Shown here: positions 1 to 64,000 of the stretch, in pieces
How positions within the stretch are numbered: position 1 is the stretch's first letter
How the letters are laid out: each line of letters opens with the position of its first letter
Made by a program: the position numbers and the translations under genes
The notes under the pieces: model-generated
What the model was told of the DNA's origin: nothing
Databases searched by the model: none
Seen by the model: only the letters and a program-made list of their open reading frames with translations
DNA from: Acidobacteriota bacterium
Lineage (GTDB): Bacteria; Acidobacteriota; Blastocatellia; Pyrinomonadales; Pyrinomonadaceae
DNA: 64,000 nucleotides
NCBI GenBank assembly: GCA_046733695.1
Contig: JBKPPU010000273.1
Location: forward strand, 2,085-66,084
Direction of reading: 5' to 3'

Positions 1-386
1 AGTGCCTCTTCATAGAGCCGCCACTCAGCCTGGAGGTAGAAAGCGTGATGCATGAACGCGCTGAGGTTGTAGTCGTGCAATACGATCGTGCCGGGAAAGT
101 TCCACGCGAGTTTATAGATATCTTTATGAAATTGACTGTTGTTCCCGAGGTGGTAGATCGTTTCGTCGTACCACTGACGTTGTTGCTGGAAAACAGTTAG
201 CGGATAGACAGCGAAGTCTCTTTTCAAGTCGTCTTGCAGATCACGCGCGTCGCAATAGAGATCGATATCGAGGAATGGTCGAAGGCCTTTGACGAGCCAG
301 TAGCTGTAATTGGCGATGCCACTCTTCTGAGGCGGAAGAGGCGACATCCACGCTATTCGGCGTTTCTTGTGTTGCGTCACGTCCAT
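1..386 (-). CDS. GT4-like glycosyltransferase, N-terminal part (gene runs off the left edge)
   Basis: Hand translation of the minus strand from ATG at 386 gives MDVTQHKKRRIAWMSPLPPQKSGIANYSYWLV...HLGNNSQFH.... The MSPLPPxKSGIAxYS opening is typical of GT4 mannosyltransferase-like enzymes. It is absent from the ORF track because the window edge truncates it. Confidence 0.6.
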   Translation of the reverse strand, partial: MDVTQHKKRRIAWMSPLPPQKSGIANYSYWLVKGLRPFLDIDLYCDARDLQDDLKRDFAVYPLTVFQQQRQWYDETIYHLGNNSQFHKDIYKLAWNFPGTIVLHDYNLSAFMHHAFYLQAEWRLYEEA

Positions 387-419
387 CACGGGCTTATTGA
401 ATTTCTCTGTGTAACAGAG

Positions 420-2834
420 TTAGATCACCTCAACTGTTAAGGTCACAGTGCGTGATCCGTTATGCTGGAACCAACACACACCCTCGCTCACCAGATCGCA
501 CTGCAATACATGCTGGCCTGTCGACGGCAGTGGCACTGCAGCGACAAACTCAACCGTCTCGCCAGGCATGATTGGCCGGCCCTCGGAAGGAAGGCTTTGC
601 CGAAAGTAATCGAGGTCTATTAACTTCCCGTCGACATCAAATAGATGAGCACCAAAACGAACGGCACCGACGCGAGCATCGGACGGCAACCATGCTGTCG
701 TGCCGCTATTCCTGGCCTGTACATTCAAAACGACAGCGTCACCTGAGTTGACAGTCGTTGAGGCTGCTTCGATCTTCAACTCAGCAAGTAGTCCCTCACG
801 TTGCCGGCTGTCGGGCGGTGTGGAAGATTCTCCTTTGAACAGAAAGAAGAGACGTCTGTGCCGCATCTCCTCGCGCGTCTGTGCAACGTATTCTTCGCCG
901 CTATTCTCGCCATTCAGATATGCCTCAAACTGGTCCAACGGGAGGAGCGCCGGTTCCGGCTTGAACAACGCGAGGCGTAGATCCGTGAAGCCCGCGGCCT
1001 GCGCATCCTGCCAAATCTCATTCATCTCAATGTCATTTTCGATCAACCGGTTCGTTCGCATCTCGTATTGCGACTGTGGCGACTTCGAATGGTCCGGGCC
1101 AGGCTCAGAGAACCCGGCAATTCCACCGGGCTTAAGCACGCGCGCCATTTCCATCAGCACTTTGCCCGGATTGGGAACGTGATGGAATGCGTCCCAGCAG
1201 CTAATGCGATCGACCGACTCATCCGGAAGGTCCAACGTGTGCCCATCGAAATGCACAAAACGAGGTTGAGGCTGATCGCCCACGAGCGGGCTTCGCTTGT
1301 ACAACTCTTCCCCGATCTTCAGCGCGGTAGACGACACGTCAACGGCGATAACTCGTAATCCCAACTGGCTAAGAAAACGAGAAGTCCAGCAGGAACCGGC
1401 GCCGAAGTCGACAATCGTCATATCGGGAAGCAGTTTCAGTCCCCGTACAACTTGCGCGAAATTGACGAGCAGCTCCGGTGTTTCGTTTACAGCTGCGAGG
1501 GGCTTGGCGTGCAGGTAATCCCAATTCTCCACTCGGGCGAAGAACTCTTCGGCAGTTTCACACAACTCCTCAACCGACCACTCGTTCATGCGCCGGCGAA
1601 CGTCGATGAAGTCCGGGTCAACTTCATTATCTGCTGCGATGGATTCATCCAAACTGATCGGCGGCTCGGTCAGCGCAGTAAGAGTTGCGAGTGCAGTTTT
1701 CTTCCAGCTGTATTCATGCGCGTATTGATATCTTCGTCTCTTTGACTCAGGATCCGCCGGCGCCCGCAACGTTTGCTGAAGAGCGTCGGCCATTTCCTCG
1801 ACGTTGTACGGATCGAAATAGATCGTGAAGTCGCCACCCACTTCGGGAATAGACGAACTGCGGGATGCTGCAACAGGAAGCCCGCAGGCCAGCCCTTCGA
1901 GCACGGGAAGTCCAAATCCTTCGTACAGTGATGGGAAGAAAAGACAACGAGCTTTCTGATACGTTTCAACCAGGACACGTTCGTCGATAAAACCAGTCAG
2001 CCAAACTTTCCCCTCGATTCCGAGTTTGCGGGCGAGATTCAAGAGCTGGGTTTCGCCTGCTTTGTCACAGTGACAGACGATGCACAATCGGGTGGATTGA
2101 ATGCTTTCTTGGCTTCGGTATTTCTCGTGGAGTCGGGCGAAGGCTTCTATTGCACGGTCCATGTTCTTCCGAGGATCGAATCCGCCGGGATAGATCACAT
2201 AATCGCCCCCGTTGGAAGGTACGGGGAAAACGGGCGGCTGAAATAATGAATCGACCGCGAGATGTGTGACCACGTGACGCTTGTTTGCGACCGGCAACGC
2301 GTTCAGAAAATCCGACTTGGTGTGATGAGAGATGTGGAAGAAGAGATCGAAATCCTGCGCCAAACGCTTCAGCTTATTCTTGTAAGAAACAATGCTTGCC
2401 GCGGGCCAGTGTTTCGCGTACGTGTCTTCCATCACTGAAATGATGAGGTCGAAAATCGTGACCGCATAAACGCAATTGCTGCTTTGACGAAACGGCAGAA
2501 TCACGTTGTCCATTAACGCGTTGGGCGTCCAATAGGCGTCGATGCCCAATCGCTCAATGTCGTTATTCAAGGTGTCGGAATAGAGTTGTTCGTATGCTGG
2601 GCCATCACCATTTCTGGAAACGCGCGTGTCGTAAGCATCATTCTCGAGAACGTGTAGTTTTCCACGAGCCCAGGGTGACAACACTGAGAGGTTCGCTCGC
2701 CGCGACGTGTTGAGGTAGAAATCGTTGGTAAAGTCGTACTGCAGCATCGACTCGATGCTGTTTATGAAATACTTCCCTATTCCGCGATTGATATCGGGCG
2801 TCGAGAGTGTTTGTCCGTCGATCAGTATTTTCAT
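420..2834 (-). CDS. Fusion protein: GT4 glycosyltransferase + class I SAM-dependent methyltransferase + C-terminal beta-sandwich-like domain
   Basis: 804-aa ORF. The N-terminal half has GT4 motifs (PGGFDPRKN, EGFGLPVLEGLACGLPVAAS). The middle has SAM-binding motif I (IVDFGAGSCWTSRFL) and a post-I/II region (LKPGGIAGFSEP). The last ~120 aa resemble an Ig/CARDB-like module. Confidence 0.8.
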   Translation of the reverse strand: MKILIDGQTLSTPDINRGIGKYFINSIESMLQYDFTNDFYLNTSRRANLSVLSPWARGKLHVLENDAYDTRVSRNGDGPAYEQLYSDTLNNDIERLGIDAYWTPNALMDNVILPFRQSSNCVYAVTIFDLIISVMEDTYAKHWPAASIVSYKNKLKRLAQDFDLFFHISHHTKSDFLNALPVANKRHVVTHLAVDSLFQPPVFPVPSNGGDYVIYPGGFDPRKNMDRAIEAFARLHEKYRSQESIQSTRLCIVCHCDKAGETQLLNLARKLGIEGKVWLTGFIDERVLVETYQKARCLFFPSLYEGFGLPVLEGLACGLPVAASRSSSIPEVGGDFTIYFDPYNVEEMADALQQTLRAPADPESKRRRYQYAHEYSWKKTALATLTALTEPPISLDESIAADNEVDPDFIDVRRRMNEWSVEELCETAEEFFARVENWDYLHAKPLAAVNETPELLVNFAQVVRGLKLLPDMTIVDFGAGSCWTSRFLSQLGLRVIAVDVSSTALKIGEELYKRSPLVGDQPQPRFVHFDGHTLDLPDESVDRISCWDAFHHVPNPGKVLMEMARVLKPGGIAGFSEPGPDHSKSPQSQYEMRTNRLIENDIEMNEIWQDAQAAGFTDLRLALFKPEPALLPLDQFEAYLNGENSGEEYVAQTREEMRHRRLFFLFKGESSTPPDSRQREGLLAELKIEAASTTVNSGDAVVLNVQARNSGTTAWLPSDARVGAVRFGAHLFDVDGKLIDLDYFRQSLPSEGRPIMPGETVEFVAAVPLPSTGQHVLQCDLVSEGVCWFQHNGSRTVTLTVEVI

Positions 2835-2958
2835 TTAGTGCTAGCGTACCTCAGTGTTCTCGGTGACTCTGGGTTGTTGTATCTCGAGTTTCTACAAACA
2901 CAGAAACACGGAGAACACTGAGGTTGCACAGAGAAATCCAAATTAACAAACCACTCGT

Positions 2959-4143
2959 CTACGGCCTTGCGAGCACACTCAGGTAACGACCCAACACCAC
3001 GTCGAAAGAAAATTCACGTGCCAGATATTGCCGGCCGTTTGCACCCATTCGATGGCGCATCGTTTCCTGTTCCTCCAGATACTTCACAGCCTCGCAAAAC
3101 TCATGCTTTCCTGATACCGACAAACCACCGTTGCAACGGTTCACATGACTCTGCGTAACCGCGCAGTTAGCTGAAACAACACACGGTACACCAGCGAGCC
3201 AGCCTTCCATGATGACGATCGAAAAACTCTCATTGTCAGAGAGATTAATGATCCCCAACGAATCCTTTAGCACCTGGAGTTTTCGTTCCTCCGAAACAAA
3301 CCCGAGATCGATGAAACGATCATCCACGGGTACAAGCGACTTGTCGCCGCCCCCTAGAAAGACGAGTTTTGTGTTGCGCGGATATTTTGCAGCGTATTCG
3401 AGAAACCATTCCGCGAGCAGATGAACATTCTTGCCCCGTTCTTTGCGACCTGCATAAACAAAATAGCGTTCCGGCAGTGGCTCTGCTTTCTCTGTAATGT
3501 GTCCGTTACTTGAAGGTAGTTCAACTCCGACGCCAGTAACCGCGCTCTCGACGATGCTGCGCCCGATGCGCCGCCCATATTGCTTGATAGTCAGCAGTTT
3601 TTCTTCGTAGGCGTTGAAGAATACGTGTTTCGAGTTTGCAAGCAACCGTTCCGTTGCGGCCCAGTAAAACTGCGGCTCATCGTGAAAGCACGGGATCAGC
3701 GAAATCCGGTTTGGATACTGATTGATTGCTGAATGTGTGAGGCCGTAAAAATACGGCAGCACCAGTAGCTCGTATTCGTCGCCGATATATTCCCCGAGCG
3801 CGTTTACAAGATCGCTGCTGTTGAGTCCGTAATTAAAAAAGTCTTCTTCATCACTTGCCGAAAGACTCTTGCCGCGCGACAGCTTACTGATCGCGGCGTC
3901 ATATGGCTCACGCGTTTTGTTAGTCGCGAATCTGCGCGTCTGAATTCCTTCGACTTCGTAAAGCCCGGGCTCATAGTGATCCTGCCACCAACTGTCGTAA
4001 GGCGACTTTGAACATGTCGTAAACACAAAAGTCGCAATTCCCCGTTTGTTCAATTCGCCTGCCATCCCCCGGGCCAGGCGCTCCGCACCGCCCGCGAAGT
4101 GCCCGAACCATGGAGTAATGATGCCGATCTTCTTATTGAACAT
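2959..4143 (-). CDS. GT4 glycosyltransferase
   Basis: Has the ESFSIVIMEGWLAGVPCVVS (E-x7-E region) motif and a GT-B-like N-terminus (KIGIITPWFGHFAGGAERLA). The start was moved to ATG 4143 (MFNKKIGIITPW); the ORF-track start at 4170 is also possible. Confidence 0.8.
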   Translation of the reverse strand: MFNKKIGIITPWFGHFAGGAERLARGMAGELNKRGIATFVFTTCSKSPYDSWWQDHYEPGLYEVEGIQTRRFATNKTREPYDAAISKLSRGKSLSASDEEDFFNYGLNSSDLVNALGEYIGDEYELLVLPYFYGLTHSAINQYPNRISLIPCFHDEPQFYWAATERLLANSKHVFFNAYEEKLLTIKQYGRRIGRSIVESAVTGVGVELPSSNGHITEKAEPLPERYFVYAGRKERGKNVHLLAEWFLEYAAKYPRNTKLVFLGGGDKSLVPVDDRFIDLGFVSEERKLQVLKDSLGIINLSDNESFSIVIMEGWLAGVPCVVSANCAVTQSHVNRCNGGLSVSGKHEFCEAVKYLEEQETMRHRMGANGRQYLAREFSFDVVLGRYLSVLARP

Positions 4144-4153
4144 GAGGCAGAGA

Positions 4154-5875
4154 TTAAGGCTTCCGAGCAATGATTCCGTAGTCGGGCGCGCTATAGAAGT
4201 GCTCGTTGAACCTGGTGACTAATTCACTATCCTCTGCGAGCTTCACTTCATCACGCGGGCGCAATTTCAATACATCCAAAGTGCGCAGGCCCCGAGCTTC
4301 GAGTAGAAACTGCAGCGTCTGGCTTGGAATCGGGTTGCGATGTGTGGGGTCAACATAAAAAGTATGACTGCCAACAATGAGGTTCTCGGGATTTGGCGTC
4401 TCGATGATAAGAAGACCATCGCGCTTCAAAGTACGCACGATCTCGTCGACGACGTTGATCAGCGTCTCGAGCGGCAGATGCTCTACCAGGTGAAAGATCG
4501 TAACAGCATTGAGACTCTCGCCGGGTAAACTTCGGAGGTAGATCAAAGCGTCATTCTCGACGACATTCAGACCCGCCGCACGACACTGTTCAATGAAGAC
4601 TCGATTGCGGTCCACTCCCTGAGCTTCAATGCCTTCCGACTTGACGAGTTGCAGCCATTCGCCACGTCCGCAGCCAATGTCCAAAACTCCGCCAGTGATT
4701 TCTGCTTCCTTCAGGAAAGGAATGTAAACCTGCAACCGCCGGCGAACCTCGTCACGTGGTCCGCGAAACTCGTCTTCAAACGAAGCATAAAGCGAATCAT
4801 GCAGATGCTCTTCTTCATGCTTTGCGACTTCAGCAAGTGCAGGAGTGTTTCGCGCAACCTCCTGGAGCAAGACTGTTAGCCGCCGTTCTTGCATCAACAG
4901 CTCAACGTCGGTTTTTTGCTGCTGCAGGATCAGGGGTTGAAGGTCGGCACGGATTTTACTGCTTATTTGTTGCTGGTCGTTGAGACCTTTCTGAGTCTCT
5001 GCTTTTTGTTCACTCGTGATCTGCTGTAGTTGCTGAAGGTGCTCGTGTTGTTGCTGTAGAACCTGCTGTAATTGCTGAACAATCTGCTGGTAATGGAGAA
5101 GCTGCTGAGCTTGTGATGAAATCTGTTCGCTCAGTTTTTGCGACGACTCCGCGCTGCCTGCCAAACGTGCTTCGGTCGCGCTTGCAAACTCATGAAATTT
5201 GGCTAGCAACTCTTCATACTGCTGCAATGCCACTTCGTTACTCTGTCGCAATGAAAGTTCGTTTGCCTGTTGTTGCTGCGCGGCGCGCTGCATGATCTCG
5301 AGTATCTGTGCCGAGATCTGCTGAAGAGTCTCACTCAATTCCTGATGATGTTGAATTTGATCGGCAGCGATTCTTTGCTGTTGCGACCAGTTGTAAAACT
5401 CGTATCGATTCTGGTGCTGAATCAGAAGTGGCAGCCGTGCAATGGACACAAAAAGTCGAACAACGTAGCCAATGACGGGAAGGCGTCCCAACCGTCGTAC
5501 GGTAACAGGCAATGATAGACCGCTGAGTTTTACCTGGGTTTTGCTGCCTTCGGGCGATGAATGCAAGCTGGACAAGACATCGATCTTGTTGAAGCGACCA
5601 CTTGCCAGTTGGTCCATGTGATGCGCGACGCCCGCTTCATCGGGTTCGCGATCCAACAGCACTCGATACGCGTTGCGCACAAAGTCCTCGCCGTGAAACC
5701 CCAGGAGGTCGTTGACGTGGTAGTGCTTCGCCTGCCTCGCCTGTTTCGGATGTCCGTTGGCCGGAGCGGTTACTGGCGCATTCTGACTTTCAGAACTGCC
5801 GTTCTCGCTGGCAACTCTGGCGCGAATCTCGTGCATTAACCGCTGCACATCCAGATTGGGACCGTCGTTAAGCAT
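4154..5875 (-). CDS. DUF4214-like domain + long Gln-rich coiled coil + C-terminal SAM-dependent methyltransferase; candidate polysaccharide chain-terminating methyltransferase
   Basis: 573-aa ORF. The N-terminal part reads FVRNAYRVLLDREPDEAGVAHHMDQLASG (DUF4214-like). A heptad-like Q/L/E-rich stretch of about 200 aa follows (QQLLHYQQIVQQLQQVLQQQHEHLQQLQQ). The C-terminus has the methyltransferase motif VLDIGCGRGEWLQL. Confidence 0.75.
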   Translation of the reverse strand: MLNDGPNLDVQRLMHEIRARVASENGSSESQNAPVTAPANGHPKQARQAKHYHVNDLLGFHGEDFVRNAYRVLLDREPDEAGVAHHMDQLASGRFNKIDVLSSLHSSPEGSKTQVKLSGLSLPVTVRRLGRLPVIGYVVRLFVSIARLPLLIQHQNRYEFYNWSQQQRIAADQIQHHQELSETLQQISAQILEIMQRAAQQQQANELSLRQSNEVALQQYEELLAKFHEFASATEARLAGSAESSQKLSEQISSQAQQLLHYQQIVQQLQQVLQQQHEHLQQLQQITSEQKAETQKGLNDQQQISSKIRADLQPLILQQQKTDVELLMQERRLTVLLQEVARNTPALAEVAKHEEEHLHDSLYASFEDEFRGPRDEVRRRLQVYIPFLKEAEITGGVLDIGCGRGEWLQLVKSEGIEAQGVDRNRVFIEQCRAAGLNVVENDALIYLRSLPGESLNAVTIFHLVEHLPLETLINVVDEIVRTLKRDGLLIIETPNPENLIVGSHTFYVDPTHRNPIPSQTLQFLLEARGLRTLDVLKLRPRDEVKLAEDSELVTRFNEHFYSAPDYGIIARKP

Positions 5876-5900
5876 AGGTTGCTGAGATTCTAACGTCTTT

Positions 5901-5935
5901 ATCCACAGATTACACAGATTGAATACAAAATCTGT
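5901..5935. repeat. Family A repeat (atccacagattacacagatt plus a degenerate inverted partner)
   Basis: 20-mer identical to 8321-8340. It lies in the divergent promoter region between the 4154-5875 gene and wzt. Confidence 0.7.
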
Positions 5936-5946
5936 ATGATACGGCC

Positions 5947-7239
5947 ATGGAGCCAGTCCTGCGAGTAGAAGGCGTTTCCAAACAGTATCGCATCTATGAG
6001 CGGGCTGCGGATCGGCTTAAGGAGATGGCGACTCTCGGTCGCTGGAAAACTCACCGGGAATTCTGGGCACTAAGGGACGTCAGTTTCGAGGTCGAACCAG
6101 GGACGACGTTTGGGATCGTCGGTCCCAACGGTTGTGGCAAATCGACCTTGTTACAAATCGTGGCCGGTACTCTGCAACCAACCCTGGGCAGCGTTTGGAG
6201 CACGGGCCGGATAGCAGCACTGCTGGAGCTTGGCGCTGGATTCAATCCTGAGTTTACCGGCGTTGAGAACGTTTTCATGAACGCCTCCTTGACAGGCCTC
6301 TCTCACGCCGAAACGCTCGCCGCCCTCCCCTTCATCGAGCGTTTCGCCGAGATCGGTGAGTTCATACATCAACCGGTCAAGACCTATTCGAGCGGCATGT
6401 ATGTCCGGCTTGCCTTCGCGGCCGCGATCAGCGTGATGCCGCAAATCCTGATCGTCGACGAAGCGCTCGCGGTGGGTGATGCAGTCTTTCAACATCGATG
6501 CATGCGGCGCATTCGCGAGATGCAGGAAAGCGGCATGACGATCCTGCTGGTCTCACACGATCCGAGTGCGATACGCGCGCTCTGCTCGAGAGCATTGCTG
6601 CTTCACGAGGGACGTGTCGAGGCGTTGGGCAAGCCGACGGATGTTCTCAATCGCTATCAGAAGTTGATCATGGCTCGCGAATCGACTTATGAAGATACGC
6701 AACCACCTCAACTCGATGAACCCGTTGACGCAGATCTGGAGAATCCGCCGAAACTCTCGTTCACCTACCGTCACGGAGATGGTAGTGCCGCCATCACTTC
6801 GGTTGAACTTCTAAATACCACACTGCAGCCGATCGAGTTTGTTGAGACTGGGGAGGAAGTCGTGATAAGAGTTCGGGTGCAATTCCGAGAGCCACATGAA
6901 GCACCCGTCTGCGGGTTTCTGATCCGTAACCGTCACGGCATTCACATCTATGGCACTAATACGGATTTGCAGCAGGAGCACTTTGGCCCCGTTCAGCGTG
7001 GCGAAACTGTCGAGGTAAGCTTCAATCTTAATTGCTGGCTCGCGCCCGACAGTTATTCAATAACCGTTGGCGTTCATAGCCTCGATGGAGTCAGTTATGA
7101 CTGGCTTGACGGAGCGTTCTTTTTTCACGTGATGAGTACTGTCGCGATGGAAGGAGTTACGAATCTCGACGCGACGGTAAGAGTTCGGCGCAAGAGCGTT
7201 CGTGGGAGTTCTGTTACGGCAGAACCCGTTAACGCCTGA
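5947..7239 (+). CDS. wzt: Polysaccharide/O-antigen ABC exporter ATP-binding protein (Wzt/TagH type) with C-terminal carbohydrate-binding-like domain
   Basis: Walker A GPNGCGKST, signature YSSGMYVRLAFA, Walker B ILIVDEAL. The ~160-aa C-terminal extension (GDGSAAITSVELLN...IRVRVQF...) resembles the Wzt_C beta-sandwich. Confidence 0.85.
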   Translation: MEPVLRVEGVSKQYRIYERAADRLKEMATLGRWKTHREFWALRDVSFEVEPGTTFGIVGPNGCGKSTLLQIVAGTLQPTLGSVWSTGRIAALLELGAGFNPEFTGVENVFMNASLTGLSHAETLAALPFIERFAEIGEFIHQPVKTYSSGMYVRLAFAAAISVMPQILIVDEALAVGDAVFQHRCMRRIREMQESGMTILLVSHDPSAIRALCSRALLLHEGRVEALGKPTDVLNRYQKLIMARESTYEDTQPPQLDEPVDADLENPPKLSFTYRHGDGSAAITSVELLNTTLQPIEFVETGEEVVIRVRVQFREPHEAPVCGFLIRNRHGIHIYGTNTDLQQEHFGPVQRGETVEVSFNLNCWLAPDSYSITVGVHSLDGVSYDWLDGAFFFHVMSTVAMEGVTNLDATVRVRRKSVRGSSVTAEPVNA

Positions 7240-7247
7240 CCTCAGTC

Positions 7248-8318
7248 ATGGAAAGAGTATCTTCAAACACGATTGCCGGTGGCGCACTGCATGAACGGAG
7301 CAGCGGCCTTCTGCTCAGACGTTGGTTTCTCATCAGTCTATTGCTCGCTACGTGGGTGCCGATTGCCTTCTTTATCCTGATAGCGCCTTCGCTCGGTCAG
7401 ACTGGCGGCCTGGCAAATCTTAAAGCGGTTTTTCTCTTCCTCGGAACGGCTCACGTTCCAGCCACGCTCTTTTTCTACGCTGACAAGGATTTTTCCTCGA
7501 TCAGACAGAGTCATCGAGTCCGCTACATTCTTGTCCCGATTCTTTTGATCGTCGCGACAGGGCTTGTTTTCGCCTTCGCAAGCTTCACGATCCAGGCATT
7601 TGCTTTATTGATCTACTGGGCGTGGCAGGCGTTTCACTACGGTCGCCAGAATGTCGGGATATACGCATTCGCGTCGATTGCGGAAACTGGAAGAGCACCC
7701 AGGAAGGCCGAGAAGATCGCTATCGACTGCGGAACCGTGCTGGCAATTCTTGGCACTTTCAAAGTGCTCGGAGCGGCTGTCGCGCCCGCATACCTGCGCG
7801 TGAGCTTTGACTATCTTTATCAGATTGGTTTCCTGAGCTTTTTTGCCCTCGCTGCTTTTAGTGTCGCCGTCTACTTCAAATACTTTCAGGATACCTCGCT
7901 CTTCAAGACGCTCTTTTTCTTCACTTCCGTTTTCTTTTTTGCGCCCGTGTTTATTTCTACTGACAACAACATCGGATTCCTCAGCTACGCAATCGCGCAC
8001 GGTTTGCAATACATCATCTTCATGAGCGTCATCTCAGTAAATGCTGGGGACAAAGTGCGACCAGCGCTTTATAAGAACGTCGCAGTCTTTCTTGTTTTCC
8101 TGCTGCTTGTCGGTTTTGCGTTTTGGCGAGTGAACGATCTTCGTGAGATCGGATTCGTGAAAAGCACGTGGGCCTATGCGCGAATCGCTGACTTCCTCTT
8201 TGGAGCAGTTTTGGGAGCGACGATGTCCCACTTTGTAGTCGACGCCAGCGCGTGGCGATTAAGCATGGCCAAGCAGCGTTCGTACATTACCAAGCGATTC
8301 AATTTCGTTTTCGATTAG
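7248..8318 (+). CDS. Integral membrane protein (about 10 predicted TM helices), unknown function
   Basis: 356-aa hydrophobic ORF that starts 9 nt after wzt. It has recurrent His-containing motifs (GTAHVP, FHYGRQNVG, AHGLQYIIF, MSHFVVD). It does not look like a typical ~260-aa Wzm ABC-2 permease. Confidence 0.6.
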   Translation: MERVSSNTIAGGALHERSSGLLLRRWFLISLLLATWVPIAFFILIAPSLGQTGGLANLKAVFLFLGTAHVPATLFFYADKDFSSIRQSHRVRYILVPILLIVATGLVFAFASFTIQAFALLIYWAWQAFHYGRQNVGIYAFASIAETGRAPRKAEKIAIDCGTVLAILGTFKVLGAAVAPAYLRVSFDYLYQIGFLSFFALAAFSVAVYFKYFQDTSLFKTLFFFTSVFFFAPVFISTDNNIGFLSYAIAHGLQYIIFMSVISVNAGDKVRPALYKNVAVFLVFLLLVGFAFWRVNDLREIGFVKSTWAYARIADFLFGAVLGATMSHFVVDASAWRLSMAKQRSYITKRFNFVFD

Positions 8319-8320
8319 CC

Positions 8321-8369
8321 ATCCACAGATTACACAGATTAAATAAAAGAATCTGTGTAATCTGTGGAT
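8321..8369. repeat. Family A repeat: perfect 20-bp inverted repeat with 9-nt loop; likely bidirectional terminator
   Basis: atccacagattacacagatt / aaataaaag / aatctgtgtaatctgtggat, between convergent genes. The last codons of the 8339-9475 ORF are encoded by the repeat. Confidence 0.85.
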
Positions 8370-9475
8370 ACCTTTTGATAGACCTGCCACGTCGCTGTTG
8401 CTGTGCGCTCCCAGGAAAATTTGTTTGCGTGCGTGATGCCGCTGGCGGAACGATGTTCTCGCTCGCTCGCATCGTCGAGCAAAGCCGTTATGCCCCGCGC
8501 GAGATCATCAACGTCAGTCGGGGAAATCAAACGAGCAACCTCGCCGACTGTCTCAACGATGCTGGGAATTCTGCTGGTAACTACCGGCGCTCCGCAGGCC
8601 ATTGCTTCCAGCAGTGGCAAACCGAAGCCCTCGTACAACGACGGATACACAAATACTCGACATGATGAATAAAGTGCTCGTAAGTCATCATCCGGCAGAT
8701 GTCCAGTGAACAGAACTCGCTCGCCGATGGGTTTGTCGCGCAAGTAATCCATCAACTCACCCGAGAGCCACCCTTCATCACCGGCGACAACTAGCTGCAA
8801 TGTTGATGAAGTCGATCGAATGATCTGTTCAAACGCGCGCACCAGCGTCAACAGATTCTTGCGCGGCTCGATGGTACCTACGAAGAGTATGAACTCGGCT
8901 TCAACTCCAAGTCGCTCACAATCAGGCCGACTCTCGGATGCAGGCATCGGATAAAAGCAAGCACGGGCAGCTTCCGGGATTGCAAACACTTTGTCTGCGC
9001 TGACTCCTAGATGCTCACAGACTTCGCCTCTCACTGTCTCCGACGGCGTGATGATTGCGGTAGCCTTACGCGCAGCACGCGGCAGCTTCATGCGCGCTCG
9101 TCGCACCAGGTGTTTTTCATGGGTCTCGGGATAAAGAAGCAGTGACAGGTCGTGAATCGTGAGAACGGTGGGACAATTCACCCAGTAAGGGAGAGCGAAA
9201 TTGGTCCCGTGGAAAAGAGCAAACGACTCACGCCGGCAGTAGCGCGGCAAATATATGGACCACCAGCCGCGACGTCTCAGACGGTCAAGGCCGGCGTTGA
9301 CGAGCTTGAGGTTCGGCGGAAACGAATTATCTATCGATGTAAACGGCGATGGCGAGACGAGCTCGAATTGATGGTCGGAGGCGATAGCAGCGAGCGCACG
9401 CCCCAATTCAAACGTGTAATGGCCAACGCCTGTTTTTTTCCTACACAGCGGTAAGCCGTCGAGTCCAAAGCGCAT
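8339..9475 (-). CDS. GT4 glycosyltransferase (mannosyltransferase-like)
   Basis: 378-aa ORF with FVGTIEPRKN and YPSLYEGFGLPLLEAMACGAPVVTS motifs. Confidence 0.85.
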   Translation of the reverse strand: MRFGLDGLPLCRKKTGVGHYTFELGRALAAIASDHQFELVSPSPFTSIDNSFPPNLKLVNAGLDRLRRRGWWSIYLPRYCRRESFALFHGTNFALPYWVNCPTVLTIHDLSLLLYPETHEKHLVRRARMKLPRAARKATAIITPSETVRGEVCEHLGVSADKVFAIPEAARACFYPMPASESRPDCERLGVEAEFILFVGTIEPRKNLLTLVRAFEQIIRSTSSTLQLVVAGDEGWLSGELMDYLRDKPIGERVLFTGHLPDDDLRALYSSCRVFVYPSLYEGFGLPLLEAMACGAPVVTSRIPSIVETVGEVARLISPTDVDDLARGITALLDDASEREHRSASGITHANKFSWERTATATWQVYQKVSTDYTDSFI

Positions 9476-9500
9476 CTCCTCCTGAATTAACTGCTTACGC

Positions 9501-9543
9501 CAAAAAGATCAAGGCTGGCCCTTCGCAAAAAGGACCAGCCTTG
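9501..9543 (-). terminator. Putative intrinsic terminator of the 9570-10523 gene
   Basis: On the minus strand: caaggctggtcc / loop / ggccagccttg, followed by a T-run (atcttttt). Confidence 0.5.
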
Positions 9544-9569
9544 TTTTGGAGACGCTACTTTAAATCGTC

Positions 9570-10523
9570 TTAGAACCGATTGATGTATTCCGGCGACTCG
9601 ATGAAGCCGCGCACAATCGTGTTCTCGAGGAAGTCGGGATCGGCCGCCAACTTAAACCGCTCGTTGTGGAAAATGTAACCACACTGAGACGGGTTGGGAC
9701 TGCCCACGCAAATTTCCGGGTCACGTCGCAGGTAACCGAAGTATTCCATGGTTACGAACGCCGCCTTGTAGAACTTGTCATTGACCTGGGTACTCTCAGC
9801 GATATTGCGCAATACCTGAGCTCGCGTCTTGGCAGCCGTATTCAAGTCCGTAACCAGTTGAGCCTGGTTCGGAATGGTCACTCCTGCCGTGTCTACGAGT
9901 TTCTGCACGAAAGCCGTGTTCGACAGCGGATCGTAAATGGCCTTGATTTCGGGCCGCTGCATCCAGGCGTCAGTCAGCTGGACCTTCTTTTGCTCGCCTA
10001 GCACCGGATCGTCATCCGGCACTGAAATCGCCGCCAGGTCAGTCATAAATTCCGCGTAGTGAGGCCTGTCGATCTTGGTCGGATCGCCAAGCTCAGCCAC
10101 CGTTGCCGGTCGCTGTCCCAAAGACGTCATGTAAAGGTACATCACGTATGAACCTTTGCGCTGGAACTCTGGCGAACGGAAGAAATTGGCCGAGAGCGCA
10201 CCCCTCGTAAACTTGATGCACTCGATATCGGTTTGCACGCATCCGTTCAGGATATTGAGATAGAACTGCAACCCGGCCGGCTCGGGAAAGCGCCGTAAGA
10301 AATCGATGTACTGCTGAGATATGAAAAAATCATAGTCAGCAATGGTAATCACTGTATTGGTTCCGGGTCTCAGTCTCAGCGGTTTGACCTTGATATCACC
10401 ATAAAACAGCTCCGACGGGAGTCCCGGTGTTTCGGTAACGATTCTCAATGTCGGCGGTGACTGGGCAAAACCGATGGCGGAAACGACAAGCATCAGGAAT
10501 GATGCGGCTAAGAACTTTTTCAT
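9570..10523 (-). CDS. Secreted DUF4214 domain-containing protein
   Basis: Signal peptide MKKFLAASFLMLVVSAIGFAQ, preceded by GGAG. Has the DUF4214-like segment FISQQYIDFLRRFPEPAGLQFYLNIL. The start was moved from 10652 to 10523. Confidence 0.65.
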   Translation of the reverse strand: MKKFLAASFLMLVVSAIGFAQSPPTLRIVTETPGLPSELFYGDIKVKPLRLRPGTNTVITIADYDFFISQQYIDFLRRFPEPAGLQFYLNILNGCVQTDIECIKFTRGALSANFFRSPEFQRKGSYVMYLYMTSLGQRPATVAELGDPTKIDRPHYAEFMTDLAAISVPDDDPVLGEQKKVQLTDAWMQRPEIKAIYDPLSNTAFVQKLVDTAGVTIPNQAQLVTDLNTAAKTRAQVLRNIAESTQVNDKFYKAAFVTMEYFGYLRRDPEICVGSPNPSQCGYIFHNERFKLAADPDFLENTIVRGFIESPEYINRF

Positions 10524-10755
10524 ATTCAACTCCAACCCTGGGGAACCTGGGGATCGGTTCTGATTTAGGAATGAGGCTAGGCGTGCCTTCTGGCCGCTTG
10601 ACCAGAAACTATACTTGCGCCCTAACCTTCTGTCAACACTGTTTAGCTTCACCGTCTTTTAGTAACCTAACACGACTAATGACCCGGAAATTTGCCTTTT
10701 GATGCTTTATTCCGGGCCACGGCCGAAAAATATTTGCCCCGGGCTATTCGACCCG

Positions 10756-12567
10756 TCAAAGAATCCTGAACGTTGCCGTATTGCTAGTCACGCTCTGTGA
10801 AATCACCTTGACCCTGACGGTGCCCGACGACAGACCGTTCGGCAGCCGGAAAGTGACCTGACTGAACTGCAAATCAGTGAACTCGTGCACGTCAATCGGT
10901 GTCAGGTCAAACGAGTTGTTGTTACTGTCGAGCAGATTGACCGTCAACGTCTGTGATGGCAAATTCGCCACAAAAATCACCACTCTCGTGTTTGTATCAC
11001 CCGCCGGAAGAAACAGGTTGGCGCTATTGAACACGAGAAACGGATCCCTGATGTGGAGAATGGAATCGAAAATAGCTGCCTGATCCGCCACCGGCCCCGA
11101 TTGCTCGAGAAGAATCTGAGGTGGCGTCGCAGACACACTACAGTTGCTCTGGGTCCAGTTCAGCTTGATGGTGCCACTATCTCCACCATCGCCGCCGTCG
11201 AACCCGTCTACGGCGATTTGGTAAATGGTATTAGCGGTCGCATTGAACGTGACGATACTGGTCTGCACGACTCCAGGGACTACGTCATCGTGCTTCGCAA
11301 TGGCAGTCAGACTATTGACTGCTGAACCCGTGTAAACGGCGAGCGCGGTGTCGTAGTTACTTCCCGAGGTGTCGATGGTGACACTGGCGCTGACTGGTGC
11401 CTGCCATCGATACCACACCGAATGAGTGCCGCCAGTGCCGTCATCTAAATGATTCGGCTCTCCGGCTTCGTGAGTCGAGCCCACGTTAGTGCCGTTCACC
11501 GATCCCGTACAGCCTGCGATCACCTGCGCGGACGCGAAATTGTCGTTAGCTGGTGGCGAAGGCGTCGGTGTTGGTGAAGGTCCGGGGCCGGCGTTCCAGC
11601 CAAGATCGACCAACAGCGATAACGTCAGATCCTGTGGAGTCGAGACGTTGTGCGTCAGACTGTTGCTGATGTTCGGCTCCATCAATTGATTCGGTGAAAG
11701 ACTCGTATCGAAGTGAGAAACTGACGACCCCGCTTCAACGGGATTAGGTGTATAGAGTCGTGCGTGATTCTGGCCGTCAAAACCATTACTTAAAACACCG
11801 GGCACGGCAGTTGTTACCGTAGAGCCTATCCAAACCAGATTACGAAAGTTGATGGCGGAAGCTATTCGTTCACTGTTACTCATATCCGGCCAGAGTTTGC
11901 CGGTTGTGTTGTCCTTGAGGAACCGGTCGTAAATGGTGGGCGATCCGGACGGCTGCACGCCAGTCATCTCATCCGTGAATGACGAAAAGCCAAGGCCGTG
12001 TCCAAACTCGTGCAAGGCTACAGTGACGAGATCGACGCCAAAGCTACCGTGATTGTTATCAAGTCCGTAGTACCAGGATCTGCTGGATAGACAGCCCACC
12101 TCGCCGATGCGACTGTTGAACACTGCGTCTATCTCGACAGTCAGGCCATTCCGATCGGTTCCGGAAAGCGCATTCGCAAGCGCCAGTGGGTACCAGGTAT
12201 TGGGAAAAGCGCCGGGAAAGTTTCTTGTTCCGCTATGGCTACCGGCGGATGCGAGTGTGGCTCCTGTGTCCTCGCACGGCAAACTACTAGACCACGTTGC
12301 GCCAATCACGATCGTGGTATTGCTTGTCAGAACCTGGCCCCAGATATTCGCGGCCGCCTGAGCAGCAATTAGTCGCTGCTGTCCCAACGTCGTGCCGTTG
12401 TTTCCTCCAACTGGAGAAACGGCAGTCGCGTCGTTGAAACCAACGCCTGGGCCATCGTTATTTTTAACGGTGATTGTTACCGCACCAAAAGCGGAAGACG
12501 AAAAAAGAAGAATGGTCGCAAACGCGAACAGGAACACACGCCGGCTGGTAAGAAAATGCATATTCAT
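10756..12567 (-). CDS. Secreted zinc metalloprotease with C-terminal beta-rich (PPC/Ig-like) domains
   Basis: Signal peptide, zinc motif VALHEFGHGLGF, a Pro/Thr/Ser linker (GPGPSPTPTPSPP), and pre-peptidase-C-like modules. Confidence 0.7.
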   Translation of the reverse strand: MNMHFLTSRRVFLFAFATILLFSSSAFGAVTITVKNNDGPGVGFNDATAVSPVGGNNGTTLGQQRLIAAQAAANIWGQVLTSNTTIVIGATWSSSLPCEDTGATLASAGSHSGTRNFPGAFPNTWYPLALANALSGTDRNGLTVEIDAVFNSRIGEVGCLSSRSWYYGLDNNHGSFGVDLVTVALHEFGHGLGFSSFTDEMTGVQPSGSPTIYDRFLKDNTTGKLWPDMSNSERIASAINFRNLVWIGSTVTTAVPGVLSNGFDGQNHARLYTPNPVEAGSSVSHFDTSLSPNQLMEPNISNSLTHNVSTPQDLTLSLLVDLGWNAGPGPSPTPTPSPPANDNFASAQVIAGCTGSVNGTNVGSTHEAGEPNHLDDGTGGTHSVWYRWQAPVSASVTIDTSGSNYDTALAVYTGSAVNSLTAIAKHDDVVPGVVQTSIVTFNATANTIYQIAVDGFDGGDGGDSGTIKLNWTQSNCSVSATPPQILLEQSGPVADQAAIFDSILHIRDPFLVFNSANLFLPAGDTNTRVVIFVANLPSQTLTVNLLDSNNNSFDLTPIDVHEFTDLQFSQVTFRLPNGLSSGTVRVKVISQSVTSNTATFRIL

Positions 12568-12573
12568 TGGCGT

Positions 12574-13122
12574 CTAGTTCCTCTGTCGCGTTTTCTGGTT
12601 TTGTTTTGTGGCGCCGGGCGTATCGTCAATGCCGAAAAGCTTCGGATCAATTCCCATGGCCGATGCCGCCTGCCGAGGAGTGTCGACGCACGACGTTGAT
12701 AGCGAGCCATCCTCGCGCTCACGAGCGACTACGACGTGGCGAAAGCGGCCTTCGAGATCCATGGTCGTTGAACCGTCGGCGTTCTGAACTTCGGTGAGTC
12801 CTTCCGCCGATTTATTCAGCATTTTCTTGAGTCCCGCGGCTAGCGCCTGAGCTTCCTGCTGAGTGAGCGGTTTCAGCTTTCCCGTTTGGGGATCAACCTG
12901 AACGTCCTGGCCCGCGACCTTGACGGTCCTGTAACTCTTACTACTCGAATCTCTCAACGCGTTGGGACTCCCTGGCTGGCTTTGTTTCCCGGCCACTAAC
13001 TGCCTGGAGACAGCCGATATTGCTCCGATAACTACGACAACCAGAGCCAGGGCGATTAATGCGGGCATACGCCGCGCACTCGTCGCAGTATCATTCTTCT
13101 TTGTTTTCTTACGCTTTTTCAT
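12574..13122 (-). CDS. Hypothetical membrane-anchored protein
   Basis: MKKRKKTKKND... followed by one TM helix (PALIALALVVVVIGAISAV). ATG 13122 is preceded by GAGG. No recognisable domain. Confidence 0.5.
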   Translation of the reverse strand: MKKRKKTKKNDTATSARRMPALIALALVVVVIGAISAVSRQLVAGKQSQPGSPNALRDSSSKSYRTVKVAGQDVQVDPQTGKLKPLTQQEAQALAAGLKKMLNKSAEGLTEVQNADGSTTMDLEGRFRHVVVAREREDGSLSTSCVDTPRQAASAMGIDPKLFGIDDTPGATKQNQKTRQRN

Positions 13123-13283
13123 TCGTCCCTCTTCGTTGGTGATTGACCCCAATACGGGAGTCGGGAGACCAGGATTACTTCTCTTTGATGCTGGGCCTTC
13201 AGGTGAAGCCGATCTTTGAGGCAAAGGCAACCGTCTTGGTTGCCCGGTTATTATGGCGCGCGATGCGGCAATCGTTCAAGTCG

Positions 13284-13355
13284 AATCATGTAAATCCTGT
13301 ACATCCTGCAATCCTGTCTAAAATGGGGACATGATTGCAGGATTAAGGATTTACA
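13284..13355. repeat. Family C repeat (aatcctg/caggatt heptamer array, imperfect hairpin)
   Basis: aatcatgtaaatcctgtacatcctgcaatcctgtctaaaa ... attgcaggattaaggatttaca. The 17-mer aatcatgtaaatcctgt is identical to 59633-59649. Confidence 0.8.
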
Positions 13356-13362
13356 AAGATGG

Positions 13363-15855
13363 TTACCGGGCGCGTTGGCCGATCTGTTCGGTGCCGAAGC
13401 TGCCGATGCCGTTCAGTCGAAACGCAAAAACGACACGATTCTCTTTTCGCAGGCCCACGTTGAAACTCGAAAACTGCGCCGTTGCCGCACAACAATCCCA
13501 CGCATGTCCGAGCGTTATCGTCGAACTGATGAGCGAGTTGTCGCCTCTGCCCGGCCGCTTCTGAAAGTCGAAAAAGAAGGACGCTCCACCGTACCAGCCG
13601 CGATCGCGATTGCCGATAAACGCCGATGGACTCCACTGCGATCCCCGCACTGTGCCCGCCTCGAAACCACGCGGATCGGCAAACTGCGCGAGGTCAGGTG
13701 TGAGCTGGATCGCACGCGTGTAGTAGAAACTCTGGAAGATCTCGACGATCGACTTTTGTAATCCGAACGTCGTCGATAGCGAGCGCATCTCGAGACTGCG
13801 TGAATCGATGTCGGTCCGAAAATCCACGAAGAGATGTCTTCGCGGGCGATAACGCGCATCGATGTTGACGGGCGAGAAGCGTCGCGGCACGCCGCCGTAC
13901 ACAAACCCCGAAAGCGTATTGATCGGATAAAACTGATTGCGTTGATTCGTCAGCAACGCGCCGCCAAAGAACGGGTCGAAAAAGTATTTCCCGCGCAGCG
14001 TTATCGTCAACGCTTCGTACGGCTGGCTCGACAGCAACGGTTTGCCCTCGTCGTCCATTTCTTTTACAGGCACGTCACTCACGTTTTCAGTCGAGCGTCG
14101 CGTGAAGAAACGGTTGGCGATACCGAATTCGATCTCGTTTGTGTCGGCAATGGCGTCGATGTAATCAAATCGAATAATGCGATCGAAGTTGTTAATGCCC
14201 GCCAGCCTTCGATACGTCACGTACGGCTCGATCACGTGACGGAAAAGGAAATTGCCACCACGTCGAAAGTCCCTCGCAAACGCGGGCGGTCGCACGTCGA
14301 GTTCAAACTCTCCGTAAGACCGCGTCAGGTTGCGGCTCAAAACATCACGCGTGTTCGGATCGAGTGAGTTGGAATAGAAGGTTACTCGTCCCGCGCCCGA
14401 AGCCGTAATATTCCAGCCGGCAAAGCTCAGCGGTAACTCGAATCGCGGATGCAGATCGAGTCGCTGCACGATCGAGGGCGTGATAATCGCATTGCCCCCG
14501 ACGTCACTCACAAACTGCACCGCGTCTTCAACAGTCTCTTTCCGGCTCACACCGTCGGCAGAACCACTGAAAGAAAAATACAGGGGCAGCTTCTTGAAGA
14601 AACTCACAATGGCGGGACGCTTGTCGATGCTGATACTCGGCAACTGGCGGATACGAATACGTGCCGCCGCGAGCGACGTTACCTGCGTGCGTGCGAGAAA
14701 GTTAAAGCTGTACTCGTTGTAGTCCTTGTTTATGAAAACCTGTGAAGTCTCTTCCGGCGAGATGGCTTGTTGAATGTTGTCGGAGAACACCTGCCGGAAA
14801 GCGAGGTTCGAAGTGATGTTTACGTCTGCTACCGCTATGAAACCGTTTTTGAAGTAATGAACGCCGTCTACATAAAGACTCGAACCACCTTGATCCGGAT
14901 GAGCGTCATCGGCGGATGGACCAAAGATGCGATCCTTGACGGCGTAGAATCCGACGTTGAGATAGGAGCGCGAGTTGGCACGCGTGCGCAGGTCACCGCC
15001 GAAACCAAGGCCACGCTGCGTATAGATGTCGTTTCGGAAGGTGAAATCGGCCGAACGACCGAGGGTTAAATAGTAGCCGTTCGATAAACGAAGGCCCTTC
15101 GCGCCCGAACCCCCAAACGTCGGCGTCAAAAACCCCGAAGCGCGATCGCGAGTCTTAATTGAAACTGAAGCATACGGCAGGAAGAAGACGGGAACGTTTT
15201 TCAGCTTCAGCTTTGGTCCATAGACGTAAACGCGGTCTCCGGTTTTGATTCGCGTCTTGCTCGCGTGAAAACTCCACTTGGGAACGTCTTCGTCACAGGC
15301 AGTTACCTGAACGTTCGTCGCGATGATCGTGTCGAGACTGATCTTCTCGACGCGATCCGCAGTGAAATAAATGCGCGTACCGTCCTGAGTCTGATTTGTA
15401 TAACCGGTGGAGTCGACGAAGTAACCGGTCTTAGTGCGATAGTTCCACTCGCCACGCGATCCCGTGATGCGCTGCTGGTCCGCCTGATCGAAAACGACGT
15501 TACCTTCCGCGACTGCTCTGTTTTCGGCGGTGTAAACGGTGACCTTGTCTGCCTGCAAACGGTAAGTGCCGATGCGAATGTCGACGTTGCCTTCGTAGAC
15601 GACGACGCGCGCGTCCTCAGGGCCGGAACCGTTCTCCTTCGCAGCCGCAACCTTGATCTCGTCGGTAGCGACGCCCTGCACGCCACCTTGCGTCCGGCGC
15701 GGACGCTGCACGGGTTGATCCGTATTAAGAGGATTGACGTTGGGAGTATCCGTCATCGGATTCGCGACTTTGCGATCGACCGGATTGGTTTGCTGCGCGA
15801 ATACAAACTGGCAAGCAAATAGGAGAGTTATGATAGCCAGTAGATAACGGATCAT
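13363..15855 (-). CDS. lptD: LPS-assembly outer membrane protein LptD (OstA family)
   Basis: Signal peptide MIRYLLAIITLLFACQFVFAQ, an OstA-like N-terminal domain (ADKVTVYTAENRAVAEGNVVFDQ...), and a large beta-barrel-like C-terminus. The ORF-track 5' extension to 15957 is encoded by a family B repeat and was rejected. Confidence 0.8.
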   Translation of the reverse strand: MIRYLLAIITLLFACQFVFAQQTNPVDRKVANPMTDTPNVNPLNTDQPVQRPRRTQGGVQGVATDEIKVAAAKENGSGPEDARVVVYEGNVDIRIGTYRLQADKVTVYTAENRAVAEGNVVFDQADQQRITGSRGEWNYRTKTGYFVDSTGYTNQTQDGTRIYFTADRVEKISLDTIIATNVQVTACDEDVPKWSFHASKTRIKTGDRVYVYGPKLKLKNVPVFFLPYASVSIKTRDRASGFLTPTFGGSGAKGLRLSNGYYLTLGRSADFTFRNDIYTQRGLGFGGDLRTRANSRSYLNVGFYAVKDRIFGPSADDAHPDQGGSSLYVDGVHYFKNGFIAVADVNITSNLAFRQVFSDNIQQAISPEETSQVFINKDYNEYSFNFLARTQVTSLAAARIRIRQLPSISIDKRPAIVSFFKKLPLYFSFSGSADGVSRKETVEDAVQFVSDVGGNAIITPSIVQRLDLHPRFELPLSFAGWNITASGAGRVTFYSNSLDPNTRDVLSRNLTRSYGEFELDVRPPAFARDFRRGGNFLFRHVIEPYVTYRRLAGINNFDRIIRFDYIDAIADTNEIEFGIANRFFTRRSTENVSDVPVKEMDDEGKPLLSSQPYEALTITLRGKYFFDPFFGGALLTNQRNQFYPINTLSGFVYGGVPRRFSPVNIDARYRPRRHLFVDFRTDIDSRSLEMRSLSTTFGLQKSIVEIFQSFYYTRAIQLTPDLAQFADPRGFEAGTVRGSQWSPSAFIGNRDRGWYGGASFFFDFQKRPGRGDNSLISSTITLGHAWDCCAATAQFSSFNVGLRKENRVVFAFRLNGIGSFGTEQIGQRAR

Positions 15856-15892
15856 ATTTATGTGGCGCGTGGATGCTAGCACGAAAATGGAA

Positions 15893-15920
15893 TAGGTCCT
15901 ATAAGTCGTATATGACCTAT
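15893..15920. repeat. Family B repeat (taggtcctata... element)
   Basis: taggtcctataagtcgtatatgacctat. Related copies lie at 17062-17090 and 48767-48795. Confidence 0.75.
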
Positions 15921-15940
15921 GGTCTGGTATCATCCGCGCC

Positions 15941-17065
15941 GTGTGCAAGCGACACAAACTGATGATCGTTGCCGGTGAGCCGTCGGGTGATGCTCACGCT
16001 GCAGCGCTTGTCAAAGCGCTTCGTGAACGCGGCGAATTTGATCTCTTCGGCGCGACCGGGCCGTTGATGCGTGAGGCCGGTGTCGAGACAATCGTCAACT
16101 CGGACGAACTCGCGATCATGGGAATCGTCGAGGTCGGGCGCGTCTTCCAAAAATTCATCAAAGCGTTTCGCAAACTCAAAGCTGCAGCAATCGAACAATC
16201 GCCAGATGCAGTTGTCCTCGTTGACTGGCCGGAATTCAATCTTCGACTGGCGTCGAGTCTGCATCGTCGCGGCTTGAAGGTGATCTATTACATCAGTCCT
16301 CAACTTTGGGCGTGGCGCCCGCGCCGGATTCGCAACATCAAACGCGACGTAGATCTGCTGTTGTCGATCCTGCCGTTTGAAGCTGATTGGTACAAAGCGC
16401 GAGGCGTGGACCACGTCGAATTTGTCGGACATCCCTTATCAGGAGAAGTGAAAGCGCGTTTTGGACGCGAGGAGTTTTGCCGTCGCAACGATCTCGATCC
16501 GGCGCGGCCGATTGTTTCTTTCCTGCCAGGCAGCAGGATAAAGGAATTGGAGCGAATTCTGCCGCCGATGCTCGCGGCGATCGATCAACTTCGCGCGATA
16601 CGACCTGACGTCCAGCCAATTGTTGTGGTCGCTCCGAGCCGCAGCATCAGAGAGGTTCGAGAGAGTATGGCGACCAACGTCAAACTAATCGAACAACAAA
16701 CTCGCGAAGCACTCGCGGCTTGCGACGTGGCGGCAGTCGCCAGTGGCACTGCGACACTCGAAGCAGCGCTACTCGAAACGCCGATGGTGGTTGTTTACAA
16801 AGAGTCGCCAATCAACTGGCACACGCTCGGGCGTTTGATCACCGTGGAGCATTACGGCCTGGTAAACCTCGTGGCGGAACGAGAGATTGCGAAAGAACTG
16901 ATGCAGGATGAACTCACGGGTGAGAACCTGGCGAACGAACTGCTCCAGTTGCTCGAACCCAAAATTAATAAAGGAATGCGGGAGAGTTTGCGCGATGTGG
17001 CCCATCGGTTGGGTGAACCTGGCGCCTCTCAGCGAGCCGCAGCGCAGATCCTTAAGTTGGTATAG
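15941..17065 (+). CDS. lpxB: Lipid-A-disaccharide synthase
   Basis: LMIVAGEPSGDAHAAALVKAL opening and overall LpxB-like sequence. The start is either GTG 15941 or ATG 15962. Confidence 0.9.
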   Translation: MCKRHKLMIVAGEPSGDAHAAALVKALRERGEFDLFGATGPLMREAGVETIVNSDELAIMGIVEVGRVFQKFIKAFRKLKAAAIEQSPDAVVLVDWPEFNLRLASSLHRRGLKVIYYISPQLWAWRPRRIRNIKRDVDLLLSILPFEADWYKARGVDHVEFVGHPLSGEVKARFGREEFCRRNDLDPARPIVSFLPGSRIKELERILPPMLAAIDQLRAIRPDVQPIVVVAPSRSIREVRESMATNVKLIEQQTREALAACDVAAVASGTATLEAALLETPMVVVYKESPINWHTLGRLITVEHYGLVNLVAEREIAKELMQDELTGENLANELLQLLEPKINKGMRESLRDVAHRLGEPGASQRAAAQILKLV

Positions 17066-17090
17066 GTCCTATAGGACATATACGACCTAT
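17062..17090. repeat. Family B repeat containing the 12-bp palindrome gtcctataggac
   Basis: ataggtcctataggacatatacgacctat, between convergent lpxB and lpxD. Confidence 0.75.
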
Positions 17091-18109
17091 ATCTTCTTCT
17101 TCAGCTCTTCAATCTCCGCATTAAGGCGCTTGATCTCCTCGTGCATCTGCGGCAGGCGGTTCATGTGAGCGTTCATGCGTTTGTATTGATCGAGCGGCTG
17201 CACGGGAATTCCCCACCAAACGCCTGGTCGCACGATCTTGCCCGGTAAGATTCCGGCTTTCGATCCGATCACAGCGCCCTTCTGCACTCGCGTGTGATCT
17301 CCAAAACCGACCTGCCCGCCAATCACTGCATCGTCTTCAATCACCACACTGCCGCTAATCCCTGTTTGCGCCGCAATCACGACACGCTCGCCGATGTCGC
17401 AGTTGTGACCAACGTGGACCATATTGTCGAGCTTCGTGCCACGACCGATTCGCGTTCGTCCGAGCGCGGCGCGATCCACACAACTGTATGCGCCAATGTC
17501 GACGTCGTCTTCGATCACCACCGTTCCGACCTGCGGAAACTTCTGATAACCGAGTTCGTGCCGCACGTATCCAAACCCATCCGCGCCAAGACAAACTCCC
17601 GCGTGCAATATCACACGAGTTCCAATCGACACGCCGTCGTACAGAACAACGTTGGGATGCAGCACACAATCATCGCCAACCGTCACATTCGCGCCCAAAA
17701 CCACACCCGGTTCGAGCCTCGTATAACCGCCCACATGCGTGTGCTCACCGACGCAAACATTTGGACCAACATATGCGGTGAGCGCAATGTCGGCAGTTTC
17801 AGCAACAACCGCCGTCGGATGAATTGTTGGTTCGCGACGCACCGCCGGATAAAGCGCAGCGCCCACCAAAGCAAACGCAAGCTTCGGATTGGCAACGACG
17901 ATCAACGTTCGATCCGCGAACTCAACGCCATCGCGCACAATCAAGCACGACGCTTTACTCTCCGCGGCCGCGTCAAACAACTTCTCATTGTCGACGTACG
18001 CAATCTCGCCCTCACGCGCCTGGTCCAGATCGGCAATCCGTTCGATCCGCGTTCCCGCGTCGCCAACCACACGACCACTCACGACACTAGCGAGTTCCTG
18101 TACTCTCAT
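17087..18109 (-). CDS. lpxD: UDP-3-O-acylglucosamine N-acyltransferase
   Basis: 340 aa with left-handed beta-helix hexapeptide repeats and an LpxD-like N-terminal domain (LASVVSGRVVGD...IERIADLDQAREGEIAYV). Its start overlaps the lpxA stop in an ATGA. Confidence 0.9.
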   Translation of the reverse strand: MRVQELASVVSGRVVGDAGTRIERIADLDQAREGEIAYVDNEKLFDAAAESKASCLIVRDGVEFADRTLIVVANPKLAFALVGAALYPAVRREPTIHPTAVVAETADIALTAYVGPNVCVGEHTHVGGYTRLEPGVVLGANVTVGDDCVLHPNVVLYDGVSIGTRVILHAGVCLGADGFGYVRHELGYQKFPQVGTVVIEDDVDIGAYSCVDRAALGRTRIGRGTKLDNMVHVGHNCDIGERVVIAAQTGISGSVVIEDDAVIGGQVGFGDHTRVQKGAVIGSKAGILPGKIVRPGVWWGIPVQPLDQYKRMNAHMNRLPQMHEEIKRLNAEIEELKKKI

Positions 18110-18825
18110 CTTTCAGCTCTCACGAATCCGCGCTTAGAGCCACGAATGAAATTCACCAGGTGGACCACATGCTCGTCTTCAAGCTCGTCGAGCGTTTGCA
18201 AAGCATTCTGAAGCGGCAATGCCGATCGAAACAGAATGCGATACGCATCCTTCAACGCGCGTCTCTCGTCTTCATTGAAGCCACTGCGTCGCAACCCGAC
18301 ACTATTGACACCACGCACGCGCGGCGGATTACCGTCAGTGATAAAAAACGGTAACACATCCTGCACGATCTTTGACTTCCCGCCAATCATTGCATGACGG
18401 CCCATGCGCACAAATTGGTGCGCGCCAACACCGTTGGAAAGAAAAACGTGATCCTCGATCGTGATGTGACCAGCCAGCGCCACTTCGTTCGCAAAGATAT
18501 TATCGTCGCCAATGACGCAGTTGTGCGCGACGTGTACTCCCACCATGAAAAAGTTGCGCGAACCTACGCGAGTCGTCTCTCCTTCTCCATTGGCCCGGTG
18601 AAGCGTGCAAAACTCCCGAACGATATTGTCGTCCCCGATCTCGAGGTAGCTCGTCTCGCCTTTAAACTTCACATCCTGTGGCTCGCCGCCAATAACCGCG
18701 TGCTCGAAGATGCGATTCCGGGCACCGAGACGCGTAAATCGCTTGATAACGGAATAAGCCCCGATCTCGCAATTCGGGCCGATTTCGACGTGATCCTCGA
18801 TGATGGCGGTGGGGTGAATTGACAT
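18106..18825 (-). CDS. lpxA: Acyl-ACP--UDP-N-acetylglucosamine O-acyltransferase
   Basis: MSIHPTAIIEDHVEIGPNCEIG... hexapeptide repeats, plus an LpxA-type C-terminal helical domain (GLRRSGFNEDERRALKDAYRILFRS). Confidence 0.9.
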   Translation of the reverse strand: MSIHPTAIIEDHVEIGPNCEIGAYSVIKRFTRLGARNRIFEHAVIGGEPQDVKFKGETSYLEIGDDNIVREFCTLHRANGEGETTRVGSRNFFMVGVHVAHNCVIGDDNIFANEVALAGHITIEDHVFLSNGVGAHQFVRMGRHAMIGGKSKIVQDVLPFFITDGNPPRVRGVNSVGLRRSGFNEDERRALKDAYRILFRSALPLQNALQTLDELEDEHVVHLVNFIRGSKRGFVRAER

Positions 18826-18828
18826 TTC

Positions 18829-18904
18829 TTTACAGTATTTCCTGAATTTACAAGATTTTCAGGATAATCGCGTCTTGTGGATCCTGCAAATCCTGTTTAT
18901 CATG
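18829..18904. repeat. Family C repeat filling the lpxA / radical SAM divergent intergenic region
   Basis: ...caagattttcaggat...ggatcctgcaaatcctgtttatca. It shares the caagattNtNagga and aatcctgt motifs with 21627-21698 and 59587-59654. Confidence 0.75.
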
Positions 18905-20916
18905 CTCGGCTGTTTGTGGGGTTTAGTATCTGGAGGGACCAAAAGCCGTTGTTTAGTGATCAGTTTCGCCGCGGGGAATCAGATAAAAGCAAGTTATCGG
19001 GAGTAAAAAGCTCCCGGCTGATCTCCGGTCTCTCGGATGTCGCGTGGCGCGCGTTTCAGTCAGTCAACCAGCGGCTGCCGGAAGGTGAAGCGATTCGGCC
19101 CAACTGGGCTCCGGGTCCGCTTCTCAAATCCTACGAACGCACTGCTCCACCACTCGGGTTCCCACGCGAAACCGACAGTCTTTGTCCAACCTGCGTAAAA
19201 GAAGTTCGCAATGCTGTGATCACCGGCGCGGTGCCGCTCGAAACGCTGATGCACGAGCACCCCGGTGAAATCAAGGCGCAGATCGTCGAAGACAACGGAC
19301 AGGTCGTGATGAAAAAGACTTGTCCGAAGCATGGAGAATTCGAAGACGTGATGTCGACCGATCCCGCTTTTCTGGAAAGGATCGAATCACTCTTCTTTGG
19401 ACGTGACTTCCGTGCCGCCGAAGACAAAGACGTCCACAAGCATGGAACGTCGAACATAAAGTTTGGACGTGGCGCTGTTTTGACTGTCGACCTGACGAAC
19501 CGCTGCAACATGATGTGCAATCCGTGCTTCATGGATGCGAATCAGGTTGGCTATGTTCACGAGCCCACGTTTGAAGACACCAAAGCGATTCTCGATCGTG
19601 CTGTCTCCTTTAAACCACGACGTCAGGTAATCATTCTCTTCTCCGGCGGCGAGCCAACACTTTCGCCTTACTACCTTGACGCAGTCGCATACGCGAAGAA
19701 GATCGGTTTCTATCGAATTCTCGCAGCGACCAACGGCATTCGTTTCGCCGAAGATCTCGAATTCTGCAAAGCGGCCAAAGCTGCTGGACAACACGGCGTC
19801 TATTTACAGTTCGACGGAGTCAGCGAAGAGAAGAACAAGCATCGTGGTGTCGGCAACTTGTTCGACGTCAAATTGCGTGCGATTGAGAATCTCGCTGAAG
19901 CTGGTATCAAAGTCACACTCGTCGTCACCATCGTCAACAATCTCAACAACGACGGCATCGGACAAATCGTTGAGTTTGCAGCGAAGAACATCGACAAGGT
20001 GCAGACGATCGCATTCCAGCCGGTTTCCTTCACCGGACGCGACGAAGACATTTCTGACGAGCTGCGCAAGAAGTGGCGCTACACGCTCGCGGGCATGACA
20101 CACGATCTGAAGAATCAGCTCGGTGGTCACATTCAACCGCTGCGCGACTGGTTCCCGCTCTCGTCCTACTCGGCTTTCACGAGCGTGATGGACATGTTGC
20201 AGGGCGCTGATGCCCCGTGGGGCTGGTCGTCGTGCAATTGTCACCCGAACTGCGGCATCTTCACGCTTCTGGTCGTAAACAAGAACACCGGTGAATTCAA
20301 ATCGTTGTTTGAATTCTTCAACTACGAACAGTTTATGAAAGACGTGGCGGTGATCACCGACACGGCACGCGGTCGCAAACTCTCTTACGCGCAACTCGGC
20401 ATGGCGATCATGCGAAACTTCAGCGCTGAGCGAGCGCCGGAGGGATTTCCGATCTCGCAGATCATCAACCTGTTCAAGCCGTCGTCAACCAATTCCAATT
20501 CCGATCGTAACGACCGCATGGCCCAGAAGACTGCTGATGCAAACGATAACTGGCGCGTGCTCTGCGTCGAGGGAATGTGGTTTCAGGATCTCTTTAATTA
20601 CGATTTTCGTCGTACTGAGATGTGCGTAATTCCCTACGGCACTCAGGAAGGCGAGATCTCCTTCTGCGCATACAACACGGGCGTTGGCTGGCGCCAGATC
20701 ATCGAGAACATGCACAAGACCGCGGGCCTGGCCGAGTGGTATGAAGAGCATGGCCGGCACAAGGTCTATGCCGCGGGCAAGCCGGTGCCGTTAACAACAA
20801 CCAAACATTCCTTGAGTCTGCCGGTTATTCAGGCTGTATTGGCGGAGGACGCCGAAGACAAGCCGGTTCATGTAAGTCCTTATCTTCTGGAAGACGAAGA
20901 GACGGTTTCTGTTTAG
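18877..20916 (+). CDS. Radical SAM protein resembling tetraether/membrane-spanning lipid synthase (Tes / GDGT-MAS family)
   Basis: N-terminal Cys pairs (SLCPTC ... KKTCPKHGEFED), radical SAM motif CNMMCNPCF, and further Cys clusters (SSCNCHPNCG; MCVIPYG...ISFCAYN). The true start is uncertain because the first codons of the ORF lie inside the family C repeat. Confidence 0.55.
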   Translation: MDPANPVYHARLFVGFSIWRDQKPLFSDQFRRGESDKSKLSGVKSSRLISGLSDVAWRAFQSVNQRLPEGEAIRPNWAPGPLLKSYERTAPPLGFPRETDSLCPTCVKEVRNAVITGAVPLETLMHEHPGEIKAQIVEDNGQVVMKKTCPKHGEFEDVMSTDPAFLERIESLFFGRDFRAAEDKDVHKHGTSNIKFGRGAVLTVDLTNRCNMMCNPCFMDANQVGYVHEPTFEDTKAILDRAVSFKPRRQVIILFSGGEPTLSPYYLDAVAYAKKIGFYRILAATNGIRFAEDLEFCKAAKAAGQHGVYLQFDGVSEEKNKHRGVGNLFDVKLRAIENLAEAGIKVTLVVTIVNNLNNDGIGQIVEFAAKNIDKVQTIAFQPVSFTGRDEDISDELRKKWRYTLAGMTHDLKNQLGGHIQPLRDWFPLSSYSAFTSVMDMLQGADAPWGWSSCNCHPNCGIFTLLVVNKNTGEFKSLFEFFNYEQFMKDVAVITDTARGRKLSYAQLGMAIMRNFSAERAPEGFPISQIINLFKPSSTNSNSDRNDRMAQKTADANDNWRVLCVEGMWFQDLFNYDFRRTEMCVIPYGTQEGEISFCAYNTGVGWRQIIENMHKTAGLAEWYEEHGRHKVYAAGKPVPLTTTKHSLSLPVIQAVLAEDAEDKPVHVSPYLLEDEETVSV

Positions 20917-21044
20917 CGTAGCCCACTTACGATTGTTCTAGTTTGGAATCTGTCCTATCCCTGGCTCCACTCTCCCCTTTTCTGGTTTAAAAATTTAGAG
21001 CGCCCGTAGGTTTGTCTATTTGACTTTTTGACGGAGATAACCCC

Positions 21045-21635
21045 ATGACCAAACTCTTGTCTATTGTTCTCATGCTGACGATCAGCATGGGTGTAGTTGC
21101 CTTTCCAACCTTTCAGGATCCTAAACCCGAAACAGTTCGGGCGACTCCGCCAGCCGACGGTATGGTAACTGTCCCGGACGGAACGGAGATCGAGATTCAG
21201 TTGAAAACAAACGCGTCTGGAGAAGAGCTCAAGATCGGCGACATTGTCGACTTTGTCGTAGTGAGGCCGGTCCAGGTAAACGGACTGACGATCTTTGAAA
21301 AGGAAGCAGCAGGCAGAGCACGTATCACCACGGCGAAGCGAGCTGGTCACTGGGGCCATGCAGGAAAACTGGAGTGGGCCATGCAGGATGTTATGGCTGC
21401 TGACGGTAACCGCATTCCGGCGAGATTTACGAAACGGAAGGTTGGCGACAGTAAAGGCGGGACTGTTGCAGTGGCGGCAGTCGCGACGACCGTTTTCCTT
21501 GGACCAGTTGGTCTATTGTGGGGTCTGAAGAAAGGCAAGCCGGCGATCATCCCCGCGGGCAATCGCTACAGCGTGTTCGTCGCCGGCGATACGAAGATTA
21601 AAGGAAAGCCGGTTGAAGTCAGTTCACAGGATTAA
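21045..21635 (+). CDS. Secreted/membrane-associated hypothetical protein
   Basis: GGAG-N8-ATG, signal-like N-terminus MTKLLSIVLMLTISMGVVAF, and a hydrophobic segment near the C-terminus (VAVAAVATTVFLGPVGLLWG). Confidence 0.5.
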   Translation: MTKLLSIVLMLTISMGVVAFPTFQDPKPETVRATPPADGMVTVPDGTEIEIQLKTNASGEELKIGDIVDFVVVRPVQVNGLTIFEKEAAGRARITTAKRAGHWGHAGKLEWAMQDVMAADGNRIPARFTKRKVGDSKGGTVAVAAVATTVFLGPVGLLWGLKKGKPAIIPAGNRYSVFVAGDTKIKGKPVEVSSQD

Positions 21636-21698
21636 CAAGATTCTCAGGATTAACAAGACTTCCTGTAAATCCTGTTAATCCTGACATCCTGTCTAAAA
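21627..21698. repeat. Family C repeat (hairpin-forming heptamer array) between convergent genes
   Basis: caggattaacaagattctcaggattaacaagacttcctgtaaatcctgttaatcctgacatcctgtctaaaa. caggattaaca pairs with tgttaatcctg. Confidence 0.8.
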
Positions 21699-21704
21699 CT
21701 GTCT

Positions 21705-21962
21705 TCATCCCTCGCCGTCGCCGCTGGGTCTTTGCACCTCGCGCAGCTGGGCCACAATGTCGCGTAAGCGTAACGCGAGATCCTCGATCGTTTGCACTCG
21801 CTTTCGCGATCGCTCACTCAACTCTTCGCGCAACAGGAGTTGGGCCTGGCCCAACACGCCGGTCAGTGGATTATTGATTTCATGGCGAATACGCGCCACG
21901 AGAGCGGCAGTCTCCTCGAGCTTCAGACGATATTGTGCAATCTGGTCTTCGTGTTCAGTCAT
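21705..21962 (-). CDS. Stand-alone HisKA (DHp) domain protein without catalytic ATPase domain
   Basis: 85 aa containing the H-box RIRHEINNPLTGVLGQAQLL. The ORF ends about 50 aa later with no HATPase_c region. Confidence 0.6.
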   Translation of the reverse strand: MTEHEDQIAQYRLKLEETAALVARIRHEINNPLTGVLGQAQLLLREELSERSRKRVQTIEDLALRLRDIVAQLREVQRPSGDGEG

Positions 21963-22113
21963 CGACTCTCCGTCGCGTCTTCCGGGAATCTGAAAATAAA
22001 AGCAGTTGTCTTTGTTTTTCGATAGGTGTGCCGCAAAATGTTGCTACAAACGTGCACATTGTGCCTCTGTGAGCACAAGAGTTCAAGCATTTAATTTTTG
22101 GAGGGTTGTTGTC

Positions 22114-23178
22114 GTGAACTTCAGAAGCTATCCAGGGAAAGTATTTGTAGTGGAGTCGAGCAAGGCAATTATTCGTGATGAGAAGTTGAAAGAACTGAAA
22201 TACAAGTCGGGTGAGGATCGTCCTCCTGGCAAGCGCGTTGGTGATGTGAAAATAATTCCGCAGCGCACAGAGATCAAAGTGACAGATGTAAAGAGTGATA
22301 CCGGCAGGCACACTTTTGTGTTCGCCCTCTCGGCGAGTGGCGATCAGTCTTATGGTTGGACCTCAGCGATGAACCTCGAAGGCGGATTCAAGAATGAAAC
22401 CGCAGGCCTCGCGCCAACGAAGTGGGATCTCGAACCATTAGGCACAAACATGACCTGCATCGACGCGAACGCGTTGATTCGTGATGGCGCACCAGATTTC
22501 GCTTCCAAAGGGACGTCGATCCCGGTGCGATCGTTTGTCGCCGTAACCGAGACTTCACCTGACGGTAAGTTTGTCAAAGTCAACAAGCTCGAGATCGTGC
22601 AGGGCCAGATGCAGCCGGGCGAGGAGCTCGGCTGGACCAAAGCCACGAATCTGAAAGAGGGCTGCTCTGATCTTTACTTCTCCGATGAATGGAACGATCA
22701 GAAGGGACCGAATGCGTGCTGGCGTTTGGGCAAATACCTTGGACCAAAGCTACTCGTGAATATCGTGGGCTTTGGCGCCGAGATGGAACAGATCACGCTC
22801 GACAGTCTCGCGCCTTACCTCAAATTGAAGGATGCTGCGGAAGCTGAAAACATCTCGATCTCAATCAACAGCGCCTTTCGCACGTTTCAACGACAGGCTG
22901 CATTACGAAAGCTGTTTGAAAAAGGTCAGGGCAATCTTGCTGCAAAGGCTGGGCACTCGAATCATCAACACGGCCAGGCATTCGATCTCAACACTCGTCA
23001 TAACGTGTTTGACGGATCAGACAAAGTGTACGAATGGCTGAAAGCGAATGCTCCAAAGCACGGCTTCGTTCGCACCGTCTCGAACGAATCATGGCACTGG
23101 GAATATCGCCCTGAGGACGCTGCCGAATTAGCCGCAGCAGGTAAGTTCAAAATGGCCGGTGTTGAGGACAGTGCCTAA
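22114..23178 (+). CDS. Peptidase M15B/VanY-like D-alanyl-D-alanine carboxypeptidase domain protein
   Basis: C-terminal motifs SAFRTFQRQAAL, GHSNHQHGQAFDL and SWHWEY. The start was set at GTG 22114, which is preceded by GGAGGG. No signal peptide is seen. Confidence 0.7.
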   Translation: MNFRSYPGKVFVVESSKAIIRDEKLKELKYKSGEDRPPGKRVGDVKIIPQRTEIKVTDVKSDTGRHTFVFALSASGDQSYGWTSAMNLEGGFKNETAGLAPTKWDLEPLGTNMTCIDANALIRDGAPDFASKGTSIPVRSFVAVTETSPDGKFVKVNKLEIVQGQMQPGEELGWTKATNLKEGCSDLYFSDEWNDQKGPNACWRLGKYLGPKLLVNIVGFGAEMEQITLDSLAPYLKLKDAAEAENISISINSAFRTFQRQAALRKLFEKGQGNLAAKAGHSNHQHGQAFDLNTRHNVFDGSDKVYEWLKANAPKHGFVRTVSNESWHWEYRPEDAAELAAAGKFKMAGVEDSA

Positions 23179-23769
23179 AATTTTCTCGGCAACCATCAAA
23201 TGTATCGGCCACAGTCGCCAGAGTCTACCCACTAAATCGAAAAACCAACCATAGAGTGCGGCGCCTGAGGAGGGCCAGATAGTAAACGTGACGAAACTGA
23301 CAACTGCGACAGCCAGGTTTACCATGCGATAAAGACCGCCGACGTAAAACGCACCTACTATGACGGCGGCAACATAACAGGAAACAACAGCGATCGCGTA
23401 CACAACGATTGCTTTCCAGATGGACGCATCTGTAAGTGAGTTTCGTATTACAAGGGCCACAAAGGCGGACCAACCAGCCTGTAAAAAGCCGCTTAATGCC
23501 AGGCCGGAAATCACATAAGCGTCGAAACGTGAATAGAGATCCAGCCGGAAGAGCCGTTGCACCAGGACCATCAGAACGCTGGTCATGATCACGACCGTCC
23601 AAAAGATCCAGTAACCCTTCGCTAAGCGCAACGCGAATGTTGCCCTTCCCAGTGGCCACAGCAACAGGGTCGTCAGGGCGAGGAAAAAGATGTTCAGAAC
23701 GATCGCGAAGAGATAGTCAAACAGCTCCTTCTGATCATCCTGAAGTAGCCATTTGGAAAACTCACCCAT
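23128..23769 (-). CDS. Integral membrane protein, unknown function
   Basis: 213-aa ORF with about 6 hydrophobic helices. Its 3' end overlaps the convergent M15 gene by about 50 nt. Confidence 0.5.
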   Translation of the reverse strand: MGEFSKWLLQDDQKELFDYLFAIVLNIFFLALTTLLLWPLGRATFALRLAKGYWIFWTVVIMTSVLMVLVQRLFRLDLYSRFDAYVISGLALSGFLQAGWSAFVALVIRNSLTDASIWKAIVVYAIAVVSCYVAAVIVGAFYVGGLYRMVNLAVAVVSFVTFTIWPSSGAALYGWFFDLVGRLWRLWPIHLMVAEKILGTVLNTGHFELTCCG

Positions 23770-23779
23770 ACATCATCCC

Positions 23780-24463
23780 TCAACACTTACGCGCCAGATC
23801 ACTGACAAGCGAAGCCTGTACAGCACCGTCAACCTGGAAATTCAGACGCGCCGCACGCCCAACATGAAACTCTCGAATCCGCGTCGCGCGTTTGATCTCC
23901 TCGATTGCCTTGGCGTCGATGCCGCCACCGGCAAGGATCGTTAACTGCGGAGCAGCGGCGTGTTCGTACTCTGCGAGTCGTTGGACTCTCGACGTCAGTT
24001 GGTCTCTTCCGCCGTGACTAAGAATGCGATCGACTTGCGGCAGTCGTTTGATATCGGTTAACGCGCGTAGTTTGTCGTTTGCATCTTCAAACGCATGGTG
24101 GAAGGTTGCTCGTGTATGCGGAGCGCACGCAAGCACGCGTTGCGTCAGTTCAATATCCACTTCACCATCTTTCAAAAAACCGAGCACAAAACCATCGACA
24201 TCAAGCGACGCAAAAGCTTCTGCGGCTCGACACAGGCGATCGACTTCATCGGTGCCATTCGTGCGATAACTCGGACTCTCGCGCAGCATGACACGAACCG
24301 GCAGTTCCGTGGCGTGTTTAATAGCGCGAACGAGTTCGAGCGAGGGAGTTAAACCGCCCTGATGCAAATCCCTGACTATCTCGAGCCGACCCGCACCGCC
24401 CCTTTCGGCCTCAACTGCATCTGCAACCGAACACACGATCACTTCTAACAATGGCATCAGCAC
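23780..24463 (-). CDS. cutC: Copper homeostasis protein CutC family
   Basis: LLEVIVCSVADAVEAERGGAGRLEIV opening and TIM-barrel-like CutC pattern over 227 aa. Confidence 0.85.
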   Translation of the reverse strand: MLMPLLEVIVCSVADAVEAERGGAGRLEIVRDLHQGGLTPSLELVRAIKHATELPVRVMLRESPSYRTNGTDEVDRLCRAAEAFASLDVDGFVLGFLKDGEVDIELTQRVLACAPHTRATFHHAFEDANDKLRALTDIKRLPQVDRILSHGGRDQLTSRVQRLAEYEHAAAPQLTILAGGGIDAKAIEEIKRATRIREFHVGRAARLNFQVDGAVQASLVSDLARKC

Positions 24464-24501
24464 TCAGTTTATCCATTTGTCACAAGAATTGGCTTCGACC
24501 T

Positions 24502-25585
24502 GTTGCCTCAATTCAAAATCTTCTCGAAATCTGATTCGTTGCCTCAACTCGAAATCTTCTCCAAATCGCTGGGCCGGCTGACCAAAAACAAAGTTGTTAT
24601 TGGTCCAGGTACTCTCCGGTCGCCTATACAATCGCTAGCGGCTTGTTGTCAGCCGCCAACTGTAATAGTTGCTCTTGTAGTCGCTCTATTTGTCGCTTCA
24701 GTTCGGCCGGGTTCAAACCAGCGTATTCCGCCTTCAGGCGACGCTTGCTGGCGGCTGACAAATACGGTGACTGTTGTAGCCTTTGATAACGCGTTTGCGC
24801 TACCTCATACGTCGTCTTTACCTGACTGCAATGCTGTTCTTTGGACTTAAGCTTCATCAGCGGTTGAAAGTAATTCGTATAGAGACGCAGATACTCAAAT
24901 AGTTTATTGACCAAGGTCAGTTGTTCCTGGCCAGCCAGACGCTGATAGCCGACATGCCGCCGCACCATGGTGTAGTTCTTCTGCTCCACATAGCAGTTTT
25001 CTTGCGGTAGGGCCGCGACCTGGTAAAGATAAGCCGCTCCTGTTGGCAGTACTGCAACCGGTCCGCATTGATAAACTCCGAACCGTTGTCCGAGTCAATC
25101 CCGCGCAAAGGAAACGGCAAACGCGCCCGCAGCTCTTTAAGGGCCGCAAAGACCCACACCTGAGCTTTGTTCTGCACCGCTTGCACCTCGGTCCAACCAC
25201 TGTAAATATCAGTCATATCAAGCGTCTGCAGATACTCTCCTTGCACGAGACCGCCGTTATGTCCAACCAGATCGATCTCCACAAACCCCGGTCGTTGCTC
25301 ATTCCACTCCCTGAAACTGCGCAGCGGAATCTGCTTCTTCAACAGTGTTTCCGGCTTAGTTCCACCACGCCCGCGCAACTCATGCTCGCGGCGCTCGCTA
25401 CGCAACAGCCGGTCGACCGTTGATAGCGACTTCTTGTTGCGGCCGTCACCGCTTTGCGTTCCGCCATCTTTAGCCTCAACCTTTTCTCCTCCTTCGCTGC
25501 TGAAGGAGGTCATTGTGAAACTTATTTCGAGAAGATTTTTCAGTCGAGGCACCGAATGCCTTTGGAGAAGATTTTAGTGAGTCAA
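24502..25585. mobile_element. Degenerate IS-like element: frameshifted DDE transposase flanked by doubled ~30-bp inverted repeats
   Basis: The left end has two tandem copies, gttgcctcaattcaaaatcttctcgaaatc (24502-24531) and gttgcctcaactcgaaatcttctccaaatc (24538-24567). The right end has two inverted copies, atttcgagaagatttttcagtcgaggca (25524-25551) and tttggagaagattttagtgagtcaa (25561-25585). Confidence 0.65.
24624..25513 (-). pseudogene. DDE (rve/integrase-core) transposase, disrupted by a frameshift near 24990-25000
   Basis: Two overlapping ORFs (24917-25552 and 24624-24989) join as ...TRSRPYRKK / NCYVEQKNYTMVRRHVGYQRL.... The upstream part carries the rve-like core (FVEIDLVGHNGG...DMTDIYSGWTE...GIDSDNGSEFIN). 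Confidence 0.7.
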
Positions 25586-25594
25586 TTCGTTCGG

Positions 25595-25623
25595 TTGACA
25601 AGTATAACGGCGATACGTAAATT
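25595..25623 (+). promoter_or_regulatory. Sigma70-type promoter of tRNA-Gln
   Basis: TTGACA (25595-25600), 17 nt, TAAATT (25618-25623). The tRNA starts 13 nt downstream. Confidence 0.6.
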
Positions 25624-25636
25624 CAAAACCTCATGC

Positions 25637-25710
25637 TGGGAGGTCGTCCAATGGTAGGACTCCAGACTCTGGATCTGGCTATCGGGGTTCGAGTCCCTGC
25701 CTCCCAGCCA
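25637..25710 (+). tRNA. tRNA-Gln (anticodon CTG)
   Basis: Cloverleaf folded by hand. Acceptor tgggagg/cctccca; D arm gtcc-aatggta-ggac; anticodon arm ccaga-CTCTGGA-tctgg; T arm cgggg-ttcgagt-ccctg; discriminator G; encoded CCA. Confidence 0.85.
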
Positions 25711-25802
25711 AAAAGATCACGCAGGTACGCGGTTATATCACGACGCTAGCAGCACGCTTTTTCGTTGTCCGCAGTGGGTTCGGTTGTATTGTTGTCGCCA
25801 TA

Positions 25803-25831
25803 TTGATGTTGACTGCCTGGTGATTTACAAT
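25803..25831 (+). promoter_or_regulatory. Candidate sigma70-type promoter far upstream of the TIR gene
   Basis: TTGATG (25803-25808), 17 nt, TACAAT (25826-25831). It points toward the TIR gene, about 430 nt upstream of its ATG. Confidence 0.35.
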
Positions 25832-26270
25832 GCCGCGGAATTGAACTTCGCAAATAATTGAAAAGCTGATCCTCAGCAAGTCACTGAGCCCGGCAAGCCA
25901 CCAGTGACTTCGATTGCATTCTAATCATAGACACAATCGTAGGCTCTTTTTTAAGCCATCCTACATGTTGCTTTTACTTTCCGAACTTCTGCCTTTGGCG
26001 ACGGGATGAGAGTCGAAAGAATTTCAGTTCAACTAGTTTTGACGTCAAGTGCGGTTCCACCTCACCACGTCAAGATTAAGAACGAAATTTTTTCACCGAA
26101 TTGAGCATAACAAGAGGGGGCAACTGCCTTGAGGCGCGGGCGGTAAATCTCGTGACGCCACGGCGTGTTGTTAGCTCTTGGGTCGCATTCATGGGTTCGA
26201 ATGCCTTGAGAATCCCGATCTATTTCACCAGCGCAAGAAAAGATCCCCCTTGACGCAGGAGGTTGTCGTA

Positions 26271-27662
26271 ATGGCTGACAGTGTCAAACTCTTCTATTCA
26301 TACTCCCATAAGGACGTCGAGCTTCGTAATGAACTGGACAAGTACCTGATGATTCTGAAGAGAACCGGAATCATCGATTGCTGGCATGACCGGCAGATCA
26401 CGGCTGGAGCGGAATGGAAAGGCAACATCGATGCTGAGCTCAATTCCGCTGACGTCATCCTGCTTCTCATCAGCGCGGACTTTTTCTACTCCGATTACTG
26501 TTATGACGTCGAACTCTCCCGGGCCATGCAGAGACATGAACGAGGCGAAGCAGTTGTCATTCCCGTGATTCTGCGTCCCTTCCCCTGGAAAAAAGCCTCC
26601 TTCAGTAAACTGCAAGCACTACCTACGGACGGAGCACCGGTAACAACCTGGCCCCAAGGAAAGGACGCCGCTTTTACAGACATTTCAGAAGGCATAGAGA
26701 AGGTTGTGAATGAGATTCTCAGAAAGCGAAAGTCTCCATTGCGCACAACCAAGCCCGCGGTTTATCTGGCCGAGACGACTAATGAGCGTCGCATGCAAGA
26801 CTATCGGGACGGAATTGCGGCTGAACTGAAAGCATATGGTTACCCAGTTGTTCCTGTTCCAAATGTCGACCTACCTGATGAATCACCCCAGTATGAAGAA
26901 GAGATCCGGCGTTATCTAAAAGGTGTAAAAGTCTCGGTCCATCCAATTGGAAATAAGTACGGCAGAATCATTGCGGGAACAAACGACACGTCGGCTGTGA
27001 AGCTGCAAAACATGATTGCAGAGGAACTTCGCAGGCAAGGACGGCTAGAGAGTCTTATATGGATTCCGCCAGAGGTGGCAGCAGAAGGCGATCGGCAAAT
27101 TGCTTTTCAGAGATATCTCGAGACTGATCCGCAAGCACAACTGAATGCTGAGTTATCACGCAAGCCGTTTGAATCCGTCAAAGATCGCATCATTGATAAG
27201 TTGAAGAAATACGATCGGCTGCCATTCCAGCACAGCTCCGCAGCAACGAAGAGCGTCTATCTGATGTGTGAGCAAAGGGACAAGCAGTTGGTGGCCGCAG
27301 TCAAAGACATTATTTACCGTAATGGCTTTGAAGTATTTTTGCCGCCCAGCGTGACTGACCAGGGACCCGCCGCTACCTTTCATGAGCGATGCCTGACATC
27401 GTGTGACGCAACCTTGATTTATTACGGAGCGCCCAACGATGACTGGGTGAGTCTCATGATCCTGGATATACGAGATGCGCCCACCCGACGTGTGCGTGGT
27501 GACTTCGTTTGCAAAGCTCTCTTTCTTGCCGAACCCCACGTTAATTATCAAACCCACACCGCCGAAATATTGAAGTATGACGGAAAGTCTCTTGAGAACT
27601 CGTTGATGCCGTTTATTGAATGCCTTCAAGGAAAGAGCCCGAATGGAGGCGCGTTGCAATGA
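26271..27662 (+). CDS. TIR domain protein with two additional tandem alpha/beta (TIR-like/flavodoxin-like) modules
   Basis: AGGAGG-N8-ATG at 26271. The N-terminal TIR_2-type pattern is KLFYSYSHKDVELRNEL...ADVILLLISADFFYSDYCYDVEL...VVIPVILRP. The C-terminal ~300 aa has two segments, each opening with VYL (AVYLAETTNERR..., SVYLMCEQRDKQ...). Confidence 0.8.
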   Translation: MADSVKLFYSYSHKDVELRNELDKYLMILKRTGIIDCWHDRQITAGAEWKGNIDAELNSADVILLLISADFFYSDYCYDVELSRAMQRHERGEAVVIPVILRPFPWKKASFSKLQALPTDGAPVTTWPQGKDAAFTDISEGIEKVVNEILRKRKSPLRTTKPAVYLAETTNERRMQDYRDGIAAELKAYGYPVVPVPNVDLPDESPQYEEEIRRYLKGVKVSVHPIGNKYGRIIAGTNDTSAVKLQNMIAEELRRQGRLESLIWIPPEVAAEGDRQIAFQRYLETDPQAQLNAELSRKPFESVKDRIIDKLKKYDRLPFQHSSAATKSVYLMCEQRDKQLVAAVKDIIYRNGFEVFLPPSVTDQGPAATFHERCLTSCDATLIYYGAPNDDWVSLMILDIRDAPTRRVRGDFVCKALFLAEPHVNYQTHTAEILKYDGKSLENSLMPFIECLQGKSPNGGALQ

Positions 27663-30600
27663 AACAAGATCGTACCAATCCCTTTCCGGGATTACGCCCT
27701 TTTGACGTTGATGAAGATGAGCTGTTCTTCGGCCGGTCTCATCAAACTGATGAGCTTCTGTCTCGGTTAAGGCAATCGCGCTTCACAGCAGTAATTGGCA
27801 CTTCCGGCAGTGGCAAGTCGTCGTTGGTACGTGCCGGATTGCTACCGGCTTTGAAACGTGGACTGATGGCGGCAGCCGGTTCGCGTTGGCGCGTCGCACT
27901 CTTTCGACCGATCAACGATCCGATTGGAAACTTGACTCGGGCACTCAAGAGAGAAGGAGTGTTTGTCGATGCAATAGCCGACGACCAGCAGCTTTCGTTC
28001 ATTGATAGCACCCTGCGTAGCAGTTCGTTGGGATTAGTTGAACTGCTACGACAGTCACGGATGAAAGCAGACGAGAATCTGCTGATAGTGGTCGATCAGT
28101 TTGAAGAACTGTTTCGCTTTGAGGAGACCTTTACTTGCGAGAACCCGGCCGACGAAGCCCTGGCGTTCGTCAAGTTATTATTGGCAGCTACCACGCGGCA
28201 GCGTGAAGTGCCAATTTATCTTGTACTGACGATGCGTTCGGATTATCTGGGAGAAAGTGCGAGGTTTCGTGGGTTGCCGGAAGCAATCAATGAGGGGCAA
28301 TACCTGGTCCCGCGGATGAACGATGACGAACGGCGCCAGGCTATTACCGCTCCGGTTGCGGTCGCCAAAGGCCAAATTAGCGAACCGCTGGTTAACCGGC
28401 TGCTCAATGATGTAGGCGATGATCCAGGCAAGTTGCCATTACTGCAACATGCTCTGATGCGAACCTGGGAAAACTGGGAGAACGACGGGAGAGCCGGCGG
28501 TGCCCCGCTGAGTATCTCAAATTACGCGGCAATCGGTGGTCTTTCGGGCTCTCTCTCCAAACACGCCAACGATATTTATGACGAATTGTCTGAAGGACAG
28601 CAATTAGTTGCCGAAAGAGTTTTCAAAGCCTTGACCGCGAAAGGACCGGATGGACGAGGCGTTCGTACACCGCGCACCTTTGGGGAACTCTGCGCTATCG
28701 CCACCGTCGCTGGATCAAGTGCCAAAACAATCGAGCCTGACGTTCGAGCCGTTATTGATTCCTTTCGCGGCGAGGGGCGCTCGTTCCTGATGCCGCCGCC
28801 CAGGGATGTGGAAAATCCCGACCGGATAATCCCGCTGACCGCAGACACTCTGATCGACATCTCGCATGAGAGTTTGATCCTGGGTTGGGATAGGTTGCAG
28901 CAGTGGGTTGAAGATGAAGCAGACGCGGCACGCATGTATCAGCGTTTGTCAGAGCACGCCGTGCTTTTTGACAAGGGCATTGAAAAGCGTTTGAGTCCAC
29001 CGGCATTGCCTGTTTTTCTGAGATGGCGTGACGAGACTCACCCGAATACCGCTTGGGGTCGTCGTTACTTTAATCCAGCCTGGAGTTCGCTTTTCAAGGA
29101 GGGGGGATCGAAAACCAGCGAATATGATACGGAATTTGATCGTGCAGATGCTTTCCTCGATGAGAGTAACGATGCATATGAGGCTGAGTTGGCCGTAAAA
29201 GAAAAGGCCGCAAAGCAACGCGTAAGAAGACTGGTCTATATCGCAGTGTCATTCGCATTGCTTTTCCTCTTGGCTACGGTTTTTGCTGGTGTGGCCGTCG
29301 CGCAGTGGAGAAAGGCTCAATCCGCTCTGCAACGAGCTGAAGCCGCGGAAGCTGTGACGAAACAGCAGAAGGAGGAGGCTGAGAGACAAAGGGCATTGGC
29401 TGTAGAAGGAAGATTAGAGGCCGAAAAACAAAGTGCGCTGGCTGAAGCACAAGCAAACGAGGCTGTGAGACAAAAAGCAGACGCTGTGACTCAAAGAGAA
29501 CTGGCGCGGAGAGCAGAGAGTCAGGCCGTTGCAGCTAAAGCGGAAGCCGTGAAGGATCGCAACGCTGCGGAAATGTCAGCGCAGGTAGCATCGGTGGCCC
29601 AGAAGAAGGCCCAAGACGCGCTCGCGGAGGCTCAAACGAGCAAAGAGGAAGCTTTGACACAAAAAGAGGAAGCAGAAACGCTCCGGGACCTAGCTGAATC
29701 CGCTACTGCTACAGCCAACGAACAAAAGCAGCGGGCTACCGAACAGCGCATCCGTGCCAACTCGGAGTTCCAAAAAGCAGACGAAACGTTGATTACGTTG
29801 CGAAACATAGATAATCAGACTCGACACCTCAATGCTATCAATCGCAAGAACGACCCTATCAGCACAGCTGTTTTCGCGGACAGTGAACATGCATTTATCA
29901 GCAGTGGAAATGATGCAGCTCTATTTGAGCGGCGCTCGGGCTCGTGGGAATTCAAAGAGTCCGATTTTCGTGATGTTCCTCGCCTCGTCTACAAACTCCA
30001 GACTGAGTCTAATCTCGCGGCTCATATGCAAGACGTGCTTCCTTCCGAAACCGAAGACCGAATAGGAAAATTCGGAGGTGCTGAAAAACCCGATCAGTCG
30101 CTTATTACTTCACTCGTCAGCGGTTTTAATACTGCGCTGAAGAATTCGACTCTGTATAAGAAGTCCGCCTTTCGCTACGTTAAGCTACGACCAGAAACAC
30201 AAGCTCTTCTCGATAAATTCAATCAAGATCAAGGCTCGGTAAACCTGGCCCAGCTCAATCGTATGTTACTTGAGGATGCTTATCCATTAGAGATTGCGCA
30301 GGTGAACCACTTTAATGAGGCCCAGAAGTTTCCGAGTCACTATGTTTTTGCCCTCGACACTAACTTTAAGCGGGTTGCGGCGAAATCTCAGGACAGGGAG
30401 ATCGATATTTTCGATTCAGCGGGAAAACAGATCGGAACGAAGACGAATGACTATCTATTCATTGACTCTGTCGATTTTAGCCCGCAAGGCAATTACATCT
30501 GGTCGCTAGCCCGCGAAGACGTTGAGAAGCGTGAGAATTATCAAATTCTGATCTGGAAAAACGATGAAAAAGACGATGAGCCAAGACGTTTGGACTTTAC

Positions 30601-31459
30601 CAAACCGATTAACCGCGCAGTCATGAACCATAACGAAACACAGATTGCGATAAACTTTTCCTCATCCACTGAGATTCAGTTGTGGGATATCAAAAACAAA
30701 ACAAAGATTCGTTCTCTGACAGGAACAGAAAAATTATCGGCTGGCGATTTCCTACCGACTAACGATTCCGGCAACGCTGAGAAAACCGATCTGATTACGC
30801 ACATCGCTTACAGCAACGACGGAAAATATATCGTCGCAACTTTCAAAAACCACAGAAACCTGCGTCTGTGGGATGCAACGACGGGAGAACTGCTCCACGA
30901 CATGGACGGGCACCATTGTCAGGTTAACAGTGCAGAGTTCAGCAACGACGACACTCTGATTGTCAGCGCGGGCGAAGACGGCGCGGCCTTTGTTTGGGAC
31001 CGAAAAAGCGGGCGCGTTAAGCACGAATTACGTGGCCACCTAGGATTGATGATTAGGCACGTGCGAAAGGGATTCCGAGCCTGGTTCCCGCCGATACCGT
31101 TCCCGCTAGATCTCGATCTACAAAGTCGAGAGGGCGCGTTCGTGCCTCTGAATAGCGCAAAGTTTAACCACGACGGTACCAAAGTGGTAACGGCTAGCGT
31201 CGATGGTCGCATTGCGCTGTGGACATGGAAGAAGAATGACCCCTTCGCGGTGAAATCTCTTGAGCTGAAGGGTTACACGGGAAGCGTGCTCAATGCAGAG
31301 TTCAGTCCGGACGATGAATTTGTGATTGCCGGTGGTCAGGATGGAGCTGCTCGAATCTGGCGTGTCCCAAAGCCTCTTTCTGACAAGAGCCCGGCGGCTA
31401 AATCGTGCAAGGATGCGAGCGAAATCCGATCAGCTAAACACGACAGTGATATGCAATAA
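27659..31459 (+). CDS. STAND-class P-loop NTPase (nSTAND-like) + single TM helix + long coiled coil + WD40 beta-propeller
   Basis: The start overlaps the TIR gene stop in an ATGA, preceded by GGAGG. Motifs include NPFPGLRPFDVDEDELFFGR, Walker A GTSGSGKSSLVRAGLLPAL, Walker B LLIVVDQFEELF, MRSDYLG and LPLLQHAL. The TM helix is LVYIAVSFALLFLLATVFAGVAVA. An A/E/Q/K-rich coiled coil of about 160 aa follows. C-terminal WD40 signatures are LRLWDATTGELLHDMDGH, SAGEDGAAFVWD, SVDGRIALW and GGQDGAARIWRV. Confidence 0.85.
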   Translation: MKQDRTNPFPGLRPFDVDEDELFFGRSHQTDELLSRLRQSRFTAVIGTSGSGKSSLVRAGLLPALKRGLMAAAGSRWRVALFRPINDPIGNLTRALKREGVFVDAIADDQQLSFIDSTLRSSSLGLVELLRQSRMKADENLLIVVDQFEELFRFEETFTCENPADEALAFVKLLLAATTRQREVPIYLVLTMRSDYLGESARFRGLPEAINEGQYLVPRMNDDERRQAITAPVAVAKGQISEPLVNRLLNDVGDDPGKLPLLQHALMRTWENWENDGRAGGAPLSISNYAAIGGLSGSLSKHANDIYDELSEGQQLVAERVFKALTAKGPDGRGVRTPRTFGELCAIATVAGSSAKTIEPDVRAVIDSFRGEGRSFLMPPPRDVENPDRIIPLTADTLIDISHESLILGWDRLQQWVEDEADAARMYQRLSEHAVLFDKGIEKRLSPPALPVFLRWRDETHPNTAWGRRYFNPAWSSLFKEGGSKTSEYDTEFDRADAFLDESNDAYEAELAVKEKAAKQRVRRLVYIAVSFALLFLLATVFAGVAVAQWRKAQSALQRAEAAEAVTKQQKEEAERQRALAVEGRLEAEKQSALAEAQANEAVRQKADAVTQRELARRAESQAVAAKAEAVKDRNAAEMSAQVASVAQKKAQDALAEAQTSKEEALTQKEEAETLRDLAESATATANEQKQRATEQRIRANSEFQKADETLITLRNIDNQTRHLNAINRKNDPISTAVFADSEHAFISSGNDAALFERRSGSWEFKESDFRDVPRLVYKLQTESNLAAHMQDVLPSETEDRIGKFGGAEKPDQSLITSLVSGFNTALKNSTLYKKSAFRYVKLRPETQALLDKFNQDQGSVNLAQLNRMLLEDAYPLEIAQVNHFNEAQKFPSHYVFALDTNFKRVAAKSQDREIDIFDSAGKQIGTKTNDYLFIDSVDFSPQGNYIWSLAREDVEKRENYQILIWKNDEKDDEPRRLDFTKPINRAVMNHNETQIAINFSSSTEIQLWDIKNKTKIRSLTGTEKLSAGDFLPTNDSGNAEKTDLITHIAYSNDGKYIVATFKNHRNLRLWDATTGELLHDMDGHHCQVNSAEFSNDDTLIVSAGEDGAAFVWDRKSGRVKHELRGHLGLMIRHVRKGFRAWFPPIPFPLDLDLQSREGAFVPLNSAKFNHDGTKVVTASVDGRIALWTWKKNDPFAVKSLELKGYTGSVLNAEFSPDDEFVIAGGQDGAARIWRVPKPLSDKSPAAKSCKDASEIRSAKHDSDMQ

Positions 31460-31544
31460 CGTCTCGTTAATGACTGCGCACTCTGAATTACATTGGTAGT
31501 CGTGGAGGGGAGCTCAGGTCGAAGACCCTCAGGTCTTAAAAACC

Positions 31545-32309
31545 TCAAGCGCTTGCAGACTGCGCATATCGCAAGCGACGTTGTCGAAGAATTTCAACGA
31601 TCGCGAACGCGGTCTCTTCCATCCGTTCGTGGCATATTGTGTCCAACCTCTCAGCCTCATCTTCCCATGCAGGCGACACGGATCCATGACGATACAAATG
31701 ATTATTGACTCGCTCCGAGGCATGAAACGCACTCCCACAAGGTCTCCAGTCAAATAACGGTGTCGGTGGTGATCGCTGCATTTCCAGTGGAACAGTCATC
31801 TCGCCCTTCAAAACAATTGGCACAATCGCGCCACCCGGTTCCCGAGGGGGCGGGTTGGTTCTACGCCAGTGCCGCATTTGAGATTTGAAGTCAAGACACC
31901 TCCACCAACCAGGACGCTGAGGACGTTGGTCTCGGAGTTCGGGAATCGGGGCCTCGCGACATAAGTCGAACCATGGTCGAAACTCTTTGGAAAGCATCGT
32001 ACTGAACTCGAATTTGCACCAACGTGACCCAAAATATTCAGGTGATAGAAACGCCAGTAGGACTTCACTCTCTTCGATCGCGAACGTGAGGGATCTTATA
32101 AGTTCAAAATCAGAGAACCAAGGTCTACTCAAATAATGAAGCGTATACCCGTCATAGAATATCGGTGGCTCTCCGATCGTTTGTGCTATGACAGGACGAA
32201 GAACTGTTTGCAAAAAGTGGTCAACCAGCGGTTTGATTATCTGTACCTCGTTTTCGCGGGTGGTGTAGCTCACGAATACGTGGAACCGTTCAGGTGGATG
32301 AGTAGTCAT
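31545..32309 (-). CDS. TIR domain protein (second, divergent copy with inserted segments)
   Basis: FHVFVSYTTRENE..., EVLLAFLSPEYFGSRWCKFEF (TIR WCxxE-type motif) and IVPIVLKG. 254 aa, convergent with the STAND gene. Confidence 0.7.
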   Translation of the reverse strand: MTTHPPERFHVFVSYTTRENEVQIIKPLVDHFLQTVLRPVIAQTIGEPPIFYDGYTLHYLSRPWFSDFELIRSLTFAIEESEVLLAFLSPEYFGSRWCKFEFSTMLSKEFRPWFDLCREAPIPELRDQRPQRPGWWRCLDFKSQMRHWRRTNPPPREPGGAIVPIVLKGEMTVPLEMQRSPPTPLFDWRPCGSAFHASERVNNHLYRHGSVSPAWEDEAERLDTICHERMEETAFAIVEILRQRRLRYAQSASA

Positions 32310-32336
32310 TCTACGAGAGTACGCAGCATCGGGGAC

Positions 32337-32904
32337 TCAAGGTGAGACATTGAAGGAGATCGTCGCCGTAGTCTTGCCGCCGAAATAGTTGCTTGCTTGT
32401 CCTGTCAACGTCCCGCTGCCTGAAGTGAAGATCCAGCCGGCCTGACATTCCATCTTAAAATCCACATCGTAGAGCAGGAAGATGCTCGTCAATACATTTC
32501 CATTGGAATCAGGCGCGAGGTTCTGAGTCATTGGAGCAAGCGTCGCATTTTTGTTCTGTGCGATGTTCTCACCGCCCGGCGGCGCCTTGCAGGTCCAGAC
32601 CAGCTCGCCGCTGCCGGCGGATGGATTAATCTGGATTTGCTTCACACCTTCAGGATCGTTGGCTTTCAACGTAATCCGATATTTTTCACCGCGCTTGACG
32701 TTGATCGTCGGATTACCGTTATGGTCGGACTGCGCGTTGGTGGCGTAGTTAAAAACGTTCCAGATAAGTGAAGGTGGCGTGGAATCCGATTTGGGCAATC
32801 TTCACACCTTTCTGGCAGCTCGCAATGACCAGACAGATCACAACCATGAAGAAGCAACCTAATCGCCATCTCGGCGCCAGTCTCATGTAAGCCTTAGTTG
32901 ACAT
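32337..32904 (-). pseudogene. Putative lipoprotein whose signal peptide and mature part are in different frames (or a TTG-initiated 153-aa ORF)
   Basis: Frame A (from ATG 32904 or 32886) encodes M..RLAPRWRLGCFFMVVICLVIASC with lipobox IASC, and stops at 32749. Frame B (32798-32337) encodes a 153-aa beta-rich protein. Frame B is closed by TGA just upstream of 32798, so a 1-nt shift near 32791-32803 would be required. Confidence 0.4.
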
Positions 32905-32924
32905 TGCCTGACCTCTATTTTGCG

Positions 32925-33257
32925 TTACTTCAATTCGCCTGGCCGATAGCCACAATGAACGCACCTCATTGCGAATGCGTTCTGGTACCACCACTTCCGA
33001 TAGAAATTCTTATTGCAACGCGGGCACTTCCAATTTAGTCGCCAGATGCCTGTTGCGACGATGCCCAGGAACCAGGCTGTGCTCAAAATCTGAGCCACAC
33101 CCTCAGAATTCAACCACCGGCCGAGGGGAACAGCAACATACAAGATCGCAAAAAACCCGCTGAGGGCGAGACTCCAAAACACAAGGTTTCGCTTGCGATA
33201 TTCCCAAAGCGCCTCCTGCCTCGCAATCATTGAGTCCATATCTCCTTTAAATCTCAT
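32925..33257 (-). CDS. Small membrane protein with two TM helices and a C-terminal CxxC...CxxC zinc ribbon
   Basis: LVFWSLALSGFFAILYVAV and TAWFLGIVATGIW hydrophobic segments, then KCPRCNKNFYRKWWYQNAFAMRCVHCGY. The start is ambiguous (33257, 33239 or 33230); the ORF-track start at 33341 is unlikely. Confidence 0.55.
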   Translation of the reverse strand: MRFKGDMDSMIARQEALWEYRKRNLVFWSLALSGFFAILYVAVPLGRWLNSEGVAQILSTAWFLGIVATGIWRLNWKCPRCNKNFYRKWWYQNAFAMRCVHCGYRPGELK

Positions 33258-33404
33258 GTGCGAAAATTGAAGCACACCTGCCTTCCGTGGACCAAGCCCA
33301 TATATGCCACGAATGAACAAAGTCAGCGTGACACCACACACTACGTTCGAAATGATGTTACACTGTGCGCTAAATTGAATGCGGATTTAGCAACGGAGCA
33401 CGTT

Positions 33405-33698
33405 ATGAAACTTACGCGCGACATTCAGAGCCTTAGTACTTTCAAACGCGATACCGCGAAGATCGTTCGCCAGCTAAAGAAGACCGGGCAGCCAGTTGTT
33501 CTGACCGTTAATGGCAAAGCTGAACTTGTTGTACAGGACGCGGAAAGCTACCAAAAGCTCCTTGAAGCGCAGGATCGGATGGAAGCAATCGAGGGTATAA
33601 GGCGTGGATTGGAGAGCATGAAGCGGAATGCAGGGAAACCGGCAGAAAAATTCTTCCGGGAGTTTTTTGCTGAGAAAGGCATTTCGGAGCGGGAATGA
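33405..33698 (+). CDS. Type II antitoxin, Phd/YefM family
   Basis: GGAG-N6-ATG. The sequence MKLTRDIQSLSTFKRDTAKIVRQLKKTGQPVVLTVNGKAELVVQDAESYQKLLE is a classic Phd/YefM N-terminus. Confidence 0.8.
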   Translation: MKLTRDIQSLSTFKRDTAKIVRQLKKTGQPVVLTVNGKAELVVQDAESYQKLLEAQDRMEAIEGIRRGLESMKRNAGKPAEKFFREFFAEKGISERE

Positions 33699-33985
33699 AG
33701 CGTTACGCAGTTATCTTCGAGCTCTCTGCTCAGGCAGACGTCCGTGGATCTTATGAGTGGGGTTGCCGGGTTTGGGGAAAGAGAGAAGCGCAACGATGGG
33801 TCCGCGAATTACGGATAGCAATTTTCAGCCAGCTCAGCCTCGTGCCCAAGGGGTTTCCGATCGCGCCTGAGGACGACGAGTTCTCTGAACAGATTCGCCA
33901 GATGATTGTGGGCCGCTATCGTGTATTGTTCACAATCAGAAAGCACAAGGTTCACGTTCTTCACGTTAGAGGCGCTCACGTCTAA
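33695..33985 (+). CDS. Type II toxin, ParE/RelE superfamily
   Basis: ATGA overlap with the antitoxin. 96 aa ending ...IVGRYRVLFTIRKHKVHVLHVRGAH, typical of ParE/RelE-fold toxins. Confidence 0.75.
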   Translation: MKRYAVIFELSAQADVRGSYEWGCRVWGKREAQRWVRELRIAIFSQLSLVPKGFPIAPEDDEFSEQIRQMIVGRYRVLFTIRKHKVHVLHVRGAHV

Positions 33986-34020
33986 CGTAATTCATTCTGC
34001 AAAATTCGCTCACGTTTCCC

Positions 34021-34070
34021 TTGACAGTCTAGGGGAATACGGCTAGTCTTCTGCCCTAGATAATCTAGGG
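34021..34070 (+). promoter_or_regulatory. Promoter with overlapping palindromic operator upstream of padR
   Basis: TTGACA (34021-34026), 17 nt, TAGTCT (34044-34049). tctagggg (34028-34035) is inverted relative to ccctaga (34054-34060), and a further direct copy tctaggg lies at 34064-34070. Confidence 0.45.
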
Positions 34071-34082
34071 AAGGAACTCGAG

Positions 34083-34415
34083 GTGGCGAAGGACCGCACA
34101 GATCTGATGCAGGGCACGCTGGAGTTGTTGATTCTGAAAACTCTGGAGCGTGAATCGTTGCACGGGTATGGGATAGTGCAGAGAATTCACGAATCTGCCG
34201 AAGACTTACTCAAGGTTGAAGATGGATCGCTGTATCCGGCGCTCTACCGCATGCAGGAACGCGGTTGGATCAAGTCAGAGTGGGGAGTTTCAGAAAACAA
34301 CCGTCGCGCCAGATTTTACAAACTGACCAGAGCCGGACAAAAACAACTCGAACGTGAGCGCGCCAACTGGGAACGCGTGTCAAAAGCGATTTCCAGAATC
34401 TTACAAACTGCCTGA
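34083..34415 (+). CDS. PadR family transcriptional regulator
   Basis: GTLELLILKTLERESLHGYGIVQRI...GSLYPALYRMQERGWIKSEW...RFYKLTRAGQKQL. Confidence 0.9.
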   Translation: MAKDRTDLMQGTLELLILKTLERESLHGYGIVQRIHESAEDLLKVEDGSLYPALYRMQERGWIKSEWGVSENNRRARFYKLTRAGQKQLERERANWERVSKAISRILQTA

Positions 34416-34423
34416 ACGCATCG

Positions 34424-34846
34424 ATGAACTACTTACTAACACGCTTACAAAAGCCCACGGAGCTCGAGCTGGATGTTGAAGAGGAGTTGCGTCTTCATAT
34501 TGATTTGCTTCTGCGTGACAACATTCGACGAGGCATGTCTCCCGAAGAAGCTCGGACCGCAACGCTGAAACGGTTCGGAAATCTCGACAGAGTCAAGAAC
34601 GAGTGTGTGGAGATATGCAGACGAAGCCGCCCGCTTCAACGCGCGGTTAAGTTAGGTGTGATTCTTCTTATTCTGACCGGACTTATCGTGCGTATTACCA
34701 GCACAGATTTTCATGTAGGCCGTATCGGTAACACACTGATTATGATCGCTATCACAGGCCGTTTATTACTTTATGTCCGCAGTCTGACTCCGTCACGTTT
34801 TCTCCCAAGAAACAAAACGACTTCGTTCTCACTCTTCAATAACTGA
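34424..34846 (+). CDS. 'Permease prefix' domain protein with TM segments (stand-alone)
   Basis: ELDVEEELRLHIDLLLRDNIRRGMSPEEARTATLKRFGNLDRVKNE is the N-terminal prefix normally fused to acidobacterial MacB-like duplicated permeases. Here it is followed only by two hydrophobic helices. Confidence 0.6.
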   Translation: MNYLLTRLQKPTELELDVEEELRLHIDLLLRDNIRRGMSPEEARTATLKRFGNLDRVKNECVEICRRSRPLQRAVKLGVILLILTGLIVRITSTDFHVGRIGNTLIMIAITGRLLLYVRSLTPSRFLPRNKTTSFSLFNN

Positions 34847-34854
34847 GAATCCGA

Positions 34855-35727
34855 ATGCTCGCCATCGAAGGCTTGAATAAGACCTACCAGAGCGGCGTTC
34901 ACGCACTGAAAAGCATTAATCTCGAAGTACCCCCGGGGATGTTCGGACTGCTGGGGCCGAATGGCGCCGGCAAGACGACGCTCATGAAAATTCTGGCAAC
35001 GCTGCTGGAGCCTGATTCGGGCACGGTGCGGATGCGCGACACCGACCTCATCTCGAACAAGCATCGAGCGCGAATGCTGCTTGGTTATCTGCCACAGGAT
35101 TTCGGATTTTATCCCAGTCTAACAGCCGAACAGACGCTCCATTACTTCGCGAGACTGAAAGGTGTTCACGACAGAAAGGAGCGTCACTCCCTGGTCAACG
35201 CTTTACTGGAAAGAGTAAACCTCGAAAGCGCGCGCAAACAGAAAGTGGGCGGATTCTCGGGTGGCATGCGGCAACGCCTGGGGATCGCGCAAGCGCTGAT
35301 CGGAAAGCCCGCTCTGCTGATCGTCGATGAGCCGACTGCAGGTCTCGATCCCGAAGAGCGAGCGCGTTTTCACAACCTGCTCGCGGAAACGTTTGCCGAA
35401 GAGAGTGTAGTGCTTCTTTCGACACATATCGTCTCCGACGTTTCAAACCTCTGCTCAAACATGGCCATCATCCGGCAGGGCCAGATCATCGCCTCGTGCG
35501 TTCCATCTCAAGCCATCAAGGAGTTGACCGACTCAGTTTGGGAAGCAACGTTAACTCGAGAACAGGTCGATCGAGTGAAGCCTCGTTGCAAACTACTTTC
35601 CTCACACATGTATAACGGCATGATGCGCATCCGAGTCGTCTCGCCGAGTGAACGACCTGGGGAAGAATTCAATCAGGTCACGCCGACAATAGAAGACTAC
35701 TACTTCAGCCTGGTCTCTCAGTCGTGA
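34855..35727 (+). CDS. ABC transporter ATP-binding protein (ABC-2 type exporter)
   Basis: Walker A GLLGPNGAGKTT, signature FSGGMRQRLGIAQAL, Walker B LLIVDEPTAGLD. Confidence 0.9.
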   Translation: MLAIEGLNKTYQSGVHALKSINLEVPPGMFGLLGPNGAGKTTLMKILATLLEPDSGTVRMRDTDLISNKHRARMLLGYLPQDFGFYPSLTAEQTLHYFARLKGVHDRKERHSLVNALLERVNLESARKQKVGGFSGGMRQRLGIAQALIGKPALLIVDEPTAGLDPEERARFHNLLAETFAEESVVLLSTHIVSDVSNLCSNMAIIRQGQIIASCVPSQAIKELTDSVWEATLTREQVDRVKPRCKLLSSHMYNGMMRIRVVSPSERPGEEFNQVTPTIEDYYFSLVSQS

Positions 35728-37466
35728 TGGCCCATCCATTTCACACCGCCTTCTTTACCGTATTTCGCACTGAGGTTCTGCTTAACTCGAGGCGGGTGGC
35801 CCCATATCTTATGGCCTTGCTTTGTAGTGGTAATGCACTTCTTTGGTGGGCGCGGGGCCCGGCCCACGGAAGGGGCCTGGCGACAAACAGCGAGGCGTTC
35901 ATTGCCGGCGTTTTGCCGATCTATTCGTTCATGACGCTGCCGTTGTTTACAGCCGTGATCATGGCAGATCCGGTTATCCGAGATTACCGCGCAGAGATCG
36001 GGCCATTAATTTTTTCAAAGCCTGTGGGCCGCGCGATCTATCTTCTGGGAAAATTCTTCGGCAGCTTCTTTGTGCTCGTCTGCGGTCAGGCGGCTTTCGT
36101 AATAACGTTGTTCGTGCTGCAGTGGTTCAGCGGGCCAGGCGTGACGCAGTTGCCGGAGGTGAAAGTCTTCCCTTACCTCAAACACTTCCTGGTCTTTGTC
36201 GTTATTTCTCACCTGGTTTTGGCTGCGATCTACTTTGCCGTCGGAACGCTGACGCGGAATGCCAAAATCGTATATGCACTCGGGGTTTGTTTTTATCCGC
36301 TCATCATCTGCTACAACCTTTTCTTCCTGAATGGCCTGCCGTCGCTTTGGCAACGGACGCTCGATCCTCTGCTCATGAGGTGGGGCCAAAGAAGAGGCAG
36401 CAACGTTCACACGCTCAGTGCTGAGAGGTTCAATTCGTTGGTTGTTACCTATAACTGGGAGCTGATTACCAACCGCGCGGTGATGTTGTTGATTGCCGCG
36501 GGAATACTCACACTGGTTTATCGTCGCTTCATCATTGGCGAGCCGCCGCAAAAGGTTCATTTCTCGTTTCTCAACCTTTCGACAGCAAGCGAGAGGATTT
36601 CGTTCGAATCCGAAATCACCTGGGACGAGATCGATCGCGAAGCTCGTCGAACACCCGTTACTATTCCAAGCGTCAACAGCGACAACAGCGGTATTCGCGC
36701 GGGCTTTAGAAAACTCGGCGCGGCCCTCGCCACTGAATTTCGTTTGCTTCTTGCTGAACGCAGCCTTGTGGCGATCATTCCCATTGCGGTGTTGCTCTCG
36801 ACGATGGAAGTTATTTTTTGGCCTGCGCGAGGCGAAGGGTCCTACACAGCAGCATACGTCGCCAACATTGCCGGGAATTCGCTGCTCTTCATGATCGGCA
36901 TCAGCATCTTCTACATCGGAGAGGCTCTGCAACGCGATCGGGATTTGAACGTTGAGTCACTAGTTTGGAGTCAGCCGATTTCAAACTTCGTGCTGCTGTT
37001 TTCTAAATTCCTTGCGACGCTCTCGCTGGTATGCATTCTCCTGGTTTCGGTGGGTTTGATCGCGGTGATGACGCAAACATTGAAGGGGAACTGGCCAGTT
37101 GAGTTGACGACGTACTTACGAGTTTACTTCTGGATCCTGATTCCGAATGCGATCTTCCTCAGCGCGATAGCAACGTTCCTCAAAGTTCTCCTGCACGATC
37201 GCTATCTTGCTTACACGGCGGCGATTGGGATCGGCATCGGGCTCTTCTACCTGTACAGCCAGGGCTACAACGGCTGGCTCTACAATCCGCTGCTGTTTAG
37301 AGTTTGGAAGTGTGAAGATTTACTGGGTGGTAATAATCTCTCTCAAATCGCGCAACACAGGATGTATGTTCTGATCGTCGCGCTCGTTTGTCTTGGCCTC
37401 GCACATCTCTTCTATCAACGCCGCTCCACCGGGGTCACATCACGGCAACGTTCTAACATCAATTAA
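35724..37466 (+). CDS. ABC-2 family exporter permease, large multi-TM protein
   Basis: 580-aa hydrophobic ORF. Its start (GTGATG) overlaps the ATPase gene stop. Confidence 0.7.
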   Translation: MMAHPFHTAFFTVFRTEVLLNSRRVAPYLMALLCSGNALLWWARGPAHGRGLATNSEAFIAGVLPIYSFMTLPLFTAVIMADPVIRDYRAEIGPLIFSKPVGRAIYLLGKFFGSFFVLVCGQAAFVITLFVLQWFSGPGVTQLPEVKVFPYLKHFLVFVVISHLVLAAIYFAVGTLTRNAKIVYALGVCFYPLIICYNLFFLNGLPSLWQRTLDPLLMRWGQRRGSNVHTLSAERFNSLVVTYNWELITNRAVMLLIAAGILTLVYRRFIIGEPPQKVHFSFLNLSTASERISFESEITWDEIDREARRTPVTIPSVNSDNSGIRAGFRKLGAALATEFRLLLAERSLVAIIPIAVLLSTMEVIFWPARGEGSYTAAYVANIAGNSLLFMIGISIFYIGEALQRDRDLNVESLVWSQPISNFVLLFSKFLATLSLVCILLVSVGLIAVMTQTLKGNWPVELTTYLRVYFWILIPNAIFLSAIATFLKVLLHDRYLAYTAAIGIGIGLFYLYSQGYNGWLYNPLLFRVWKCEDLLGGNNLSQIAQHRMYVLIVALVCLGLAHLFYQRRSTGVTSRQRSNIN

Positions 37467-37468
37467 CG

Positions 37469-38191
37469 CTATTGCAACGTCACTCGACCGCGTGGACAGT
37501 CGATGGTCGCGGTTAGCGCGACGTTCGGAGCAGCCTTCACCTCCACGTCGAGCGCTAAGGCACGTAACATCTTGCGAATGGGTTCCGGGTTGGGATGCTC
37601 TGCTTGGAGTGCGACCAGAGTGGCTCCTTTCGCGGCGGTGCTGGCGGGATGTGGTGACTGGCCCCAGTCGATGAGAAAAGGAATGAGACCGTCACCAAGC
37701 TGCAAGCCGGGATCTGTGAATTGCCAGGACAACTCAATGCCGTCGGGACGGCGGCGGCTTCCGGACAATACGTCACCGTATGGCACGCCTGAACGAACGG
37801 CTTCATTTCTGTATTGGCTGATATCGTTTGCTTTGATGGCCCAGGCGACGAGCCCTGGCTGCTCCAGTTTGTCGAGGTGAAATGATCGTGGCTGCTTCGG
37901 TGTTGGCTGCTGTGGATCGGGCGCGATGATTTCGAGATAAGAAGTTGGCCCAAGAGCTATTAAGGCGTTACGCGTGCCGCGACCGGGATGCTGCCCGCCC
38001 GGTGTTGCGCGAACACCAAGCAATTGTTCGATCTCGTTGATGCCACGATCCAAATCAGTCGTGGCGTATACGAGATGATCGACTCTGGACAACATGTTCT
38101 GTGGTTTCCGATTTTGACTGTGTGAACCAAAAGGCAACACCATCAACAACAGCAAAAGACTACAACAAATGTAGTTTAGTTTATGTCTCAA
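37469..38191 (-). CDS. VOC/glyoxalase-like domain protein with signal peptide
   Basis: VDHLVYATTDLDRGINEIEQLLGVRATPGGQHPGRGTRNALIALG pattern (Glyoxalase-like domain). Confidence 0.65.
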   Translation of the reverse strand: MRHKLNYICCSLLLLLMVLPFGSHSQNRKPQNMLSRVDHLVYATTDLDRGINEIEQLLGVRATPGGQHPGRGTRNALIALGPTSYLEIIAPDPQQPTPKQPRSFHLDKLEQPGLVAWAIKANDISQYRNEAVRSGVPYGDVLSGSRRRPDGIELSWQFTDPGLQLGDGLIPFLIDWGQSPHPASTAAKGATLVALQAEHPNPEPIRKMLRALALDVEVKAAPNVALTATIDCPRGRVTLQ

Positions 38192-38194
38192 CTC

Positions 38195-38722
38195 TCAGTC
38201 CTTGTACCGCTTCACCGGTTCGAGCCAGACGATAAAGCTCAACTTCTGGTCTCGGTACTCGCCCGTGATCTCCCAGCAGCCGGGAGTGGGGACATACACG
38301 CCGACCAGCATCGCGGCTGCCGGGCCGGGAAATGCGTTCGTCGTCGGCAGCGTCAGAAGTGGTGGCGCTGGTCCATCGAGTCGTCTGCCCGTGACTTTTA
38401 GTTTCGGGCGCCATTCTTTGTCCCACTTAAAATCTACGCTCGCCCAAAAAAGCTTTTCGGTTAAAGGCTGGACCTCGTTTTCGTGTCCTCGTTTGTGCGG
38501 CGCCCAGTACCAGACGCCTGATTTCCGAAGACCGACCCACAGCTTTTCCGTCCCCAGCAGAAAGCTCCTCTCGCCCTCACCTGCGTCAAAGGGACTGGGA
38601 GGTACGAATCGCGGCTCCGGTGGACCTGTAACCGGGCATGAGGCTGGTGGTGTAAAAGGCTGCTGAGCACTTGCAGTCAAAGCAAGCAAGGAAGTCAAAA
38701 AGACTAGTCGCAAAACCGTCAT
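38195..38722 (-). CDS. Secreted hypothetical protein
   Basis: 175-aa ORF with signal peptide MTVLRLVFLTSLLALTASAQ. No recognised domain. Confidence 0.5.
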   Translation of the reverse strand: MTVLRLVFLTSLLALTASAQQPFTPPASCPVTGPPEPRFVPPSPFDAGEGERSFLLGTEKLWVGLRKSGVWYWAPHKRGHENEVQPLTEKLFWASVDFKWDKEWRPKLKVTGRRLDGPAPPLLTLPTTNAFPGPAAAMLVGVYVPTPGCWEITGEYRDQKLSFIVWLEPVKRYKD

Positions 38723-38909
38723 TGCCTGATCCTCCTTATCAAATCTGTGAAGATGGCATCTTGAAGCTTCTACGCTTTGCGGTGACGGCTAGTCTATTCC
38801 TCACCAACCGGCAAGGCAATAAGAATTCCACTGGTGTCTTATTTGGATTTCTACCAGAATTTCCTTTCAAAGATTGCCATCGCCCAGACCGTGTACTACC
38901 ATCAACCGC

Positions 38910-39569
38910 ATGAAACTTTCATCTCTGGTACTTACAGTTCTCCTGCTGCTATGTTTCTCCACTCAGCCGCAAACAACGGTTCCTGATGACGCAGAAATCA
39001 AAAACGGTGTGTACTACAACGCGTTCTTTAATTTTTCTTTCGCTTACCCGAAAGACTGGGTTGTTCCCGACGAAGCACTCAAGAAACGTCTACAAGACCG
39101 CGCTAATGAATCGGCGGTGAAGTCGGGCAATTCGGCCTACATGAAGGATGCATATTTACTTCTTACAGTTTCTCGGCAGCCACTCGGGACACCAAGCAAC
39201 CGACTCAACCCCAGCATTCTTGTGGCTACAGAAAAAATAAGTCATGTACCCGGTAACCCTAGCGCGAAAGATTTTCTGCTCGGATACCGGTCCGTGAAAT
39301 TGCAGATGGGTTTACAGTCTACGCTGGCTGAACCGGTGCCCTTCCGCGTACCAGGGTTTCAGTTTTTTCGCGACGATTATGCCGGCACCGTCAATGGTGT
39401 CTCGATAAGACAATCCACTTTCGTCCATTTCAGAAAAGGCTATGCGATTGTATTTACCTTCACCGGTGAAGACGAGAAAGCCGTCGTGGAAATGGCAAAG
39501 ACCATGCAGACCATCGCTCCTTTCGGGAGCGTCCCCCGAGTTACGATAAGCGATAATCCGCCAAAATAA
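38910..39569 (+). CDS. Secreted hypothetical protein
   Basis: Signal peptide MKLSSLVLTVLLLLCFSTQ from ATG 38910. No recognised domain. Confidence 0.5.
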   Translation: MKLSSLVLTVLLLLCFSTQPQTTVPDDAEIKNGVYYNAFFNFSFAYPKDWVVPDEALKKRLQDRANESAVKSGNSAYMKDAYLLLTVSRQPLGTPSNRLNPSILVATEKISHVPGNPSAKDFLLGYRSVKLQMGLQSTLAEPVPFRVPGFQFFRDDYAGTVNGVSIRQSTFVHFRKGYAIVFTFTGEDEKAVVEMAKTMQTIAPFGSVPRVTISDNPPK

Positions 39570-39720
39570 TGGTCCAATTCCAAGATTTTGCACGCACAAA
39601 CTCACAGAACATTTACATCGTTTTTTAAGTATTAGACAGACAGTCTTCCCGGACTATCCAAGCACACCTTTATTCCGAAATTTTCGGAATACCTGCCAGA
39701 TTTTGGAGAGGAGCACCGCG

Positions 39721-41274
39721 ATGAAGCTCAAACTGTTTGTCGTTGCCACACTACTAACTCTGCTAGCGTTCGCTGCTGCGAGTGCACAGCAACTCGACGC
39801 TTCACAACGTTCATACCAGCAAGCTCGCCGCGTACTCGACGATGCAATCACGGCGCACGGCGGAGTCGAAGCGTTACGCGAAGTAAAAGATTTCACTCTC
39901 AAAGAGAAAGGCAAACTCCACGCTCGCTATCAAAGCCCGGCGGCGGAACCTCCGTTTGTCGTCGGCGCCTCGGAAGAAACTCTGATCGTCGATACTGACC
40001 GTGGATTTGTCTACGATGATTTGAAGACGTCCAATGCAGGATTCAACAACTGGAACCGCACCGTCATTAAAGGTACGGAAGGTCAGAACTATGACATGTG
40101 GTCCAGGACGGAGACGCCAATCGCAAATGCTAATGCGAACAACTTCCGGCCACAGATGCGTCGCCTGCCTGTGTACGTTTTACTCGAGGCATTGGACCGC
40201 GCCGCAACTCTGCGGTACCTCGGTGAAGAGGAATTTGCAGGCAGGAAACAAAAAGTTATCAGCGTCATCCGGCCGGATAATCAACAGCTCGCGCTTTCGT
40301 TTGACGCGCAAACCAACCTGTTGACCAAGTATGGTTATCTTTACGCCGATCCAATCACGGGCGACTCGGAGATCGCGCAGAGTTATTCAAACTATCGCAC
40401 GGTCGGAAAGTTGAAACTGCCGGGCGCGCGGGTTCTCTACAACTCTGGTGGAGTTGTTCAGGAAGCTGAATACGTCGATATCCAGATCAACACGAAGCCG
40501 GCAGACAGCGTATTCAAAGGTCCCGACGGATTTGAGAAGCTGGAAGCGGGACCGGCAAATCCACCGCCGCCAGCTGTGGCCAAGATCGCTGACGATGTTT
40601 ACATGCTGAATGGATTAGCTGGCGGCACACATAACATCATGTTCGTTGCCTTCAACGACTACATTCTTGTGCTCGAAGCTCCGGAACAGATTCTCTACAA
40701 CAGCAATTCGGTGCAGGCATTGGCTAAGATCAAGGAGACGGTGCCTGGAAAGCCGATCAAGTATCTGGTCCTGACTCATCACCATTCAGATCACGCGGGT
40801 GGATTTCGCGAGTATGTTGCCGAAGGGGCGACGATTGTAACCACCGCCGGGAACAAGAGTTTTCTTGAAAAAGCGGTCGCGCTGCAGTCGACGTTACTGC
40901 CGAAGTTTTCGCTGCAAAACAAGTTGAAGATCGAGATCGTCGAGAACAAGAAGCGTGTGTTTCAGGACGACAAGCATATCGTGGAGTTGTACGACGTCGG
41001 CCCGAACCCGCACGCGAATGAGATGCTCGTCGCATATTTGCCGAAAGAGAAGATCTTGTTTCAGGCAGATATGCTGAACCCGAACGCGAATGGATCTATC
41101 CCGATCGCTCAGGACACGACAGTCAGTTTCAGCGAGAAGCTGCAACAGTTAGGATTGCAGATCGACAAGATCTACGGCGTACACGGTCGCCCCGCGACAC
41201 CGGAAGAGTTACGAACGTCTATTGAAAAACGACGCTCGTCAGAACTGAAATCCGAGACCTCCGGTCCGAAGTAA
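39721..41274 (+). CDS. MBL-fold metallo-hydrolase with N-terminal secreted domain
   Basis: GGAGAGGAG upstream of ATG 39721, signal peptide MKLKLFVVATLLTLLAFAAASAQ, and metallo-beta-lactamase motif LVLTHHHSDHAGG. Confidence 0.8.
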   Translation: MKLKLFVVATLLTLLAFAAASAQQLDASQRSYQQARRVLDDAITAHGGVEALREVKDFTLKEKGKLHARYQSPAAEPPFVVGASEETLIVDTDRGFVYDDLKTSNAGFNNWNRTVIKGTEGQNYDMWSRTETPIANANANNFRPQMRRLPVYVLLEALDRAATLRYLGEEEFAGRKQKVISVIRPDNQQLALSFDAQTNLLTKYGYLYADPITGDSEIAQSYSNYRTVGKLKLPGARVLYNSGGVVQEAEYVDIQINTKPADSVFKGPDGFEKLEAGPANPPPPAVAKIADDVYMLNGLAGGTHNIMFVAFNDYILVLEAPEQILYNSNSVQALAKIKETVPGKPIKYLVLTHHHSDHAGGFREYVAEGATIVTTAGNKSFLEKAVALQSTLLPKFSLQNKLKIEIVENKKRVFQDDKHIVELYDVGPNPHANEMLVAYLPKEKILFQADMLNPNANGSIPIAQDTTVSFSEKLQQLGLQIDKIYGVHGRPATPEELRTSIEKRRSSELKSETSGPK

Positions 41275-41373
41275 GTTTCGCGCAAAGACGCAAAGAGGAC
41301 GCGAAGGCGCAAAAGACAGAATGGATATTCTTTGCGCCTTTGCGTCCTCTTTGCGTCTTTGCGTGAAACTTAC
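41271..41373. repeat. Family D: 43-bp imperfect inverted repeat built from cgcaaaga units (strong hairpin/terminator)
   Basis: gtaagtttcgcgcaaagacgcaaagaggacgcgaaggcgcaaa / 17-nt loop / tttgcgcctttgcgtcctctttgcgtctttgcgtgaaacttac, with 2 mismatches. The stop codon of the MBL gene lies in the left arm. Confidence 0.85.
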
Positions 41374-41478
41374 TTCCAAAAAACTTTGATCATTCCCAAC
41401 CAATGGTCTAAGATTCGGCCTACCTGCAACACCCCCTTCAATCAATCGATCTCAAAACTTCGTGGGAGGAAGACTGAG

Positions 41479-42570
41479 ATGAATAAAAAGATGCTTGCAC
41501 TGAGTTTACTTGTATTCGCCGCACTCTTCGGCGGGTTCTCTTCACAGCCGAGGGCAGTTTCTGCCGCTAACCCCGTCTCCGTTTACGGAGCGTGGCATTG
41601 CGGAAATGACTTCTGCACGTGGTCCACAGTTCGCAACATGACCGACTTCAACACTCGGAATCAGTGGTTGATTAATCGTGGGGATGGCACGCCATCCGTG
41701 AACCTCGTAGTTTTGAGTTTTGTTCATCCAATGCGACTGCTGAACAAAACAAACGATGCCAGCACTTCGCTAGGCATCCCTATCGGAATGAATCAGGCTG
41801 TGGTTGACTACTTCAAGAGCCGCGGCGTCCGGGTGATGTTGTCAATCGGTGGGATCACGTACACCGACGCATGGAACCAGGCGCTCGCAACCAACCCGGT
41901 TCAGTTCGGCTTGAATGCGGCGGAAGCGGCGCAACGCTTGGGTGTCGGGATCGAGATCGACTACGAAGAAAATACGAACGCAAACCTTACGGGGCTACAG
42001 GCGTTCATCAATGCCTATCGCTCGGTTCTGCCTTACGATGCAACCGGAAACAATCATGCCGCGCGTTTGACGATCGATCTCGCTGCCGGCGACCGCTGGT
42101 TAATTGATATCACACGCAAAGCAACTGGTGATTGGCTGAACACGACAACGCCTGTGTTGGACTACGCGAATGCGATGGTTCCGAGCAGACAACCTAACAG
42201 TGCGGCAACAGCGACGGCTGACTGGCAGGAACACGTTGATGGCAAGCCGCAGTTTGCGCCTCCAATACTGCCGCTCGCGCCCGCGAAGTTTACCGGAGCG
42301 CTGTATATCGTTACGGGCAGTAAACCCGCGCCGGAGTGCGTCAGCTTTACGAGTTCGCTGATCAACTCAACGGGAGCATTCGTGCAAACCGTGTCGCCAA
42401 ACGGTGCGGGCACGACCGGCGGTATGCTCGGCTACATGTTCTGGGCCGCGGAATGTCCGGCGACGAGGCGCATTTGTACAGTGCCACCTAATTCGTGCGA
42501 AGGTGGTGTGGGAGTCGGCGCCACGACTTACGGCATTCCGATTCCGATGCCAGCCCTCAGGCAGAATTGA
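41479..42570 (+). CDS. Secreted GH18-like (chitinase-fold) protein
   Basis: GGGAGGA-N8-ATG, signal peptide MNKKMLALSLLVFAALFGG, VMLSIGG, and a GIEIDYEE motif resembling the GH18 DxxDxDxE catalytic motif. Confidence 0.6.
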   Translation: MNKKMLALSLLVFAALFGGFSSQPRAVSAANPVSVYGAWHCGNDFCTWSTVRNMTDFNTRNQWLINRGDGTPSVNLVVLSFVHPMRLLNKTNDASTSLGIPIGMNQAVVDYFKSRGVRVMLSIGGITYTDAWNQALATNPVQFGLNAAEAAQRLGVGIEIDYEENTNANLTGLQAFINAYRSVLPYDATGNNHAARLTIDLAAGDRWLIDITRKATGDWLNTTTPVLDYANAMVPSRQPNSAATATADWQEHVDGKPQFAPPILPLAPAKFTGALYIVTGSKPAPECVSFTSSLINSTGAFVQTVSPNGAGTTGGMLGYMFWAAECPATRRICTVPPNSCEGGVGVGATTYGIPIPMPALRQN

Positions 42571-42584
42571 GCCACTGATTAAAC

Positions 42585-42616
42585 CGGATCTGTGTAAATC
42601 GATTTACACAGATCCG
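42585..42616. repeat. Perfect 32-bp palindrome related to family A; bidirectional terminator candidate
   Basis: cggatctgtgtaaatc|gatttacacagatccg, between convergent genes. Confidence 0.8.
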
Positions 42617-42619
42617 CGT

Positions 42620-43591
42620 TTATCTGTGTACCTTGTTTTCGCTGATGTACTGCTCCAGCTTTTTTCGATCGGCGTAGTCAGGTTTTTTCTTGAGGAGTTC
42701 TTCGTATTCAACAACGGCCTTGTCTTTTAGTCCAGCCGCGTTGTAGAGCCAACCGAGATCGAGATGGGCTTCTATCTTGCCGAGCTTCCCTGCCTCGTTT
42801 AAATACGGAATCGCTTTGGATCCTTTTTTCAAACGGAGGTAAGCCTCACCCAAAAGCAAATTCGCATCCGGCGACTGCGGTTGCAACTCCACAGCACGCG
42901 TTAACAGCTCGACCGCTTCTTCGAATTTCTTTTGTGTTAGCCGAAACCTGCCGAGGTTGATTAAAGGAAGAGCATACGTGGGCTTGAGGTCGATTGCAGT
43001 CAGATACGCCTGCTCAGCATCCTCAGGTTTTTCCTGTACCAGGTAGAGGGTTCCCAGCAGAGTCCAACACTGAAAATCGTTCTTGTCTTTCTCAACAACT
43101 TGAGTAAGCAGCCTGACCGCGTTCGCGTAATCCTTCTTCTCTACCGCTGCGTGTGCCTTTTCAAACAACGTCTTGTTCGCTGGAGACCGATCATAAAAAT
43201 CCGTTGCCGAAACGACACCGGCATTAATTGTCCGCGCTGCAGGTTTTTCTTTCCATTCAAATTCAAAGTCCTGGCGAATGTCGGACGTCGTGCTGCCGGT
43301 CAGCGTCATCCGCATGCGCGTAATCTCGCCACCGTTAGCTTCGATCGCGAGGTCGTAGTCTCCGGCACGTAGATTCGTGAATCGATAACGTCCTCGACTG
43401 CCAATCGTTTGACGCCCAACGATCTTCGTCGACTGATCGTACAAGACGACGGTGACACTCGAAGGTCCTGCGTGTTCCGCTTTACTGTCATCGATCTTCA
43501 CGTCGCCCCAAAGCGTGTAGCCGCTCTGACTCATTGCCGGCAACGCGGTCAGCAATACTATTAGCACCAGCAGCTTCGGTCGCAGTCTCAT
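42620..43591 (-). CDS. Secreted protein with N-terminal CarboxypepD_reg-like beta-sandwich and C-terminal TPR repeats
   Basis: Signal peptide MRLRPKLLVLIVLLTALPAMSQ, GRYRFTNLRAGDYDL, and several TPR-like repeats (YANAVRLLTQVVEKDKNDFQCWTLLG...). Confidence 0.7.
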   Translation of the reverse strand: MRLRPKLLVLIVLLTALPAMSQSGYTLWGDVKIDDSKAEHAGPSSVTVVLYDQSTKIVGRQTIGSRGRYRFTNLRAGDYDLAIEANGGEITRMRMTLTGSTTSDIRQDFEFEWKEKPAARTINAGVVSATDFYDRSPANKTLFEKAHAAVEKKDYANAVRLLTQVVEKDKNDFQCWTLLGTLYLVQEKPEDAEQAYLTAIDLKPTYALPLINLGRFRLTQKKFEEAVELLTRAVELQPQSPDANLLLGEAYLRLKKGSKAIPYLNEAGKLGKIEAHLDLGWLYNAAGLKDKAVVEYEELLKKKPDYADRKKLEQYISENKVHR

Positions 43592-43638
43592 GTGCGTATT
43601 TTCCATCAAACCGCGGACATTGCAATAGTTTTACGAAC

Positions 43639-43670
43639 AAAAAAAGGGGCTCCCAAACTTCGGGAGCCCC
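43639..43670 (-). terminator. Rho-independent terminator downstream of the TonB-dependent receptor gene
   Basis: The minus strand reads ggggctccc gaagttt gggagcccc followed by ttttttt. Confidence 0.8.
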
Positions 43671-43697
43671 ACAAACATATTGAAGAGTGAAGTTGAG

Positions 43698-46600
43698 CTA
43701 AAACTCCCAACGCAAACCGAACTGCATTACACGAGCAGTGCTTTGACTTGTCGTGATGCTGCCGAGCGTTGTTGAGCCAATGTCGATGTCAGGAATGCCA
43801 AAGACATTGTGGTTGAACAGATTGTACGCCTCAGCGCGAAGCTGTATGCGTTGACTCTCACTCCACGGCAAGCGGAAATTCTTCAGCAGAGCCGCATCAA
43901 CGTTCCAGTAAGGCTGCGATCGAAGAATGTTTCGACTGCCGGCATTGCCGTGACGCGGATACTGTCCAACACCCGTTCCAGTGTCGAGATTGTGAACCGC
44001 GTTCGGGTCCGCAAAGAACTGGATCTGGCCATTGGCCGTATCGTGAATCGAAGCGCGCAGAACACTCAGGTCTCCGGTGAGCATCGCGGGAACTCCGTTC
44101 GCTCCGTCGAAGATGAATGTTCTTGGCCACGAAGCGCTAGCCAAACTGAATGGCAATCCGCTACGTGCGGTCACGATGCCGGAAAGTTCCCAGCCACCGA
44201 TCACGCTGTTCACCCAGCCCGGCGCATCACCGCCAATCATGCGTCCACGACCGAAAGGCAGTTCCCAGATTCCGTTTACATTCAACAGGTGACGAATGTC
44301 GAAATCCGAATTTCCGCGGCAGACGCGAAGGTCGGTCGCATCGCAAATGAGACCACCGGCCGTCGTCGTGTTGGCAACGGTCGACTGGTTATCGATTGAG
44401 TGTGACCACGTGTAGTTCACGTCAAACTGGAAGCCCTTCGAGAACCGCTTACGCAAACTCAGCAACATGCCGTCGTAACTTGACGAGCCTTTGTTGGTGA
44501 CGAAAGCGTTGACGGCAAACTGCGAGCTGAGTCCAACGTTGGGACCAAGCAGACCATTGCGACGAAGAGCCTCGATGGTATCTGCGGTGTCGCCGATTGA
44601 CACTTCAAAGCCAGTGAAGTTACCCACTACCGACGTGCAGTTTGGACCAAGCCCGAGACCCGAGCAAGGCACGCCAAACCTACTGATCGATGCTGCGTTC
44701 ATCTGGTTTTCGAACCACGCGATGGGCGCGAAATTTCCAGTAACACCAGCATTGACCTGATCCTGAAGCTGGTTCAAAGCCTGGATCATGAACTGGCCGG
44801 ACGCGGCATCTTTGAAATCTACGATCTGAGCTGCGTCTGCGAGCGTGAATAGCTTTCTCGCCTGACGGCCCACATACGATGCTTCAAAGATAAAGCTGCC
44901 GGGCAATTCACGCTGGAAGCCAAACGTATACTGAATCGAGTACGGGATCTTGAAGTTGGGATCCACGGCATAATTCGTAGCTCGGTTCTGACTTCCAATT
45001 CCCACGCCGTTGCTGTTTACGTTTGGTGTGAAAGGAACCGTCACAGGAGGTGCGACGTTCTGAACGGGCACCGTATTGACGCTCGTGAACCGTGGGAAGT
45101 TCTGAAGCGCGAGTGCTCCATTCGTTGCGGGGAAATTGTTAGTTACGAACGCGTCCAGAATGTACGTGTTTTGATCCTGAAGGAACGTTATCGCACCACC
45201 GGGACGATCGTAGGTTACAGTGCCGCCGCCACGAATCACTGTCTTCCGGTCGCCGAACAGTTTGCCTAACAAACCACTCGTGACGGAAGGATTCCAGGCA
45301 AACGCCAAACGCGGCCCGAAGTTGTTGAGGTCAGTCGGATAAAAGTCGCGGGCATTGTTTCCCTTACCGCCGCGGTCGTATACGAGAAACGGTTCTGACG
45401 ACGGATTTGCGATGCCCGCAAGACCATTAGCGATGCGGGTCTGGAATAAAGTCTCAAAATCGAGATTCTGAATTGACTGGCGTCCTTGTGTTTCATACGG
45501 CGCGGGATAGATGTGCCAACGAACTCCGTATGTCAGGGAGAGATCGTTGCGAATCTTCCAATTATCCTGACCATAGAACTCGTATTCGACATAACGCCAA
45601 TCGCGAATCCTTCCTGTGTTCAATGGCAACGCGTTTCCAGCAGCGTCGTAATTGAATCTGGTACCCACCGTTGGGATCGTGCCCAACAGGAAAGTCAATG
45701 CAGAGTCATAATTATTACGCGCGGTCGTGCTGGAGAGCAGGGTGCCCGGACGAAGCGCATTCGCAGCGTTACTGGTTCCAAGGCTGGTCGGGAAACCGCC
45801 ACCGAGACCCACCACTGGAAAGTTGTAATCGCTCGTCAGAACCGTCTGCTGATTGATGGTCTTGAGAGAACCGCCAAATGAAAATCCGTGACTACCTTTG
45901 TTCCACGTCACGTCGTCGCGATAGGTCCAGACAGGAACGTCGCGAGCTTGAGTCCGGAAATCGGCAAAGGGCGCCGAAAGCGGTGTGAATGTGTACGACT
46001 GAGGCAGAGTCGGGTGGAAGAAATTTGGGAAACCCAAAACGGATTTGGTGATACCCACGGTTGCTGAGTTCACAAAATTCGGAGTCAGGGTCCAGTTGTG
46101 ACCGACAGCAACGGCCCAGTCGCCGGTAATAATCTGAGATGTTTCCGGATCGCCGGGGAACTGCGCCGCTACGGAGTTAACCGTGTCCGTTTGATTAGCG
46201 CTGATTTTGTTTGCTCTAACAAACAGTCTTTGCACGTTTGAGATATTGAAGTCGACGCGACCTGTGTAGGTGTTGTCGGCACGGTGCGAAGGCACATTGA
46301 ATCGAAAACCAGCGGTGTTGATGCCATCGCCGACTGAGAAATCGTTTGGCAGCGGATAGCGCTGGTTAACAAAATCCAAAAGCGCCTGGTTTGGTCCGAC
46401 ATGCAGCGGATCGAGTGCGGCCACTTGCTGCGGCGTCAAGATCGTGATGCACTGCGGATCACTTGCAAGCCGAGCTTGCGACGTGCAGCCTGGATTCCGA
46501 TTGACGAACGCGAGTCCGCCGTTGCGAAGATGTGGCAGCGGAACGATGCGCGTGTAACTCTGGCCCTGCGCATCGCGCCGAGCTTCATAATCGAAGAAGA

Positions 46601-47552
46601 AGAACATCCTGTCCTTCCCACTCCAGTAGCCTGGACCACCCTCACCAAAGTGCGGCAGGTAAACTGGTCCACCAATGCTGCCGCCAAACTGGTTACGCGT
46701 GAGCTGCGGTCTCTCCACTCCATTTTTGTTGTTGAAGAAACTATTCGCAGCGGTGGCTGCAGTGCGGTTGTACTCACGAAGCGAGCCGTGAAAGTCGTTC
46801 GTACCGCTCTTGGTGATGAGCTCGATCTGTCCACCACTGCTCCGACCTTCTGACGCGGCTGGATTCGCCGTTACTGTGCGAAATTCCTGAATCGCGTCGA
46901 TCGGTGCATTGCCGGTAGTCGCAAACGCCTGGCCCGTGGCCTGATCGTTCGCGTCGATTCCGTCAACGGTGATGTTGCCCTGGTCTGCACGCGAGCCGGT
47001 CACTGAGCCGACGCGATTGGTCGCTGCAGTTCCGACGTTATTACCGACAACACCGGGTTGAAGACCGATCAGCGAAGCCGGCGAGCTGCGAATTTGGATC
47101 GGAAGCTCCTTCAGACGTCGCTCGTCGATCACGTTACCGATGCTCGCATCAGTTGTATTCAATGTGGCGCCCGCTTCGGCGGTCACCACCACGTTTGCGG
47201 ATACCTGACCCGCCGTTAGTTGTGCGTTGTGAGTTTCGGTGTTTCCTACACCGAGTGCGATTCCTGACAGGTCCAGGCTTTCAAAGCCGGTAGCCGAGAA
47301 CTTGAGAATGTAACCCTGTCCCGGCGGCACCTGTGCAAACAAATATACGCCCCGATCGTTCGTGGTCGTCGTTCTTTCTTGAGAAGTTTTTGGGTCGACT
47401 AGTTTCACTGTCGCTCCTGCGATCACAGCGCCCTGAGCATCTGTTACCGTGCCCGTGACTGCTGAGGTCGAGGAGGTCGCCTGGGCGAAACATACGACTG
47501 GCAAAAGGAGTAAGAATACGCCGACGATCAGTGACGATGTTAATTTCGTCAT
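43698..47552 (-). CDS. TonB-dependent outer membrane receptor with N-terminal CarboxypepD_reg domain
   Basis: AGGAG-N7-ATG at 47552, signal peptide, GTVTDAQGAVIAGATVKLVD...TTNDRGVYLF, a plug-like region, a very long barrel, and a C-terminal ...FGLRWEF. Confidence 0.85.
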   Translation of the reverse strand: MTKLTSSLIVGVFLLLLPVVCFAQATSSTSAVTGTVTDAQGAVIAGATVKLVDPKTSQERTTTTNDRGVYLFAQVPPGQGYILKFSATGFESLDLSGIALGVGNTETHNAQLTAGQVSANVVVTAEAGATLNTTDASIGNVIDERRLKELPIQIRSSPASLIGLQPGVVGNNVGTAATNRVGSVTGSRADQGNITVDGIDANDQATGQAFATTGNAPIDAIQEFRTVTANPAASEGRSSGGQIELITKSGTNDFHGSLREYNRTAATAANSFFNNKNGVERPQLTRNQFGGSIGGPVYLPHFGEGGPGYWSGKDRMFFFFDYEARRDAQGQSYTRIVPLPHLRNGGLAFVNRNPGCTSQARLASDPQCITILTPQQVAALDPLHVGPNQALLDFVNQRYPLPNDFSVGDGINTAGFRFNVPSHRADNTYTGRVDFNISNVQRLFVRANKISANQTDTVNSVAAQFPGDPETSQIITGDWAVAVGHNWTLTPNFVNSATVGITKSVLGFPNFFHPTLPQSYTFTPLSAPFADFRTQARDVPVWTYRDDVTWNKGSHGFSFGGSLKTINQQTVLTSDYNFPVVGLGGGFPTSLGTSNAANALRPGTLLSSTTARNNYDSALTFLLGTIPTVGTRFNYDAAGNALPLNTGRIRDWRYVEYEFYGQDNWKIRNDLSLTYGVRWHIYPAPYETQGRQSIQNLDFETLFQTRIANGLAGIANPSSEPFLVYDRGGKGNNARDFYPTDLNNFGPRLAFAWNPSVTSGLLGKLFGDRKTVIRGGGTVTYDRPGGAITFLQDQNTYILDAFVTNNFPATNGALALQNFPRFTSVNTVPVQNVAPPVTVPFTPNVNSNGVGIGSQNRATNYAVDPNFKIPYSIQYTFGFQRELPGSFIFEASYVGRQARKLFTLADAAQIVDFKDAASGQFMIQALNQLQDQVNAGVTGNFAPIAWFENQMNAASISRFGVPCSGLGLGPNCTSVVGNFTGFEVSIGDTADTIEALRRNGLLGPNVGLSSQFAVNAFVTNKGSSSYDGMLLSLRKRFSKGFQFDVNYTWSHSIDNQSTVANTTTAGGLICDATDLRVCRGNSDFDIRHLLNVNGIWELPFGRGRMIGGDAPGWVNSVIGGWELSGIVTARSGLPFSLASASWPRTFIFDGANGVPAMLTGDLSVLRASIHDTANGQIQFFADPNAVHNLDTGTGVGQYPRHGNAGSRNILRSQPYWNVDAALLKNFRLPWSESQRIQLRAEAYNLFNHNVFGIPDIDIGSTTLGSITTSQSTARVMQFGLRWEF

Positions 47553-47942
47553 GTTTGTAAATCTCCTAATGTTGCGTCCTCTTAATGACAACGAATCGAC
47601 ACAAGTCGGGAGTGTGTGATTCGTTCAGTTGAATGATTGATGAAGCCACTGATTAAAGAGTTACTAGTCGGGAGTGAGGACGTCTGCCCTTACATCGATC
47701 TATTTTTTCGTATTAACCTCGGCTTCCTTTCTTGTCCGTTCAGTCGAGACTGATCAAGACGAAGTGGAAGGTGCAAAGAGTGTGCCCACTCCATGCTTTT
47801 GTAATTTCCAAACTCGAGGTTCGAGCGCGTGTTGAGAAATTCGGATTCTTTACGAGTTGATGAATTTGATTCACGCGTTAGTGCGAGCAACGCAAAAAAA
47901 TGAATGCATTGCTCTCTACGAAAGAATGTATAGTGCGAAGCA

Positions 47943-48770
47943 ATGAGTGACTTAGAAGAAGATGCTAAGAACAAAGCAGCTTCTACTTACAACGCTGCTT
48001 CTGATTACTACGATCATCCTGCCAACACATTTTGGTCACACTTCGGGCGACGAACTGTCACGAGATTAGGACTCGCAACAGGAGAACGTGTGCTTGATGT
48101 GTGTTGCGGAAGCGGCGCATCGGCGATTCCGGCTGCAGAGATTGTTGGTGCGAATGGCGCAGTCGCAGGTGTCGATCTGGCGGAGAACTTACTCGAGCTC
48201 GCACGCGCAAAAGCAAAACAACTCGGTCTCACGAACATTCGTTTCCAATCCGGAGATCTGATGCACCTGGCATTTGATAATGAGCGTTTCGATACGGTGG
48301 TGTGTGTCTTCGGAATATTCTTTGTGCCTGACATGGAAGCCGCGTTACGTGAGCTCCGGCGTGTCGTGCGGAGCGGAGGCCGGGTTGCAATCACGACGTG
48401 GGGACCGAGGTTTTTCGAACCGGCAAGCACTTTTTTCTGGGACTCGATTCGTGATGTCAGGCCCGATCTATATAAAGGCTTCAACCCGTGGGATCGTATT
48501 TCCGAAGTTGACGCTGTGCTCCGGCTGCTTGCCGGTGCGGGTTTGACGGAGACAGAAGCGGTTGCTGAATCTGACTCTCAGAGGGTCAATGAACCAGAAG
48601 ACTGGTGGGCCATGATTATGGGTTCAGGCTATCGCGGCACAGTCGAGCAACTCTCGCTTGAAGATCGCGAGCGTGTGCGCCGCGCAAACCTCGATTTCAT
48701 CGAGCGCACGTCGCTCCGCGCCCTCGAGGCCAACGTGATCTATGGCTCGGCGCTTCGAAGCCGCAAATAG
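47943..48770 (+). CDS. Class I SAM-dependent methyltransferase
   Basis: Motif I VLDVCCGSGASAIPAAE, then FDTVVCVFGIFFVPD and VRSGGRVAITTW. Confidence 0.85.
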   Translation: MSDLEEDAKNKAASTYNAASDYYDHPANTFWSHFGRRTVTRLGLATGERVLDVCCGSGASAIPAAEIVGANGAVAGVDLAENLLELARAKAKQLGLTNIRFQSGDLMHLAFDNERFDTVVCVFGIFFVPDMEAALRELRRVVRSGGRVAITTWGPRFFEPASTFFWDSIRDVRPDLYKGFNPWDRISEVDAVLRLLAGAGLTETEAVAESDSQRVNEPEDWWAMIMGSGYRGTVEQLSLEDRERVRRANLDFIERTSLRALEANVIYGSALRSRK

Positions 48771-48795
48771 GTCCTATTCGTCCTATAGGACCTAT
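48767..48795. repeat. Family B repeat
   Basis: ataggtcctattcgtcctataggacctat. It contains the palindrome gtcctataggac, also present at 17062-17090. Confidence 0.75.
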
Positions 48796-48940
48796 ATTAA
48801 TCGTCCGCCACTCGCCCGCAACCTTTTCCAATTCATCACGCATCCGACACCCGGCTATTCCCTGTCCTCTCCCGCTTGCAAAAGCACCAGAGTCTTGCTA
48901 AACCTCCGTATCGGAATGCCCCTTTGTCAGGAGAAGTATC

Positions 48941-49699
48941 ATGAAGAAAACATTTCACCTTCTGCTCTCCACATTATTGCTGGTTTCCCTATCAACTCCA
49001 CTGCTCGCCGACACGATTCGTCTCAAGGATGGAAGTGTGATTCGCGGTCAGGTGATCGGGTTTAAGGACCAGCAATTCACGATTTTGATTGGCGGGAGCG
49101 CGAGAGGAAGACGCGGGCAGACCACCGTCTATGTTGAGGACGTTGAATCGATCGAGTTTGACTCCAATTCCGGTAACACAAGCACCACGGACGACACTAG
49201 CAGCGCGCGCAACAATGTCCCCAATGTCCCTATGGCACGGCCATCAAATCCAAGTACAAAGCCCGACAGCAACCCGGTCGATCGGACAGTCGACACCGTG
49301 CCGGCGTCATCATCAACTCCGACCTTCTTTACGATCAAAGTAGGCGTGAGAGCTGACAACTCAAACAACGGCTGGACAAACAGCGGTCTCGTCGTGCGTA
49401 AAGGACAGCGGCTACGGATTAGCGCTTCGGGACGCGTTTCACTCGGCAAAGGACGCTTTTCAACGCCGGGTGGCTTGACGAGCATCCTCGATCAGGACAA
49501 GTTGATGCGCAACGAAGCGACGGGCGCCCTGATCGCCGTCATTGGCGACGACAACGACGACTTTATCCTGATCGGTCCACGCCGGGAGTTTGTCGCGCAG
49601 CGCGATGGAGTGCTGTTTCTGGGTGTCAACGAGGGCGATTTGACGGATAATACCGGAAGTTACGATATCGTAATCGAGGCGGAGGCCAGCGGCCGCTAG
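48941..49699 (+). CDS. Secreted hypothetical protein with low-complexity linker and C-terminal beta-rich domain
   Basis: Signal peptide MKKTFHLLLSTLLLVSLSTPLLA, an S/T/N/P-rich linker, and a C-terminal ~130-aa domain (GWTNSGLVVRKGQRLRISASGRVSLG...). Confidence 0.55.
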   Translation: MKKTFHLLLSTLLLVSLSTPLLADTIRLKDGSVIRGQVIGFKDQQFTILIGGSARGRRGQTTVYVEDVESIEFDSNSGNTSTTDDTSSARNNVPNVPMARPSNPSTKPDSNPVDRTVDTVPASSSTPTFFTIKVGVRADNSNNGWTNSGLVVRKGQRLRISASGRVSLGKGRFSTPGGLTSILDQDKLMRNEATGALIAVIGDDNDDFILIGPRREFVAQRDGVLFLGVNEGDLTDNTGSYDIVIEAEASGR

Positions 49700-49740
49700 C
49701 TGGTAAACTCAGGCTAACGCCCGCGCATCAGACGCTGAGT

Positions 49741-49824
49741 ATTGCCAATTTCCGATTGCCAATTGCCGATTTGCTGGGTGGACCAGGATTTGAAATCGGC
49801 AATTGAAAATTGGCAATCGGCAAT
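49741..49824. repeat. Family E repeat: imperfect hairpin made of attgcc(a/g)att units
   Basis: attgccaatttccgattgccaattgccgattt ... aaatcggcaattgaaaattggcaatcggcaat. It lies upstream of the VWA gene. Confidence 0.75.
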
Positions 49825-49866
49825 AAGCGTCCTTCCTCGCTTTATGACCTTCGGGAGTCGAAATTT

Positions 49867-51102
49867 ATGAGATCTACACGTACTTATCGATTGTTTGCTG
49901 TTGCGCTCTCGTTAATGCTGCTCGGCGCAAGTGTTAATACCGGGTGGTCGCAGTCCAGACGCCAGCCGCCGACCTCCAACGAAAAGAAGAACAAACGGCC
50001 CGACGAAACGAAGAAACCAGACGATCCGAGCCAGGAGCCTCTTCCCAAGGATATCGAGCCACCAAACAAGGCTCAGGATCTCGAAAAGGTCAGTATCTCG
50101 ACTCAGATCGTCAACGTCGATGCGGTTGTCTATCACAAGAAGAGCGGCCAGATCGTCGCCGATCTTAAAAAGGCAAATTTCGCCCTCTTCGCCGACGGCG
50201 TTCAGCAGACGATTACGAACTTCTCCACACCGGAAGCGCCAATCACGGTCGCGATGGTGGTTGAATACAGCAAGTGGTCGGAGCTCTTCGGACTTTACGG
50301 AAGCGGAGGTTATGAGCCTGGAGTTTACGAAGTGATTCGACCCACGGCTATGTTTCTCTCACAGTTCATCCACCCCCCCGATGATTATGTTTCCGTAGTG
50401 GCGTTTGATATTCGACCGACTCCTTTAACTGACTTCACAAACGATCCAGCTCGCTTGAACGCAGTGATTACTCTGTTGCTGAGGAACACGCCGGCGTTTC
50501 GCGAGACGAACTTGTTCGACGCGTTGAAGTTTGTGCTCGTTGGTGGCCGAGGCGATTCGGTCGTGCTGGAAGACTCGAAGTCTGAGAAATCAGATTACTC
50601 CGGTCTCGTTTCGGTTCAGGGACGACGACGCGCAGTGATCCTCGTCGCCTCCGGTATCGATACCTTCAGCAAGATCAACTACGGCGACGCGCGCAAGGTG
50701 CTCCAGAACTCGGGCGTTCCGGTTTACATCATCGGCACCGCAAACCTGTTCAAGAAAAAATACGGCGATTCGTTGCCGGCAACAGACTCGCTCGGCGGAA
50801 TGCCGGGCAGAATGAGCTGGCTACAGGCTGACAACACGTTGCAGACGTTTGCGAAGGAAACTGGCGGTGCCTATTTTCCGGTAACGTTTGAAGGTGAGCT
50901 GCCGAAAGTGCTGGCAAACATTAACAACCTGTTACGCGCTCAGTACAGTCTGGCTTTCAATCCAGGCGACGTGCGCGACGGCAAACAGCACAAGCTGCAG
51001 GTAAGAGTGGATATCGACGGCGATGGCACCTACGACGACAAGGAATACGTGATCCAGGCCCGGCAGTACTACAACTCACCCAAGCCTGACGGAAAGAAAT
51101 AA
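49867..51102 (+). CDS. VWFA-related (acidobacterial-type) secreted VWA domain protein
   Basis: GGGAG-N9-ATG, signal peptide, ISTQIVNVDAVVYHKKSGQIVADLKKANFALFADGVQQTITNF (typical opening of the VWFA-related family), then a VWA-like fold. Confidence 0.7.
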   Translation: MRSTRTYRLFAVALSLMLLGASVNTGWSQSRRQPPTSNEKKNKRPDETKKPDDPSQEPLPKDIEPPNKAQDLEKVSISTQIVNVDAVVYHKKSGQIVADLKKANFALFADGVQQTITNFSTPEAPITVAMVVEYSKWSELFGLYGSGGYEPGVYEVIRPTAMFLSQFIHPPDDYVSVVAFDIRPTPLTDFTNDPARLNAVITLLLRNTPAFRETNLFDALKFVLVGGRGDSVVLEDSKSEKSDYSGLVSVQGRRRAVILVASGIDTFSKINYGDARKVLQNSGVPVYIIGTANLFKKKYGDSLPATDSLGGMPGRMSWLQADNTLQTFAKETGGAYFPVTFEGELPKVLANINNLLRAQYSLAFNPGDVRDGKQHKLQVRVDIDGDGTYDDKEYVIQARQYYNSPKPDGKK

Positions 51103-51104
51103 TA

Positions 51105-51130
51105 TTTAGCCGCGGATTTACGCGGCTAAA
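51105..51130. terminator. Hairpin between convergent genes (tttagccgcg / gattta / cgcggctaaa)
   Basis: 10-bp perfect stem. It shares the 12-mer ggatttacgcgg with 61878-61889. Confidence 0.6.
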
Positions 51131-52424
51131 AACTTCCGTAAATCCTCAACCGAAACTCATCATTAAAGGAAACGATCTCGGCCTTTCGGTTTGCAAATCG
51201 CTTCGCCTCCCGCAAGAGCGCCGGTAATCCCTGTAGATTGAGTTTCAGGCCATACGCCGGATTGGTTAATACCGACTGCAACCGCGGGTTCAAACGCTCC
51301 GGCATTCCATACCGAATCGCCTTTTGAGCCACGGGCGAGAACCCAACACTCCGACGTGAATTCACAAACTCGAGCGAGTGATCGAAAACGTGCAGCCTGC
51401 TCGGCAGATCCCGGAGCGCGAGATCTCTGTGCGCAAGCATGTTTGTAATCGCCTCTGCAACCACGGCACGGTGATAACTCGAACGCGCTTGCACCGGCGA
51501 TTCTTCTGAAAAACTCTTCGGCCGTACTTCCGCGAGATCGCAGTAGCGACGCAGAAAGCTCGTGAGCCCTTCGTAAAGCGTGAGCAGATTGCCGGCTAAC
51601 TTCACGCGTTCAATGATCGGCGACTGCAAAGAGTCGCCTGAAAACCGTGTCGCCGTGACCGCAGCGCGCGGCTGCAATTCCGCTACACGCTCATCACGAC
51701 CAAATAAAAGTAAACCCGCAACTGTCGGAACAATCTCGTGCCCGTCGTTTGTCGCCAACAAAAGATCTCGCTCGAGCACTTCCGGAGTCGGATAACCAAC
51801 GACGGTCGCTTCTTCAAATGCACCGCCTTCAAACTCGCGCAGGTAGCTCCACAAATGTGCCTCGTCGATGTCGTCGATCGTGGCGCCGAGTGCGGGAACG
51901 TCTTCGTAACGTAGCGGTCGAGATTCCTCCAGGAGTGTTGAGATCTCTTCGCGCGAGGCTTCACGCTTCTCTGCTCCTATGCGCAGGTAAAAACGTCCAT
52001 CGCGTGTTCGATAGGGGCGTCTCTTGCTCTCGATATCAAGTGCGACTATGCGGCGGCCGTTGTCGAGTGCGATGCGATCGATGAAGGGAACGAGTGGCGG
52101 CTGGACTTCTTCACGACAGATGCGCACGAGGTCGTCCTGAACTCTTTCCGGATCGTCAACGCCTTCAACACGCAATTGGTCGTTAACTCCAAAAACAATC
52201 ACGCCGCCGCCGGTATTGGCGAGGGCGACGATTTCCTGCGCGATCTTTTCCGTGTTGGAGAGTTTTACCTTGAGTTCGAGAAACGTGTCTTCGCCGCCGC
52301 GGATGAGACGCAGTAGCTCAGTTCTGGATGTTTGCGGTGCAGGGGTCGAAAGGATGTATTCCTGAAAGGAACGCTCCGTGTTTGGTTCGTGCCGCTGGTT
52401 GCTGCGAAATCTTCTACGAGCCAT
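51126..52424 (-). CDS. AlbA_2 (Schlafen-like 'divergent AAA') + HATPase_c_4-like putative DNA-binding/ATP-binding protein
   Basis: RGGEDTFLELKVKLS...IAQEIVALANTGGGVIVFGV is the AlbA_2 signature. The C-terminal half (EAITNMLAHRDL...) resembles the associated ATPase-like/wHTH region. The start was set at ATG 52424. Confidence 0.6.
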   Translation of the reverse strand: MARRRFRSNQRHEPNTERSFQEYILSTPAPQTSRTELLRLIRGGEDTFLELKVKLSNTEKIAQEIVALANTGGGVIVFGVNDQLRVEGVDDPERVQDDLVRICREEVQPPLVPFIDRIALDNGRRIVALDIESKRRPYRTRDGRFYLRIGAEKREASREEISTLLEESRPLRYEDVPALGATIDDIDEAHLWSYLREFEGGAFEEATVVGYPTPEVLERDLLLATNDGHEIVPTVAGLLLFGRDERVAELQPRAAVTATRFSGDSLQSPIIERVKLAGNLLTLYEGLTSFLRRYCDLAEVRPKSFSEESPVQARSSYHRAVVAEAITNMLAHRDLALRDLPSRLHVFDHSLEFVNSRRSVGFSPVAQKAIRYGMPERLNPRLQSVLTNPAYGLKLNLQGLPALLREAKRFANRKAEIVSFNDEFRLRIYGSF

Positions 52425-52460
52425 TTGTGTATTGACGGGCTGCGGTAGTTTAGCAAAAAC

Positions 52461-52506
52461 CATCCACAGATTACACAGAGAGAGCTATCTGTGTAATCTG
52501 TGGATG
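52461..52506. repeat. Family A repeat: 19-bp perfect inverted repeat
   Basis: catccacagattacacaga / gagagcta / tctgtgtaatctgtggatg. Confidence 0.85.
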
Positions 52507-52510
52507 GGTT

Positions 52511-54187
52511 TTATTCGTCCGCCGGTTCGCGAACAGCATCGAGTATCTCGATCTCGCGTCTGGCCAGCATTTTTCCCTGCCGGTTGAGCGCCATCGAGTA
52601 GAAACTCACTGCAAACATTGCGAACGCTACGAGCGCCATGTATTCATTGCTCAGACTACTGGTCGAATAGCCGATCAGAGTAGCGGCTACCGGCGGAAGC
52701 ATCAGCAACCCAACCTGAGGAATAAGAAAGAGTCCCGCGACACCCGACACATTCAAACGCTTTCCATACTTCATGCGCTTCGGAAAACGAATTGAGAGCC
52801 AGTTGCCAATCATCGAACTAATCGATGCAAAGATAATGAACGTTAACGAGAGGAACAGCAGGTTGCCCGGTGTGGTATCTCGAAAGATGGCGACGTTGAG
52901 AATCAATAGCGCTGAAGCAAATACGAGGGCGATGAACGTGACCACGAGATTTTTTCCCAGAAGAACCTTGCGTCTATCGATGGGCGAAAGTATCAAAGTA
53001 CGCATTCCGCCTTCCTCGAAAGCAAACAGGTTCGACGACATTCCTGCCAGGATCAGAAAGACGTAGACCAACCCGCCGATCAGAAGTAAACCTGAACCAT
53101 AGGTCAAAAAGCCGTTGGAAACACCTGGCCGCACCGTGCCAAACCTTTGCCGGTTCACCATGCGAATGAGGATTATTATCAACGGCATCAACGCCATCAT
53201 TCTCACTTGCGCATTTCGCAACGCGTAGCGGAGTTCTTTTTCAATTATCGCGGAGAGATCACTTGGCAAGAACGGCACTTGCCAGCCTGAGTAACCTTTG
53301 TTGCCGCTAATTGGCGCCGCAGTCTTTTGCTTTTGCCGTCGTTCAAGACCGAGCGCCGCACGACGTGCGATCCAGTAAGTTGCGAGGAGCAGCGCAATCG
53401 CGTAAGCACTGAGTGTTACAAAAGCGACGGCGTAAGGAAGCGGATCGTTTGCGACGTCAGCCATCAAAAGAAACGCCGCTGCTCCCGGCGGAGTCCAACG
53501 CAACGAGCGGAAAGATTCCGCGTGCTTGAAAAGTAATGGCGCAACCTGACTTATCGCAGCTGTTCCGAGACCCGCAATGGCGCCAATCAGAGCAATGATG
53601 GTTTCGCCGCGCGAACGTTTGCGTCGAAGTATCGAACCGATAGTTGTTGAAAGCCATTTCGACAACGCGACACCAAAGAGCACTCCAGGAACGGCAGCGA
53701 TCAGCGAGGTCGAAAGATTGCCTGAACCTAGTCCTGAACCGATGCACATCGCCAGCACAGCCGGTACAAGGAAGACCGAGTGCAACGTCGTGAATTCACT
53801 AATGAAGTCGACTACGAAGAGTTTGCGGAGCGTGATCGGATACATCAGCAGTTTGCCGGCGTCAAACTGCTTGCTGCCGCCGAGACTCAATGGGACGGTG
53901 GCCCACATCAGATAAATGATTCCGAAAATGGAAAAGAAGATGAACTCGGTTGAGGCGCCGGCCGGAAGATCGCGCGCGGCGGTACGTTGTAATGCGCTGC
54001 CCAGTCCTCCAGGTTGAGCAAGCGAGTACGCGACAAATCCGAGAATCAATGCAAACATGGCAGCAAAGATAAACGCCAAAAGCATTCCCAGAATCGACGC
54101 CACCTTGCTTACGATTGCTTTGGACGAGCGAAGCGAGTTGCGCAACAATCGCCACTTGAGCCAGATTAAGGTGAGAAGTTGAGACAT
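52511..54187 (-). CDS. Large polytopic membrane protein (putative ABC-2-like permease), unknown function
   Basis: Strongly hydrophobic ORF. The start was moved to ATG 54187 (MSQLLTLIWLKW...) to avoid overlap with folK. Confidence 0.5.
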   Translation of the reverse strand: MSQLLTLIWLKWRLLRNSLRSSKAIVSKVASILGMLLAFIFAAMFALILGFVAYSLAQPGGLGSALQRTAARDLPAGASTEFIFFSIFGIIYLMWATVPLSLGGSKQFDAGKLLMYPITLRKLFVVDFISEFTTLHSVFLVPAVLAMCIGSGLGSGNLSTSLIAAVPGVLFGVALSKWLSTTIGSILRRKRSRGETIIALIGAIAGLGTAAISQVAPLLFKHAESFRSLRWTPPGAAAFLLMADVANDPLPYAVAFVTLSAYAIALLLATYWIARRAALGLERRQKQKTAAPISGNKGYSGWQVPFLPSDLSAIIEKELRYALRNAQVRMMALMPLIIILIRMVNRQRFGTVRPGVSNGFLTYGSGLLLIGGLVYVFLILAGMSSNLFAFEEGGMRTLILSPIDRRKVLLGKNLVVTFIALVFASALLILNVAIFRDTTPGNLLFLSLTFIIFASISSMIGNWLSIRFPKRMKYGKRLNVSGVAGLFLIPQVGLLMLPPVAATLIGYSTSSLSNEYMALVAFAMFAVSFYSMALNRQGKMLARREIEILDAVREPADE

Positions 54188-54190
54188 TGA

Positions 54191-54694
54191 TTGATGATCC
54201 AAAACGCCTACATCGGACTCGGTTCGAATCTCGGTGATCGCGCCGGGTATTTGCTGCTCGCGGTTCGCGGCATGCTCGACGCTGGTTTGGATGTTATTCG
54301 ACTCTCGAGCATTTACGAAACTGAAGCGGTCGATCACACAGATCAGCCACCGTTTCTGAACCTCGTCGCGGAATTGCGCGGTTCCACCTTGCCCGCTCCC
54401 GAACAGGTGATGGCGCGGCTGTTGCGAATCGAGTACGCGTTGGGCCGCACTCGAGATGTCCCCAAGGGACCACGCACGATCGATCTCGATTTACTTCTCT
54501 TCAAGGATCACTTGTCAGACACGGAATTTCTAACCCTTCCTCATCCGCGACTGCCTGCTCGCTGCTTCGTCCTTATTCCACTTACAGAGCTGGTCCCGAA
54601 TCTTATTCACCCCGTCCTCGGCAAATCGCTCAGCGAACTGTTGTCACAGACTAAAGACCGTTCAACAGTGGTCCGCTGGATGCCGCACAATTGA
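54191..54694 (+). CDS. folK: 2-amino-4-hydroxy-6-hydroxymethyldihydropteridine diphosphokinase
   Basis: AYIGLGSNLGDR, LLRIEYALGRTR and GPRTIDLDLL motifs. Confidence 0.9.
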   Translation: MMIQNAYIGLGSNLGDRAGYLLLAVRGMLDAGLDVIRLSSIYETEAVDHTDQPPFLNLVAELRGSTLPAPEQVMARLLRIEYALGRTRDVPKGPRTIDLDLLLFKDHLSDTEFLTLPHPRLPARCFVLIPLTELVPNLIHPVLGKSLSELLSQTKDRSTVVRWMPHN

Positions 54695-54712
54695 TCTGTG
54701 TAATCTGTGGAT
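54694..54712. repeat. Family A repeat, single arm
   Basis: atctgtgtaatctgtggat, identical to the right arm at 8351-8369. Confidence 0.7.
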
Positions 54713-54812
54713 ACTATAATGCCCCCACTTGTTAGCACGCCCGAAAATCCAGACTCCTCGTTTCACTGGCAATCCAATTGTCCACACATCGTGGTGTAAA
54801 GAGAGCTGAAAA

Positions 54813-55706
54813 ATGCCGTATCTGAAACCAGAAAGGCCGGAAAAGGTCAGTGCACCGTCTTTGCGATCAAGCAAACAACGCGGCGAACGCCTCGTTTGTC
54901 TGACAGCGTACGATTACCCGACTGCGCGCATCGTCGACGAAGCGGGCATCGATATCATCCTTGTCGGCGACAGCCTCGGCAATGTCGTGCTGGGATACGG
55001 CAACACTGTTCCCGTGACGCTCGAGGAAATTCTGATTCATTTGAAGGCGGTGCGACGCGCCGTACAACGCGCTTTGCTGGTCGCGGACATGCCGTATGGA
55101 ACTTTCCACACCGGCGACGACGACGCGGTGAGAAATGCGTTGCGTCTGGTGAAAGAAGGTGGCGCCGAGGCCATCAAGCTCGAGGGTGGTCACAAACGTG
55201 TGCATCTCGTGAAGCGCCTGGTGGACGAAGAGATCAGCGTGATGGGCCATATCGGTCTGACGCCGCAGTCGATCAACCAACTCGGTGCTTATCGCGTCCA
55301 GGGTAAGACTGCGAAAGCGGCGCAGCAGTTGATTGACGATGCGAAGGCAATGGAAGATGCCGGCGCGTTCGCCGTCGTGCTGGAAGTCGTGCCGCGCGAG
55401 ATAGCGCAAATGATCACCGAGAGTATCAGCATTCCGACGATCGGGATCGGCGCGGGTGTTCATTGCGACATTCAGGTATTGGTCATCCACGACATGCTTG
55501 GCCTGTCGTTTGGCAAACAGGCTCGCTTCGTTCGACCCTACGCAAATCTGCGCGAGGTCATGACGGATGCGGTGACTCGATATGCGGACGACGTGAGAAA
55601 TGGCACCTATCCGTCCGAAGCAGAGTCGTATGCTCTGCCCGCAGAAACTGCCGAACAACTGGATATAGAGTTCCCATCGAGAGACTTAAAGGCCGAGAAG
55701 TCCTAA
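54813..55706 (+). CDS. panB: 3-methyl-2-oxobutanoate hydroxymethyltransferase
   Basis: LVCLTAYDYPTARIVDEAGIDIILVGDSLGNVVLGY and GHIGLTPQS motifs. Confidence 0.92.
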   Translation: MPYLKPERPEKVSAPSLRSSKQRGERLVCLTAYDYPTARIVDEAGIDIILVGDSLGNVVLGYGNTVPVTLEEILIHLKAVRRAVQRALLVADMPYGTFHTGDDDAVRNALRLVKEGGAEAIKLEGGHKRVHLVKRLVDEEISVMGHIGLTPQSINQLGAYRVQGKTAKAAQQLIDDAKAMEDAGAFAVVLEVVPREIAQMITESISIPTIGIGAGVHCDIQVLVIHDMLGLSFGKQARFVRPYANLREVMTDAVTRYADDVRNGTYPSEAESYALPAETAEQLDIEFPSRDLKAEKS

Positions 55707-55719
55707 TCCAACCTCAACT

Positions 55720-56601
55720 ATGGAGATCATCAATCGCCGTCAGCGCATGAGTTCAGTTGCGCGCAAGATCCGTCGTGAACAGGATCGAACTGTAGGTTTG
55801 GTTGCGACGATGGGCGCTCTGCACGAAGGCCATCTGAGTCTCGTGCGCGAAGCGAGGCGGATGTGCGATGTAGTGGTCGTCACGGTTTTCGTGAATCCGA
55901 CACAGTTTGGACCAGGCGAAGACTTCGAGCACTATCCACGCGACTTAACAAAAGACACCGCGTTGTTGACTGACTACAACGTCGATTACATCTTTGCGCC
56001 TACGGTCGAAGAGATTTATCCAAAAGGCTTTTCGACTTACGTGAATGTTGAAGGTCTTTCAGAGCAGCTCGAGGGTGCATCGCGTCCTGGTCATTTTCGT
56101 GGCGTGGCGACAGTGGTGACGATTTTGCTCAACACGATCAGACCTGACTTTGCTTTCTTCGGACAGAAGGACGCGCAACAGGCGCTCGTCATTCGTCGCC
56201 TCGTTAAGGATCTGGCTTTCGATACGGAGATAGTGATACTGCCGATCGTTCGCGAGGATTCAGGACTGGCAATCTCGTCGCGCAATCTTTATCTGACGCC
56301 TGACGAGCAGAAGTCGGCGACGGTCCTTCATAAAGCGTTGAAGCAGGCAAAGCAGGCTTTCAAAGAGGGAGAACGAAATGCGAGCCGGATCACCGATCTG
56401 ATCCGGCAAACTATCGAATCGGAACCACGTGCACGGCTCGATTATGTAACCATTGCTGATGCTGAGACACTTGAAAAACTCGACCGGGTCGACGATCGTC
56501 CGACGCTGATTGCCCTCGCCGCATACGTCGGCAAAACGCGACTGATCGACAACACGATTTTGAATAAGGTAAAGAAGAAAGACGTTGCCGCTCCACAGTA
56601 A
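55720..56601 (+). CDS. panC: Pantoate--beta-alanine ligase
   Basis: VATMGALHEGHLSLV, FVNPTQFGPGEDF and GHFRGVATVV motifs. Confidence 0.92.
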   Translation: MEIINRRQRMSSVARKIRREQDRTVGLVATMGALHEGHLSLVREARRMCDVVVVTVFVNPTQFGPGEDFEHYPRDLTKDTALLTDYNVDYIFAPTVEEIYPKGFSTYVNVEGLSEQLEGASRPGHFRGVATVVTILLNTIRPDFAFFGQKDAQQALVIRRLVKDLAFDTEIVILPIVREDSGLAISSRNLYLTPDEQKSATVLHKALKQAKQAFKEGERNASRITDLIRQTIESEPRARLDYVTIADAETLEKLDRVDDRPTLIALAAYVGKTRLIDNTILNKVKKKDVAAPQ

Positions 56602-57109
56602 GAAGCACATCCGTTTCATACTCAACGGCGAACAAACAGAGGTCGCCTTCGCACCGCACAAGACGCTGCTCGAAGTTTTGCGTGAGGACCTGAATCTCAC
56701 CGGTACAAAACACGGCTGCGAGCTCGGTGAGTGTGGCACGTGTGCGGTGCTGGTCGATGGTCGCTCGATTCTTTCGTGTCTGATGCTCGGTCTCGATGCT
56801 GAAGATCGAGAAGTGAAGACGATCGAGGGAATGGCTGACGGCGCCGAGTTACATCCGTTACAACAAACATTCGCGGATCTTGGCGCGGCGCAGTGTGGAT
56901 ACTGTTCGCCTGGTTTCTTGCTCGTGGCTGAGGAGTTGTTGAAGAAGTCGCCAAACCCGTCGCGTACTGAGATTCAGGAAGCGTTGTCCGGCAATCTGTG
57001 TCGCTGTACCGGGTATATTAAAATCTACGAGGCAGTTGAGCTCGCCGCTGCTCGCATGCGTGGCGAAGAGATGGAATTACCGAAAGAGAGTGTTTACGGC
57101 CTGGACTAA
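56585..57109 (+). CDS. (2Fe-2S)-binding small subunit of a xanthine-dehydrogenase-family molybdenum hydroxylase (HcrC/CoxS-like)
   Basis: GCELGECGTCAVLVDG and QCGYCSPGF...LCRCTGY motifs. TTG start overlapping panC. Confidence 0.85.
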   Translation: MPLHSKKHIRFILNGEQTEVAFAPHKTLLEVLREDLNLTGTKHGCELGECGTCAVLVDGRSILSCLMLGLDAEDREVKTIEGMADGAELHPLQQTFADLGAAQCGYCSPGFLLVAEELLKKSPNPSRTEIQEALSGNLCRCTGYIKIYEAVELAAARMRGEEMELPKESVYGLD

Positions 57110-57136
57110 AAATCCGTTCTTTTATCCGTTTAATCT

Positions 57137-59569
57137 GTGGCTAAGAAACTGAACATTGTCGGTAAGCCTTTCCGCAAAGTCGATGCGCGCGCGAAGTGCG
57201 TCGGCCAAACGAAGTTTGCGGACGACATCGTTCTGCCGCGGATGTTGTTCTGCAAGATGCTTCGCTCGCATCTGCCTCACGCCTTGATCAAAAGCATCGA
57301 TGTTTCAAAAGCTCTCGCGCTTCCGGGCGTTTTTGCTGTAGTAACCGGGAAAGACTTTCCCATTCCGTACGGCATCCTGCCCGTGAGTCAGGACGAGCAC
57401 GCTCTCTGCGTCGACAAGGTCCGTTTCATCGGCGATCCGGTCGCGGCTGTTGCGGCCATCGACGAAGACGTCGCGTTCGATGCGATGAATCTGATCGAAG
57501 TCGAATACGAGCCGCTCAATACGATCTCGACCATTGAAGAAGCGGTGCTCATTGAAGAGCCACGCATTCATGATTATGGCGACGTGGGCAACATTCATAA
57601 GAAGGTGTCGCTCGAGTTCGGCAATGTTGAAGAAGGATTTGCTGAAGCCGACCTCGTTCGTGAAGACATATTTTTTTACGAAGGCAACACGCACCTGCCG
57701 ATGGAGCAACACGCTGCCGTTGCTCACTTCGACTCGGATGGAAAGATAACGCTCTGGAGTTCCACGCAGACTCCGCACTACGTTCATCGTGCCCTGGCGA
57801 AAGTTCTGGGATTGCCTGCCAGTCACATTCGCGTTATTGCAACGCCGAATGGCGGTGGCTTTGGTGGCAAGAGCGATCCGTTCAATCACGAAGTCGTGGT
57901 TTGTAAGCTGTCGATGATGACCGGGCGTCCGGTTAAGGTTACGCTGACGCGCGAGGAAGTTTTCTATTGTCATCGTGGCCGGCATCCGGTGTTGATGAAA
58001 GTCAAAACCGGCGTGAAGAACGATGGCGCGATCACCGCGATGCATTTTCAAAACTATCTCGATGGCGGGGCCTACGGGAGTTATGGTGTCGCGAGCACGT
58101 TCTACACGGGCGCGTTGCAGACGGTCACTTACGATGTGCCGCGCTATAAGTTCCAGGGCGTGCGCACGTTTACGAATAAACCACCGTGTGGTCCAAAACG
58201 CGGTCACGGCACGCCGCAGCCGCGATACGCGCTGGAAGTCCAACTAGACAAAATTGCCGAACAACTACAACTCGATCCGGTCGAGATTCGCCGCAAACAT
58301 CTCGTCGCGCCCAACACAGTAACCGCAAACTACCTGCGCATCGGCAGCATGGGTTTGGGCGCCTGCATAGATAAAGTGGCAGATGGTTCTCGCTGGAGCG
58401 AACGCTTTTCGTGGGATCCCCAACAACGCAAGCTGCCGTATGGCAAAGGCATCGGCATCGCGTGCAGCTCGTATATCTGCGGCGCCGGACTGCCAATCTA
58501 CTGGAACAACATGCCGCAATCGGGTGTGCAGCTTCGTCTCGATCGACAGGGCGGCGTCTGCGTGATGTGCGGCTCGACCGACATTGGACAAGGATCGGAT
58601 TCGATCCTTGCTTACATTGTCGCGGAAGTTTTGGGAATCGATCCTTTTGACATTCGCGTTATTACGGCCGATACCGATCTAACTCCGGTCGATCTTGGTA
58701 GTTATTCGAGTCGGGTCACGTTGATGACCGGTAACGCCGCGATTCAGGCGGCTGAGCGCGCGCGTGAGCTGCTTGTGATGGCCGTTGCAGAGAAGCTCGG
58801 CGTGCCGATCGAGAATCTTTCACTCGCCGAGCGCCGCGTGTTTGATGTCGAGAATCCTGAGGTTGGTATTTCGTTTGCGGAAGCGATTGTGCTTGCTGAA
58901 TCAAAGTTTGGGACGATCGGGACTGTTGGGTCTTACACGCCGCCCCGTTCGCCGGGCAAGTTCAAAGGATCGGGAGTTGGACCGTCGCCGGCTTACAGCT
59001 ACTCAGCAGCAGTTGCTGAAGTTGATGTGAATCCTGACACGGGTATTGTCGTTGTCGAACGTGTTTGGATAGCGCACGACATTGGTCGCTCGATCAACCC
59101 GATGCTTGTGATGGGCCAGGTCGAGGGCAGTGTTTACATGGGTCTCGGCGAGATCCTGATGGAAGAGATGGTCTATCGCGACAATCGCAACGTCGTGCAC
59201 AAGTTTCCGTCGATGCTCGAATACAAGAGTCCGACCACGATGGAAATGTGCGACGTGAAGACGTATCTCATCGAAGATCCGGATCCAAATGGGCCATACG
59301 GCGCGAAAGAAGTCGGGCAAGGGCCGCTACTGCCCGTGCCGCCGGCAGTCGCGAATGCGGTTTACAACGCAGTGGGCGTACGCATTGACGAAGTACCAAT
59401 CACACCGGAGAAAGTCCTGCGCGCCCTGAAAGACAAAGCCCGCGGGCGCGACGGTCGCTACGGTCCCGACTCGGTCCCACCCGTCGCCTGGCCCGAACCG
59501 TTGAAAGTACTAACGCCCGCTGAAGGTGGAGACGGCAGCGAGATGCCGAGAGTTGCGGTGCATTCGTGA
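57137..59569 (+). CDS. Molybdopterin-binding large subunit of a xanthine-dehydrogenase-family enzyme (HcrA/CoxL-like)
   Basis: 810 aa with GKPFRKVDARAKCVGQTKFADD, GGGFGGK and AHDIGRSINP...GQVEGS motifs. Confidence 0.85.
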   Translation: MAKKLNIVGKPFRKVDARAKCVGQTKFADDIVLPRMLFCKMLRSHLPHALIKSIDVSKALALPGVFAVVTGKDFPIPYGILPVSQDEHALCVDKVRFIGDPVAAVAAIDEDVAFDAMNLIEVEYEPLNTISTIEEAVLIEEPRIHDYGDVGNIHKKVSLEFGNVEEGFAEADLVREDIFFYEGNTHLPMEQHAAVAHFDSDGKITLWSSTQTPHYVHRALAKVLGLPASHIRVIATPNGGGFGGKSDPFNHEVVVCKLSMMTGRPVKVTLTREEVFYCHRGRHPVLMKVKTGVKNDGAITAMHFQNYLDGGAYGSYGVASTFYTGALQTVTYDVPRYKFQGVRTFTNKPPCGPKRGHGTPQPRYALEVQLDKIAEQLQLDPVEIRRKHLVAPNTVTANYLRIGSMGLGACIDKVADGSRWSERFSWDPQQRKLPYGKGIGIACSSYICGAGLPIYWNNMPQSGVQLRLDRQGGVCVMCGSTDIGQGSDSILAYIVAEVLGIDPFDIRVITADTDLTPVDLGSYSSRVTLMTGNAAIQAAERARELLVMAVAEKLGVPIENLSLAERRVFDVENPEVGISFAEAIVLAESKFGTIGTVGSYTPPRSPGKFKGSGVGPSPAYSYSAAVAEVDVNPDTGIVVVERVWIAHDIGRSINPMLVMGQVEGSVYMGLGEILMEEMVYRDNRNVVHKFPSMLEYKSPTTMEMCDVKTYLIEDPDPNGPYGAKEVGQGPLLPVPPAVANAVYNAVGVRIDEVPITPEKVLRALKDKARGRDGRYGPDSVPPVAWPEPLKVLTPAEGGDGSEMPRVAVHS

Positions 59570-59586
59570 TGCTAGAGGTATGTTGG

Positions 59587-59654
59587 ACAGGATTTTCAGG
59601 ATTGATCAAGATTTATAGGATGCATCCTGAACAATCATGTAAATCCTGTCTAAA
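59587..59654. repeat. Family C repeat inside the hcr-like operon
   Basis: acaggattttcaggattgatcaagatttataggatgcatcctgaacaatcatgtaaatcctgtctaaat. Confidence 0.8.
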
Positions 59655-59671
59655 TAGCGCGTAGAAATCTT

Positions 59672-60649
59672 ATGATGCGGTTGCCGAAATTTGACTATCA
59701 CGTTCCGCAGAACATCGCGGAGGCGGTGAGGATTATGGGCGATGCCGGGCCTGCGGGTCAGTTCGTTGCGGGCGGAACGGATTTATATCCGAATATGAAG
59801 CGCCGCCAGCAGATGCCGAAGACGGTGATCTCGGTGATGCGGCTTGCTGAGCTCAATCAGATCACGGGGGATGGAGAGAGTGGGTTGCGTATTGGCGCTT
59901 CCGTGACACTCACCGATATCTGTGAAAACCCGATCATCAATCGCGACTATCCGGTAGTTGTAAAAGCCGCTCGCACCATCTCGACTCCGATTCTGCGCAA
60001 CATGGGAACCATCGGCGGCAACCTGCTGCTCGATACGCGCTGCAACTACTACGATCAGAATTACGAGTGGCGCAAGGGCATCAACTTCTGTCTCAAGAAA
60101 GACGGCGACGTTTGCTGGGTGGCGCCGGGAAGCTCGAAATGCTGGGCGGTTCAGTCGTCGGATCTGGTTCCGGTGATGGTGGCGATTGGCGCGAAATTGC
60201 GTTTCGCTTCAACACTGGGTGAGCGAGTGATAGACGCTGCTGGTTTGTACAATGACGACGGTATTGAGTATCTCCGCAAGCGTCCTGACGAACTCCTCGT
60301 CAACATTCAACTGCCGCCGACGAACGGCTGGCGTGCTTCATATCAAAAGCTACGCCGCCGCGGTGCTTTCGACTTCCCAGTCCTTGGCGTGGCCTCATGG
60401 ATCTCAACCGAAAGCGACGCCGTGACGGACGCTCGCATCGTGCTCGGCGGCATCGCACCTTCTCCAGTCGAGATCAAGGAAGCAGCAACCGCATTGATCG
60501 GTAAGCCGCTGTCAGACGAGCCAATCCAGGCCGCTGCCGAAGCCGCATACGTAAAAGCACGGCCACTCGACAACACTGATTTCGTCTACCAGTGGCGCAA
60601 GCAAATGGCGCGTCAGTACACGTTGCGCGCACTGCGCGACCTGTTGTGA
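59672..60649 (+). CDS. FAD-binding medium subunit with an inserted four-Cys loop (HcrB-like)
   Basis: FAD-binding PCMH-type opening (FVAGGTDLYPNMK, GTIGGNL), plus the insertion CNYYDQNYEWRKGINFCLKKDGDVCWVAPGSSKC. Confidence 0.8.
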   Translation: MMRLPKFDYHVPQNIAEAVRIMGDAGPAGQFVAGGTDLYPNMKRRQQMPKTVISVMRLAELNQITGDGESGLRIGASVTLTDICENPIINRDYPVVVKAARTISTPILRNMGTIGGNLLLDTRCNYYDQNYEWRKGINFCLKKDGDVCWVAPGSSKCWAVQSSDLVPVMVAIGAKLRFASTLGERVIDAAGLYNDDGIEYLRKRPDELLVNIQLPPTNGWRASYQKLRRRGAFDFPVLGVASWISTESDAVTDARIVLGGIAPSPVEIKEAATALIGKPLSDEPIQAAAEAAYVKARPLDNTDFVYQWRKQMARQYTLRALRDLL

Positions 60650-61260
60650 ACTTCTGTTCAGCAATCCTCCTGGCCGCTGGACGCTCCAGCCGCATGGGCG
60701 CGTTCAAGCCACTTCTTCCCTTCGGAAACAAAACCGTCATCGAGTGCTGTATCGACTCACTCCGCGAGGCCGGCGTGCAAACAATTGTCGTGGTGCTCGG
60801 CCATCGTGCAGACGACCTCCGCGCCAAACTGACCGGAGTGAGTTTCGCCGTCAATCCCGATCCCGACAGCGAGATGGGAGCCTCTATCGCGCTGGGCGTG
60901 CGCGAACTTCCTGACGACGCGCAGGCAACCTTAATTGCCCTCGCCGACTACCCCGGTGTTCCCGCGGCGGTCGTGTCAACCATCATCGAAGAATGGACTC
61001 GGGGCGCTCGCATCGTGATCCCGACGTGGCAGGGTCGTGGCGGCCACCCTGTGCTCATCGACCTCAGCCTCAAGCCTGAACTGTTGACCCTGCCTGCGAG
61101 CGGCGGCCTCAGAGCGCTGTTCGATTCCCACCGGCAGGCAGTCCGGCGTCTGCCCGTCAACTCGCCGTTCATTGCTCGCGACATGGATACGTGGGATGAT
61201 TACAGGACCCTACATTTGGAGGCCACGGGCAAACCGGCGCCCGAACCTCCGCGCAGCTAG
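60646..61260 (+). CDS. mocA: MobA-like NTP transferase (molybdenum cofactor cytidylyltransferase MocA-like)
   Basis: AILLAAGRSSRMGAFKPLLPF opening. GTG 60646 overlaps the stop of the upstream gene (GTGA). Confidence 0.75.
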   Translation: MNFCSAILLAAGRSSRMGAFKPLLPFGNKTVIECCIDSLREAGVQTIVVVLGHRADDLRAKLTGVSFAVNPDPDSEMGASIALGVRELPDDAQATLIALADYPGVPAAVVSTIIEEWTRGARIVIPTWQGRGGHPVLIDLSLKPELLTLPASGGLRALFDSHRQAVRRLPVNSPFIARDMDTWDDYRTLHLEATGKPAPEPPRS

Positions 61261-61335
61261 ACCAACGCAACTCTGGAAGCCCTCATCTAACGCACCAAGT
61301 CGGACGTAAACAGGAACGTTCGGCGAAGGAGAGAG

Positions 61336-61866
61336 ATGGTTCGAAATAGTCGAAAACGAGTTCTGGCCGGATTAATGATCTTGCTGACTGCCTGCTTGGC
61401 GTTAGCGCAGAACCCGACCAACCAAAAGGTGGACTTTTCACTGCGCTCTATCGATGGACAGACCGTTACCAGCGAAAGTCTTCGCGGCGAAATCGTGGTG
61501 CTGGCGTTTGGCGCCTCGTGGTTGCCATTGTCTAAAACACAGCTTCAGGGAGTCAGAAAACTGGCCGACGATTACAGCAATCGCGGCGTAGTGGTTTACT
61601 GGGTAAGCACCGAGTCAGACGATCCCAAGTCGAAGAATTTTGCCAGCGACGAGCAACTCCGCGGATTCTCGCAGAAGTACGGTCTGAAAGTGACTGTGCT
61701 GCGAGATCATGATGGAGTAGTTTCAAAAAAGTTCGGCGTGGACCAACTGCCGTCCATCGTGATTCTCGATAAAGAAGGGAATATGTCCGGTGGACCAATC
61801 GGTGGTCTCGATCCCAGCGGGAATCTCGCCGGGCAACTTGCTTCGAGGCTCGATAAGCTTCTTTAA
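61336..61866 (+). CDS. Secreted thioredoxin-fold (TlpA/ResA-like) protein lacking the CxxC motif
   Basis: Signal peptide. VVLAFGASWLPLSKTQ occupies the position of the canonical FWATWCxPC motif. Also has the DQLPSIVILDKEG beta-strand typical of the fold. Confidence 0.6.
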   Translation: MVRNSRKRVLAGLMILLTACLALAQNPTNQKVDFSLRSIDGQTVTSESLRGEIVVLAFGASWLPLSKTQLQGVRKLADDYSNRGVVVYWVSTESDDPKSKNFASDEQLRGFSQKYGLKVTVLRDHDGVVSKKFGVDQLPSIVILDKEGNMSGGPIGGLDPSGNLAGQLASRLDKLL

Positions 61867-61877
61867 ACCTGAGCCAT

Positions 61878-61908
61878 GGATTTACGCGGATGAACGCGGA
61901 TCTGATAA
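61878..61908. repeat. Family F repeat (ggatttacgcggatgaacgcggatctgataa)
   Basis: Tandem acgcgga units. The 12-mer ggatttacgcgg is also at 51114-51125. Confidence 0.6.
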
Positions 61909-61920
61909 CCTCTCCTCACA

Positions 61921-62325
61921 ATGGCTTTCACTTTTATCAACCCCGATTCTCTCGGCGCGCCGAGTGGTTACTCGAATGGCGTCGTTGCTGATGCACACGG
62001 CAAACTGCTCTTCATCGCCGGACAAATCGCGTGGGACGAAAAGCAGAAGATAGTCAGCGCCGACTTCGTCGAACAATTCGATCGGGCGTTGGCAAACGTC
62101 GTCACAGTTTTGAGTGCTGCTGGTGGAAAACCGGAGCACATCGTGCGACTCGTCATCTACGTTACTGACAAAATCGAATATCGCGAACGAACGAGAGAAG
62201 TTGGCGAGCGTTACCGGAAGCACCTCGGCAAGCATTTCCCTGCGATGGTGCTGGTCCAGGTAGCGGGTTTACTGGACGACGCTGCCACCGTTGAAATCGA
62301 AGGCATGGCGGTGCTTCCGGCATGA
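61921..62325 (+). CDS. RidA/YjgF family protein
   Basis: GYSNGVVADAHGKLLFIAGQIAWD and VEIEGMAV motifs. 134 aa. Confidence 0.85.
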   Translation: MAFTFINPDSLGAPSGYSNGVVADAHGKLLFIAGQIAWDEKQKIVSADFVEQFDRALANVVTVLSAAGGKPEHIVRLVIYVTDKIEYRERTREVGERYRKHLGKHFPAMVLVQVAGLLDDAATVEIEGMAVLPA

Positions 62326-63116
62326 AGCAGCCAACAACTTTTCTTTACGAACAGGATGAACAAGGCATCGCGACGATCACATTGAACCGCCCTGAGCGAC
62401 TCAATGCGTTGACTTTTGAGGTCTATCGCGAGTTGACGGATCTGTTTGCGGCGTTGCGCGATGAGCGCGAAGTACGAGTCGTGATAATCACAGGCGCCGG
62501 CCGAGCGTTCTGTTCAGGCGGCGACGTTCACGACATCATCGGCGAATTGTTTAGCAGGAACATGGAAGGGCTGCTCGAGTTTACGCGCATGACGTGTGAG
62601 CTCATTCAAAACATTCGCGCGCTGCCTAAACCTGTGATTGCGAGTTTGAATGGCACTACCGCCGGCGCCGGCGCCTGCATCGCTCTGGCTTGCGACATTC
62701 GTTTCGCAAGTGAAAGTGCAAAGATAGCTTTCCTGTTTGTGAAGGTGGGCCTTGCCGGCACCGACATGGCCGCGTCGTATCTGCTGCCGCGAGTAGTTGG
62801 ACTTTCAAAAGCCACGGAGATGCTCTTCACTGGAGATTTTGTCAGCGCGACGGAAGCGGAAAGAATCGGTTTATACAATCGCGTCGTGCCTGGTGGTGAA
62901 CTCGCCGCAGCCACGCGAGCGTTTGCGGAAAAGTTGGCTCGTGGACCAGCATTCGCACTCGGCAAGACAAAAGAGATGCTCAATCGCGAACTCGACATGA
63001 ATTTGCAAACTGCGCTCGAGAGCGAAGCGCAGGCACAAGCTATCTGCATGCAGCACCCCGATTACCGTGAGGCTTACGAGGCCTTTGTAGCGAAGCGCGA
63101 AGCAAAGTTTAAATGA
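62322..63116 (+). CDS. Enoyl-CoA hydratase/isomerase (crotonase) family protein
   Basis: ITLNRPERLNALT, VIITGAGRAFCSGGDV and LNGTTAGAGACIALACD motifs. Confidence 0.88.
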   Translation: MKQPTTFLYEQDEQGIATITLNRPERLNALTFEVYRELTDLFAALRDEREVRVVIITGAGRAFCSGGDVHDIIGELFSRNMEGLLEFTRMTCELIQNIRALPKPVIASLNGTTAGAGACIALACDIRFASESAKIAFLFVKVGLAGTDMAASYLLPRVVGLSKATEMLFTGDFVSATEAERIGLYNRVVPGGELAAATRAFAEKLARGPAFALGKTKEMLNRELDMNLQTALESEAQAQAICMQHPDYREAYEAFVAKREAKFK

Positions 63117-64000
63117 TGGATCGCCTGATCACAGAACTTCCCTTCTTTACCCCCGAACACCGCGATCTCGTGCAGACTGTGACGCAGTTTGTGACCCAGG
63201 AGATCGAGCCGCGTGCTTCGGACGAAGACGATGTTGAAAGTCTGGCTCGGGAGTTCGTCCAACTCTTAGCGCAAGCCGGCATTTTGAACTACGCGGTTGC
63301 CGAGTCGAAGCTCGACGTTCGGTCCGTTTGTTTGATCCGCGAAGCACTATCGTATTCTTCTTCACTCGCCGATCTCGCTTTCGTTATGCAGGGACTTGGC
63401 ACCTACGCGATTGCGCGCGCAGCGCCCGATCACGTCCGCGAGTTCTGGCTCACGCGTGCAGCAAATGGAAAAGCAATTGCCGCGTTCGCGCTCACCGAAC
63501 CGAACGCCGGTTCAGATGTCTCGGCGATTCAAACCACCGCACGCCGTGACGGCGAAACGTATGTAATAGATGGTCGTAAGCGTTTCATTTCCAACGCCGG
63601 CATCGCAGACTTCTATACCGTGTTCGCTAAAACAGGAACACGCGAAGATGGGCGGCCCGTGCTTTCGGCTTTTGTAGTCGGCTCGAAGATGCAGGGATTT
63701 CGCGTCGTTGAACGCACGTCGATGATAGCCCCGCATCCGATCGGACAAATCGCTTTCGACGCGTGCCGCGTGCCTGCAGAGGACATGATCGGAAACGAAG
63801 GTGACGGTTTCAAGCTGGCAATGGAAACGCTCGACACGTTTCGCGCCAGCGTCGGAGCAGCAGCCTGCGGCATGGCTCGTCGCGCACTCGATCACTCCGT
63901 CCGCTATGCACAGGCGCGCAGACAATTCGGACGTTTACTTGCGGAGCATCAACTGGTCCAGGCCAAACTCGCCGACATGATCACCGAACTCGACGCCGCA
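63113..64000 (+). CDS. Acyl-CoA dehydrogenase (3' end beyond the window)
   Basis: Hand translation from ATG 63113 gives MMDRLITELPFFTPEHRDLV...AFALTEPNAGSDVSAIQTTARRDGETYVIDGRKRFISNAGIADFYTVFAKT...GDGFKLAMETLD.... The frame is open to the window edge, so the ORF track does not list it. Confidence 0.85.
   Translation, partial: MMDRLITELPFFTPEHRDLVQTVTQFVTQEIEPRASDEDDVESLAREFVQLLAQAGILNYAVAESKLDVRSVCLIREALSYSSSLADLAFVMQGLGTYAIARAAPDHVREFWLTRAANGKAIAAFALTEPNAGSDVSAIQTTARRDGETYVIDGRKRFISNAGIADFYTVFAKTGTREDGRPVLSAFVVGSKMQGFRVVERTSMIAPHPIGQIAFDACRVPAEDMIGNEGDGFKLAMETLDTFRASVGAAACGMARRALDHSVRYAQARRQFGRLLAEHQLVQAKLADMITELDAA

Follow-up and report, generated by a model that had tools for sequence, protein, structure and literature searches.

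A stand-alone TIR-domain gene in a tRNA-Gln-adjacent variable slot of a Pyrinomonadaceae genome, with a zinc-ribbon membrane protein and a lipoprotein as probable chance neighbors

The window, meaning the whole 64,000-nt stretch of DNA analyzed here, comes from an Acidobacteriota bacterium of the family Pyrinomonadaceae (GCA_046733695.1, contig JBKPPU010000273.1). The open reading frame (ORF) list and the sequence placed three adjacent minus-strand genes at 31545–33257, encoding a small zinc-ribbon protein with two transmembrane (TM) helices (gene referred to as ZnTM), a lipoprotein, and a 254-aa TIR protein. The 20-nt gap between the ZnTM stop codon and the signal-peptide ATG at 32904, the 27-nt gap between the lipoprotein stop codon and the TIR ATG, and the 85 nt separating the TIR stop (31545) from the stop of the neighboring STAND gene (31459) were all present in the sequence as the original prediction had described them. 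That prediction had further treated the trio as a co-transcribed set in which a TIR effector works with envelope-located partners and belongs either to the STAND system, as its second module, or to an independent membrane-linked TIR system. A scan for promoters and terminators between the three genes gave no signal and was uninformative on co-transcription, which the short gaps and the absence of a predicted terminator make physically plausible. PADLOC and NCBIfam searches returned no meaningful match for any of the three proteins, and the Rfam scan matched a tRNA alone. Loci used for comparison are numbered L001–L035, and homologous proteins carry P-numbers.

ZnTM (32925–33257, minus strand), called from its ORF and its synteny, encodes a protein of 110 aa. 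The ORF, two hydrophobic segments (residues 24–47 and 53–71, the helices being joined by a 9-residue loop), and a C-terminal CPRC...CVHC zinc ribbon were all found as predicted, and the MRFK start was matched by the homologs in L010, L032, and L034. Six K/R residues precede the first helix and nine follow the second. By the positive-inside rule, this distribution places the C-terminal ribbon on the cytoplasmic side, so that the ribbon is predicted to be cytoplasmic and not envelope-facing. The homolog search showed that the family is narrow, with 10 clusters. ZnTM was always divergent from a block encoding PadR, a 140-aa protein, an ABC ATPase, and an ABC permease (34083–37466 in the window), and this synteny beside the PadR-ABC operon was seen in L008, L009, L010, L032, and L034. 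Four of these five other ZnTM loci lacked this TIR gene; ZnTM was accompanied by an intact lipoprotein gene in L010 and L034 and stood alone in L008 and L009. The sole other ZnTM-TIR adjacency was that of L032, which is the orthologous locus. The dN/dS of ZnTM was low (0.17–0.30), as is typical of a core gene. These comparisons indicate that ZnTM is a conserved syntenic core gene, with or without a lipoprotein neighbor.

The lipoprotein gene (32337–32904, minus strand) has a signal peptide, an IASC lipobox, and an Ig-like beta-sandwich domain and is interrupted at ~32799 by a single inserted nucleotide. The predicted lipoprotein was therefore borne out in its parts but not as a single ORF. The signal peptide, MSTKAYMRL...VIASC, begins at 32904, and its own frame stops at 32749 (…FFMVVICLVIASC), whereas the ~150-aa beta-rich domain runs from 32798 to 32337 in a different frame, leaving the lipobox and the hydrophobic core out of frame with the mature domain. 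In P0034, P0035, L010, and L034, signal peptide and mature domain were in frame, and the closest homologs (P0034, 95% identity; P0035, 93% identity) are one continuous ORF of 185–188 aa reading …ASCQRGVKLPKSDSTPP…. Alignment to the L010 and L034 DNA and to P0034/P0035 revealed an extra A at ~32799, with GTGAAG-A-TTGCCC in the window versus GTGAAG-TTGCCC in the homologs. The inserted A lies five codons past the lipobox Cys and outside any homopolymer run. The gene was intact in L010, L011, and L034, and the window copy has either become a pseudogene recently or carries an error of assembly. The part downstream of the frameshift had a dN/dS of 0.09 in comparison with L010, suggesting that the lesion, if real, is recent. 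Programmed frameshifting was considered and rejected, because all homologs are in frame at that point.

The lipoprotein family is common in Pyrinomonadaceae (72 clusters). The AF2 model of the homolog P0034 (pLDDT 86.9) had fold matches of the arrestin-N/RhoGDI type, which identifies the domain as an Ig-like sandwich of this kind. The neighbors of the lipoprotein gene varied across the 24 loci outside the window, and none of the 24 had the TIR gene of the window. A scan of genome contigs with the lipoprotein as query gave only one locus, where the match starts 123 nt from the contig end and so leaves no upstream context. In a different lineage (L016, L017, L020, and L027), a protein with a zinc ribbon and two TM segments is encoded upstream of the lipoprotein. 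This protein was rejected as a ZnTM homolog, since the BLASTP comparison gave E = 16 and the two are not detectably related.

The TIR gene (31545–32309, minus strand) encodes a stand-alone TIR-domain protein of 254 aa carrying VFVSY...WCKFEF with Glu101. The Pfam TIR_2 model (PF13676) matched it with 28.3 bits against a cut-off of 28, over residues 70–107 alone, and 9 of the 10 relatives tested also passed this threshold. The family homolog search yielded 33 clusters of 240–290 aa, all metagenomic. In the family alignment (A1), 30 columns were invariant, including the betaA motif FxSYT and E101 in SxWCxFE, and Glu101 was invariant in 25 family members. The AF2 model built from A1 (pLDDT 88.7, pTM 0.87) showed a beta-alpha core with strands at residues 10–14, 50–53, 83–88, and 161–166, a long insertion between alphaC and betaD (~108–160), and a C-terminal helical hairpin (189–253). 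When this model was compared with the PDB by Foldseek, the top 24 matches were all TIR domains (SPARTA TIR-APAZ, MyD88, RPS4, and ThsB), with scores that were modest because of the insertions (best E 1.7e-3; TM-score to the target 0.5–0.6). The A1 profile was also run against PDB sequences, and 24/24 matches with E < 1 were TIR chains. The SxWCxFE motif of the family aligned to the SkWCxxEL catalytic-Glu motif of the L6 TIR and Cat1, which indicates that E101 is the counterpart of the catalytic Glu. The 254-aa protein belongs to the TIR domain superfamily (PF13676/PF01582) on the grounds of its threshold score, its fold, and its catalytic motif, and the predicted TIR fold with Glu101 and large insertions was thus confirmed.

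When 1.84 billion representatives were searched exhaustively with the family profile, 295 relatives of the TIR protein were recovered, and the full-length architecture was found in only ~5 representatives (50% identity) of this collection. The other profile relatives were mostly stand-alone proteins of 170–220 aa that match the N-terminal half; the shorter relatives tested (e.g., P0127, P0133, P0134, and P0140) reached 32–45 bits with TIR_2 across most or all of the domain. The insertion is family specific, spans ~55 aa, and contains a conserved RPWFDLCR...PIxELRDxRP... stretch, and the C-terminal hairpin of the family comprises ~65 aa with an RHGSVSPxWE motif. Near-invariant Cys residues are found at positions 98, 117, and 191 and in WxC and CxxxM motifs (C138 and C226 in the window protein), of which Cys117, Cys191, C138, and C226 are carried by the insertion and the hairpin. 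The stand-alone TIR subfamily defined by this insertion and hairpin is rare and uncharacterized.

The genomic contexts of the TIR family were compared in ten cases (L001–L006, L032, L033, L035, and the window), and no shared neighbor was found among them. A ZnTM or lipoprotein homolog occurred in 0/8 of the non-orthologous loci (L001–L006, L033, and L035); most TIR-family contigs are short (1–3 kb), and distant partners could escape detection. The neighbors were often other defense-type genes (small TIRs, SIR2, a caspase-like peptidase, and a patatin fragment), together with an integrase and IS elements. In L001 and L004, two small TIR genes in divergent orientation lay near the family member, with SIR2 also nearby in L001, and L004 further contained an integrase, an IS1595 transposase, and tRNA-Pro around a TIR-family copy that is split. 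The context of L003 comprised glyoxalase, GNAT, and another TIR, that of L006 trypsin-like and caspase-like peptidases, and that of L035 the patatin fragment. A WD40-ending gene converges on the TIR-family gene in L001, where the contig ends, and a convergent TPR-repeat gene lies downstream in L033. In the flanks available for the intact members of L002, L003, L005, L006, and L035, there was no gene of the STAND, WD40, or TPR kind.

The TIR gene is the first gene of a variable segment (25711–32336) that extends from the lipoprotein stop codon to the 3′ end of tRNA-Gln (CUG) (25637–25710, plus strand), the conserved right-hand anchor, and whose content differs in L008, L010, L011, L032, and L034. 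Relatives match the window DNA as far as 32336, one base past the lipoprotein stop codon, and again from ~25716, by the 3′ end of the tRNA. In the window, this slot is occupied by the TIR gene and by a convergent TIR-STAND operon. The first gene of the operon (26178–27662, plus strand; probable start 26271) encodes a ThsB-like TIR protein of 494 aa with a 300-aa C-terminal region, which matched the PADLOC ThsB model at 1e-55. The second (27620–31459, plus strand) encodes an nSTAND1 NTPase-TM-coiled coil-WD40 protein and converges on the TIR gene.

Other alleles of the slot were found in the relatives. In L008, PadR and ZnTM are followed directly by tRNA-Gln, and in L011 the lipoprotein gene is followed by a 99-aa TM gene, tRNA-Gln, and cutC. 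In L010, ZnTM and the lipoprotein gene lead into unrelated DNA; L010 and L011 were 99.8% identical up to 18 nt beyond the lipoprotein stop codon and divergent thereafter. In L034, the same two genes are followed by another unrelated gene. An att-like direct repeat of the tRNA 3′ end was searched for between 24400 and 33400 and was not found, the only repeats being WD40-repeat echoes and the inverted repeats of an IS remnant; there was likewise no integrase ORF within 25711–32336. The IS remnant lies across the tRNA from the slot, consists of an rve-domain ORF with 23-nt inverted repeats, and is absent from L011. The documented alleles, empty as well as differently filled, indicate that the slot is a tRNA-Gln-adjacent hotspot in Pyrinomonadaceae.

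In the orthologous locus L032, ZnTM is followed by the TIR gene and tRNA-Gln, and the 5.8-kb TIR494-STAND operon is absent. Linkage to the TIR-STAND pair is thus not seen in this relative, which has ZnTM-TIR without the lipoprotein and without STAND. A clean deletion there has removed the lipoprotein gene except for its last ~29 nt, which, along with the same intergenic sequence, still precede the TIR start codon, indicating that ZnTM, lipoprotein, and TIR were all present in the common ancestor of L032 and the window. Since then, the lipoprotein gene has disappeared from L032 and, if the lesion is real, acquired its frameshift in the window; the STAND operon is a separate indel. The TIR copy of L032 shares 66% amino acid identity with the window protein and lacks the RHGSVSPxWE segment, and the dN/dS of the TIR gene between the window and L032 was 0.55. 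This copy may thus be undergoing decay, and the locus is accordingly weaker proof of STAND-free TIR function.

At both loci with this TIR gene downstream, the lipoprotein gene is inactivated, by a frameshift in the window and by the clean deletion in L032. This double inactivation could reflect selection against read-through or co-expression.

Taken together, we consider that the trio most probably consists of chance neighbors brought together by genome architecture, the TIR gene being a single-gene module in a tRNA-adjacent variable slot (probability roughly 0.72). ZnTM and the lipoprotein gene, both conserved membrane genes of a housekeeping type, are inherited vertically in a Pyrinomonadaceae lineage beside the PadR-ABC transporter operon, and the hypervariable slot opens directly past the lipoprotein stop codon and runs to the 3′ end of tRNA-Gln(CUG). 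The tight spacing of the trio reflects a slot that starts right at the stop codon of a core gene. The cargo of the slot in the window is two independent pieces, namely the single-gene TIR module and the convergent operon of the ThsB-like TIR and nSTAND1-WD40 genes. Given the short gaps, and with no terminator found, the TIR gene would probably be expressed through read-through that starts at the ZnTM promoter, as a consequence of its landing site and not of a shared function. From the conserved Glu only, we infer that the TIR protein consumes NAD+ by itself, as an NADase or ADPR-cyclase acting through Glu101. Its insertion and C-terminal hairpin would provide regulation or oligomerization, and the gene may act as a stand-alone defense gene of the abortive-infection or toxin type.

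A point against this explanation is that, in each of the two genomes with the TIR gene at this position, ZnTM lies ahead of it on the same strand, so that a functional pairing of ZnTM with TIR is possible in the lineage of the window and L032.

Among the alternatives, a broader view of the TIR family is unlikely but deserves mention. In this case, the TIR proteins would be a self-contained sensor-effector family in which the Cys-bearing insertion and the RHGSVSPxWE hairpin gate the NADase, or else accessory TIRs recruited by repeat-containing STAND NTPases. A narrower version, in which the TIR gene is the third component of the TIR-STAND system in the window, for example one that the activated STAND oligomer recruits as an additional effector or as a source of signal, seems less probable still. 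The position of the TIR gene is consistent with such a role, since it is convergent with the STAND gene at 85 nt and within the same variable segment, and so are the convergent WD40-ending gene at the contig end of L001, the convergent TPR-repeat gene of L033, and the further TIR genes near the family member in L001, L003, and L004. The loss of the conserved 10-aa motif from the STAND-free L032 copy also fits this role. However, L032 keeps the TIR gene at the same site without the STAND pair, and the five intact members named above have no such gene in their available flanks. Moreover, STAND genes with WD40 or TPR repeats are generally abundant in such soil-bacterial defense islands, which makes their co-occurrence with a TIR gene weak evidence.

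The envelope-partner system of the original prediction, in which ZnTM and the lipoprotein would sense or execute at the envelope while the TIR protein signals or depletes NAD, is very improbable. Such a system would agree with the common strand of the three genes, their gaps of 20 and 27 nt without a predicted terminator, and the occurrence of all three in this order in the ancestor of the window and L032. The lipoprotein also follows the non-homologous zinc-ribbon protein with two TM segments in the other lineage, which hints at a link between ZnTM and the lipoprotein but not at one with the TIR gene. On the other side, the lipoprotein gene is damaged in both TIR-bearing loci, and the genes were found separately in other genomes, so that the three genes do not form a conserved unit. 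ZnTM is found without TIR in L010 and L034 with an intact lipoprotein gene and in L008 and L009 alone, the eight non-orthologous TIR-family contexts lack both partners, and the lipoprotein stop codon is exactly where homology with relatives is lost. The absence of the partners at these eight loci and the STAND-free state of L032 speak against both proposed forms of the system, the second STAND module and the membrane-linked TIR system.

A Thoeris-like pair, in which the TIR protein makes a nucleotide signal, ZnTM is the membrane-disrupting effector, and the lipoprotein is irrelevant, is equally hard to credit: the adjacency survives in L032 after the lipoprotein deletion, and many newly described Thoeris types combine a TIR with a small TM effector (bioRxiv 10.64898/2025.12.03.692087), but ZnTM keeps its position beside PadR in four relatives without TIR and has the low dN/dS of a core gene, the TIR family was never found with a ZnTM homolog elsewhere in the contexts examined, and neither protein matches ThsB or PADLOC models.

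The TIR module preferred here, with ZnTM and the lipoprotein as chance neighbors, resembles stand-alone bacterial TIRs (PF13676; NADase-type, cf. plant L6/RPS4/RUN1 and the CRISPR-associated Cat1) in its flavodoxin-like core and its SxWCxxE motif with an invariant Glu, and in being a single gene located in variable or defense regions. Unlike these proteins, the window family has the ~55-aa alphaC-betaD insertion, the ~65-aa hairpin, and the near-invariant Cys residues. Stand-alone TIRs of this kind were explicitly set aside by Yirmiya et al. With Thoeris (a ThsB TIR and an adjacent effector; types I–XI), the window TIR shares its small size, its location among defense-type genes, and its proximity to the ThsB-like 494-aa protein. 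In contrast to Thoeris, PADLOC gave nothing for the 254-aa protein at E ≤ 0.1, including no ThsB model match, the NCBIfam Thoeris type III ThcB4 model reached 13.5 bits against a cut-off of 220, and no adjacent effector was conserved over the 10 contexts. The lack of a ThsB match and of a conserved effector neighbor indicates that the 254-aa protein is not a ThsB/Thoeris member. The slot is similar to tRNA-adjacent islands and defense hotspots, with cargo abutting the tRNA 3′ end, conserved flanks, empty and differently filled sites, and defense-type content. It differs from a classical tRNA-integrated island in having neither an integrase nor a direct repeat of the tRNA 3′ end, the sole mobile-element trace being the IS remnant, with its rve domain, beyond the tRNA.

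These results keep a false "membrane-linked TIR system" out of the catalog. What remains of value is a documented tRNA-Gln-adjacent hotspot in Pyrinomonadaceae and a stand-alone TIR subfamily that is rare and well conserved, has an unusual insertion, and is a reasonable, if low-priority, candidate for NADase activity and phage defense.

The lipoprotein gene of the three-gene set (window 32337-32904, minus strand) is disrupted in the assembled sequence by a 1-base insertion at position 32799, which shifts the reading frame five codons past the lipobox Cys. At the orthologous locus L032, the lipoprotein orthologue was absent through a clean deletion. The lipoprotein is therefore inactivated in both of the loci that have the downstream TIR gene.

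On the other side of the zinc-ribbon membrane protein gene (ZnTM), a Phd/YefM-ParE toxin-antitoxin pair (33258-33985, plus strand) was found between ZnTM and PadR. Its orthologues in the related loci L008 and L010 share 85-94% amino acid identity with it and sit beyond the ABC permease, on the far side; the module is relocated inside the same neighbourhood.

The convergence of the window STAND-WD40 gene on the TIR gene is mirrored in two other contigs, in both cases by partial genes that extend past the contig ends: a gene ending in WD40 repeats (L001 9028-9615, minus strand) and one ending in weak TPR repeats (L033 2112-2993, minus strand), each converging on a TIR-family gene. Two small TIR genes, one encoding 137 aa and the other 113 or 142 aa, were observed side by side and divergent from the TIR-family gene in two contigs (L001 6870-8795 and L004 4495-6419), and the 137-aa protein shares 34% identity with the TIR domain of the ThsB-like 494-aa protein in the window. 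In L004, the TIR-family gene is split into ORFs of 156 and 88 aa.

Within the 494-aa protein, the C-terminal ~300 aa that follow the ThsB-like TIR domain (window 26838-27659) gave no Pfam match, and its ORF overlaps the start of the STAND gene by 43 nt. Between tRNA-Gln and cutC, the window carries an IS remnant (24515-25539) that is missing from the L011 locus. The remnant is bounded by 23-nt inverted repeats (24515-24537 and 25517-25539), which enclose overlapping, apparently frameshifted ORFs, one carrying an rve integrase-core domain.

Lipoprotein homologues were also found in other settings. In L012, the strand opposite the homologue encodes, ~1 kb upstream of it, a 951-aa protein with the N-terminal TIR-like motif DIFISYSHSD (1079-3934, minus strand), a proximity that is probably incidental. 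In another Pyrinomonadaceae lineage, the gene ahead of the lipoprotein (L016 4407-4883 for this upstream gene; likewise in L017, L020, and L027) encodes a protein of 158 aa that has two TM helices and, at its N terminus, a zinc ribbon (CSSC...CNYC). BLASTP detected no homology between this protein and ZnTM (E = 16); a zinc-ribbon membrane protein with a lipoprotein may be a recurring pairing, or the likeness may be a coincidence.
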